From Tubulanus polymorphus (lineage: Eukaryota; Animalia; Nemertea): 64,000 nt of DNA. This document shows, in pieces, positions 1 through 64,000 of this stretch. Both the position numbers and the translations under genes were made by a program. The notes beneath the pieces are model-generated. The model ran no database searches, had not been told where the DNA came from, and saw only the letters and a program-made list of their open reading frames with translations. The DNA lies in the NCBI RefSeq assembly GCF_964204645.1, contig NC_134032.1:2690175-2754174 (forward strand), read 5' to 3'. Positions within the stretch are counted from its first letter, which is position 1; the number at the start of each line of letters is the position of its first letter.

Positions 1-1100
1 CTTGCATAATTATTGTACACATTTCAATTTCGATGTTGTATATGTAGGAGGTTATGGTATGTGCTGTTATTGGCGTGTGGTGTGTATGTTTAAGTGGGTT
101 ATAATATTTCGTTATGCGAAGTCTCCTATGTCAATATATGTAGGAGAATCAGGCGTGTTATTTAAGGGGGGCGGTTGTGTATGTAGTGAATGTTTTGATT
201 AGCAGATTCTCCAATGCAGATATATATAGTAGGGTCAGGTGGATATGTTTGTAGGGGTGTTGTGTATTTGGTGTGAATGTTTCAATTAACAGAGTCATAA
301 TGTCATAGTGTAGTGTGTTAGTGTGTTGGTAATACGTTTGCATAATTATTGTGCACATTGAATTTTGATGTTGTTTATTTATAATGACTGAGATGTGTAG
401 GATGTTATGGTTTGTGCTGTTATTGGCGTGTTGTGTGTATGATTAAGTGGGTTATAATATTTCGTTCTGTGAACCTCCTATGTTGATATATGTAGGAGGG
501 TCAGGCAGATTTAGATCTTAGGAAGAGAGTTCAAGTATCCGAATAACCATAGAAGCGATAACATTAATAACCTCATTTTCTAATGAGTAAATACAGTTTA
601 TAAACTGTATTTACTCATTAGAAAATGAGGTTTTTAATGTTATCGCTTTTATGGTTATTCAGGCAGATTTGTTTATAGGGGAGTTGTGTGCTGGTGCAAA
701 TGTAGTAAATGTTTCGATTATCAGAGTCTCCTATTTGGATGGGTTTTGTAATGTTATAATATGATAATGTCACAAGTTGGTAATAGGTTTATGTTGTTTA
801 ATTCTGTCCACTTGTACACATTTGAATTTCGATGTTGTTTGCTTATCATGACACATGTGTAGGAGGTTATGGTACTGGGTTGTGTAAATGTGTATGGGAG
901 GTTATAATATTTCGTTCTGTAGAGTCTCCTCTGCGAATATATGTCAGAGGGTGACGCGTATTAATGAAGCAGGGTGTTGTGTAGTGGTGTGTATGTAGTG
1001 TATGTTTTGATTTCGATATGTGGAAACATCTATGTGGATGTATATAGGAGGGTCAGGTGTGTTACAAAGTGGGGTTTTGTATATACAGGCATGTGTAGTT
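1..1100. repeat. Degenerate GT-rich tandem repeat (units ~340-470 bp)
   Basis: The block 'cataattattgt(a/g)cacattt..aattt(c/t)gatgttgt...gtaggaggttatggt...gggttataatatttcgtt' recurs near 1, 339 and 810. Confidence 0.6.
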
Positions 1101-2065
1101 ATGATTTTAATTTTATGTGACCTTTATGTGAATTCATTTATGAGTGACAGGGTTTATATTTTAGTGTTTTTGAAGATTGTGTGACAATAGTAAATGGGTA
1201 AATTGATGTACCTAGTTTCTAGGGAATGAAACAGTGTGTATTTGGAATTGATATGTTGTTAAGTAACAGTGGTATAAGCTGGGGAAAGTATGTAGATAGT
1301 TGTAATGGGGCATGAATGATATTTGACATTGTGATTGATATGTAGCAATGTAACAGTAAGATATGGTGGTGGATGTATATATCTAGCTGTCATGGGGATG
1401 AAGCAGTCACTGTGTGGAATGGATGTGTTGGAATGTAACAGCTATGTACAGTGTACAAAATGAGTATTATTTCATGCTGGGGGATATTGATGCGTTGTTG
1501 CCATAGGTTTTGATGTGATAACACTGTACATATATTACCACCATTAATATTACTAAACACATATGTACAGTCTTATGAATGATTATGTATGGAACTGTAT
1601 GAAGGATTGTATTGAATATATAGGAAATGGTAATTGATCATGTAGCAATCATTTGTGGCGATGTATGTATTTTGTATTGTGCAGTGAGATAGTATTCAGA
1701 AATGTTTGTAATCAATGTTGTGGGATGAAATATAAATAAAAGGTGGATGGTATGATGATATGTGTTGTGTATAATTATTGTTTCCAAATTTGGTGCTTAT
1801 CCCCATATGCTTGGCCAAGTTCTGATGTCATTTACTACATTGTCCCTGGCAAGGATTTGAGCTTGATGGCATGGCGACTGCCACAGTACAATGGGGTTCC
1901 TGCAGTGCTGCTGTGGCAATTGAGGATTCCACTCATAGCTAGTGACAATCCGCCAGGTTGCTAGTAAGTAGTTCGTCATTCGCCAGTGCGACATATGAAA
2001 GTTAGGCAGAAACCCGTTATCGCTGCTATGCAGCTATATTTATTCCTTGGAATCTCTCGCATTGC

Positions 2066-2552
2066 TTAACATAGAGTTATAGTGAAGCCTTTTAGCCTTT
2101 TTGATACATGTATTAAAAAGTTTCTATATCTATTGTAGATATTTCTATCAGTTTGAAATTTACTAGACAGGTATCTTCTATAAAGAGAATCCTTCTTTTT
2201 TAAAGACATCAATAAACCATTAGAAAACCATTCGTGTTTCTTGTCCCTATATATCGAAAACTTTCTTTGATTATAAGGAAACATTCCGTGTAATATTTGT
2301 AGAATACAATATAAAAAGAGTAATAGGCCACATTAGCATCATGAATATTAAACACATGAGTCCAATCATGTGCAATGAGCTTTCGTTTAAATCGAGCGAT
2401 ATCATGATCTGACATTTTTCGATAACTAACCGTCCTAGTTGATGTAAAATTGCAAATTGTGTTAATTGGATTTCTATGAATAAACTTTCGAATGTGTCAT
2501 TGACACATGTAAAATCATCCAGTACCCTAAATCTAATGGTGCTGCTGTACAA
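2066..2552 (-). pseudogene. LINE (CR1/L2-like) ORF2 fragment: endonuclease and linker
   Basis: Frameshifted pieces CVNDTFESLFIEI, FKRKLIAHDWTHVF..DANVAY and WFSNGLLMSLKKKDSLYRRYL are typical of the LINE APE-RT linker. Confidence 0.7.
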
Positions 2553-3336
2553 ACTTCTCTAAATCGGGCCCTTCGAGACCAATCCTTTTCCCGCATCAAA
2601 ATAATCGGTAACACCAGACATCCTAGTTGAATTTGTCTTGTCTTCACAAGAAAACTCACAACACCGTAACAGACTTAAAACAAGAGGCTAACTAATAATT
2701 ATTCAACGATACTGGTTGTTCCTTACCCGACTCCACGACGTTATACGTACGTAACGAAACAAACATACCTTCAAAACAAACGACCGGTATTCCGGTATAC
2801 GTATGTTACTATTATAGTCTATACTAACTGAATAAACTTCATCCTACGAGAGTGTTTACCAACTAAGGTATACTTGGAGTAAACAGTTGTAAAATATGTA
2901 TTATTTCCGACGTTAGCTATGCTACAAGTTAGACTGGATAGGATTTGCAATTGACAATCCCATCGCTGCCACCAAAATGTCATAGAATTGCTAATCCTCC
3001 CTCAGTCTCCTGCAACACCACCACGACAGGAAATAATACAAACGAAATTAAACTTTATAATTGGTATATATATTTCTAATTTTGTAATTCATTTCACCGT
3101 ATGATTTCAAAATCGGTTCCGTGGTGATCTGAGATCCTCTCACACACTCGTTCCCATAGCTAGCCACTTGCACAACAACACACACTCTCGTGTGCACGCC
3201 GGGCCTCAATGGGCCCGTCTGACCTTACACACCGGTATATGTGCATTCGACCCAACCTGGATTAATCTCCAATCACAATACCAACAATTAAGGGATTGCC
3301 GGGTTTACACTATTCAAAAGCCAGTATTTCATGACA

Positions 3337-3587
3337 GTCACTACATACTGGGATTGGATGGCATTGTTTTAGTGTTATTCGCCACTGTAGGACACATCCT
3401 CAGTATCGTCGTTCTAAAAGAACAGCACCGCGTGGCTGCAAAAATGTCATCTACGATTCTAACTTTATTATGTCTGGTGATTATGGACACGATCACACTC
3501 GATCACGGTCTTCTCCGTCTAGTTATTCGCTATACAGCTGTTGGTGCAAGTCGTGGCAAGTCCGGATTCGATATTCGTAGAAATCTA
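3337..3587 (+). pseudogene. Partial duplicate (TM1-TM2) of the neighbouring GPCR
   Basis: High nucleotide similarity to 4044-4290 (HYILGL.GIVLV.F.TVG.ILSIVVLK...DTITLDHGLLRLVI); truncated at both ends. Confidence 0.85.
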
Positions 3588-4006
3588 CTGCCAGCTTCTG
3601 GAATCTACTGGGATTTTAGGGATTCGAATTCGGGTGGAATTAGACCATGGATCCAAATGCAATTTCCACGAAAATCTATTCCTCTGTGTGCATGCCAAGT
3701 TTCATAATCAAACAATGAATAGGTTTTGCGCAAACTGGTTATGAAAAACTAGTTTACCCTTTTTAGTATAGATTTTAAATTGACAATATTGGTGTTGGTT
3801 TTCACGTTAAATATTCCTCAGATATCATTCCTACTTACATTAGAACATGTTACATATACACCCATTAGTTTTAACACTTTTCTCGAGTGAGATTTCATTT
3901 ATGCATATTGCACTTTTACACAGTTAATATCGCCGGCAATAAATGCATTTCATCGAATTTCAACACATAACTGATATATTCACAACGAACTGCGCCGAAT
4001 ATTATA

Positions 4007-4987
4007 ATGAACGGTAGCGAAGTAACGAGAACGAATCGAGTAGGTCACTACATACTCGGATTGGGTGGCATTGTTTTAGTGATATTCGGCACTGTAGGCA
4101 ACATCCTCAGTATTGTCGTTCTAAAAAGAACGGCGCCGCGTGGCAGCAAAATGTCATCTACGATTCTAATGTTATGTTGTCTGGCGATTATCGACACGAT
4201 CACACTCGATCACGGTCTTCTTCGTCTAGTTATTCACTATAACGCTTTACTTGCACATCCTGGAACATCAGGATTCGATATTCGTAAACATCTAGGTGCT
4301 ACTGTTAGCGCGTTCACGTGTCCCATCTCCGCGTTTCTGGCCATATTTTCGTTGCACGCGGGCTCTTTGTTAATCGTCATCTTGACGCTTGAAAGATTTT
4401 GTTGTGTCACGTTTCCGTTGAAGGCTTCGACAGTAGCAACTCGCCGAAATTCCGCATTAGGGATGTTGTCCGTTGTGATAGCCACGACCTTTATCGACGG
4501 CCATATTCTGTTTGGTGTCCGGTATATGAAACGCCCCCCGCTAGTCGGCTATCACTGCCAAACAGTCTCCGATTCATATAAATATTTCTACATCAATGTA
4601 TTCGTTTGGATGGACTTAATGTTCGGCGCTCTCTGCCCCTTCTTAATTATCACGAGTATGAACGCCGCCATCATCCGCTGACTCATATCAGCCTCGTCAC
4701 AACGACAGACGATTTCCAAATCAGAAACATCTTCGAAAGCAGAAAATAACACGACCAAAACGTTACTAGCAATTAGCATCGTATTCATCGTTACGACGAT
4801 GCCTGATAAGGCTTTACGTGTTTACAGTGATCGAAACAACGGGGCATTTTATGGCGGATTCGTTGAGGTTTTGGGGCCGCTCTTGCGGCTACTGGAGTAC
4901 ACGAACAGTGCTATCAATTTCGTTCTGTACATGCTGTGCGGTTCGAGATTTAGACGGGAATTTGCAAAAATGTTCGAACAGAAATGA
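4007..4987 (+). pseudogene. Intronless rhodopsin-family GPCR (FMRFamide/peptide-receptor-like) with one in-frame TGA
   Basis: GN in TM1, LAxxD in TM2, ERF in TM3, NSAINFVLY..GSRFR in TM7/helix 8. ORFs 4007-4681 and 4799-4987 share a frame, separated only by TGA at 4679-4681. Confidence 0.85.
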
Positions 4988-5999
4988 CCACTATTTGTAA
5001 CGCCCGAATCAGAAATTTAACGTTGAAAATAAATGGTCACAGCCAGACGAGACAAACGTAAATCCTTTACAATATGATTTTCTCCTTCTAGATTTTGACA
5101 CATGAAACGACAATATTAGACAGTAATGGACTCTTTGTCCTATCCTTCTTCAAAATTAAATTTCCGAATAGAAATTCCATATTTCGAGACACGTGCATAG
5201 ACTCAAACATCCCACGTTTTCTAGGACAAAGTTCTAGGATAAAATGAATGAATCAGATAGAGATATAAATCAATGAAAAGTTCTCAATCAAAAGCTAAAT
5301 AATCTTTTTGTTAAGCGATTTTCAGCATTTTTCCAGCTATATTAGGTACACACAATAGATATTATACATTGTACGTCAATTAAAGGTATCATCCGTATCA
5401 TGTCGTTTTCACCACTTGTAGTTTACTTCTCTATGTCAAAGCTGTTTCAATTTAAATGAACAGCGGCCCAATTTCACCGACCTCGAATGGCGGAGAGACA
5501 ACACATGAAGTCGCACTACCGAATGAAGGAGACATAAATAACGAGAGAGATTATAAACCCAGGGCAATATACACAATTTGTTACGTGAAAGGGATACACT
5601 GAATAATCAGGAATTCCTCAGCAAATAATAATAAGATAATGAACTAATAATCAAATTTTGAAATAAAAACCAAATACCCAATAATAATAATTTATGTAAT
5701 AACTTCAAAAAAGATGAAAATAATACGATAGTAAGTCAAATCCATTCAATATGACCGCAAAATGTTGTTTCAAAAAGCCTTCTCTAATATCAATATCTTC
5801 TCTTCTCTGAGTGTTACTAATACTTAATTTTAATTTCATAGTGTTAGTACGGCTAAGGAAAAATTCAGTTTTTTGAAAAACTTAACATTCGGAGACTCGC
5901 TATGAACTAATTCATCGATTTTGTAAAAGTTATACATAGAAACTTTATGTCATATCCTAATGTCGGATTTCGTGGACAATCTTGTAAACTTTGGCAATC

Positions 6000-6905
6000 G
6001 GCGGTGTTGTCATAACACGGAACAACAGAATCGCGGAATTAAAAAAACAGGGAATTTCTTCATTTTCGCTATAAAGAGTACCGTGTTTTCCCGTGGGGAT
6101 ACCCATTGTCGGACAAGGCACCGGACCGATCGATGCACTGTTAGGTTCGAATCCCATTATTTGCAGGCTATTTTATCGGAAATAAGTTGACCCGTTGACT
6201 GGCTGTCTGCTGCTACCCGCAGCAGCAGACAGAATCAAATAGGAGAAAGGGACAACCTAGACAAACATCGGTTATCGAGGTTAGTCGACTTTTTGCAAAC
6301 TTCAGAACGAATATTGTCAGTCGAATTTGAGCACGTTCGCGGTAGGTCGGGCCGTATTTCTACGTGGTTGCAAACATGAGATTCTAAGACCAAACAAGTA
6401 CCGATTTAGTACCAATAAGATACTTATTATTTGATCCAAATATTCAGTTCGTAGGACCAAATATGAAATAGCAGTCATTAAGAAAACATCTTAAAAAACG
6501 AAACCATTTTATAATTTCTAATATCATTTAGTTTCCATAAACGTTCCCAGATTCACTACTTTTGCTTATAACAATGTAGAAACACAACACGCATGAATAA
6601 TCCTAAAACCAGAATGAAATATACATAACGTCTATTTATTCATTTACCAACATTTCATTTGATTCCTTCAGTATAGTACAATACGGCGATACTCTGCATC
6701 ACAGATTAAGTAGTTGACTGGCGATATAATGAATCATCACAAAGGCCTACTGGTACCCGTTTATGAAAACATGTGTCCGATGCCTTGTCCGACAGTGGGT
6801 AACCCCACGGGAAAACCCGATTACTATTTATAGTGAAAATGAAGAAATTCTGTGTTTTTGAAAGATCCCGCGATTCCGTCGTTCCGTGAAATGATAACAC
6901 CGGGC
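6000..6905. mobile_element. Foldback/MITE-like element with ~125-bp imperfect inverted repeats
   Basis: 6011-6126 (..ttttcccgtggggatacccattgtcggacaaggca..) is the reverse complement of 6775-6901 (..tgccttgtccgacagtgggtaaccccacgggaaaa..). Confidence 0.6.
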
Positions 6906-8226
6906 AATCGGTATGGTTTCCAGGGGGTGGCGAGATACGAAGCATGCACCGAAGATTGCTCGAATGAATGCAGGCCGAGTAGATTGTGTCATATTTCAGG
7001 ATCTTCCACACGTACTTCGCTGGTAGATTCCCGTTACACCATTACACGAAGCACACTGCATTCGAAATTGAATTCTAAATCTAGGTGGTCCATATATTTT
7101 CCACGGATGTTATACACCTGTGTGCCAGAATATCGGCATCCAAAACAATTGCCAAGGTATTTCAACATCTATTCACCAGTAATACTGCACAAGGCAGACA
7201 TGTTTATTAGTGTGACACAGTCCAATCTTGCCTATCAAAATCTTTATTTATATTACATTAAAGTGTCGATAGTAGTACATATAAATGATTGTGACATTAG
7301 ATGATGGCAGTGTGCACTTGTAGGGTTGTATTTCGAATAATTTACATCATTATCATTGTTAGGAAGATAGATGCAGCGATTACTAAATCTTTCGAACCAT
7401 CTCCTCGTTTACAGGTTAAAACATCGGTCTTTCCGGTTCTGAGATGAATATGAAAATGTTAGCTAATGTTCGATGTAATGATTTTTCTTTTTGCGTATAT
7501 TTACAATTATCTGTTCTTCGAGGTCCTGTATTTCAAATTTGATACCGGATAGACACCAGTTTGTGTTTATCGCATAAGATATCGCATTCGCAGCGTTGCT
7601 GTGAAGTAAGGTCCGTACTGTGCGATCAGTGATGATACCGGGATGGAAAATGTCTGTTGTGTTTATATAACCTTTTAAATTTTGCTGTAGATGTGCATGC
7701 CCTGATTAGCTCGTTCACCGTTGAAATACCTTTGAATGTCGTCGACAGTAACAGCAGCTGGCTGTTGGCTTTCTTTTCTACTGTGTGGATTTTGCAATGT
7801 GACTGCACAATGTATAATTCCATTGCTTAATCAGAAAATTTATGTTATTTGCAGTTTAAGAAGGCATCCATTTTTTGCTTCATTACAGCCTACATCACAA
7901 AGTTAGCACGATCTACCAAGTGGTCTTTGTCAATGCTTGCTATGATTTTCTCCAGCAACGTGTGTAGTACTTTGTCACCCACGTTTTGCATAGTTTCGCT
8001 GGCGAGTTTTTGTCAAAGTTTTACCATAGGCCGCATCACCATTTCAATGTGACTTGCCCTTTTATCTGCAAATTATATCTCAATTATAGCTCAACATCTC
8101 TCTCCACGAGATATATACGCAAATCGGTTTTCAATCCATCTATAGTTCAAATTCCATCTAAAGTACAAACAACACACATCATTCTACAACACTACTTAAT
8201 AATTGGACAGAGAATAACGATGATAA

Positions 8227-9176
8227 TCATTTCGACAAGTTTCTACAGGAAATAACTGCACCGAAATATTCACGAATTTCTCGTCCCAGTAAAAGATAAA
8301 TGTAGAAATTAACGACATAGTTACAAATTTGGATATGGGTGCAGATATCAAACAGTAATTGTTTTTGGTCCACAGGCATTGTTTGGAATGCTGTAATAGA
8401 GGTCGGAAGAGTGAATATTGCTAATGCGAGTGAAACTGTTACAAGCATAATTGTTGTACGTTTTGCTTTTGTAGTTCTCTTGTCAGACGAAACCATTTTC
8501 GTACCTTTGAATAACTGAAATATGGTAACAGAATTTGATCACCGCTAAAGGCACAAAATAAACATGAACGACAAATGTGGTGAAAAGTTTGGCTTGGTTA
8601 GAAATTTCTAAGTAGCATCCGGTAATTTTTTCCGAAAACTTTATTAATACGACTTGAAAAATACCCGCTACTAAAATATTCATGATGAATGATTACAATG
8701 ACGCATCGGGCGAATCCAGGTGTACATATCAAACGAGATGTGAATGGGAAGAGCACAACTGCCGCACGTTCAATAGATATCGCTACTATAAACCATGAAC
8801 TGCAGGCAATCAAAAATGATATGACAAATTCATATATTTGACAGCTGATCAGTGAATTTATCAAGAGCGTAGCGTCCATAGCACTTATGTGAAGATGCCC
8901 GAAAACAAACTGTAAAACAGGCATCAGACTTAAACTGACGACAACCACAAAATCACTGATTGACAAAACGATCAGATAGTTAGCGTAAGATAAACTGCGG
9001 AATCTGTGACTTATCATTATCAGGAAAGTAGCCGAATTTCCAAAAACGCCTAACAGTAGAAAGATAGGCAGAATGACCAGTGACGCGGTACGGTAGATGC
9101 CAGACTTGTTTACGACAGATAAGATAGCGATATAGCTGTTATAAGGTCTCGCAATCTGCAAGAGAGTAGAATTCAT
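8227..9176 (-). pseudogene. Intronless rhodopsin-family GPCR pseudogene with two frameshifts
   Basis: GVFGN, LSISD, SIERA and NYVVNFYIYLLLGREIR motifs spread over three overlapping ORFs in different frames. Confidence 0.85.
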
Positions 9177-11639
9177 TATTGATTGGATGCTTCGCTAGAT
9201 GCACGAATTGTCGTCTATTCAAGTGAATTATAAGAAAGGCGCATCTATATATTGATACAATCTTTTGAATGAAAGCAGCCATTCAACAATTGTTCAGCCA
9301 GATTAAATTTACTCCCAATTTGACGCATAAATCAAAAATAAATTCCCAGATATCGAACACAAAACACTTAGATTCGTGAAATGCTTATCGTTTGAAGCGA
9401 CGAATTTAATGGTTCTAGATCAGGAAGTTGGAATTGCATCGAGCTTGACGGGAAAACTTCTGAAATACGAACAAAAAACCGAAGTGATTAACGACTTTTA
9501 CCAATTCGTGAACATTTGATCGCAATCAATGCCAAAATTAAGATGGCGTTTACACTGACAAGCGTGAATGATACAAAACAGCTCCTGGGACCTTGACCTT
9601 CGACCTACAGGACCCGAAATGTAATCGGTTACTCGCAGTCTTTAGGATAACCCAATTAAAAAAATGTAACCAAATTATCTTAAACCATCCTTCCTAAGTG
9701 CGAGAATGAATGATTTTAGAGATTAGAGAAAATTTCAATTCTTGTGAAAATCGCAGTGAAACAATGCATCAATTGGCACGCAATTCACAAGTGGTAATCA
9801 TTGACAACAGGCTACAGAGGAGCCATCGAACGACCTCGCAAAAGTAGAGAACTCAATAAGTAACGGAATAAGGAATAAGGAACACGTAACCAACTTTACT
9901 ATGGTATAATAATAGTGAGATGAAGAGATACATAAAGATTGATGGTGATGTGATACTAGGACCCGGTCTGGAGACTGTGGATCCTTAGTAATCCACGGTC
10001 ACAATATCTATATACAGTCATTGAGAGACGTTCATGTTTTACATTGTTTACTAGAAAACCCTGAAAACAGTTTGATTGATAGAAATATCAGCTCCCGGAT
10101 GGAGGTTACTCTTTCAAATGTTTAGATGTCGACACACGGGGACGCATGTTTATTTACTGTCACGAGACTCATAGATTGTTGTTTCTAACAGCTGAAGCGG
10201 AACTGATGGGATTTATCAATATAAAGGATTGTGTATATAAAGGATATAAAGGATCCGTGTGCTGGACGCTCGTGTGTTACTAGTGATGAACATGTATTAC
10301 TATCGGCAAACTCTAATACTTATTACAGAGGAGCTGTTATTAGTATCAGATATAATGATCACGTGTATAGAACTGAACCCCACAGACAGTATGATATGCG
10401 AGATACATAAAATGTGTGACAGTAACACTGTAGTTATTCACTGGGATAACAGTAATAATCAGCACTCACTGAGACTACAATATAAACACTGTATTAACTC
10501 CCCCGATTTAGAATCGAAGTCTAAACCAGTTGTAGGGTTCCAGAACAGCGTGTATACAATGAAATGCTACTCGCAGTCAGCCGGTCAAATGCTGCCCGGC
10601 TGTGAAAGGGCACCTTTGTCACAGAAAAGTTTGAATCTTTAGGGCAATCTAAGTCACTTTGGGGCACCAAATCTATGCATCCACAAAACAAGACATTTTG
10701 ACATGTTAATGGAAAATCATTCATAAAAATAAGAAGTTTACCCATTTTCGATTATTCAAATTGGCTATTCAAATTTACTTCTATAACAAGAACTTGAAAA
10801 ATAGTAGGGCAATCGTGGGTACCGCGGTAGTAGCGGACTGGATCAGCCCCTGATTTGTCACCAACGCAGAAATCACGCACCTTGTATTTCTAAAAGATAG
10901 AGTTGTTTTGAAACATAACCTTGACTTAAGAAAGGGAACACGATTGTCTACTTAACGCAGGTAGTTTGTTAGGTATGATGATAATTACCTGGCAGAATTG
11001 TCAACATTTTTGTAAATAGGTCCCCGGCCCGTGAGGCCATTTAGAACATCTTATAAGGAACACGGCCTGTAATTATTACAAGTACGCGCCGTGCGTGCTC
11101 CAGTCCATAGTACAGTCAAGTTAAAGACTGTTTTTCTGTTACGAAACTCCCGGTTTTGCGACGATTTCTCAAAAACAGAAATAGGCCATGATATCCTCAA
11201 AGAACTCAACTATTATGATTCATTAATAGAGAGGGGCCATAATACTATCAAGGAGAGTTTAAGCTCATTTAGGGTCTATAACCAATCTAACAACTTAGAA
11301 CCAGTTTAAGCTCATTTTGGTTCTATAAGGCATCTGACAACTAAAGACCAGTCTTAAGATCTAATACTATTGTTCAACTTAAATCCTAACTTTTCTTTGA
11401 ATTGGGTCTGGTTCTTCAGTTTCCAGAACTTCAAATGAATTTGTTTCTTCTTATATTTCAACCCCGTGAAAAGTTGTCTTAATTCGACTCATTAAAACAT
11501 TGCAAATGAATTTTAGGCTAGAAAAAAATGATACTGGTTTTCTCTGTCTGCTGGGCTTAAAAGCTCTGCTGAGCTTTGACCCGGCCGGCCGCTGATCCTA
11601 TGTGTCCATTTATTGCGGTTATAATTAGTCAAAGAATAC

Positions 11640-13900
11640 GTCATATAACCGATGCGGATACCTACGGATAATTTTTTCAACTCGTCGTAATGTCTTCATA
11701 TTTGGTTTATACATTTATCTACCCTAGGTACATCTTCAGCCTACAAACTGGCTCTGTCAGATTAAAGATGGCCGACTGGCAGCCATTGTTGTTCGCCAAA
11801 ATCAGCACTTTTGAAACATTTTCGAAGTTTTCGAGGAAAATTCTGAAGACGCTTTGATCATTTACCTTGATTGTTCATATGTATTTGAATCCCCCAATGG
11901 CATGAGAAAGATTGGGTTGATCGGACTCAAGATGGCTGTCCTGTGACCTTTTTGTGCCCAAAATGTCAAGTTTGGCCTGAATTCTAAATCCTGTAGCTTC
12001 CTAATGGTTTGCAATTTTTAATTGCAATTTGTGATGGGTATTCTTTGGAAAGGGATGTTTTATACCCAAGATAGATATATTTGATCAGGCAATTATGACA
12101 CATTTGGCGGCCATCTTGGTGTCATCAGTACTCATTTGTAGGTGGAAAAAAGTTTTTCCACATTATATTCATACGGTTTAAGCACATTGTTACCACAATC
12201 AAATGGAAAGTTGTAGCTCATGACATGATGTATGATCGTGGTGAGTTTCAAGGGCATTGGTTTTTGTATATGGCCACCAGGGGGCGTTGAACAATGCAAT
12301 AACTTGTATATTATATTCGTACCTATGGTCCTACCACAATCATGGGATACCGGCAACACCAGATGGCGCAACAAAACACTGGGTTACTCGTGATGAAAAT
12401 CAGTTCATTTGCGGTGAAATTTGAACATTATTTTAACCTTCCAATCCCGGAAATTATCAAACGAGTCATCGAATTGATATGAGATTTCCTTTATCTCTCA
12501 GTATATGGTATTGATTTCACTGAATATTGATTTACTAGTCAGATAATTTGAAGTTTATAGAAATGTAGAAGAAATTGAAGCGCGGTAGCCCAGTGCTACT
12601 AGCGATCCTGGCGGATTATCACTGAATCTTCGCTTCCCTCAGTAGCCTTGCCGGTATCCCATTGGAAAATTGTAGCCCATGACATTCTCTATGATCGTGG
12701 TGAGTTTCAAGGTCATTGGTTTTTGCATGTGGCCACCAGGTCGCGGTGAACAATGCCATAACTTAGTATTTCTTTATTATTTTCGTATATATGCATATTT
12801 TGTAACCACAATCAATCGGAAAGTTGTAGCTCATGACATTGTCTATGATTGTGGTAAGTTCCAAGGACATTAATTATTCTATATAGTCACTAGGGGGTAT
12901 TGAATAGTAGAATAACTTAGTATTTCCTTATTATATTGGTACCTAGGCCTATTTTGTTTCCATGACCAATTGCAAAGTTGTAGCTCACGACATGTTCTAT
13001 GAATATGGTGAGTTTCAAGGTCATTGGGCTTCGCATATGGTCACCAGGGGCGTTGAATAGTAGAATAAATTAGTATTCCCATATCATATTAGTAACTAGC
13101 CATATTTTTTACCACAATAAATTGTTAGATTGTTGAGCATCTGAAACCACTTCCCAAGAATTTAGTCCCAGCTGGCTATTTTGCGTCCACTTTTCGTCCG
13201 TTATAGCGTTTGTCCGTCCGTAGACAGAATCCAGTTATTTTGGGATGTTTTGAAGACACTCCAATGGATTGTCCTGATATTTGGTTTATACATGTATCGG
13301 GCATACTCATTACTCCGAAGTCGCATTACTTCGAAATTGCGTTTAATGCCCAAAACGGTCAAGATCTCCTCATTTGAATACCGCGCACTCGCCAGTAAGT
13401 TACGTCGGATCATTGCCGTGCTGGGATATTTTCAAAGCTCGTGTGTCAGATGATTCTGCTTAAGAGAGTAATGATGGACCACGATAAATGGGGGTATTTT
13501 ATACAATGATTTTCAGACGGTTTAAGAGGCTAATTTCTACAGAACGTCCGAAAGTTCACTTCAACCATCTGCTGTGGACCGCGTGGAATAAATGTAAATT
13601 ATTGCTGCATACAAAATGAATGGTTGTATACAGTATGACCGGTCAGAATTCAAAATCAACAACACCTCATTTACATACATTTATTCAACGTGTCCACAAC
13701 ATATTGTCGAAGTGAACTTTCTGACTTTTGGGTAGACATAAGCCTCTTAAACTGTCCGAGAATTGTCCCGGCGGGTTATTGCGTCAACTTTCGTCCGTCC
13801 GTAGACGGTATCCAGTTATTTTGGGAAGTTTTGAAGACACTCCAATGGATTGTCCTGATCTTTGGTTTATACATGTATCGGGGCATACTCATTACTCCGA
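11640..13900 (+). repeat. Cluster of non-autonomous Helitron/Helentron-like (HINE/MINE-type) elements with 154-bp internal tandem units
   Basis: Repeated unit 'aagttgtagctcatgacat...ggtgagtttcaaggtcattgg...tggtcaccagggggcgttgaa'; GTCC microsatellite heads near 13195 and 13790; same family at 33430-33930 and 54140-55137. Confidence 0.65.
13490..13770. mobile_element. MITE-like element; an inverted second copy lies at 15430-15617
   Basis: 'gggggtattttatacaat..tttaagaggct..aaagttcacttc' has a complementary arm at 13705-13765; ~190 bp reverse-complement match at 15430-15617. Confidence 0.55.
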
Positions 13901-14175
13901 AGTCCCATTACTCTGAAATCGCGTTTATAGGGATCAATATCAATCACGATATCGATGAAAATTATTAGAGGGGTTCATTGAAATTCATCCGTTCAATCAA
14001 TGTGTATTGATGAAGTATTCAAGTTTGCAATATGTAAGTATTATTTAAACTTAATTGCAGTGGTAAGTTGATGGACCCCCTCGAATAGCCCGCTTACTAG
14101 AGAAATAGGGTTTTGTCGCTAAAGATTATAATTCCTTTATTCAAGTATTGGAATTAAATTGTATATTGATGACTT

Positions 14176-14557
14176 ATGTACGGAAGCCCCTAGGTGACAT
14201 ACTGGATAATTTTTTCACAACTTCGACTTGTTAAGTCGAATTTCGACTTATTATCTCGAAATTAGACATAATAAGTTGGAATTCGACAGAATAATTTTGA
14301 ATTTCGACTTAATCAGTCGAATTTCGAGTTAATTATGTAGAATTTCGAGTTTTCTTTTCATGTCAAATTTGGTGTTATTCTCATGTAGACTCATTATCTC
14401 GAAATTAGACTTAAAAATAACTCGAAATTCGACATAAAAATAAGTCGAATTTCGACATAACTAACTCGAAATTCGAGTTAATTAACTCGAAATTCGACAT
14501 AATAAGTCGGATTTGTGAAATATTCATCTCGTATGTCACCTAGGGGCTTCCGTACAT
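14176..14557. mobile_element. MITE with a perfect 27-bp inverted repeat and internal ~21-bp tandem repeats (possible TA TSD)
   Basis: atgtacggaagcccctaggtgacatac (14176-14202) / gtatgtcacctaggggcttccgtacat (14531-14557); internal 'tcgaaattcgac' units in both orientations. Confidence 0.85.
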
Positions 14558-17500
14558 CCCTATATGAAGAAAAATGTCCCGGTCTATCATTACTGATTTA
14601 GAATAAATTTCACATCAAAATAACACCAGAGAAAAAACTTGGTACCGTAATTGTGTAAATAGCACATTAACCATAAACAAATTCATTGAGTAACCATGAG
14701 AATTGTAGGCCTAGGATTTTGATATCGATTAATTTTGCCTATTGAGAACATGTGAACTCATTACATGATACGTCTAATTTATGAAGATTTTACTGTTGAA
14801 TTGAATGCGCAGTTGCTAAATTACATAACATTAATGGAGAAAATAATGAAACGTTATAAAGTAAATGCAGAGTTACTTGAATTAATGAATACATCAAAAA
14901 TTAACAAGTAAATCAAAGTAGAGCTATTATTTGTTATGAAATGTTTAAATTGTAAATTAAAATGAACTACCAAGTTAGTTCTCTGTGGTGTTATTATGGT
15001 GTGAAATTAACTAAAATACCAACTTAGTAATTTTTCCGGGGACATTTTTCCGGTGAGATTTTTTCGGGGACATTTTTTCCCGGGCATTTTACCTACATCT
15101 GGTTCACAACAATGGCCCTGCAGTCAAAATAACAAGTTGGCCGAATATAATTATCGGGGTCATTTTCCTAGCAACTAAATTTCATACAAATCTGTGTAAA
15201 AATTGAAATCATAGTCTTCTTCATCGATATCGAATGAGCTAGTTTCCGGATCAACGCGTCGACTCGTGGTCAGAAATTAGTGTTGCTAAAAAGACATAAG
15301 TGAGGATGGCGCATTCTACCTTCAGCCACATCTTACTTCTTACAGAAACCCTGTAAGATCTATGTAAAACTGTAAATTCTTTATTACTGATACGTTATTT
15401 GATGGATAAAATATGCCGTATTGCCGCGTGTGAATATATGAGATGTTGTTGATTTTGAAATAATTTTGACCGGTCATACAAACATTCATTTTGTATGCAG
15501 CAATAATTTACATTTATTCCGCGAGGTCACAGCAGATTGGACTGTCGAAGTGAACTTTCGAACTTTCGGTAGATAAGCCTCTTTAACTGTGTGAGAATTA
15601 TTGTATAAAATACCCCCGTGTATCGTGGTCCAACATCACTCTCTAAAGCAGAATTATCTGACGCACGAGCTTTGAACCCCAACCCTACAAACATGAAGGT
15701 ATGTACCATGAAACGATTGATAGAACTGACAGTAAGTTCACTGTTCACCTTTCAATCTTTATCATTTTTACAGTTCTTCATTTTGGTTGTCGCAGTCGCG
15801 TTACTCATTTCAGGAGTTCTTTCCAGTGAAGGTAAGCGCATTGGTTTATTTGGACCCAGTTCCTCGGTTGGGACTTAACGAATTGACGAAAATTATTTTG
15901 TAACTGTAGACCCGGGTCCGCCTGCTGATTGCTCATTTTACAAACGACAACCGTAAATCGATGTGCAAAACGTCACAGGTTTGTGTGTACACATACAAGC
16001 TATTTGGCAAAATATTATTGATGAAGATGTAGAATGGCTCCCTGGGATTATATGATGACCTCTATTTGAACGTCGAAATGTTATATCGCATTGAATATCA
16101 TGAGAAGACGTATTGTAATAGTAAAGGATGTATGATTATATCAGGAGCGGCAGGGATAAATAGAAATGATAATTAAATCGGATTGTTCGGTTAAATGGCG
16201 GATGTATACACGATTTGGAAGTCTGATATAAAAGTCAGACCCTGACATGGGGATGCTAGTGGAATGACGAAGCTATCTACGATCTGAGTTGGGCCGGCGT
16301 GAATTTCATCGGCGGCTACAAGCGGTCTATATAAAAACGTGTAAACTTAATTTCTATATTCAAATGTTTTAGAAAATATGTTCGATATTAGACGTATGCA
16401 GGTTCCATGAGATTAGCAATTTATAATAGCATAGCTGTCATATACGGCTCCGCGTCCAATGATGGCATGTATATAAGGTGACAATTAAATTCAATACTTT
16501 ATTGATCCTTAATACATTGAAATTCCGGGATAAAATTTCAAAAATCAATAAATTTACAAATTTTAGAATAAGAAAATACAAGACACACGGGTAATTCATA
16601 CAGAATAACATGAATAAGTTATTTAAATGACAATTTCTACTTCAACCCAGACTCAAGTCTAGGATATCAAGTGACAGCCAGACCGGGCCCCAGGACCGGG
16701 CTGGCTGGCTACACGATATGCTCAAAGTCATGATGAAGCAGACATCAGTAGAGCTCTTTCTTCAACCATGGAGGCAATGAAGTTGCAGACCAGCATAGAG
16801 GCAAAAGTGAATCGAAGTCACAAGTTGACAATTTTTTTTTTAATTAGACCAGTCGAAGACTGTATCATCTACCCAATCGCCAAATCTCATAATTCCCGAA
16901 ATTTCTTAAAACTTCGATTTCAAATTTGCAATTCCACATTAGGGGCCGTGCATTAAGTACGTACGTCCGTAGGAGGGTGCTTAAAATCCGTACAAAAGCG
17001 TACAGGGGGAGGGGAGGGGTCGGCTAAAAACGTACATACTTTCCAATGGGGGAGGGTTAATATTAATAGTACGTACTTTGTGCACGAATCATATGTCTTC
17101 CTTTAATGTATAGCAAACACTGCCTTAATTGCGAAACCGGTCTCACTGGGTTTGTTGCATTCAGTATATTATATTTGGATCTCGGGAATTCCCCACTTTC
17201 AGTCTTTCATTTCGTGGCCATGGAAGATCGTTGATCAACGTCAGCAGGAACTCTGATTAAAGTTGTTTCACCCACAATGTAAATCTTAAAAAAACGATTA
17301 TTTTCAGAGAGAATCTGGAGATGGGTGGAAAGATTCACCCGAAACGTAAGAACACAAATAATAACAATTTTTTAAATTTAAATAGTGGGTGAAACGCAAC
17401 TTCTTGCATATGCTACTTAAATCATGATGTCAATCGTGATGATTTTGCTTGGTGTACTCGACATTGTACCTCAATACTCCCTTCGCACCTGAATATTTTT

Positions 17501-17779
17501 TTTGGATCCAAAACGGTTGCATGTCGCACCTGAATATCTTTTTGGATCCATAACGGTTGCATGTCCTCTGTTGGTTTGCGGCTGCGATTTGTGTTTGAGC
17601 AACACATATAGAAAATTGCGACATCAAGTCTCCTGTAAAAATTTGTTAGGCCGTAAATCGTACCTATCCGGCACGGTGATTTTGTGCCTTATGTGTGGGT
17701 TAACTAATGCAAAAGTAGCGCGGGAAATTACCCACATTTCGAAATCGCATCGCAATCGAGTTAGAAGAATCAACCATAC

Positions 17780-19590
17780 GTATGTTGGATTGGTGCGTTC
17801 GTGCGTACCGGAGGGAGTGCCTCGGACGGTTTTTCCGAGCCTCCCTACTGCGAGTTACGTCTCTGACGTCGGTCTAGAAGAGACCAAGGGAACCGTTGCG
17901 TCGGAACCAACGAAGGGATTCCAATTTCTTCCACCTCCGTCTCCATATTCACCTCCTCCGCCGCCTAGTTCGCCACCCCGCCTATCGCAACACCAACACT
18001 ATACGACTGTTGAGACATTCCGTTACCGGCAGAACCCGCTATCGCGTGCACTTTAGACGTCTCGATGGCAGTGATATTGGCAGGCTTCGAAGAAGAACTA
18101 CTGTTTACCGTTTGATGTTTTGTGTCATCGTGAAATGGTTTTAACTTTAGTAAAGGAGTTCCTGCGCGATCACCTATACGTGCTAAGGTACCCTATGTTG
18201 GTTAAATTCTATCAGTAAATGCCAGTAGTAAATGAAAATGGAAGATACGGCTTTCCGCTTTGACGTGGATGCTGATATTGAATTTGAACAGTATGCACTT
18301 ACTATATATTTTTGTTTGCCACATTGCTGCTGCTATTTCCATGGTTGCCTCTAAGATTATATCGTAAGTGGTCAATTGCAGGTATTAGGTGTTTAGATAT
18401 GGAATCCAGTAGTTCCCTTCATTCTATCCAAAGTTGCTTTTTCGGATATTGGCCCGGATATGCCGGCCGACTTTGTTTATGTTTGGAGCAAGGGGGACCC
18501 CTTCGCTTCCCGTTGTCGCGCCCATAGCCGAAGCTGGCCGATTCCAGCTGGTGAATAATCAGATCACGCTGGTTATATCTACAGGTAACATCGAAGGGGA
18601 AGAGCAGCGGCTGCATGCCGTCGCTGACGCTGGTGTGCCAGAAGTCATTGTAGAAACAAACAACCTGATAATTGTTGGCATGGGCGAGACGGAAAGGTCG
18701 GCTCGGCATCGACCCGTAGCCTTCATGTGACTTTGCACAACCACCCTTCATCGATGGGCTCAGTGTATCAATACTGCGGGACCCCTACTGAAACCTTCGT
18801 TTGCACCGCGTTCAGGGTCCTCGCAGTCCACCATGGTATTGACTGGCCACCCACTGAAGAAGTAATCGCTCCGCGCCGTGTCGCAGTATTCGGACTCAGA
18901 CATCAGCATCCGACCCCGCACGGACCCGTCGCAACCTGGGGCCTGGACCGTCGGAATGTGCTGTGCGCTATCGACTGCAATTCGGCCAAGATTCCATACG
19001 TGTGTTAGTGCTCTGTTTTTACCTGTTTTGAAGGTGTTCCGTTGGTTTCGGGGATCTGGTGGGGTCGTTGAGGGCCGAGAGGAGGCTGATTCGGAGCATT
19101 CCGTCCGGATGAGTGCCTGGTCCCCACGTCGGTTCTCTTCGGCCCCGCCCGCTTGCCGGGGCCTCGGAACGCCGTTTCTCACTCTTGTAAAAATAATGTT
19201 TATTGTAATTTGTATTGTTTTCGGGTCTGCTATACTTGCTTTTGAATAGGCCTTTTTGATTTTTGTCATTATGACATCCAATTTTCTTTAAATTAATTTT
19301 GCCTCATCGCCTTAAGGCTGGGTGGGGCGGGGCGGGGGTTTTTGTGGTGAAAATTGTCTTTATCTTGGGTGGGTTCGACCACAAAATTTCGGTCTTTTAC
19401 GAAATTGTACTATGTATTTCGGAATGGCCTTAAGCCATTCTTTTCTCATTGTTTCTTTTTAGGTGTACGTATTCCGGGACGGGGCTGAATGTTCTGCGGC
19501 GATGTTTCGGTATCTTTTCGGCTCAATTTCTATCGGCCAGATTTTTGGCAGTTCTGTCAGATTCCAATTTTACGACCTAAGCAGGCCCCG
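17780..19590 (+). mobile_element. Probable 3' end of an LTR retrotransposon (family A): GC-rich internal region, PPT and truncated LTR start
   Basis: G-rich tract at 19320-19338 followed by 'tgtggtgaaaatt'; 19344-19590 matches 41445-41720. Confidence 0.55.
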
Positions 19591-19683
19591 GGACGAGTGG
19601 GACGAGTTGGCAGTGGGCAGACTAGACCGAACTGCTGCCAATAGACCATGGGAATAATCCAAGCCGAGTTACGCGAAGAAGCA

Positions 19684-19693
19684 GGGAAACTAG
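19684..19693 (+). promoter_or_regulatory. Programmed -1 ribosomal frameshift site (G GGA AAC) at the gag/pol junction
   Basis: CAG GGA AAC TAG (Q-G-N-stop); the -1 frame continues GGG AAA CTA GAT into the protease ORF. Confidence 0.7.
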
Positions 19694-22490
19694 ATGCCGT
19701 TACTCCTGAGAGGGAAGGGATAACACCCGGGCAGACACATCCTCACCTACCAATCGAATCTAATCAGTCAGGAAAGATCAAGTTTCTTTCACATGAGAAC
19801 GCTTTACATGAATCTATACATTTATCTGCAAGAATTCTGGGCCGTGACACGAAGTATTTAGTAGATACGGGTGCCCACTTCACAGTGTGGAATAAGAAAT
19901 TATTTTCTGAAATCAGCAAAAAGAAGAAACTCGCCTTGAGGAATACAAAGGATAATTTATATACTGCTGATAATAGCTCCCTGGATGTCGCAGGGACAGC
20001 TGACGTAAAGTGGGACGTGATAGTCGCTGACATCGCAGATGATGCTATTCTAGGAATGGATTTTCTTGTCGCATATAACTGCCATATCCATCCGGGTACC
20101 GGCACTGTGACATGCCTGAGGAATGAAGCTTTTTCTAATCCGGCCATCTCGAACAGAACTCTACCTACGTACGTAACGATGAGAAATTAGTCTTACCTCC
20201 GAATTCTGAAGTCCTGGTATCGGGTCATGTAAAGACGGCGCTACCACCTGGACAATGGGGTTTAATAGAATCTACCAACAACTGGAGGCTAGGGCCAGAA
20301 GTACTCGTCGCTAAAGAGGTCGTTAATATAAATAGTAGTCGTATTCCTGTTCGTATGGTGAACCTTAGCTCGCTTCCCAAGATCATTCATAAAGGGACAC
20401 CCTTAGGGGTAATCGGAGAAATTTCTAAAATATATACCGAAACTAGTACATCGCAAACGTCGAATTCAAACGACCAATTACCTGAATTTCTACAAGATTT
20501 GTACCACCGGAGTTGTGAAGGTCTGTCCGCCGACAAATGTCATGATGTGAAACATCTACTATGTGAATTTTCGGATGTTTTCGCCTCCTCTATTCTAGAT
20601 CTTGGAGAGGACTCTGGGACTTCACACGTCATCGACGTAGGTAACGCCGTTCCGACAAAACAACGCTTTCGGCGGTTGCCCCTAGCAACACAAGAAGATC
20701 TCAATAAGTTAGTCGATGAAAGCACACGTGATTGAAGAATCCGATAGTCCGTGGTGCAGCAGTATTGTCGTGGTTCGTAAGCCGGATGACACTATTCGAC
20801 TGTGTTTAGATTATCATGATGTTAATGCTGTAACCACGGCAGATAGTTATCCTTTACCTATTATCAACGACACTATCAGATCACTGGCTGACGTGAAGTA
20901 CCTCAGCACCCTTGATCTAGCATCAGGGTACTGGCTTTTTCTTAGAGTTTTCGTGTACCTTCACTCTAAGGAAAAGACAGCTTTTGTTGTGGGTGGGAAA
21001 GGCCTATACCAATTCCGTAAGATGCCCATGGACTTGAAGAATAGTGGTGCCACATTTTAAAGGCTAATGGAAAAGGTATTCAGAAGTCTTATCCCGGAAA
21101 TTGCTCTGGTTTATCTGGACGATGTTATTGTTCATGCTGATAGTTTCCTTGGGATGATGACCAACCTGCGTACTGTCTTCAACCGTCTGCGAAAGGCTGG
21201 ACTAAAACTAAAACCTAAGAAATGTGAGCTGTTTAGAACGTCAGTCAATTTTCTTGGACACCACATCTCCGCTGATGGTATATCATGTTCAGAAAGCAAA
21301 ATCGAAATAATCCAGAATTGGCCCACTCCTAAGAACGTTACAGAGACTCGATCTTACCTTGGTTTAGCATCGTACTATCGGTCGTTTTGCCAAGGGTTCG
21401 CTGAAACTGCAAAACCTCTTCATCGGCTGAAGGCAAAGGGGAGGGAATTCAGATGGGATGCTCAATGCGAAGAAGCTTTCCGCGAGCTGAAGTCAATTTT
21501 GACCCACTCACCAGTTCTGGCTTTCCCCAATCCAAGGTTACCGTTTATCCTGGACACTGATGCATCAGCATTTTCAATTGGAGGTTCGTCAGTCAAGTAC
21601 AATAGGGCAAGGAGAGAATTATCGCCTGTGCTAGCCGTTGTTTAACAAAGGCCGAGAGGAATTATTGCGTGACCCGCAGGGAGCTTTTAGCTGTCGTCGC
21701 CTTTGTAAAACAGTTCAAATATTACCTTGCCGACAAGAAATTCACAATCCGGACTGTCCATGATAAACGAGATGATAAACGCCCCGGATGGCACCAAGTT
21801 TCCTCACAGGTGTTGCCTGCAAATTTTATTGGACCCACTGGAATGATCTGAAGATGATTGAGGGGCTCTTATAGATAATCAAGAGAAGAGAACGTTACCC
21901 GGACTCAACTCTATTAATCTTTCCTGAAAAGTTCAGGAGCAAGTCCTCGACAATATTCATTCATCTGCAGTCGGGGGTCATTTTGGTGTCAAAAAGACCC
22001 TCTTTCTAGTTCACGATCGGTTTTTTTGGCACGGTATTGGTGATGAGGTAAAGTGCTTCTGCAGAGGGTGTAATAAGTGCGCTTCAAAGAAGTCCTCGAG
22101 TAGATTAAAGGCACCCATGAACAACTATCTGGTAGGCCAACCTATGGAGAGAGTATCGATGGATATATTGGGTCCATTACATGAAACATATGATGGAAAC
22201 ATCTTTATATTAGTTATTGGTGACTATTTCACGAAGTGGATCGAAGCATACGCAATTCCGAACCAAGAAGCAGTAACTTGCGCCCGGATACTCGTAGACG
22301 AGTTTGTTACTCGATTCGGCGTCCCCAGAATCATACATTCGGACCAGGGTCAAAACTTCCAGTCCAAGTTGATGGCGGAAGTGTGCGAACTCCTTCAAAT
22401 CCATAAAACGAGAAGTACCGCATTTCGTCCACAATCGAACGGAGTGGTCGAACGTTATAACCGAACGCTGTTAATGTGTCTGTCTATAAA

Positions 22491-24971
22491 CCCTCATGGG
22501 CCTATGGTTGCAGATATGCAACACCCAAAATTGGGCCCCATGGAGATTTTTCCGTTTCGAAATTCACGGCCAATTTAGTTTTGTACAACCATTTAGGCCT
22601 AATGTTGTAATTCTGCAATATTAGACACCGATCAGTGCTGACATCGGTTCACCGGTGTCATCACTAACCAGTTAGTAAAAAGTGAATCAGTGTAACATGA
22701 AATTCTCTTCTAAAATCGTGAATTCTGACAAGTTATAGGTAAGTGAAAATGAAACTAAGTCATTTATAATAATAAATACATAGTCTAGAACATGTAGATG
22801 TGGTGTTTGCTTAGAAAAGAATTTTTAGCTCTGTGGATTGAAACGGTTAATTTCGGTGTTGCAAAAATGCAACATCAGGCTCACATGGAAATTTTTTTTC
22901 AGATTTGGTTCAAATCCCAGCGTCAATCAATCCATACTGTGATTGAATAATCATAACCTACACCTATTAAATAATGTTAACTATTAAATTTTTCAGATAA
23001 ACTGCATGGCAAGCCAGAAAAGCCGCCTTAGTGTACTTGATGTTGTCGATGCGCTCGATGGTGATGTCAGTGATCTATCTGAACTCGACGATGGAAGTGA
23101 TGATGATGAAGAATCAGATGTATTAGATCAAGATGTCCAGGATACTGATAGTGATGACGATGATGATGGTTTTAGTTCGGAAGATGATGTGCCACTGTCG
23201 ACGTTTGGTACGGGTACCAGTAAGAAAAAAACGGGTAAAAAAGGTTCAAATGCCCTAGCTACTGTATGGAAAACCCAGAATTATGTTCCTCCTGATCACA
23301 CTTTCTCTGGAAGTGCTCTTACTGTTCCAAATGCAGTGAAATCACCGTATGAATATTTTAGAGAATTTATTACTGATGAAATGTTGGATGCAGTTTGTGA
23401 AATGACGAATTTGTACAGCGTCCAGAAAAATGGCAAGAGCGCAAATTTGAAACGAAAAGAACTACAACAGCTTATTGGAATGTTTTTCCGAATGGGACTC
23501 CTAAAAATGTCGGGAGTGCGATCATAGTGGGAAACTGAAACTAGAGTGTCGATGGTGGCCAATGTGATGAGTAGGGATCGGTTCCGCCTACTGCAAACTA
23601 TATTACATTTCGTTGACAACAATAATGCTACAGATGAAACTAAAAAAGATAAAGTATGGAAGATCCGGCCGTGGCTGAAAAGTCTGCGTGATAATTGCCT
23701 AGCAGTAGAACCCAAGGAGCATAATTCCATCGACGAAATGATGGTTCCCTTCAAGGGAAAATATAGTTCCATCCGTCAATACATCCAAAATAAACCCCAC
23801 AAGTGGGGTCTGAAGATATGGGTGCGGGCACGTACCACTGGCATCGTTATGGATTTCGATGTTTACCAAGTTGCAGGTGGCAGAGTATCAGAATTAGGTG
23901 TAGGTGCAAATGTGGTGGTGAAATTATCAGAAACCCTGCCGAGAAACCAAAATTATAAAGTGACTGCTGACAATTTGTTCTCATCAGTTGGGCTGGTACG
24001 TAAAATAAAGTCAATGGGTATGCATTACACTGGAACAATGCGAAAAAATCGACTCCAAGGATGCCCAATAATGACGGATAAGGAACTTGAAAAAAATCCA
24101 GGGGATCATATGATGTATACGTAGAAACCAATCTAAATGCCGCCATGGTAAAATGGTATGACAACCGTTGCGTTACAGTGATCTCATCATTCTGTGCTAC
24201 TGAGCCCACCGATGAAGTCGACCGTGCGGACAAAAAACAAAAAAAATTGTCAAAGTCAAGCGACCTTATGCCATAAAAATCTACAACGAGTCAATGGGCG
24301 GAGTCGAACTGGTCGATAGCTGTATATCGTTGTACAAGTACAACCTAAAATCCTGCCGATGGTACCTATATCTGTTCGGGCGCAGCCTCATGATAGCTGA
24401 AGTAAACGCATGGCAGCAGCTGTATCGTAGAGACTGTAGGCTGGTTGGCAGACCAAAGAAAGAAGTCATCAGAAATAGGAAATTTCAGTCTCATCTAGCA
24501 TCGACCCTAATAATGATAAATGCGGAAAGGAAACGGGGACGTCCCTTGGACGATGAAAAGTCACCCAAACCACCAAAGGTTGTAAGAAAAGGTCCAGTGA
24601 GTGATGTTCAGAAAGACCGCTATGCACATTGGCCAGTCAAGCTTCAGAAACGGGGACGTTGTAAGAACTGTACGGATGGATACACATACACCGCCTGCGA
24701 AAAATGCAATGTCCGTCTCTGTTTCAATGATAAGAGGAATTGTTATATGAAGTATCATACATAAATCTACTGAAAAGGTGTCATTTATAATAGAAAATTA
24801 ATCTGTAGTGTGAATAAAGTCTTGAAATAGTTTGCATATTTTGATCGTTTTGGTGACGTCGGAGCCTGGAGCTGGGAAACCAATAGGGATGTGCTAGTTG
24901 TACCCCATACAGTCTGTATTTAGTGGGAAACATTTTTTTGGGAACCGTAAGTTGGTTCAGACCCATGAGGG
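22491..24971 (+). mobile_element. piggyBac DNA transposon (PGBD3-like), full length
   Basis: TIRs ccctcatggg(c)ct / ag(a)cccatgaggg; flanks TAAA (22487-22490) and TTAA (24972-24975); removing it restores the Gypsy integrase frame. Confidence 0.93.
23006..24764 (+). pseudogene. piggyBac transposase (1 stop, 2 poly-A frameshifts)
   Basis: Acidic N-terminus; SIDEMMVPFKG, KPHKWG, ADNLFSS, GTMRKNR, YNESMGGVE motifs; C-terminal Cys-rich domain CKNC..CEKCNVRLC..C..YH. Confidence 0.92.
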
Positions 24972-25607
24972 TTAAGGTTGAAGAAAACCAGATGGACTGG
25001 GACCAACACTTACCATACGTGACCATGGCGTACATGGCGACGATACACGATGCAACCGGGTTTAGCCCAAACCGATTTATGTTGGGTCGCGAAATTGACC
25101 TACCCATTGACGTAATCATAGGTGGTCCTCGCTGCGAAATTCCGGTCCTCAGCAGTCAATACATTATTGAAATGAAGCACCGGTTATCAGAGTCTTTTCA
25201 CGAGGTCCGCAAACAAACTCATAAGCGAGCTGAAAGGAACAAAACACAATACAATGTCAAACCACACACCTTTGCGATAGATTCTTGAGTCTGGCTGTAT
25301 ACCCCTTCCACAATGCCGGGTAGAACGAAAAAGCTATCATGCTTATGGTCTGGGCCATGTACCATACTTAAGAATTTTAACGATGTAATTTTTCGTGTCA
25401 GACTTCCCTATGAGAAATGCGTCCATAGCGACCGGTTAAAAGAGTATCTCGTAACAAATGATGTCATTTCTCGGGGCAACACTGTTTCTCCTAGTGACGG
25501 TCCAAATCTCAACTGTCAACCGTACCAAACGTCCTATTCGCCCACCTAAACGCATGGGTTGGGACTGAGACTGATGTTCTAATCTCTGGTCTGTTTTTTT
25601 CTTTCAG

Positions 25608-26475
25608 TTAAAGTTATGAAGACTAAAGCCATGAAAGAAAACCGACGAATTGGTATTGCAAATATCGTAAACGAAAGTTTTCGGCAAATACAACAAGAAG
25701 AGGCATCTTGAGTTCTACTGCGCGCCGTATAAATCTCGTGCTGGTTCATCGCCGTTCATAATCAAGCGGTTTTATAGATGTATGACGTGCGGTGAAGGAG
25801 CGGAAGACCGAGAAGAAGTGAAAGCACACATCGAACACAACCATTATAAGATCTTCAAAGATAAAGGATTGAAATACTTAGGTCTAATCAAGCTGCTAGA
25901 AGAAACAGAATCGAAACCGGTGTTGAAAAGCGCGGTCTCAAAAATAAATGCAGACCCCGCACCCGTGACCGTAAAATTGGCGACGAATTTGTTGCAATGC
26001 TGTCCCTGAAGAAAATTTTACAGACATGCCAATACTTACCTTAGACGACATGGACATTGAACTTGCCAAATTGTTTGATGACCTCGACAAGGTCATACCG
26101 GAACCTGCCGATTCAGTTCAGGAGGTAAAGAAACAGTCCGTGAACGAAGACCAAGGATCGCGAACCGTATTAATCAGTAAGAGGAAACCCGTCGAACCGG
26201 TAGCTGTAAATAATCCGATTCCGTCCGATTCCGATCTCGTATCTCCCGTTTTAACGGATAAGTCCACCACGAACGACGCGTGGAAACTCATTTCTCTCGA
26301 CAACACGACGTCAACGCCCTGCGATCCGCGGATTCCGATTCAGGTCATCCACCGGCACGAACTGTGGGGCGGCAGTATTTCTATTGAGGGTCGGCCCGGT
26401 GACCAATTCGACTGTAAATTTTGTTCCATTCAGGAAGAAATGAAAGAGAGAATGATTGAGAAACCTGATTCGTAA
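25608..26475 (+). pseudogene. Gypsy extra ORF3 with two zinc fingers, preceded by a splice acceptor
   Basis: Pyrimidine tract plus CAG ending ~25607; WYCKY(R)KRKFSANTTR/RHLEFYC (C2HC-like, frameshifted) and YRCMTCGEGAEDREEVKAHIEHNH (C2H2). Confidence 0.6.
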
Positions 26476-26612
26476 TCATAGAATTCGTGCGGACTGTTAA
26501 TGTATTGTTGATGTAATGTATTTAATGTAATAATGAATTTTTCCTTTTATATGTAGTTTGGTCGCCTGTTCTGGATGGGCGCATTCAGGGCTGGTGGGGG
26601 GGGGGGGGGCTG

Positions 26613-28091
26613 TGTAGCGGAAATTCCTGTTAAATACTTTTAGAAAGTTGTTGTTATAATGTATAGTTTCCGTTTTTCCGCTGCGGAGGCCTCCTCATTT
26701 TTTTCAATTGTTACGTTTTTGGGCGATAATTAGCTCGACCCTTTCATTTTTCATTTTACATTCTGCGCCTCATTTTCTCTGCCTATATTGATATAATTAA
26801 TTTCAGCTTCTAATAGTCAAAACTTTAGGCTGATCACTTTTCACTCTCACCTTATTTTACTATATTAGATCCCGATATACTATTTTCATGGTCTTCAAAA
26901 CTTTTTAATCGAGGAACTTTTGCTCGGCGGCCATTTTTTTGTGCTGTGTGACGTCATCCTCCATGCACGGTGACGTCACACTGCGCGGAATCTATACAAA
27001 TGGGTCAGCGCGCGCAAACGTCACTCTCGTCTCAACCTACATAGATCAGGGGTAAACAATAACACGCGCCCTCCTGGCCTGAGGCAACCCAGGTCAGGCC
27101 GGGCTCTGACGTCAGTCTACTCGACGATTATCGATGTATATATTTTTAATCTATCGGGAACAGTCAACCAGGCGGCTTTTTCCTTCCTGATGAGACATGT
27201 GTCGTGAGATCTGATAACTTTTAATTTTATGCCATGGGCATTATATTGATTTAGTCTTCGTGGGCCTAAATTTAGCGACCACTAAGTTATTTACCTTGGA
27301 TTTTTTAAAGGGAGATCCTTGCATTAGCCTCTTTCATAGATAATAAATTATGAATTATTTAAACTAAATAGATTAGTGACTATATTATGGTTTTTGAGAC
27401 CATTTATTTAACCTTTTTGAATGAGGTGTACAATTTCAATTATTGTGATAAAAACATTACGTGCAATATGTAAATATGTATATAAATCATACATTAGTTA
27501 TTCGTTTTTAAAATAGTAATTATCTATATTATTCAATACAAGACTTATCACTATCATGGGGTGTGGCGTTTGGACGAAGTAGGATCCACTTTCTTGAGGC
27601 CAGGTCTCAAAATCTTATTCTTTATGAAGTGGCGAGTGTCAGGATGTCTTTAGACACATAGATGGGGGCAAGATACTAAAGCCAGGACGAGGAGATCGTA
27701 CAGGGAGGCACTCGATATGACGTTACACAGCGAGGACCTGAGCAAAAGATGCGCCGGAGCTCGGGTGACTGTAAGGTCCGACATCGAGTCAAGGGCCCCG
27801 ACTCGATAGACCTCATGGCGGACACCTGTCCTGTCTGGTCCGTGTAATTGGGTCAATAGTTAAGACTTACCTCTGACACTCGCCTCCTCCCCCCATATTA
27901 CTTTTATGAACGCTACTTTCTGTCTCTGAGGCTGTCCATCCCTTCGGCGGAAACTTTCCGTGGATTTCTCTTTGTAATTCCACTCCCCGAGACTGCAGGA
28001 CCAAGGCGGACCCTGAAGCCACGCTTATTGAGGAGACCAGACGGTCACGACACCTATCGGTCGCGACCAGAGGATGACACTACCGGCTACA
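26613..28091 (+). repeat. 3' LTR of the Gypsy element (~1.48 kb)
   Basis: Follows a poly-G PPT (~26593-26610); begins TGTAGC(GG) and ends (CCG)GCTACA; unrelated AT-rich pPolB sequence starts directly after. Confidence 0.85.
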
Positions 28092-28188
28092 ATAGCATTT
28101 ATCTAATTTTTCAGCTGTTTTGAAATAATATGTTGTGAATGAGAATTAATATTATATATTGGTTTATCTTCAGATTTTGAAAATTTAA

Positions 28189-30976
28189 GGTATTGGTATA
28201 CTAGAATTTTTGGGAAAATCTTAAATTTTTCAGTTTTTGTATTTCTACATTTATTGCACACTATAAGTGAGTAGAATAACCTCTACAATTTCCATAGTGG
28301 TCAGATTATGGTAAAGGCATGTTTTGGGGGTCAAACTAGACCCCTCCAATCTCAAAGCCCTTAGCAACAGCCCTTGGCAACGTGTTCGAAGTTATTTTTA
28401 GTGGTGTTAAACCGATACAATTAATAACCGTGCAGTGCTGCCATCTAGTTTAGATTCACAATAAACTTTATAACCCAAAACATTGATCTCAAGGTCGTTG
28501 GTTTTCATATTTTGAACGAATATAAAATACATGAAATTTTTCAGAATTTTGACTTCATAGACTTTTATAGCATATTCTGCTTTCGTTCTCGGGAACTCGT
28601 GCTTTATTGGACTTTCAACTGGTAAAATAACTAACTGTGAACACTTACGTAACAATGGGGAAAGGTAGAAACACTCAAAGAAGAAAAAAACAGTTTCTGG
28701 TAATCAATTCAGCCCACCCCCAGCCCCGAAAAAGCCAGTCATTGAGGGTGATGCATTAAAATCAGCCTCAGGACGAAAATTTGGACAACTTCTGAACAAT
28801 TTGACAGCACAGGAGCTACCTGCAGATACAGATAAACTACAGGAAGGCTACTTGCTAATGGATTTATCGATTTTAACTGGGGTATTCAGTGATTTAGTGA
28901 AGTGTCCGGAGTGTGCCGCTTCAGTGACAGCATCTGCGGACCTACCCAAAAAGGCCGGCATGGCACATTGTATAGTATTACAATGTGAAAATTGTGCGTG
29001 GGAACATTCATTTTATACCTCCAAGTTGATTGAAAGAACTGGTAGTGGCACACCTTTCTATGAAGTCAACATTCGAACTGTACATGCCTTCCGCGGCATC
29101 GGACAAGGACACGCGTCCATCGAAAAAATTTTGCCTGTTCGCAAACATGCCTCCGCCAATGAACAAAGCTGCATATACAAATGTGATGTATAGAATTAAT
29201 AAAAGCTATAAAACAGAGGCTGATATAAGCTGTGCTAGGGCAGCTGCTGGTGTTAGGTCCCTGGAAACAGGATTGGCGCAACCGGATGATGAACCTGTAG
29301 AAACGAGTGTTAGCGTCGACGGATCATGGCAAAAGCGGGGACACAGTTCTCATAATGGACTGGTTAGTGTCTTATCTACCAAAAACTTTAAAGTGTTGGA
29401 TGATGATACATTGTCAAATCATTGCAGCAAATGTAAACAAATGGAAAAAAAGAAAGACACTCCAAAATATTTCCGATGGAAAGCGAAACACAATTGTCCA
29501 CTTAATCATAGTGGAACCGCAAATGCCATGGAACCGGTCGGTGCGAAAAAAATATTTAATCGTTCTTTAGATAAGTATTATCTGCTATATACTAGTTATT
29601 TATGAGATGGTGATAGCAGTTCATTCAAAGTTGTGAAAGCTGCTAAAGTTTATGGGAGTAAGGAGATTAAAAAACTAGAGTGTATAGGTCACGTGCAGAA
29701 ACGGATTGGAACGGGCTTACGCGCCTTAGTGAAAAAGCACAAAATAGGTGGCAAAGGCAAACTGACAAAAAAATGTATCGACAAACTGCAAAACTATTAT
29801 GGTATGGCAATTAGAGAGAACTGTGGTAACATAAAAGACATGCAAAATGCAATATGGGCGGGACTATATCACGTTGCTTCTAATGATACACGGCCTCAGC
29901 ATCATAAGTGCCCAAAAGGTGCTGACAGTTGGTGTGGTTTTAATTCAAACAGTGATAAGTTCAGACATAGTTCTGGTTTATCAGATGATATAGTTCTAAT
30001 AGTTAAGCCATTGTATGAACGACTTGCGGAGGAGGACCTATTAAAAAAGTGTTTGCACGGCGGCACTCAAAATTGTAACGAAAATTTCAATGGAGTAGTT
30101 TGGGACTTGTGTCCCAAAAGCGTCCATGCTGGACGATTTACAGTTGAACTAGCTGTGTCCATGGCCATTTGCCAGTTTAATGATGGCTTACATTCGTCCC
30201 TCAAGTTTCTATGAAAGTATGAATATACAACCTGGCCGATTTACCGTTAAGAGTTCTATTGATCGAGATGTTCGGCGTGTTTTAATATCGATGCAACAAG
30301 GCTCAAAGACCATAAAAACCAAAAGAAAAAAGCTGAGAGCTACAAGAAAGGGTTACCAGGATTCAAATGAACAGTAAGAAGGAGAAACCTACCAAAGTGG
30401 TGCATTTTAAGTGAAGAAGGTATAAATTCCTTAAGAATTTCTTAAAAATCGGTGTTTTCTCGGAAACATGATTTTTGGCTGACACACATTAGCAAAAACA
30501 TGATTATGAAAAAAGTATTTGAGGTAGAGTCTTGAAATTTGGAATACTTGTTATTTATACGTATTGCTAGTGCGTGTGCCTTGGAAAAGTTAATATCTAC
30601 ATCAGGCTAGGTTAGGTTCTTCTATGAATATATAATTAGGTCAAAAATTCCTGAGAAAGTAGTTTCAACTTCGAAATTATTTTCTGACAAAATTAATTGA
30701 TGTTAACCCTAGTTGAAGGCACATGCACTAGTCATGAGAGTTATGAATCAAATGCTGAGAGAATTGTGTCAATATATCAATTGGTTTATACTTTAGAGTG
30801 TTTTTGGTAAACCCCTCAAATTGCGCGTAAAAATCCACCTAATTAGCATAAATTAGCATAAATTAAGAAAATTAATTTTTGAATGTGTAACATTTTCTAT
30901 AGAGGTCACACTACCATAGGTATAATATTTGTAACTTGCTATTTCAAAAATTCAGAAATTCTACTATACTTATACC
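28189..30976 (+). mobile_element. Kolobok-type DNA transposon
   Basis: TTAA TSD (28185-28188, 30977-30980); imperfect 21-bp TIR ggtattggtatactagaattt / aaattctactatacttatacc; GG...CC termini. Confidence 0.85.
28655..30410 (+). pseudogene. Kolobok/Mutator-like DDE transposase with frameshifts and stops
   Basis: CPEC..CENC; SVDGSWQKRGHSSHNG; (G)DGDSSSF with TGA at 29603; KLECIGHVQKR; TQNCNENFN. Confidence 0.85.
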
Positions 30977-31961
30977 TTAACTTCAGCGGATATACTAATT
31001 TTAGGATATTCAACATCTGTAATTATTTTTATAATATTTTTCATATTTTCAAAATGTTTTTTATTTTCTTCTAATGTTTTGCCTTCATAAAATTTAAAGT
31101 CAATTGCAGCTGGTCCAATATCACTTTTGAATGCTTCAATTATATCTATTTCTTTTTAAATTATCTAATGATTTTATATAATTTTTAACATCTTCCATGT
31201 ATGGCCTTTTATTGCTTATTTCATTTTTTAATCTTTTATCTTCTGTTTCTTATCATTATCTTTATCAAAATAATCTTCACCTAAAATATCATTATTCATA
31301 TTTCTAATATGACTTTTAGATTTTAAATGTTCTTCATAATATCTTTTGTTGCTGAATGATTGATTACATGTATCACATTAATATATTTCTTTAATTCTTC
31401 CAATTTAGTTTCTAATATATCATCTTTATATTCTAACTTTAATTTATTCGCTAAATGTGTTTTAGTTTGATTATGTTTTGCTTTTTGGGATTCATCTCTA
31501 TTAATTTTACATGTCGGGCAGTAGTACTTATTTGCTTCCATTTTAATATCAAATTTTTTATTAAAATTGATTTTATATTATTCGAAATCTATATCATGAT
31601 GCCTTTTTTCATTCTTACCTTTGTATATGAAATAGAAATCACCAGAACAATCTATGAAATCTATCCGGTAAATATGTTCTGAATTTATATTTATTTCCTT
31701 TTAATCCTTTATATTCTAAGCGAATTATTAATTTATCTCCATATCTATTAGTAACTGTTTCAATATTAGTAATTAAATATTTCTTATGAATTGTTAATTC
31801 ATTTTACTTCTTTAATCTACAGATTTGACATTTGTAGTATCTTTAATTCTATTTAAGAATTCACCGTGTATTTGTTTACTTTCCATTTTAATAACATATT
31901 TTTTTTATTAAAATTGATTTTAGAAGTTTTTCATTTATATATGTTATTCATTTATATGCTA

Positions 31962-32198
<237 letters not shown>

Positions 32199-32211
32199 TA
32201 ATATAGAGTAA

Positions 32212-32760
32212 TTGGGAATGTGTTTGTTCAGGTTAAAGGTGCGTGTTCTTGCACATCATAGTATCCTATTTGTGTTTGGAAGAGTAGATTCCAAGACGCT
32301 AGTCATGGAACTTGTTGCCGATAATAAGTGTGATTTAGCTCATTGCTTGGATAACAATACTTGGGATATGAGCCATTGGGTAGACATTTCATCTCAGTTA
32401 TCTGATGCTCCTAACTACATTCATTCCCATGGCATTCTACACAATGACTTATATGAAGGCAATGTTTTAGTGAGCAGCAGTAGAATATGCAATGTTTTTG
32501 ACTTCGGAAAGGCGACACTTGTTAATACGTCAGGCAGTACTCATTGTCTGAGGATGACAAACAGAGATACCGACTTCATCATCCCCAGATAGCACATGAG
32601 ATTTTAAATGGGGCCCCCAGAGCATTCATTCAGATGTCTTCTCGCTGGGACGGATAAAGATGATTTGCCACTTCCCTCCGAATCCACCAATTGTATTATA
32701 TAAGCCGGGAATGTCGTGGACCCTTACCAGCAAAACGGCCATGCGCTGGGGTGGTTACTG
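32212..32760 (+). pseudogene. Degenerate protein kinase fragment
   Basis: IHSHGILHNDLYEGNVLV (catalytic-loop-like), DFGKA, and SDVFSLG further on in another frame. Confidence 0.65.
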
Positions 32761-33429
32761 CATCTATTAATAGAACCATTGTATATAAGAATATGTGATT
32801 GGGCGAGGATATCATCTGAAAATTTGTCAGCATGCATTGTATTCTAATAAGAAATTAAGTACAAGTAGTGTTTAACTCAAACCATAGTGAAAGGGCATTA
32901 ATTTGTAATTTAGCTTAAATTCATTGGAATTTGAGTCAACTGTGCCTGTCTAAAGCCTGGCACACATGGGGCAATTTTAGTTGCTGTGATCGTTACTGCA
33001 AGCAATTTTCGAGCAATCAATCGCTAGACGTTTCCTGTGTGCTATGACTGGAGAAGGAGAGGCGATTATCTATATCTTATGACTTGTCAAATTTGCCGCA
33101 TTAACTGCCGTGAAAGTTGTCGATTTTTAGAAGTATCACATGATAAATGTTCGCTCACCCATTAGCTAGTTGATTTGTCGCTTGGCGATTCCAGCTACCG
33201 CACACACAGCAACTCCAAACGATCAATGACCAATTTCTAACTATCAAGCAATTTCTTTCAACAATTTCCGCAGATGAGCAACCCTTCGTTGCTAATGTTG
33301 TCAATGATGCGGATCTAAGAAGCATAGACTGGAAGAAGATCTTCAGATACAGCAAAATTCAGATAATTTGGGACCAACAAATCTCATCCGGAAATCTGGA
33401 TTAGAAGTCATTTTCTGGTATATTAATTA

Positions 33430-33930
33430 GACTAGGGGTCCAGGGACACCATGCCCACTTGGGAAGTGGTTCCAAATGCTCAACAATCTAACAATTTCAA
33501 TATTCAACACCCCCTGGTGACCATATACAAAAACCAACGACCTTAAAACTCACCACAATCATAGAACATGTCAGCAGCTACGATTTTGTAATTGATTGTG
33601 ATAACAAAATATGCCTCGTTACCAATTTAATATGGAAATACTAAGTTATTCTACTATTCAACACCCCCTGGTGACCATATTCAAATCCCAATGACCTCGA
33701 AACTCACCACAATCATAGAACATGTCATGAACTACAACTTTGCAATTGATCATGGTAACAAAATATGCCTAGGTACCAATATAATAAGGAAATACTAAGT
33801 TATTCTATTACTCAACGCCCCCTAGTGACCATATAGAACAACTAATGTCCTTAAAACTCGCAAAAATCATAGATGATGTCATGAGCTGCAACTTTCCAAT
33901 TGATTGTGGTAGCAAAATACGCTGAGGTAT
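33430..33930 (-). repeat. Helitron-like element 3' end with three 154-bp units
   Basis: 'cccct(g/a)gtgacc' at 33511, 33665 and 33819 (154-bp spacing); terminus 'actaggggtccag' is the reverse complement of 55124-55137. Confidence 0.75.
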
Positions 33931-33998
33931 CATAGGTTATAGGCGAATATAATAACGCCATTATATAATCCAGTTATTATCCACTTATTATCACTCAT

Positions 33999-34355
33999 TT
34001 ATTTATCAAAAAAATTACTATCATCAAAATATTTAGTTATCTTAGTGATGATTAAATCAACATTTATTTCATTACTAGTTTCATTTGTATATATTTCAAT
34101 TATTATTTTTTTAATATCATCGATGATAAAATCTTCATCTAATTCATAAAATCTTAAAGATTCTCTAATTAAATTAGTAATCTTTTCTACATTTAAAGTT
34201 TCTTTATCTATTGTTGTTTCATACTCAAATGTTGTTTCATTAGAAAATGTAATATTTTTGATATGTGTAATTACATCATTAACGTTAAATTTCATTTCTT
34301 TCTCACGTTTAAAATCAAATCCAAAACATATGCTCGGCCCAACAGTTATATTCAT
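33999..34355 (-). CDS. Hypothetical acidic 118-aa protein of the Polinton-like element
   Basis: Intact ORF 17 nt downstream of the penton-like gene; TAAATG start context. Confidence 0.6.
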   Translation of the reverse strand: MNITVGPSICFGFDFKREKEMKFNVNDVITHIKNITFSNETTFEYETTIDKETLNVEKITNLIRESLRFYELDEDFIIDDIKKIIIEIYTNETSNEINVDLIITKITKYFDDSNFFDK

Positions 34356-34372
34356 TTATATAGTGAAAAAAA

Positions 34373-35134
34373 TTACTCTCTACATCTTATAACTAATTCA
34401 TATATCACAGGAAAGTTATTCAAATCAATTAAATACCCATTATGATTTCTTATTTCTAATTTGAAATTATTAAATTTAGGAATGCAAGGTTTAAAATCAC
34501 ATTCAGCTAAATTATGATTTATTTGAGTTCCAAATTGTTTAACATTTTTTAGCGGTAAAATATTTAGTATACTAGCACTACAAATTGTTTCTTTAGTTGC
34601 TTCGAAAGTTTTTGTAGGATCAATTAAATTGCAATAAATATAAAAGTGTGTAAAAGGTATTATTATATTTGAATTACCATCTACGTTTCCTGTTACGGTA
34701 TCTGGTGCAATTCCTAACAGTTTAGCTATAGGTTTTTTTACCATAAATGCATGTTGACTTTCATCATATACCTTTATTTTAATTTTATTTGTGCTATCAC
34801 TTTTTATAAATCTAATTAAAAATTTATCTTCTCTTCTAATTTTCAACCGTGCTCTTCTATTAATTTCTTGAGCTAATGTTTCTAAATTATATAATCCTTG
34901 TTTTAAAATTATATGAAACCATTTATTTACATTTCCAATATAAATTAAAAAAGTATTATCTTCAATAGTTTTATCCGTTATATTATAAAACGAATTACAT
35001 AAACTTATATTAACTAATTTTAAATCTACACAATTCTTAAATTCTCTATCTAATTGTACTAGTAAATTATGTGATTTATAATTTGTAAGTCTTCTAGAAT
35101 CTACAAATATTCTGTATTCTTTTAATTCCACCAT
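34373..35134 (-). CDS. Penton/minor capsid-like protein (Polinton-like virus type), 253 aa, intact
   Basis: Pattern IFVDSR..L...F.N..L...S..N.FYNIT..G.Y.L..L...IN..LLG...YIYCNL...IL..LP...F.LEIR...G.LIDLN..P...EL resembles single-jelly-roll minor capsid proteins. Confidence 0.65.
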   Translation of the reverse strand: MVELKEYRIFVDSRRLTNYKSHNLLVQLDREFKNCVDLKLVNISLCNSFYNITDKTIEDNTFLIYIGNVNKWFHIILKQGLYNLETLAQEINRRARLKIRREDKFLIRFIKSDSTNKIKIKVYDESQHAFMVKKPIAKLLGIAPDTVTGNVDGNSNIIIPFTHFYIYCNLIDPTKTFEATKETICSASILNILPLKNVKQFGTQINHNLAECDFKPCIPKFNNFKLEIRNHNGYLIDLNNFPVIYELVIRCRE

Positions 35135-35148
35135 TTATTTTACATATT

Positions 35149-35502
35149 TTATTCGAAATCTATTTCATGGTGACCTTATTCATTCTTACCTTTGTATACG
35201 AAATAGAAATCACCAGAACATAATTCTTCTAAATCTTCACTTGATAATCTATGAAATCTATCTGGTAAATATGTTCTGAATTTATGTGTATTTCCTTTTA
35301 ATCCTTCATATTCTAAGTGTCTAACTAATTTATCTCCATATTTGTTAGTAACTGTATCAATATTTGTAATTAGATATTTCTTATGGATTATTAATTCTGT
35401 TAACTATTTGAATTTATAATCTACTGATTTTACATTTGTGATATCTTTTATTCTATCTAGAAATAATTTGTTGTTCTCACTGTGTGTTTGCTTACTCTCC
35501 AT
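35149..35502 (-). pseudogene. Small SSB/OB-fold-like protein (117 codons, 2 in-frame stops)
   Basis: Manual translation MESKQ...FK*LTELIIHKKYLIT..VTNKYGDKLV..L...FRTYLPDRF...FYFVYKGKNE*GHHEIDFE; homolog at 31578-31886. The fold assignment is inference. Confidence 0.55.
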
Positions 35503-35531
35503 TTATAATACATATTTTTATTAAAATTTGA

Positions 35532-38500
35532 TTAACACGTTAGAATTCTTTTCATTATCTCGTTCTCTTTTGTTTCTTCTCTTTTAAATTTTAAGTATTC
35601 ATCTAAATTACAACCAAAAGCAACTGTATGAATTCCATCATCTAAAATATATCTTTTATCATCAAATGGATTCAAACTAACCTTTTCAATTTCTTCAATA
35701 AATATTTCATGATCGTCAGATCTTAAACATCTCATCTTATGTTTTCTAACTTCTTCATTGAATATACAATTGATGTAATCTTTGAAATGAATATTCTTTT
35801 CTACTACACTTTTGGTTATTCCTTTTAACTTTTTAGCTTCATGTTCTTTAGTTTTATATGAATACATTTTAGATCTAATACCGATGAATTCAATCATTTC
35901 TTCACCACCTAATTCATCTTTGAATTTACCGGGAACTTTTTTATTATCATTGCTAAACAATTCATGATCTTTGGGATAATTACTAAAATCAAAATGATGT
36001 TTTAATGTTTTTAAATCATCTGTTATGTTATCAGTTTTTATCTTTAATATGTAACTGTCGGTATCAAAATATAGTATTTCTATATGTTTTTCTCCAAAAA
36101 GTGGTTGTAATACATATATAGTATTTCTATATGTTTTTCTCCAAAAAGTGGTTGTAATACATTATAATAGAATTCATACATTAGTAATTTTGATAATTCT
36201 AAAACTGAAGCGCCAACATAGATTGGTTTATTAAATTTCATTGATGTTCTTCTCATCTTAACTGCAGCTAAATTTTCATCAAATATTCTGTTACCAATGA
36301 ACTTAGGATATGTTTGTAATTGTCTAATTCTTTTACCATTACTAACTAACTCAATATCATTTCTATTTCTAATATTTTCACAAGTCTTACCATAGAATGC
36401 ATTATTCATTAACTTGAAGAAATCTTTCTCGAAATCAGTTTTAGCTTCAGTTCTCTGTTTGGTGTTAAAATCTATATATTTTTCTAACCACTTAGATTGA
36501 CTAAATGAAATATATCTATGTACTTTTTTTAGGATCATTCCTTGTTTTAGATAAAACTTTAACATTCTATAATGTACTACATAATTATATTTATCTTCTT
36601 GAGTTACCATTAACTTTTCTGTATGAATATGATTTTCGGGTTTAATTCTTTTTTGATAATTTGATAATTCTTCATGAGTTACAGTTTTATGTTCGGGACA
36701 GTAAGCTAGATTTCTAGATTTAAATTTAATATGTTCAGGATATTCTAAATCTACAACAAAGAAGTAACCAGTATCTGAATCATCTGCAATATCTAGAATT
36801 CTTTTCTTCCAATCAAATTTATCATTATTTTCATTCTGTAAAACTTCACTTATTTCAAATACTCCATAAGGTTGTGGTTCCATCATTGCCCAACCATACA
36901 AATCATTTGCATCTATATATAATAACTTATATCCAGGGTTATCATTTACATTGAAATATCTATGCCCTAATACACCTGAAACTCCTCCTCTTATAGATTT
37001 TTCAAATAATAGTAATTGATCTATATTTGTTAACAAATCCATTTTTATATCTGTAAATTTTAATCCACAATCCCATGTTAAACCTGGGCTAGAATAACAA
37101 TGACATGGATCAATGTTAAAATATTTTAGGTTTACATCTCTAAACCTTTCGAATATATCGGTTAATTATAATACATCTGATTTTAGATATAAATCTACTA
37201 ATTGTCCATGATTTTCTATTTTGAAATGATTCCAAATATTCAATGTTCTATTATAGACTTCATCTTTAACATATTCATTTCTTAATTCATCATAGAATTG
37301 TTCTTTCAATAATTCAGTAATGTTAAAATCATTATGATTTTTATAGAAAGAATATGGAATTGCGCCTTTATATCTCATTGATTGAAAATCATCATTATTT
37401 GGGTAATGTTGCTTTAATATTTTTAATTCATCATCAACTAATGATTTTGATAAGTTATCTAATGAACTATTTAAAAATCTATATGAATCTATAAATCTTA
37501 GGCAACCAAATTGGAATGATATATAATTCTCAGATGTTTTAGCTAACATTCTAAATTTATAAGTTGGTATTTTATCTTTTGATCTATTTGAATTAAATCT
37601 TTCTATTTCATTATTGATTTCTTCTATTTTATGGCATAACTGTTTGATGAATAAATGTGCATCATATCCTGATAGATTATGAAATATAACTGGTACAAAA
37701 TAAATTTTCTTAGCTTGTAAGTTACAATTCTCATGTGCAGCGCCTCTAAACTTTCCATTCAAATAATCATGGTCTCTTACTTTTTTATCTTTATAATTAA
37801 ATATCTTTTCACAATAATAACATTTATCTGCAAACGCAAATTCTTCTTTATCTTCTTCTGTCATTATAATTTCTATATTTGTATTCAATAATTTACTAAA
37901 TCTTATTTCATATTCAATTAATAAGTCACAAAAATGATTGATAACATTTTCATTTCTATAATCATAATATTCACTTTCAATTAGTTCTGGATAATCAGAT
38001 TTAATATATAACCCGAAAGCTGCAGCTGATTGATGAATCTTTTTAATAGTATTTGTTTTTGGCGGTTCATCTGAAAAATCATTTTCATTAGAATTTAATT
38101 TCTTTCTTTTATAATATATTTCTTTTCTATCTTGATCAGTTAATTCTTTATTTAATGATTCAAAATCTCCATATATAACAAATGGAACTTTATTTTTGTA
38201 ATCATATTTTTTGAATTCTAATATTTTATCCTTTTCATTTGGTAAAACTAATTTACAATAATCACGATTTTCACATAATTGTTTATGATTTAATAATGTA
38301 CTTTCATTACTGAATTTATGTAAACATTTTCTACATAGATATATTTTATTATGGTGATCACTTTCTGTTCTAAAGAATAAATCTATTTGTTTAATCCACA
38401 TATAATGATTCTCATAATATAGTATATCTATAACATCATTTGAATCATAATCTTTTGATAGATATAAAGGTTCTAATGTATAATGTTTTATGTTGTTACC

Positions 38501-39608
38501 TTTTGTATTTGGTAATTTGATTAAATCAAATACATTTATCTTTATATTATTATCTCTTTCTATCTTTGGGATGTTTTTTATTATAACAGGATACTTATCT
38601 ATCTTATAATTATTTTCAAATGGTTTATAATTTGTTAATCTAAAACTATGTGTAATATCTTCTGTTGGATGTAAACAACTTATTATAGCCCATAGAAAAC
38701 ATTTATCATCTTCATTTTGTACATTTATTACAGCATTAGTTTTAAATGGTAATTTGATATAACTTGATCCATTTATACTATCATCTTTATAATATGATAC
38801 ATTATTTTCATCTATTGGTTTCGATTTAGTTATCTTATTATATTTTGTGTTATAAACATGTAAAGTCATAAATATTATCTCATCAAATATTAACCAGACC
38901 CTTCTCTTCTATTTTAGTTTTTACTTCATTATAACATTTATCTAATTTATCATCTATATGTTGTTTAGATATAATATGTTGTGGATGAGAATTTAGATTA
39001 TATATTGGTTTATCTTCAGATTTTATAAATTTAACTTTAGAAGATATACTAATTTTAGGGTATTCAACATCAGTTATTATTTTTATTATTTCTTTCATAT
39101 TTTCTAAATGTTTTTCATTTTCTTCTAATGTTTTTCCTTCATGAAATTTAAACTCGATAGCTGCTGGGCCAATATCACTTTTAAATGCTTCGGTTATCTC
39201 TATATCTTTTTTATTATCTAGTGAATCAATATAATTTCTTACATCTTCCATGTATGGTCTTTTATTGTTTAATTTATTTTTTATGCTTTTAATTGTCTTC
39301 TGTTTCTTATCATTATCTTTATCAAAATAATCTTCACCAAAAATATCATTTTTCTTATTTCTAATATGACTTTTAGATTTTAAATGTTCATTATAATATC
39401 TTTTATCACTGAATGATTGATTACATGTATCACATTTATATGTTTCTTTTTCATTCCTTAATTCATCTAATTTAGTTTCTAATATATCATCTTCATATTC
39501 TAGTTTCAATTTATTCTCTAAATGTGTTTTAGTTTTATTGTGTCTTGATTTTTGGGATTTATCTATATTGATATTACATGTTGGGCAGTAGTACTTATTT
39601 GCTTCCAT
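35532..39608 (-). pseudogene. polB: Protein-primed family B DNA polymerase (Polinton/adintovirus type) with N-terminal zinc fingers and an endonuclease VII-like insert
   Basis: ExoI IYGDFES, ExoII FHNLSGYD, ExoIII LYLKSDV; motif A YIDANDLYGWAM, motif B KLMNNAFYGK, motif C YFDTDS (~36053-36075); C..C..VRDHD..G.FRGAAH..CN. Broken by a frameshift ~38880, TAA at 37166 and a 47-bp duplication at 36070-36163. Confidence 0.93.
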
Positions 39609-39844
39609 TTTAATATCAAATTTTTTTTTTAAATTGATTTTAGAAGTTCAATGATTTATATCATGTATTATTTCAATCACACTTTACTAACACTTTTAAT
39701 GTTTAAAAATCTAACTCATACAAATATAAATATTGAAATAATGTTGTAAATATATCTATATATCTATTCTATAAGAGCTCGTTAATTACTCGTTACTTAT
39801 ATATGTTATTCATTTATATTTTATTCATATATATGAATATTTTA

Positions 39845-40038
39845 AGAGTAATAGGGGTAATAGGCTTTCATATCAAAGGTTGAAGGGGCGAGTGAGTAAA
39901 AAAATGAAAACAATAATAATTTACAGTTGAATTAGGAGTGTGCGCGACTAATTCAACTGTAAATTATTATTATTTTCACTTTTTTACGAGCTCGACCCTT
40001 CGACCTTTGGTATGAAAGCCTATTACCCCTATTACTCT
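39845..40038. repeat. 194-bp fold-back palindrome (~91-bp arms, 12-nt loop)
   Basis: agagtaataggggtaataggctttcata...ttacagttgaattag [gagtgtgcgcga] ctaattcaactgtaa...tatgaaagcctattacccctattactct. Confidence 0.95.
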
Positions 40039-40646
40039 GGTCTAACTCAATTTGTCCATTCGTCTCGTGTAGGCGGAGACCTCACCAACAAAGTGATGAC
40101 ACCCAGCACCAGTCATTACTTCCGTTAGCTGCTTCGAGCGTCATCGCTAAATTTGTTATTTTTTGTAGTTTTTTTTATATTTTTAGTAATCTTTAGCGTT
40201 CAAAGTGATCGGCCTGGAAAAGTTAATCAGATGGCTGTCCGGGAGGCCGGGGTTCCGTCAAGAGATCGGCGTCGACGAAGCGAAGCTCGACAAACTGGCC
40301 GACGCACTGAAGCAAGTTAAAAGATCGACGTCCGTGGACATCGCAAAGCGTTCGCTCGAGAAGTAAGTAATGGCCGGCAGGCACTAGCTATCATCGGCGT
40401 CTCGCTCGATAACAACTGAGTCCAGACACTAAATGGATGAGTACAGCACCAAGTATCTGAGTCTCGAAGGACAACGGTCATAGCGGATTTTGCTATATAC
40501 GTGGAGGTGCCCATCGGGCAGTTCAGGTCGCGTACGCGTTCCGACAGCGTCAGGCGATCGAGGCCGGTCAATGACCGGTCCGCGGAGGCCCTACCCGTAG
40601 GATACCCTAACGGCAAAATGCCTCGCCGGGTTGCGAAGCTTCCTTC

Positions 40647-40760
40647 GACCATTTGACATTAGATTAGTTGACCAATTGCCATCACATTGATTGACCACTT
40701 GACATTAGATGAGTCGACCAATTGCCACCAGATTGGTTGACCATTTGACATTAGATTATT
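40647..40760. repeat. Short ~46-bp tandem repeat
   Basis: 'gacca(t/c)ttgacattagat.agt.gaccaattgcca' present ~2.5 times. Confidence 0.75.
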
Positions 40761-41444
40761 TTCTTTTTTGGCTGAATCTGTTAGTGTAAATAAAGTGCAT
40801 TGAATTTGACCATCTGGTCAAACAGCGCGTTCTCGAGAAGGTGTCCGGGTATCCGGGTGTCCGCGTTATTCAAATAGCCCTTGATGTGAGCAGGATTGAA
40901 TAGGATTCTGAAAGAATAAGTGGTACATTCACCGATACCTAATTATCATGTCACTATAAACTTTAATAGTCATTTCATGCTCAGTTACCATATGTTGGTT
41001 AAATTCAATCAGCACATGCCAGTAGTAAATGAAAACGGAAGATAAGGTTTTCCGCTTTGATGAGGATGCTGATATTGAATTTGAACAGTATGCACTTACT
41101 ATTTATTCTTGTGGAATAGTGTACAAAGACAATCAAATCAATGATAAATAAAGCAATGATGTATTTTAATATAATATTGATAATAATAATTGGTTTTCTA
41201 CCTGGTCAAAATGTATAACATATAATTCCAAACATGTGTAGTATTACACATTAAGAGATCATCAAAAAATGCTTGTGGGTCATCTGGGATAAATCTTGTA
41301 AGTAATGAGTGAGTGAGCTTCAAGTCACCTTAGAAATTCTGTATATGAATCATATGTTGAATTGCAGCATGAAGCCTATACATACGAGATTGCCTGTTCT
41401 CATTTTATTCTGATGAATATGGCTAGCATCCATATATATCCATA

Positions 41445-42786
41445 TGTGGCGAAAATTCTCTATATCTTGGGTGGGTTGGACCACAAAACATTGGTCTATT
41501 ATGAAATCAGACTATGTATTTATGACTTATGTTTTAGACTATGTATCTCGGAATGGCCTTAAGCCATTCTTTTCTCATTGTTTCTTTTTAGGTGTTCATA
41601 TTCCGGGACAGGGCTGAGTGTCCTGCGGCGATGTTTCGGTATCTTTTCTGCTCAATTTCTTTCTGAGAGATTTTTGGCAGTTCTGTCAGATTCCAATTTT
41701 ACGACCTGGGCAGGCCCCCGCGATGTTGGCCACGCCACATCGCGGTGATGTTAGCGATTTCATGCCATTGTTTTATTCTCCACCTGCCTATTAGAGTGGT
41801 GTGTGTTCACCTTTGTATATTTGGAACCCAACTTCTTTGATTTTGGGCCGTTTTGGTTCCGTCTCGTCGCCGGGGAATTCTCCAGCCCTGCTCGTGTTTA
41901 CGTTTGTTTTACGACACCGCTCGCTGGCGCAGCCTCACCTCCATGTGAGCGTTTTCGCGGTGGTGCAGTTTACTCCGGGTTATTTTGTAGTCAATATCTC
42001 CGTATCGGTCTTATAGTCGTCATTTTTCGCGTTCATCTTAAAATATTATAGAACTTAATTATATTTCTCGCGTCTTAAGTCTTTATTTGGGTTTTATCAT
42101 TCGTCACGGTCGAATGATTTCCAGTGATCTACTTCGTCCGTATCACTGCTCCTCACGCTTGACTATAAATTTTGCGCGATCGAGCTCATTGGCAACTTGG
42201 CTCTGGCGGAGCCCACTTAAGAAATTTTTTCGTACTTCACAGTTTTATGAAGTCGAACGCTTCAAATCGTATAGATCATGTAAGAAGACGATTTCACTTT
42301 CTATTTAAGACACGGGTCTCCGGGTCGTCTGACCCACGGGATCGCTGCGTGGTTTTTGACATCCTTCCCTCAGTGAATCCCGGGTGCCGACGCGCCCCAG
42401 GGCCATAGCGGCCGATAAACTCGTTACTTTCAATCCTGTAAATATTATAAATTCTCCATAAATTTGTCGTCTGTCTAAACTCGATCCTTTGACGATGCCA
42501 TCCTAACGCTCTCGTAGTATAGTATATATTCTGTGCTATCTTCGTAATCTTACTCCGAGATGTTATTTCAGCTGACCATGCCAATCGTTGATTAACGACA
42601 ACGCTCGTCGTTAATTATTTGACGCTCCGTCGTAAATTTCTTAACCGTTGATTAGCTACAACGCTCGTTTACTTAGACCTTATCTTAGATACCCGCCGGA
42701 GTCCGCCGCACCATCGCAACCTTTTGACGTTCCGTCGTCTCTTTTATATGCAACCGCACATTGTCTATACCATTGAATATGTCACA
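41445..42786 (+). repeat. Probable LTR of family A (right boundary uncertain)
   Basis: Starts TGTGGC and matches 19344-19590; candidate end GTCACA at 42786; no TSD found. Confidence 0.45.
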
Positions 42787-43414
42787 AGCCAAAAAGGGGA
42801 TATCTTTACATATCGAAATGTAAAGAAACAAGTTATTTTGCGTGCTGATGTGATGTCTTGGCATCGAGAACGATAAATTTTGTAATTATAGGAAAATATA
42901 TATTTGATCAACCGTACTACATTCCAATCAAACTTCGAATCTTGCTTTTATTTGATTTGCGTGCACTGGAAGGAAGGATGAGGATTTCTGTTGTTTTCCT
43001 GCTGCACCTAACCCATTGAGTTTTACATGAGGATCATTCCCCTATTGACCGTCCCTACTGACAACACTTAAGCATACGACTAGTTTGACAGATCTGGCAT
43101 GAGTCGCAATTAGCTCCTGAGATTATGAGGGACAGCTATGTGCGAGAGAGCACTTGGAATCGGTGGTTCTAAACACCGACCAAAACCGTCCAATACCGCC
43201 TGAAACCGTCCAATACCGACCAAAAGCCGTCCAACACCGACCAAAAGTAAAATTAGTACCGACCAAAATTGTAACAACCACCAAAAGTAGAATATGATAC
43301 CGACCAAAACTAAGCCGAGTAAAATGATACCCGACATCGTCTGATACCGACCAAAAGAATTTTGAACTAATCACACAGATAATTCTCAAAACAAGCTACG
43401 CGTGTCACTTCGAT

Positions 43415-43900
43415 CACTGAGCGACCACAGTTCAATTTTGAATAGGTACCGAAACTGTTTAACTTTGTTAAATCTTTCACTACTTGAAAACTAATTCATG
43501 ATCATTGGAAGGAATCACTCACTCACTCACTCACTCACTCCGTAATTGGCGTATCAAAGCAAACACAACTGAGACAAGTAATTTTTGTTTCAATTATTCA
43601 TATCCTAATAACTTGCTTTAATCATTATGTACTGAACGACCACAGTTCAATTTTCAATAGGTAATTACAACTTAAGTCAGTTGCCTAAAGTAATTTAATA
43701 TCTTTCACTTATTGAAAAACCAATTTATGATCATTAGAAGGAGTCACTCACTTACTCCGTAATTGGCGTATCAAAGCAAACGCAACTGAGACTAATTTTT
43801 GTTTCAATTTCCACAATAACTTGCTTTGATCAAATTATTTACTGAACGACGACAGTTCAATTTTGAATAGGTAATTACAACTTTAGTTGCCTACTGTTAG
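43415..43900. repeat. Subterminal direct repeats (~215 bp, 2+ copies) inside the MULE
   Basis: 'actga(g/a)cgac.acagttcaatttt.aataggta' at ~43416, 43631 and 43841. Confidence 0.75.
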
Positions 43901-43981
43901 TAATTACACTTTCTGTAATACTATATAAAGTCACAATTTTTAGACAGGGCCATCATTCATCGACAAAATTACGTAAAAACA

Positions 43982-46900
43982 ATGGCATCGAGAAAAATTC
44001 AACCCCGTCGTCGTAAGGTCCGTTGGCCTTGTAGTGTTTGCAGCCTGGAATGTAAAGATCATTCGATATATTGTCCCTTCTGTGAAATGTGGAGCCATTC
44101 AAGCTGGGAGAAAATATCAGCAAATATATTGGAAAGTCTTGGTGAACTGCCTGGAAATTATAGCTGCAACTCGTGCCGCCACGAAGAAAACGGTTCATTA
44201 ACTTATGGCCACGCACTAAAACGATTGGAAGAGTCTGCGATGAAAGGAATAAAAGGTCTAAAGGATGAAGCAAAAATGCTTACGTTACTTTTCCCTGACC
44301 AAGAGTCGAAAATGCAACTACCCGTAGTTAAAGAGTCAGAACTTCAAGTCGATGGGTACAGCAAACACCTGCTAGATAATGATCGGACCATCGAATAAGA
44401 TTCCAATTCGAGTTCGAGGAAATGGAAATTGTCTATTTAATTCAGTTTCCGTCGCACTTTCAGGAACAGAAGAATTGGCGACGGAACTGAGAGTACGAAC
44501 TTGTATGGAAATGGTATTGAATTCAACATTCTATAAGAACCATGGTAATTATGCTGACTTCCTAAAGTGTTCTGAATTCGACACGGCATGTCTTGAAGCT
44601 GCCAAGAACCACTCATATTCTTCGATATTTACAGTTCAGGCATTGGCAACCGTTTTACAACGGCCAATAATGTCCGTGTACCCAGCAGTCAACGGAATTT
44701 TTTATCATTGCGCTAGAATACTTAATTGGAATTTTAATCCAAGAGACAAAGGTATCGCCAAGAAAAGAAAACGACAAAATCAACAAGAAATCTATTTAAT
44801 GTGGACTAAGTCGAATACAGATGAAAGGCCAAGAACAGATGAAACTTGGTTACCAAACCATTTCGTTCCACTATTGGAAAAAGAAAAGGCAATGAAGGAA
44901 CGAAACATAGGGCCACCACCCGAGCAGAAACGAGTTGAACAACGTAAGAAAAGGAATGTCCATTTTACTCCAACCAAAAGAGAAAGTGAAATCGACGAAA
45001 TGGCCGAAAAGCGGAGCCGAAATATCAGTCCAGTCCGACGACACACATCAACACCAGAAATCAGCAACCAGTTTGAAAAGAAAACCATTCCAGTCGAAGA
45101 GTTCAACCGAAGTGAATTTTTGACATCATCTCCGATTCTTGATGAATCGTGGGATTTATCACCGAAATCAAGTCTTGAGGAAAAGGATGAATTTCAGGAA
45201 ACCGATGGACTGAATGCAAGTCGAAAAGTAAGAGAAATCAGTATGTGTGTGGATGTCGAGGGAACGAATGAATTTTCAGTAATGTCAGAAGAAGTTATAG
45301 AAGATACGTCGATCAATTACCAACGTCTTCAGAACGGTCGTTTCCTTGATAGCATGGATATACTTGGTATTTGTGAAAACACAAAAAACACACCAAAATT
45401 AACTCAAATCCCATGTGGCGTTAAAGAAAATCTGTTTTACGTGCTCGACAATAGCCAGAATGTCGATAGGAGAAAGAAACAATATGAAAGTAATTTTACA
45501 GATGATTGCGGCGCTTGGGTATCGAGCTCGTCATCCACAAAGAAAGTCCTCCTTTATCCCGAAGGTGATCGCTACAAAGTGACAGAACTAAAAAACAGTC
45601 TATATTGTACTAAAATCAAGGGTGAATGGTTACCATTGGAGCCGCAGCCAAATCGCGATGATATCGTTGATCTTCGTCGTTTCTACGCAACATTAAAACG
45701 AAAAAACGACTATAAGAAGCGCATTTCTTGGATCGAAAACGGACCAGCTAAATTCAACCAGACAATTTCTGTTGTTGAATACATCGGTGGATTCCCTACC
45801 AATAGAAGCGCTCATGGCCACGCAAAGCATTCAACAAATGAATACATCCGCACGGCACCAGATAGAATCGAAACGATATGTAGAGAGGTTGAGAATAATA
45901 ACCCAAGCACAGTATATCGGCAAATGGCTCAGGCGGATGACTCGATCGATGCTCCACGTAATTTGAAGCAAGTCCTAAATGCGAAATATAAAGTCGACCG
46001 CGAGAAACGAGATGCCCAGACCGCAACAAAATCGAACAGAAAAAATACAGCGGACGATATGCAAACAGTCATGAATATGATGGGAGAAAACAAATTCATA
46101 AATCGTACAACTAGACGGCAAACCACCAAATGTCATCCTGTACACCGATGAACAATTGCACGATGTTCGCAAGTTTTGTATTGAGGCCGAGCATCCTGAA
46201 GTTTTAGGTGTTGACCGAACTTTCAATCTCCGTCCGTGTTATCTAACACTTACAGTGCATAAAAATATCAACTTGTTACGCTGTAAAACTAATGAACCTC
46301 CAATTATGCTGGGCCCTATGTACCTACACTGGGATGGATTATGTATTACTTACCGTTTTTTTTCCCCATCTTAGAGCGGCACTTGAAGGCGATATAACTA
46401 CTCAGGTCGGATTTTCTGAGCTTTTAGTCGGTTCCGACGAAGAAACAGCGCTACTGAAAGCCATCAAACAAAGTTTTCCGAACGCCCAACAGGTATTATG
46501 TCATCGACATTTGGAAGAAAACGTCCGGAGACACCTTCAACACAAGGTCGGGGCGAATGATAAAATAAAACACAATGTGATTAAATCTATATTTGGAAAA
46601 AACGGTATTTTTGATAGCGAAAGTGAATTTGATTTCGAGAACATGGTAATGAATATAAGAGAGAAGATCACGCGTGTAGTTCCAAATTTTCTATCTTATT
46701 TTGAGAAACTCGTTCCAAAACTTAAAAAGTATGTATTTGAACCAAAATTGAGAAACCATTGGATTCCTACGAATTGGACAAATAACAATTGCGAGTCATT
46801 GAATCACGTTATTAAGATGGCGATAAACTGGAAAATTCAGAAAGTGCCCGACTTAATTACAAAGTTCACGAGATCGTACGACTTCAGTATATTGACATGA

Positions 46901-47181
46901 GGCGAGCTTTACACGGCCAAGGAAATTACCAACTCGCCCCGAAATTGAGAAATTTTGCAGTCAGCCATGCAGTACGGGCAACAAAAACTAAAGATGAAAA
47001 AACAAAACATTTTGAAAAATTCATGAAATATAAAACACCACGCAAAGTTAACAACTTAATCATCTCAACAGATGGTACTCTATGCATCCCAAAAACGGCT
47101 ACAACTGCGAAGAAGCCCGGGCAGAGAAAGCGAACCAAAAGTGAACGAACGACACCTGCTCGAAGAAAATTAGATATGTAA
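43982..47181 (+). pseudogene. PHD finger + OTU-like (vertnin-like) + MULE DDE transposase polyprotein, frameshifted
   Basis: CSVC..CPFC..WSH..YSCNSC (PHD); RGNGNCLFNSVS...NHFVPL (OTU Cys/His); GVDRTF, GSDEETAL, LCHRH, TNNNCESLN (MULE D, D, CxxH, E). Confidence 0.88.
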
Positions 47182-49005
47182 AGTTTGTTAATATAGATTG
47201 TAAATAAGATTTCTTAATCAACATTCATTTTGATTTGTTTTTCAGTTATTCGGAAAGGGTTTGTCACATTTGATAGTAAAATTCTAATCATGGATTTGGC
47301 ATTTGAAATGGGTTTATCCAATTGCATTCTACTGATATGCTGTATCCTTACTCAAAATCAAAACTACTCTATTGTCCTAGCTCTTTAGTCATATATTTCA
47401 ACTTGTGTGCTGGTAAGTGGACTCAATTATTCATTTCTCAGTTTGATATATACTTGATATATTACCATGTTTTTTCTTTGTTTTAGAGTTAATCCTAAAG
47501 AAGTACCATGAATTTCTTTCCTCAATTTCAGCGATGTTTCGGCGGTATGAAAATAAGTCAAACTTCGTAACTTTGCGCATCGGGCAGCATGGATGTTTTT
47601 CGGCGTCGAATGTGGTAGGTGGACTCCGTTCAAGGTTTATTCAATGCTGTGTTTATTATTTGACAACCCTTAAATAACTTGGTTTCATTTCTATGTCATT
47701 TCAGCAGGTTGAGGTCTGTTTGAGCGCTGTCTAGGAACACCCATGCATTACGATCGACTGACGCTAGAAGATTAAAATCGAATGTGCTTAATGTATAAAG
47801 TCTAATTGTGTATTTTGTAGATTGTATTTTGATCGGCTGTCAATAAAAATTTCAAAATTCGATTCGAGTTTTAATTCTTGATATTTATTCGGCTTTGGGA
47901 ATGAAAATCTTCGGTTGGGAGGATTTTGGTCGGTGTTTGGCAGCTTTTGGTCGGTATTGGACGGCTTTTGGTCGGTATCAGGCGGTTTTGGTCGGTATTG
48001 GACGGTTTTAGGCGGTATTGGACGGTTTTGGTCGGTGTTTAAGATTACCCCTTGGAATGGTGGTAGCCATATCCGCCGAGTAAACAACACTGCGAGTTTC
48101 GTCCCCACTGACTCGAATAGACACTTCACATTCATGGCATGACGATTTCATTTATTTCATACACTGTGTACGAAGTTTGTTAGACAATTAATTTTCGTAG
48201 ATTGAACAATTTCCAAGATTCACTCCCCTCTCCCAATTTCACTGCTCTTCTATATCAATATACTACATAGCAGCAGTATATGTGACATACACGCGTGTGA
48301 AGCATGAATATACGTAACAGGGCATGTGCTCATTCCGAAAGGAAATGTAGTTCCAACAACAAATGAGTAACTAAATAAACAAATAAGCAACGGATTCCGA
48401 TGAAATAGGGTTAGAGATTCTATAACTGCATTGAATGTTTTGAAAGTTCCGAACAGTAACTAAGCCTCGTTTGGAAGTTATTTTGTGCCAAAGGAAGAAA
48501 GTTTCATATGGACTTGGCAAATTGGACTTGGCTAAAGCGAAGGTCCATAAAAATCTACCCAACGAAGAGTAAAGATGAATGCCAAAGACTGAACTTAAAA
48601 TCACCTTTGGTGTGGACCTCTATAGAATTAGAAAGAGGTGTGGACCTCTATAGAATTTACAACACTAATAGATTCTTGCGCCAATTCAGATTGACGATGT
48701 GCATCGGAATCCTGGAAAGGCCAATCGTAAGGATCTGAAATAACCACGGAGGACCAACATTTGACAAGGTTATTCAACTCGGCATAAGACAAATTTCAAG
48801 TTAGTAAGTCAGCTGGGTTATCGGCGGATGGGCAATATCGCCACGACTCAGAACCGAGAATGAGTTTGAGACAAAGGCTCCTCATCGTGCAGCAGTTAAA
48901 GCTATCATCAGCTCTAACCTGGGGAGTGTTAACGAAGTAAATGGAGCTACTCGAGACTGGGAGAAAACCAATGTTGTCTCAATCCCCGAAACAAGATACA
49001 CGCAT

Positions 49006-49345
49006 GATAGGATAGGATTGTAAATTTCTATAGCGCCTTGTAAATTGCAGAACTATTATCAGAGGCGCTCTCCAGACGAAGATGATTACTTGAACAGAAA
49101 TGTCTTGAGCTGTGCTTTGAATGCTGGCAGAGAGTCAATATCACGGAGAGGTTGCGGAAGGGAGTTCCACACTGTAGGTGCAAATGTCTCAAATGCACGT
49201 CCGCCGAATGAATTAAGACGACATGATCTGACTAACAGAAGGTTCTGCGACCCGGAACGAAGTGTTCGGACTGGGCTGTAAACTGTTAACAGGCTGGAGA
49301 GGTAAGCGGGTGCCAAGTTATGGAGGCACTTGAAAACCAGCAAAG
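49006..49345 (-). mobile_element. 5'-truncated L2-type LINE 3' end
   Basis: LAPAYLSSLL..RTLRS..GGRAF..APTVWNSLP..LR..FKAQLKTFLF, then a gcgcc..ggcgc stem-loop and a short (TCCTA) tail. Confidence 0.85.
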
Positions 49346-49379
49346 CAACTGAACAACAGCAACACGAACAATAAGCCTT

Positions 49380-49960
49380 TTTGACTTGCATCACCAAATA
49401 CTTGCAATGAAAAATTATCAACGAATTCAAGAGCACTACAGTGCAACGGTCTTATTGTGTGGATTATGATTGAGTTGAGACATAAGAGTGAAAATTCAAA
49501 AGACGAAGTTTCTTAATCGTTTCAGATTCTGTTGAGTTTTCTGATCATTGGTCACACACACGAAGACATCGACCAGCTGTTTAGCGTGTACGTCAAGGTT
49601 GAGAAGAAAACTCTAACTCTAACTGTGTGATGGCATCGAGTTGGAGGGTTTGCTGGATATTTGATCTTGGCTAGCTCCACATCCAATCAACATGAACAAC
49701 CACAACCATTCGAAACCAAGAATGTTTCTATTTCGTAGGGACAGCCAAGATTAGTCGCAAGCAAAGATGTACTAAAGGAGTATATCAACAGTAACTAACA
49801 AGTTTAACTAGTCTACTAACTGGCGCACCTTTAGTGCTCAATAAGAACTATTCTACTATTGAGATCAAGGAAATAAAAAAAGAATATAGAGAAATGGAAA
49901 GGCATTTACCACAGGAGAAACAAGAATTGCGGAATGATTTTCTTAATGCCATCGAAAATA
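49380..49960 (+). pseudogene. Degenerate DNA transposase fragment (Sola-like)
   Basis: LIIGHTHEDIDQLFS at 49541-49585; surrounding frames are broken. Confidence 0.5.
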
Positions 49961-51299
49961 GGCCATATCTTCCATATTTGAAGTAACAGAAAGGCTATCA
50001 ACCCTATAGTAAGTACATGTATATTGCGGTAATTTATACTGATAGATATCTAAAAATATGTAATTTGTAGTCAACTCGATATCAATCTAGTCATTAATAC
50101 ATTCCGTTCAATGGTGTCTATCAACAATAAATCTAAAAATATCTGAACTAAAATCAGAGCTTCCAAAAAGAGATGCTAAGACCAGCAGGAGAAAAGCGAC
50201 TTAATTGAAAGGTAAGGATGTGTCTTATCCATTCATCTGTCTTTCTTTTAGTCCACTATGATCCTTTGTAAAGGCATACATGTGTATAAAATGCACTGAT
50301 GAATAAAAACACAGCCAGTTGAAGTAGCCACCAAATATTATGTCGATGTCTCTGTGGCCATGGACCTATTGTCCCCGTTTGGATCAAAAAGTTCAATAGA
50401 CAATGGAGCAACCGTTACTGTACTTAAAAAGGACTTCCAGATACTAATGATTCATATTGTTCAGACTTTCCGAAATTGCCGGGCGACAGATGATTTAGTC
50501 AATGGCTTCATCAAATGGTCAGAGGGCGTTCATGGAGATAGCCTGTTATGCAGCAAAATAGAGAAGACAGCAGGTAGAATACAATTTAAAGGCGACAGAC
50601 AATTCATTGTCTATACTATTGCTAGAAGAATATCTTGAGAGGGTAATGTCAGAGGGAAAATGCCCTGGTACAATCGACGCTTATTGTTCAGTCTGGTTTC
50701 TCGGCCTATATCGAATATTAAGTAATTAATGATGCGGGTCGCATAAGCCTACCAGTCTTTTCCATTCAGATTCTCTATCGGTGTCTGCATTGATATTGAA
50801 AAATCAGAAATGCCCCTTGACCAAAGGTCTGCTCTTTCATGTTTTTTCGAATTATAACAAGTCATTCAAACAGCGTAATTGATGCAATTGATACTTCGTT
50901 AAGCTCTGTACCCTACCAAATGTTGAACATGAACCGTAAACAAATATTGCATATTTTTCCTATATCTATATCTAATTGGTTAGTTTATTGCGAATATTCT
51001 ACAAAAAAAATAAAATTTAATTTGACATTATTTTGTGAATATTCTTTGTAATTATTTTGGATATTTAACAAAAATTAAGTATTTAAACTATCCGACGTGA
51101 CGCGGCCCGCAAGTATCGACGAGAGTCCCGACCGCAACCGTCATTGGGTAACTCTGGTTAATGTTACCCTAACCAGTTGTAAATTTTGAATATTTCCTGT
51201 TTTTAATTTAGCGTTTTGTTTCTTACTTTATGATATGGAATAGCCATGATGTATTTTTTGACACTCAGCTACAACAATGTTTATTTCTTTCATTATTCA

Positions 51300-52520
51300 T
51301 GTGACCTTTCCTTAATTTTAGCTGAAAGTAATGTCGACATCCTTGCCAATTGTTTGGACCATGAAACAGGTACAACATATCCTAGTTTTATTTCTTACTC
51401 ACTGTAAAATGCTACGGGACATAGGCCTGTACCTGTTATGGGCCACAACATGCCTATTGTAAGAAATCTCGGGTAGGATTCGGGCTTATTTATTCAATTA
51501 ACTATTGAAAAATTATTGAAAACAAATTATATTAAATCTCTGAAAACGATTTTCTCAACTTTATGTAATCTGTCCTTGTTTTTTAGCTGAAAGTAATGTC
51601 GACAGGTCTGCTAATTGTTCGGATCATGAAACAGGTACAACATATCCTAGTTTTATTTCTTACTCACTGTAAAATATGCTACGGGACATATACCTGTAAT
51701 GGGCCATAACATATGCCTATTGTATGAAATCCCGGGTAGGATTCGGGCTTATTTATTCAATTAACTATTGAAAAAATATTGAAAACAGATTATATTAAAT
51801 CTCTGAAAACGATTTTCTCAAGTTTATGTAATCTGTCCTTGTTTTTTAGCTGAAAGTAATGTCGACAGGTCTGCTAATTGTTCGGATCATGAAACAGGTA
51901 CGATGAATCCTAGTTTTATTTCTTACTCACTGTAAAATATGCTACGGGACATATACCTGTTATGGGCCATAACATATGCCTATTGTAAGAAATAATGCTA
52001 CGGGACCTATACCTGTTATCCTATTTGTCCCCAGACAATTGCCCCCGCCCAAAGTAAATCCTTTTAAATCTGGATTAACATCACCTAAATACTTCATGTA
52101 ACCAACAACAACTTTACTTAGAAATTCATTCAAATTAGTTTTAGTTTACTTGAGCAGATCAAAACCCTTACAAACAATCCTCAAGTAATTATAATCCACT
52201 TACGATATCAAAGGAAACTTAGTTAGTCCACTTATTAGTGACAAAATTATTGGAATCAGTTTTAGTGTTTAGCTAAAGTTAGTTAGCTAGTCTAAATTTA
52301 GTTAGTTCTAAGTTGGTTAGTCTAATTTATCAGAAGTTAGTATCTGTGCTACTTTAGGGTTAAAAGTTACTTAGGCGGGGGCAATTGTCCTAGAATCACC
52401 TGTTATGGGCCATAACATATGCCTATTGTAAGAAATCCCGGGTAGGATTCGGGCTTATTTATTTAATTAACTATTCAAAAATTATTTCTGAACTTCACAT
52501 GACCTGTCCTTGTTTTGTTA
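51300..52520 (+). repeat. Tandem ~263-bp exon+intron repeat containing three 48-nt phase-1 micro-exons
   Basis: ttttag|CTGAAAGTAATGTCGAC...CATGAAACAG|gtac at 51322-51369, 51587-51634 and 51850-51897. Confidence 0.75.
52020..52397. mobile_element. MULE-type MITE with 9-bp TSD
   Basis: ACCTGTTAT at 52011-52019 and 52398-52406 (single copy in the other repeat units); inverted repeat gacaattgcccccgcc / ggcgggggcaattgtc. Confidence 0.8.
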
Positions 52521-52521
52521 G

Positions 52522-53702
52522 CTGACAGAAATGACGTCAACAATGAAAATTCAACATCAGAACCCAGCGAATCCGATGGTGCAGAGACGTTTTCTGAGGA
52601 TTCATCGGGTGTTCATGTCCTTTCTGGTATCGAACTTGACGATGATAGTGGTGATGATTATGATTATTTGCCAGAGGAACATTCAGATCAGTCTTCAAGT
52701 TCAGAGCTAGACTCTGATGATGAAGGTGAATAATATGATATTGATATAAGATATTTGAATAATGATTTCCTAGTTCATTTTTTGCCCATTGCGTTCAAAT
52801 TTAGTGATTGTTGAGCATTTCAAACTGCGACCCAAGTGGGCAAGGTGTTCCTTGACCCATAGTCTTCATAAATTAATTTCGAGAAATTAATTTAACATCT
52901 ATGCTTTAGCCTTGGATGTTCAAACAATGTCGTTTGTTTGGTTCCTCCAAGCAACTAAATAATGTTGTTCTGTATTTGTGTTAATTTAGAGGTCGAAGAG
53001 GAAGCGTACGTGACAGATGACTTCACTAAAAGACTCAGGATCCAGACCTTAAACGGTAGGCGTTTCTTTGTTTTACTCTTTTCTGTGAGTGGACTAGATT
53101 AATAAACCATGATTAGCCTACCTGGGAGACTGCAGCGAGCTTCTGTAACCTTTCACATTTCATGATTTACACAATAAAAAATGGATACCTTGTTTCTGTG
53201 CAGCTGCCGGGTCGGAAAAATCATGCTGAAAATTTGTAAAAATAAAATCCTGGCAGGGTCCCTTCGAAAAGCAGGTGTGAATTTAATTTTAAAATACCAT
53301 CTGGCCTGTCGCGTGAATATAAACCTTAGTTCGAGCTTTATATGTTCAAGCTGATGTATTATTTATAGTTCATGAAGTGGGAAAAAATCACCAGAGTGAC
53401 ACGTGCACTAATCCTCGCTCGGTAAAGAAAAGACTTTAAAGCGGGGGGCACACTGGGCGACAACATGTTTGATATAGTCGCCAGCGATTTAGCGGTCGTC
53501 CGCCTCGAGCGCCGTATTCAACGGACTAGTGCAGGCCGTAGATGTTAACGGTGATTGAATTGAACGATGCTGCCGAGTCCATACAAAATCTATCGGGCCC
53601 TATTGGTTTCCTGTAACGTTTTTCATTTTAGAAAAATAAAAGACAAATTATATTGTTTCCTTACAGTTATTGTGCCAACATATACTAAAACAGATGCTGG
53701 AG
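52522..53702 (+). CDS. Putative spliced exons of an acidic low-complexity protein (52522-52725, 52990-53055, 53667-53702)
   Basis: Each is bounded by a pyrimidine tract+AG and GT, all phase 1 and open in the spliced frame (..SDDE/EVEEEAYVTDD..LN/VIVPTYTKTDAG). Confidence 0.45.
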
Positions 53703-54139
53703 GTAGAGACATATAATATGTTAGTCAGCTATATAACCGGCAGGGTTTGCTTCATCTTACTTCATTTCGAGGAAGGATGCAAATAGCGAAAATGATTGTC
53801 TCAGTCTCGATTAAATGAGACAATATAGTTTGATTTTATAGGTTTAGGGAGCTTTGGATTCTCAATAAAGTTTTTTGCATACCCCGGTATGTTCTACTTG
53901 CATTACTTGCTATTCGTTTCGCACTGGTAAAAAGAAATTCTCTCCCGCATCTTTTCCATAAGTCTCTATTTCAACTTTTTTATTTAAGAATAACAATAGA
54001 AATATAATTGGCCGCCCTTGTCACTTTCCAGAAAAAATCTGATGAGAAACTAGGGTATTACTATTACTTAGTGTGGCCTAATCTGTTTTTCAACACCTGT
54101 TGGGATGTGGAGCTAATCACAGGCGCCCTTATATTGAAT

Positions 54140-55137
54140 TCGGAGTCATGTAGCTTCCTACTGGTTTGCCATTTTTCATTGAAATTTGGGTGGCTATTCT
54201 ATGGATAGGGTTCTGTAGCTGAGACAGGTATTTTTGATCAGCCAATTATCACGCAATTGGCGGCCATTTTGTTGTCATCAGTACTTATGAGCTTCAACTT
54301 TGTAATTGATTGTGGTAACCAAATATGCTTAGGTATCAACATAATGTGGTTTTTTCCACCTACGCATAAGTACTGATGATACCATAATGGCCGCCAATTG
54401 CGTGATAATTGGCTGATCAAAAATACTACAAAGTTGAAGCTCATGACATGTTCTATGATTTTGGTGAGTTCAAAGTCTTTGGTTTTTGGTATATGGCCAC
54501 CAGGGTGTTTGGAATAATACATTAACTTAGAATTTCAATATTATATTAATATCTAAGCGTTTTTTGTCACCACAATCAATTGTTAAGTGGTAGCTCATGA
54601 CATGTTCTAGGTGGAGGTAGAGGTGAGTTACAAGGTCATTGGGATTTGCATATGGTCACCAGGGGGCGTTGAATAGTAGAATAACTTAAGGCGCTTTTAC
54701 GAAACTGAATCTTTGTAAATCGATTTAAGTTTCACGTTTATGGCACGCGGTTTAGTGAATCCGATTTGGTAAATCAACTCGTTTATGGAAACGATTAAGT
54801 AAATTGATTTATTAAATCGACTCACTTGCTCGGCCTGCAAGTTAGTGGCGATTAGTGGCGTCCTCTTCGACTGCAGGCTAAAGACATCTATTAGCTAATC
54901 CGAATCAGATTCAATTTCATAAAAGCGCCTTTAGTATTTCCATATTATATTGGTACTGAGGCATGTATTGTTATCACAATCAATTGCAAAATTGTAGCTG
55001 CTGACATGTTCTATGATTGTGGTGAGTTTCACGATCATTGGTTTTAGTATATGGTCACCAGGGGAATTGAATATTGAAATGGTGGTTGGATTGTTGAAAG
55101 CCTTTCCAAGTAGGCATGGTGTATCTGGACCCCTAGT
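54140..55137 (+). repeat. Helitron-like element with 154-bp units and CTAG 3' end
   Basis: Same unit as at 11.6-13.1 kb; ends 'ctggacccctag'. Confidence 0.7.
54689..54930. mobile_element. PIF/Harbinger (Tourist-like) MITE with TTA TSD
   Basis: TIR aggcgctttta.gaaa.tgaatct / agattcaatttcataaaagcgcct; the empty site in other units reads 'aacTTAgtatttcc'. Confidence 0.85.
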
Positions 55138-55424
55138 TTCCTTTGTGTTGAGTTTCATGGTCATTTTAGGTGATTGGAATTATTTCACATATATTTCTTT
55201 ATAGTAAAGCGTAGATGGAGTGATGATAAAAATGAGGTTTTTTTGAAGCTGTAATACCATACCTCAAGAAGAGGAAAGCAGCGCCAGGTTGCATTTTGAA
55301 TGAGCTCAAAGAAAAATTAAATGGAAGAAGCGTCAATCAGTTGAGAACTCGGACACATAATTATTTGTCTGGAAAGCAAATGCTTCCCCAGAAGTACATG
55401 TAAAATTACGAATAAAATGAGTAA

Positions 55425-56659
55425 GGCCACACCAAAGAAATCCTGTTTCTCGGACGGGGCAATCACCAAAATGGGTAGGTAGGTAGAGAATGTTTATGCC
55501 GAACAACACGTTGTGGTGGCACTGTATTCACTTTGGCGTCTGTTCGCAGTGGTTTCCTTGCCCTGGCACCTTAACCCTATGACAGATTTCCTTCCAATTC
55601 TATACATGTAGTTGTGTTGTACTATATGAGGTTAGTAACTGATTAGATTTTGGGTCATGTAGGTCTTAGGACAATGTCACAGGAAGCCATTTTGTAAATT
55701 TCATTTCCGGGCTCTAACTCAAAAACGGTTTAAGATAACTTAATGAAATTCTATGGATAGGTTATCCTAGACACCGTGGGTAAGTGAATAGATTCCGGGT
55801 CCTGTTGGTCAAAGGTCATGGTTACTAGAAGCTGTTATGTATTTTTCATTTCCGGGCTCTATCTCTAGACGGTTTGAGTTAATTTGGTTACTTTTTTGGA
55901 TGGGTTTTCCAAGAGACTGTGAGTAACTTGATTACATTCGTGTTCTGTAGGGTCAAAGGTCAAGGTCACGAAGAGCTGTTTTGTATTTTCAATTTCCGGG
56001 CTCCTTGTTCATAAATGGTACAAGATAACTTTGTGAAATTTCCTGCCTGTATAAATAGGTCGACATACGCTTGGGGTGTATCTTACACTCAGGCGTTTCA
56101 CCTGATGTGGGGGCATCAGTCGTCTTCAGCGACATTCTAGGGTAGATCGCCGTAAATAATTTTTATTGGACCAAATGTTTAGTCAGGAACATGATTAACA
56201 GCTAGTAGACTACAATAATTGAGGTGTTTGTACAATTATACAACCTATAAAACCTATTGCACAATCTATACAGATATATTTTGAACATATTTCACGGAAA
56301 TCCTGGAATTTTACAATCCAAGGTCGCCATCGATGTCCGATTAGCAAAGTTGTCTGAGCATGGCTGCACCATTTCCAGAATCAAATTGTTATATCCGATG
56401 CAATATAATATTTTTATGGTGTTGATCTCGGTGCCGACATCACGATTTGATTAAAAAGAAAAAATGTTTACAAGAATTAACAAGAATGGAGAATTTGGTA
56501 GTCGGTCGGCTGCATATATATTTTTTGAAAAAAGTTATTTCACCCAAAATGTTGAAAAAGGGTCGGCAGGCAATTACATTTTTTCTGAAAATGATTATTT
56601 GAAACGACGAAATATTGGGTCGGTTGGGCCGAGAAACAGGGATTTCTTTTGGTGTGGCC
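55425..56659. mobile_element. PIF/Harbinger-like non-autonomous element with TAA TSD, containing a nested Helitron-like element (~55490-56140)
   Basis: TIR ggccacaccaaa.gaaatcc.tgtttctcgg / ccgagaaacagggatttcttttggtgtggcc; the nested element ends 'gtcgtcttcagcgacattctag'. Confidence 0.75.
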
Positions 56660-56856
56660 TAACATGTAAAATTGCGAATAAAATAAAATGAGTAACGTAA
56701 AATTACGAATGAAATAGAATGAGTAGCATGTAAAATACGAATGAAATAAAATGAGTAACATGTTAAATTACTAATAAAATAAAATGAGTAACATAATGAA
56801 TTGCGAATGAAATAAAATGAATTACATGTACAATTACGAATGAAATAAAATGAATA
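56660..56856. repeat. Minisatellite, ~32-33-bp unit
   Basis: catgtaaaattacgaatgaaataaaatgagtaa about 6 times; the first unit lies at 55397-55424, before the insertion. Confidence 0.85.
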
Positions 56857-57582
56857 CCTATCAAAATTTTTGTGTTTGTTATAGTTAGATTGAGCATGAT
56901 TATTAATGAAGGTCTACTCTGAAAATAGATATAGAAGGTGATATGCAACTTTATTTTAAAAAAGCTCATAACCAAAAAATTCGCCAGCCCTCGTCATGTC
57001 TAGAAAAGAAGTGTACGAATTAAGGAATAAGTAAAACGACAATCACAACCGAAGAACGTACTACATGCATGAGATAGCTATGATTGAATGTTCTGCATTC
57101 AAGTTGAAAGCGTTTCACGTAAAACATTTTTGAGGTCTTATTATTGCTCGTCGTATTTTGGATGGTCTAAATTGGTCCTAGCAGCACAGCGCATATCTCT
57201 GAGTGATTTCATGCAAAATTGAGATGATAGTAAGTGATATACCTGTACTATCGATATTCAACTCGACTCTACCTACTTATTTAGGTGGAGTCGATGACTA
57301 CATACTACGGGATTTCCATATGGCACTGGTTTCAAATGCGTCATTGTTCAAGTTACGGGACGTCAGTATAAAATCATGAAAAGGGACATTTGATACTTTG
57401 GGACATATATATATCGTAAATGCGATATGATTCTAGTTGCGGGACGTCAGTACGAAACCACGAAGAGGGACATTTGACACTATGGGATATATATATATAT
57501 GATAAACACCCCATTTATTGGTTTTAAAATTACACCCCATTTATCGGTTTTAGATAGACGTCCCGCTACTCTACCTATGTAA

Positions 57583-57614
<32 letters not shown>

Positions 57615-57889
57615 TTGATTCTTTCATTCATTATGCGTTTACAATGTTGGACTGAAATCTCAAATGATTATTTGGATTGTGCGGATTTTTGTTATGCGGC
57701 AACACTACTCTCAGATCTAAACATACGGACAGTCATATTGATGAGGACAGAGACCAGAATATACAAAAGCTGAGAAGGAAAAAATGTTTTTATCTAGATA
57801 GACGTATGAAGGCATCTAAACAACTGGTAATAACAACTCTTTTTGGACAAATTTACATTTTTATCCGGTCTTTTGAAAAATGTACAATA

Positions 57890-58040
57890 TGTTTTGTCAG
57901 TGAAGGGTTTCATTGGCGCAACCAAATATTTACTTAACAATGGAGTGTCCTTTGTTTTTAACAACACATTTTGCCAGGATCCTCTTGAAGAACACTTTGG
58001 TAGGCACAGGGGACTTGCTAGGTGCTCGAAGAATCCTTCT
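57890..58040 (+). pseudogene. P-element/THAP9-like transposase C-terminal fragment
   Basis: KYLL..GV.FV....FCQDPLEEHFGRHRG....NPSVYEF. Confidence 0.75.
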
Positions 58041-61000
58041 GTCTATGAATTCCGGTGAGAAAAAGCTCTATCGGGGAATGCATTATTCAGGTAACAATCG
58101 CAGCAGCGCAACTCAATACTCACTGCATCTGAGACGTCAACAAGTTAGACTGTATTGCTTCGATGACAAACTGACTCCTACGCAAGATGACCATCCAATT
58201 CAAATGTAAATTAAGAAAGAAAACAACAAAACTAGTTGCGTTGATCAACAAAAATAAATCAATAGTTTATTACAATACTTCAATTTCAAAATGAAGATAG
58301 GAAAAAATTGAACAATAAGTGTGTTTGCCATGCGTCTTTAAATATTTCCCAAGAATATGTCTTTGTCTGGCCACCACCTGCCTCGACGTCAGACTTTTTC
58401 GAGATTTTCGCTAAAAATACGAAACAAGACAAAATTGATGGATGGGAATCATACATGCTATATTCACTTTTACTGCGAACATTGGAATGAGCTAAAGCAA
58501 TTTTCTAGGAGGAAAAATTGAGTCAAATGATGTTTCAAAATTTGGACGGGAAATTTTTTTTCTGAATTGTATGGCAAATGGCAAATACATGTTTATATTG
58601 ATAAGGTAAATATCTGTATAAAAGGTTGTATAGCCTGTCATGTGAATCAACATCAAATTTAGAACTATCATCCATTTTTAGTTTTCAATCAAAGACCAAC
58701 CTATGAAATAAAGTACATATTTTTCTGATAACAACCTGGAATAAATTAAAATAAATCTGAGGAATTATATATGAGGGCCTATATAACCTAAAGATTGATA
58801 CTTACATACGACAAATTGACGAAGAAACTTCATTTGACAGTATACAAACTCCCGGACAAACTCCCAAAATGAATCATGTCCTATTCACCTAGAATCAAAC
58901 AAAATACAACTAAAAAATTCACAATACAGATTTCGCTTTCGAATCCTTCAAATTGCTGTTTACTTACATGAAACGAATTATCAAACTACTTCTGCCGACA
59001 GCATACCAACTCGCTGACAAACCCCCAAAATGAAACGTGTCATGATAAACATCTGGAATTAAACGTAATAAAGCTAAAAAATTTACAAAATGTCGGTTTC
59101 GAATCCCTCAAATAGCCTTACACTTACAAATGATGGATTATCAAACAACTATGAACTCCCAAAACGCCACATGTCTTTGATAATCTACAGTGAAAACCTG
59201 GAATTAAATGAAATAAATCTTAAAATTCCGATTTGAACCCAACGTAGGCCCTCTCTCTACTTGTAGGCCTAAGATCTTGAAATAGGATAAATAATGTTAT
59301 GATGAAAGAGGCATAATGGTTCGGAAGAAATTGAATTCAATATGGCTCTTGGCCTGGCAAAGTTTGCTTTTGAAATATCCTTTTGATTAGGCCTAGTTAC
59401 ACATTTTAAAAGCAAATTTCATTTTGCATCAAACTAAAAGCGGCTTTGTTGAGGAAAAGATTCGTTTGAGTCGTAAAATTTATAGCCTAGAACCAATTTC
59501 TTCGTCAAAGCGTGATGCACAATTTTGACTGGGTCTTATTTCCACGTGGTAGTGGACAGAAAATTTGAATAGGCCTAAATAATAGAATAATCTTTCTTAG
59601 GTTTCATGATAAAGATGCAGCATTAACATAGATTAATGCTTATCTTTTACAATAAGGCTTATGTTTCAAAGGAAAACGCCCACAGTTGGTCGAACAGGGG
59701 TTAGGCATTGATGGTAGAGGGGCTGTGTGTGTGAAACAGAGAGATAAAAATGCACGGGAACGAGTTTGTCGAGTGGAGCTTATTATTCCATCAGGGATAG
59801 TGTACTATAGTCATTTTATATATCAAAATGTTCCTTATTAGTTCCGCTGCATTGCTAAAAACAAATTGAGATAGGTTTCCCTGCATTTTTTTACATATTA
59901 CATCACTTACAACGATAAACGTCCGTCGCTGACTGAAAAATTCACAAAAACTTCTGCATTGAGTGCGCCACCGCACCAACTCAAATTGGATTGGAAACCC
60001 TCCAGCGATGCACTCTATGATCTTTAGAACCTGTCTTTGCTGACTGGGAATAAGATACTTCTCAGCGCGAAGGGGGCGGGCCGCAGCGTCACCAGGTCCC
60101 GCTCCGCGAGGAAGCTAGATTTTCAAAGAAATGAGTGCACGCGACGGCCGTGACCACTTGTTAGTGACGTCATCAAGAATGATGGCTCCGAGGATCGCCA
60201 CATCACAGGTTACTGTGAATAAATGGGATTCGACCATTCAAAAGTTCAAAATGTACTTTCTTGTTTTGTAAAACAAGTTTATTCATGTGGTTATATAAAG
60301 CATTTTGTTTGAAACATTCTTTAATAATGTTTGTTGAGTTTAAAGCCAATTGTCGTTGTGTAATTCGATACTGGTCACTGAAATCAAAGTTTTAGTTTCT
60401 GTTCACATGTTTCGACTTATAAATATCCAACTTGTATGTTCTATCTTTTAATACAGGCCATGTGATAATTTGCGTATCACTCCATGAGTTTAAAAAGAGA
60501 GCACATTCGATATTGTTAAATAATTAACTACATTTTTTTCTGTCACACGTTGATTTTTACCCATCACTTATAAAATTCAAATGTACGTGATGTATTCTGA
60601 AAGCTATGTAAGCTTGTTCTTAAAAATACACTATGAATTTTCAATTTGTACTGACCATAATAGTTTATTTTTCGTAAATAAAATTTATATTTTAATTAAA
60701 TAATTTCAAAATCTTTTCTATGCCCTCTGCAACAGAAACTTACTAAGGACTATTACATATTCAGATGTACGTTGATGATTGATTTCAATCCTCCCTTCAA
60801 ATAATTATATGAACATTATTTCGGAAGATGCAGGTGGCGCACAATCATAATACATTCAACTCATCAAGCTGACGAGTCATTACCGTAACCAATGTTACAG
60901 ACGGGTAACCAATCTACTCGACTCCGCAGACAACTAAACGACCCGAGTAACCCCCAATTTGACTATAACTATAAATTATGTTATGTTAAACCGCATTGGT

Positions 61001-61439
61001 GTGACTTGACACGTTAAATGCGTATCCCGTATTGATATATTTCTATTATCCACTTTTCAAACTATGAATAGCACGCCTGCTCAGAAAACCCGTTATCGCT
61101 GCTTCGCAGCTATATTCTAATTTTGTAATTTTTGATATATTAAAATTTTTTGCTGCACTGTAACTTGTGTAGTTTTCAAGGTATCCTCATAAAATTTGGA
61201 ATGTAGCTCAAGTACAAACTATTCTACTGCACGAAACCCTTTTAAAGGCATAAAATACATTGGAAACTTTTGGTTGGAACTTATAAAGGTTTGAAAAAAA
61301 TTTTAATATTTTGTTGATTATTTACAAAATTCTAAAGTCTTATGAAATTAAGTGATCCTACATAAAAAACGAAGAGTTTCATGCAGTTTATATACATGTC
61401 TACTTGAAATTAGTCAAATAAGAATCAGTTTGATCGACT

Positions 61440-62195
61440 GAGGACGGCAAAAACCGTAAAGTTTCCCAAGTCTCCATTTCTACCTAACGCATGCGCATTA
61501 GTCAGTGCTGGAATTGCTCTAAGTCGAGAAATCGGCACATTGCGCATGCGGCACTACATGTGAACTGCATGTCAACTCTAATGACTAATAGTCGCTGTAG
61601 TTTCCATTAGGTTCGAATCCCGTAAAAGTATTGATCTTATTTACGCTGTTCATCTTATAAGGGGCGCTATCAGGTTCGAAACTCGAAAATTACTGATTGT
61701 ATTTCAAGCGTTACGACATGAACTTTGATGATTAAAGTGTCGCTGGGTTATTGTTTGCCGAGTAAAAAAGTTACAACATCCCGAACATGAAATAATGAAC
61801 TTTGATAGCCCCAGGATTTACTTTTAAATGCTTAAGCCTAGGTTCAAATCCAGAATGTGTAGCAGAAAAATACATTCATCCTTTTTAATATACCGATATA
61901 TACCTTAGATTCTCAGCTTATGGCAAGACCACTTGACCACCTGTCATACCTAAAAATACAAATGATCCTCTGACCAAACAAACTGTGTCTTCCCGCTGCA
62001 CAAAATTTCACGCAGGTTCATTCCGTTATAGTTCTATGTTTCAGAGTTCTGACATGACCCAGTTTAGGAAAAAATACACATGTAGCGATGCATGCGCACG
62101 CGACCAATTTCTGGACTTAGAGGATCTCCCCAACACATCCTGATGAGCATGCGTTATAAACAGAGACTTTGGAAACTTTACGGTTTTTGCCTCAG
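61440..62195. mobile_element. MITE-like element with imperfect TIRs
   Basis: ggcaaaaaccgtaaagtttcccaagtctc (~61446) / gagactttggaaactttacggtttttgcc (~62163); internal gcatgcg repeats. Confidence 0.6.
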
Positions 62196-62599
62196 GACGA
62201 TGTGACGAAAATTATGGTTATTTCAAAATATGGCGGCCATCTTTGATTGCTTAGTTGCATAATTTATGCAAAACCCACAAAAACCGCTAAATCTACTTAC
62301 TTAGAACCTATATACCCAATAAAAACGACATGGACAAGGGATTAAGATTTTTTTGTTGAATAGGTAGGTGCCACCTTTTAACTAATTTTGTGAACAGCGA
62401 AGCTCGTCTACAATTCCAAGTCTTTGGTCCCTTGGGAAAATTGGTCTCCGAATCATGGGTGTCAACTTTCTATACCGCAGCAACGTCAGCAAAGCATATT
62501 GGACATCTAGATGGCATTGTGGTTGTTAGAAATGTTGCTGAATTTGCTGCTGAACTGTGTCAGACTCTAACGACCAAAGCTAATGTTTTTGGTAATTAC

Positions 62600-63250
62600 A
62601 TGTCGCGGCGTTATCATAAAGAAAAGAAAGTCAAAGAAGATACCACACTCCTTAGTCTACAAAAACCACCACTCCACAAGGGGCAATTCGCTACATTGAT
62701 GAGTGACGGCCTCACTTCATCTGTTAGAAAATGTAGCAAACTCGAGAGGTTGGACGGACGACCAATGCCAAATTTTATGTTTCAGTATTTGGAGGGTTCA
62801 GCTAGACGGTTCTATGACGATTTAGTAATAGATTAATCAACTAAATTTACTAGCATCATACATTCCTTCAAAGAACTCTTCGAGTCAGACAGTCTGCAAC
62901 TCCGAGAAGAGTCTTCTCCGGGTTTCGGCAGAAGAAAGGGGAGTCAGTCAATGATGGAGCAGGTAGACCGACTGGCTCAAAAATCAGTCAGGGACAAATT
63001 GGTTGTTTTCCTCAACGGCTTGGACAGGGCGATCAGGTTAGACGTAATGATGATGAGGCCTGACATGTACGGGAAGGTAGTCGAGCACGCAAGGACTGCG
63101 GAGCAGTTGACCGACCGGGATCAGGTGAACCAAGCTTCCACAAATGACATGACTTTTCTCAAGACAATGGAGGAGATCAAGGGAATGTTCTCACAGTTCT
63201 TACAGCCGATGTACCAGGTACCATCGCAACTGTACAGCGACAATCAGTGT
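62600..63250 (+). pseudogene. LTR retrotransposon gag-like fragment
   Basis: F.YLEGSARRFYDDL...F.ELF...; DKLVVFLNGL...IR..V....P......V..A...EQ resembles the capsid region of gag. Confidence 0.5.
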
Positions 63251-63594
63251 GACCTAATTTTGAAATTTCTAACTGATATATATATTGTCAGACACACACA
63301 AGCAAATTGATCAATTATCTTGAACAATATATGTGTTCCTGTACCCACCAGCATTAGAAGAATTGCGTCAATATTTACAAGATGGCCATCCTGTAACTTT
63401 TTTATGTGATAAAAGGTTATTTTGACTAGAATGTGCAAGACCTGTAGCTTTCTAATGGTTGACGATTTTTATATTAAGGACTATGACCATGCCCTGTCCA
63501 TAAGATCTAGCTTAAAGTGATAGCAATTAGCAAACATTTCAGGAGGTGCCATAGTATAAAGAGCATAATGTAAATAAAATATGACCTAATCAGA

Positions 63595-64000
63595 GTGATT
63601 GACTTAAAAATGTATATGGTGTGGACAATGGAGGTTGAAGAAGATTCCACACCCATTCATCACTGGGAAATGCTGACCAAAATCATCCATTCAGAGTGGT
63701 CTGAAAAAATCACCCACATGGCAAGAAATGTATTGCTGCAAAGCGTTTGTTGTAAAGGACCCGTTGAACTTCCTTCCCCTGAGGACATTCATAAACACCT
63801 AAATTTAATGGGAAACTGACGTTCATGAAAACTGTTAAACTGCTAGAAGTACTGCTTCCAACAAGGAATAAACGCGATACGGAGAAACACATAACCAGGG
63901 TTCATTGTCTCAAGCTCAGGTGAAATTCAAGCCATTTCAAGCTAGATTTATACCATTTTCAAGCTATTTTTTAAGGCACGTTGGAAGCAATTTTCGATAG
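63595..64000 (+). pseudogene. Degenerate Crypton-like tyrosine recombinase fragment
   Basis: SEWSEKITHMARNVL....PVELPSPEDIHK resembles the EWS..IS..A...L...P..LP..ED..K segment upstream of the YR catalytic domain in animal CryptonV-like genes. Confidence 0.4.

Follow-up and report, generated by a model that had tools for sequence, protein, structure and literature searches.

A near-perfect palindrome of 190 bp is the outermost part of a multicopy element in the genome of the nemertean Tubulanus polymorphus. The copy described here lies in a 64,000-nt stretch of contig NC_134032.1 (hereafter the window), and it is likely the terminal ~6 kb of a left-truncated Polinton (Maverick), because it stops inside a gene that continues in relatives. 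By analogy with the telomeres of Streptomyces, we propose, with a probability of about 0.55, that the hairpin acts as a fold-back replication origin for terminal-protein priming at each end of the element.

Anatomy of the terminal hairpin

A reading of this DNA from its sequence alone had described a fold-back with arms of ~91 bp and a 12-nt loop ~240 bp from the start of polB, and the structure is borne out. The arms (39845-39935 and 39948-40038) are paired at 83 of 91 positions around a loop at 39936-39947, and the pPolB start (39608) lies ~240 bp inward. Folded as single-stranded DNA, the region reaches -94.1 kcal/mol, compared with a mean of -25.9 for shuffled sequence (z = -17.9; 0 of 100 shuffles equal). 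Its stem scan score is 67, against a maximum of 13 in 200 shuffles of the surrounding 1.5 kb, and it is the strongest stem of the window, a (TA)n run aside. The outermost two pairs of the 91-bp arms are likely chance matches to the flank; the palindrome of the element itself has 81 of 89 positions paired. The features at this end are:

39847..40036 (no strand): terminal palindrome, 190 bp (inner arm 39847-39935, loop 39936-39947, outer arm 39948-40036)
39936..39947 (+ strand): GAG-N6-CGA loop, carried by the strand that has its 3' end at the tip; the same cap occurs in four ends of another Polinton family
39805..39846 (no strand): AT-rich subterminal segment, adjoining the inner arm and common to copy 1
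39495..40036 (no strand): probable terminal inverted repeat (TIR) of ~540 bp, whose other end is missing in the window copy

Within the window, the 20-mer that opens the arm is found at the two arms only. An exact search of viral contigs for the hairpin arm gave no match, and Rfam returned four matches to generic or miRNA-type hairpins, all far below the gathering score.

The hairpin is the tip of a multicopy element

Raw whole-genome reads of the same species from an independent study (run X6; 150-nt reads, ~12% of the run read) place the tip precisely. Out of 11,919 aligned reads, 2074 leave the hairpin at 40036 and 474 at 40037. Read agreement behind these two positions is only 0.33-0.35, so the flanks are mixed. 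The ~19% of reads that run one base further are close to the rate that we would expect from chance matches, which puts the tip at 40036, with the sequence 5'-AGTAAT on the - strand. Depth falls from 3064 to 41 and then to 9 beyond the outer arm. At the inner arm there is no step: reads at 80% likeness give a depth of 2922 immediately ahead of the arm and of 2810 within it. None of the six loose-end positions listed for X6 (the smallest with 314 reads) lies at the inner arm, which bounds free inner ends at fewer than 314 reads.

Median depth in the interior of the element is 537, compared with 11-21 in the right flank, giving an estimated 26-49 copies if the right flank is single-copy. Six runs were considered; four of them were aligned to the window, and two were aligned again to the hairpin. 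Run X1 (share 0.07) contains scattered short pieces only and contributes to none of the results. Contig depths in X2 and X3 are sums over unitigs and were not taken as copy numbers, and X2 may be the source of the window itself. The tip, at a depth of 3,000-4,100, exceeds twice the depth at 39450 (~930), and shortened or diverged copies must therefore be common. The segment 39650-39805 is missing from many copies, and read joints from 39645 to 39805 (253 reads) and from 39653 to 39812 (304 reads) connect the region upstream of polB to the subterminal segment. Further inward, 39495 is where 314 reads leave (agreement 0.91) and where depth goes up, as would be expected if a TIR of ~540 bp had its inner edge at this position.

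A second, rearranged copy of the element precedes the hairpin-bearing copy (copy 2) in the window:

28092..32212 (- strand): copy 1, a rearranged fragment with an arm stub, (TA)n, ORF X and the 5' part of polB; 76-87% identical to copy 2

The sequence-only reading had claimed that copy 1 carries the start of the same arm. The subterminal motif is indeed shared (40 of 44 positions identical to copy 2), and AGAGTAAT occurs in copy 1 at 32195-32202 and at 32205-32212. The claim holds no further than that: copy 1 shares no more than 8-9 letters with the arm, lying behind a (TA)n run of 230 bp, and lacks a hairpin. In copy 1 (31574-32212) ORF X lies between the terminal region and polB, unlike in copy 2, and a contig joint from 35496 to 39607 (run X2) indicates that the ORF X and polB-start regions adjoin in another copy too. 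The polB of copy 1 is split by a transposon (28191-30976) that encodes a Mutator-like transposase (PF20700, in three ORFs) and has inverted ends GG..CC with TTAA on both sides; its ends resemble those of Kolobok elements.

Other repeats lie elsewhere in the window. A dispersed family with a 154-bp internal tandem unit occurs at 12150-13124, 33494-33955 and 54290-55137, one copy standing at the left break of the Polinton. A second near-perfect palindrome (541-660; 120 bp with 58-bp arms) is probably a MITE, and at 44376-46900 an ORF of 591 aa that includes an OTU domain precedes an ORF for a MULE transposase.

The element is probably a truncated Polinton

The island 34000-40036 has a GC content of 22-26% and encodes, from the tip inward:

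35532..39608 (- strand): broken pPolB gene with C2H2 fingers, terminal-protein domain, vOTU, an EndoVII/HNH-like insert, and exonuclease and polymerase motifs
35176..35502 (- strand): ORF X, small and interrupted; it precedes the penton gene in relatives too (L005, L007)
34373..35134 (- strand): minor capsid (penton) protein, 253 aa; DUF5901 at E 7e-4, below cutoff
33999..34355 (- strand): ORF Y, 118 aa; syntenic in L004, L006 and L007
33930..33998 (- strand): first ~20 codons of the next Polinton gene, similar to an ORF at the same place in L007

Three lesions disrupt the pPolB gene: its frame shifts near 38883-38908, a stop codon interrupts it at ~37166, and 47 bp are duplicated in tandem (36069-36166). 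Its four pieces are collinear with an intact 1365-aa database protein (P0151), with identities of 64-84%. We modelled an N-terminal 285-residue stretch of P0151 (71-row alignment, pLDDT 79). The model matches the little-finger/PAD domain of Pol IV (4ir1; Z 8.2, rmsd 2.6, 95 aligned residues), and the part that follows matches viral OTU proteases (3phu; Z 7.2). The fold was thus computed on a relative, and the broken copy in the window was judged by its motifs and its identity to that relative. Among viral proteins, the best match of the P0151 N-terminus is an adintovirus protein (E 2e-13), and a sequence search of solved structures gave zinc finger matches only. The consulted sections of PMC11071308 describe the same TP-vOTU layout for polinton polymerases, using the same PDB entry.

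The penton assignment draws on a structural model (pLDDT 59), for which the top Foldseek match is the mavirus penton (6g41, E 8.6e-9). An alignment search with the penton found four metagenome loci and no viral contig. The order X-penton-Y recurs in metagenome loci, and in L007 it goes on to an rve integrase, an A32 ATPase and a capsid-like ORF. We take this last ORF to be the major capsid protein; it has matches of 32-47% among Polinton loci and no Pfam match. The window lacks genes for the rve integrase, A32 ATPase and major capsid, since the copy breaks off at ~33935, inside the next gene and beside a 154-bp tandem repeat, while the first two are present in the syntenic L007.

Polintons have TIRs of 100-1500 bp, a target duplication of 5-8 bp, and tips that begin with 5'-AG followed by short tandem repeats. 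The window copy has a tip of this type (AGTAAT), as do two related elements (AGTAGT in G001:C9 and L032), and one related family has ACACAC. Together with a pPolB that carries terminal-protein and vOTU domains and with the penton gene, this is what we would expect of a Polinton. We rejected the alternative that the island is a minimal 6-kb element resembling bidnaviruses: the gene in which the copy breaks off extends further in relatives, and 676 reads cross the ends of the sequence to which the reads were aligned, where depth at the right end is ~11.

The genes of the element start in a TAAATG or TAAAATG context (39608, 35502, 35134, 34355, 33998, 31540 and 31888; - strand), and several of these starts are preceded by a shared AT-rich stretch. 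The start context resembles the late promoter motif of poxviruses.

Palindromic tips in related elements

Alignment searches with polB returned 16 loci from viruses and 77 from prokaryote MAGs. The latter (L021-L097) encode Polinton-type pPolB, and the ones that we examined seem to be DNA of a eukaryotic host or of a virus that was binned with the prokaryotes. Of 97 loci collected in all, 40 have at least 1.2 kb upstream of polB and were scored: a strong stem was found upstream in 6 of the 40, compared with one in the coding-region control (7 of 41 versus 1 of 41 with the window included). Two of the six, L032 and L021, have the stem at an element boundary. A first, strict palindrome scan of 76 of the 97 loci, which missed bulged hairpins, had found four loci; a short pattern search over 132 loci found nothing.

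Two complete and distantly related Polintons, which share one bin of a sample from another animal, have palindromes at both tips. The first (G001:C9) is 15,137 bp long, with AGTAGT..ACTACT tips, a perfect 6-bp target duplication (TAGGAA), a 221-bp TIR and 174-bp palindromes. Its pPolB comes from another clade (PF03175) and is 23% identical to the middle piece of the window gene, compared with 42% for the second element. That element (L021, on G001:C67) is 19,408 bp long, with a 226-bp TIR, 159-bp palindromes and a weak target duplication (TTATT) inside a microsatellite; two further single ends of its family carry hairpins of 114 and 118 bp. In L032, a 129-bp AGTAGT..ACTACT hairpin sits at the boundary between host and element, with DNA devoid of ORFs on one side and an intact polB at a distance of 150 bp on the other, and is followed by TAAAATA, as in the window. 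Palindromic tips recur in at least three pPolB families besides that of the window, and the hairpins vary widely in length (114-190 bp, the window included).

Not every element shows such a palindrome. Both tips of G001:C9 and C67 have similar hairpins, but we saw no long tip palindrome in six other pPolB elements with TIRs (G011:C8, G007, G009, G010, L017 and L018), in several of which the TIR reaches the contig end, so that the tip may be unassembled. Tip palindromes therefore occur in two of the eight elements for which both TIRs were seen, and their absence from the six means that they are not required for Polinton replication in general.

Palindromes in L002 (4657-4840, 184 bp) and L091 (1163-1419, 257 bp) were not counted as support, as they are intergenic, upstream of polB and away from the tips. 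In the L002 palindrome the AGTAGT/ACTACT motifs face outward, and it could mark a form with joined ends. AT-rich palindromes in L007 (9082-9359) were set aside as low-complexity sequence. Two observations concern the contigs of the complete elements. In L111 (169-464; G001:C9), a tip of the ACACAC family lies 8 bp from the tip of the complete AGTAGT-family Polinton, perhaps reflecting a preference for insertion beside other Polinton ends. L110 (8098-17602; G001:C67) contains a 4.76-kb internal tandem duplication (99.6%) that spans the integrase and the 3' part of polB.

Orientation, loop and complementarity of the arms

In the assembled ends the palindrome has a single orientation. Comparing one end of G001:C9 with the other gives 1 difference in 174 positions, where 15 would be seen if one end were flipped; for C67 the figure is 1 in 159. 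The flop form was found neither in the seven assembled ends (a small sample) nor in the 380 reads that are anchored in the subterminal segment and leave at 39903; the latter show a shorter stem with a similar loop and unchanged orientation. Another 429 reads, with no anchor outside the palindrome, leave at the loop (39940) into a different inner sequence and may represent a class of longer or flipped palindrome. There are also 13 opposite-strand joints (39898/39980), which at a read length of 150 nt look the same as palindrome variants. Shorter variants with a symmetric deletion of the centre are present as well (joint from 39903 to 39980, 120 reads).

A GAG-N5/6-CGA loop lies on the 3'-tip strand in all five assembled ends that have the cap, namely the window and four of four ends of the C67 family, and it could be closed by tandem sheared G.A pairs. 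The motif was picked out post hoc; a scan of 1.0 Mb of loci gave seven distinct matches with a stem of at least 6 bp (the four C67-family ends, L103 and two six-bp background matches). It is absent from the complete element of G001:C9 and from L032. The L103 match (G001:C75) has a GAG-N8-CGA loop on a hairpin of ~58 bp, immediately next to a (TAA)n run; another family may end there. In the window, folding favours the 3'-tip strand (-79.7) over its complement (-73.5); in the C67 family the gap is below 1 kcal/mol.

The arms stay complementary while their sequence changes, so that structure outlasts sequence. Three ends of the C67 family have 30-36 of 45 outer-arm letters in common and unrelated inner stems, but the outer arm of each is 87-93% paired with its own inner arm. 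In all three ends of one family, a bulge of a single base occurs near position 20, always on the same arm. Reads show the same within the species of the window: among the 40 of 152 differences listed, 22 fall inside the hairpin and 16 of these are mirrored on the partner arm, although the mirrored differences are unphased and reads placed on the wrong arm can mimic part of them. Three of the remaining six are at positions that are unpaired in the window copy, and three have no listed partner. In the outer part of the inner arm, however, the majority of reads must have started within the unique subterminal segment.

Possible roles of the palindrome

In the fold-back origin that we favour, the palindrome would be present at both ends in the window family and would fold in vivo. 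Terminal-protein priming would start at the AGT tip. The 3' tip of the displaced strand could then pair with the inner arm, rebuilding a duplex origin locally, with no part played by the far end of the genome. Copying straight through the hairpin from the protein primer, the polymerase would preserve its orientation and leave a normal linear tip for the rve integrase. The single orientation of the assembled ends and the linear tip fit this scheme, since protein-primed copying through the hairpin would keep both, and the terminal-protein fold is kept in the close relative P0151. We infer all of these steps from integrated copies and by analogy.

It is also conceivable, if unlikely, that the hairpin primes itself: the 3' tip would fold back and be extended by the polymerase, and the closed end would be nicked with its orientation kept, possibly by the EndoVII/HNH- or Vsr-like insert of pPolB. 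Folding back would place a paired 3'-OH on the template, and a model of this kind is proposed for protist virophages and PLVs in the consulted text of 10.64898/2026.07.28.741278. An EndoVII-like motif is present in the polymerases of the window (PF02945, E 0.003, below cutoff), P0151, L032 and L021, all Pfam matches being near or below cutoff. However, the terminal-protein and vOTU domains are kept, none of the seven assembled ends is of the flop form, and the insert also occurs in L018 and L003, where no tip palindrome was seen. Such inserts are read as intein or homing-nuclease invasions in the relevant part of PMC11071308.

We give similarly little credence to the palindrome being kept for something other than priming, such as protection of the end, its repair (the inner arm serving as template once a frayed 3' end has folded back) or recognition of the folded end by the integrase or packaging ATPase. 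Complementarity does last despite full turnover of the inner stem, and copying from arm to arm would give that result with no selection on individual pairs; the centre-deleted variants point the same way. The virophage preprint (10.64898/2026.07.28.741278), in the portion consulted, links palindromes to particular rve integrases and allows for an accidental origin. Against this, pure homogenisation would erase asymmetry, yet the bulge stays on one arm in three of three ends and the loop cap is common to families.

A bolder, doubtful proposal combines priming by protein and by hairpin in dual-mode ends that span lineages of animal Polintons. The terminal protein would prime one round and the G.A-capped 3' hairpin would prime the other, being opened, with orientation kept, by the nuclease fused to the polymerase. 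If true, such a replicon would join adenovirus-type to parvovirus-type end replication, and would offer a living model of the step from protein-primed to hairpin-ended DNA viruses.

It is very improbable that the hairpin is a palindromic MITE in its own right, that two termini meet head to head in it, or that it arose in assembly. MITE-like palindromes of 120-170 bp exist (541-660 in the window; 6198-6365 in L021) and the tip is far deeper than position 39450, but there is no target duplication around the hairpin and its flanks do not repeat, only the outer end is free, the tip motif lies outside and not at the centre, the loop and both arms are each covered by more than 1,300 reads from the independent study, and complete relatives have the same anatomy. 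The sequence-only reading was thus right to assign the hairpin to the pPolB element, given also the continuity of the inner arm with the subterminal segment and the read joints to the polB upstream region. Its suggestion of a junction between two termini does not survive the AG-type tip at the outer end and the mixed flanks beyond.

Comparison with known systems

The element resembles Polintons/Mavericks of the adintovirus-like kind (PMC11071308 and 10.1101/2023.08.22.554363, as far as consulted) in its TP-vOTU-EXO-PALM polymerase, penton, gene order, AG-type tip and many copies, and its complete relatives also have TIRs and a 5-6-bp duplication. It differs in that the outer 114-190 bp of the TIR are a near-perfect palindrome. 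In the portions consulted, long tip palindromes in animal pPolB Polintons are not reported in 10.1101/2023.08.22.554363, PMC11296320, PMC11071308, 10.1101/2022.07.28.501842, PMC12910113 or PMC6431247, although older Polinton or Repbase reports may mention them. The text consulted of the Jeong preprint has no occurrence of 'palindrom' or 'hairpin', and that of the Krupovic preprint has 'hairpin' in a reference only. In the accessible part of 10.64898/2026.10.13.758929, a 'palindromic repeat' is marked in a figure legend only and long tip palindromes are not reported. Polinton replication has been modelled from sequence alone as a long-range panhandle between the TIRs (summarised in the part consulted of 10.64898/2026.07.28.741278).

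That preprint of July 2026, in the same part, describes palindromes at the TIR extremities of endogenous virophages of Halocafeteria seosinensis (subtypes 1, 2, 5 and 6) and of PLV subtype 4. Like those described here, they stand beside the target duplication, and a role of hairpins in replication was proposed. By contrast, the hairpins described here measure 114-190 bp and belong to animal-type Polintons that keep pPolB and the terminal protein. In the main text consulted, tip palindromes are found mostly in virophages and PLVs that lack pPolB; its figures or supplements may list cases with pPolB. Our results extend the protist observation to pPolB elements, where palindromes are said to be uncommon. 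Palindromic Polinton tips are easily mis-annotated as MITEs and may drop out of short-read assemblies.

The hairpin telomeres of parvoviruses and poxviruses exist in flip and flop forms. They share with the tips studied here an imperfect terminal palindrome able to form a long hairpin. In our case, no flop form was seen, the window fragment has no Rep/NS1, the terminal protein is kept, and the integrated form is open with a sharp AG tip. A closed hybrid end of the parvovirus or poxvirus kind, as the sequence-only reading had suggested, is disfavoured, because the palindromes of relatives stand at both tips of ordinary integrated Polintons, in one orientation and with the terminal-protein domain kept.

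That suggestion started from the premise that a terminal protein and a terminal hairpin exclude each other, whereas both coexist in the telomeres of Streptomyces. In the typical Streptomyces telomere (Tpg/Tap; PMC4513846, in the part consulted), the 3' strand bears terminal palindromes whose loops are held shut by sheared G:A pairs, a terminal protein is attached to the 5' end, and priming by that protein takes place on a folded 3' end; the Polinton tips would resemble it in these respects. Streptomyces telomeres differ in being bacterial, with several short palindromes, an internal origin with end patching, and unrelated proteins, so they would serve as the closest working analogy only. Tip palindromes beside a kept terminal protein suggest a second, local route to the origin, one that would offer a short and defined DNA substrate.
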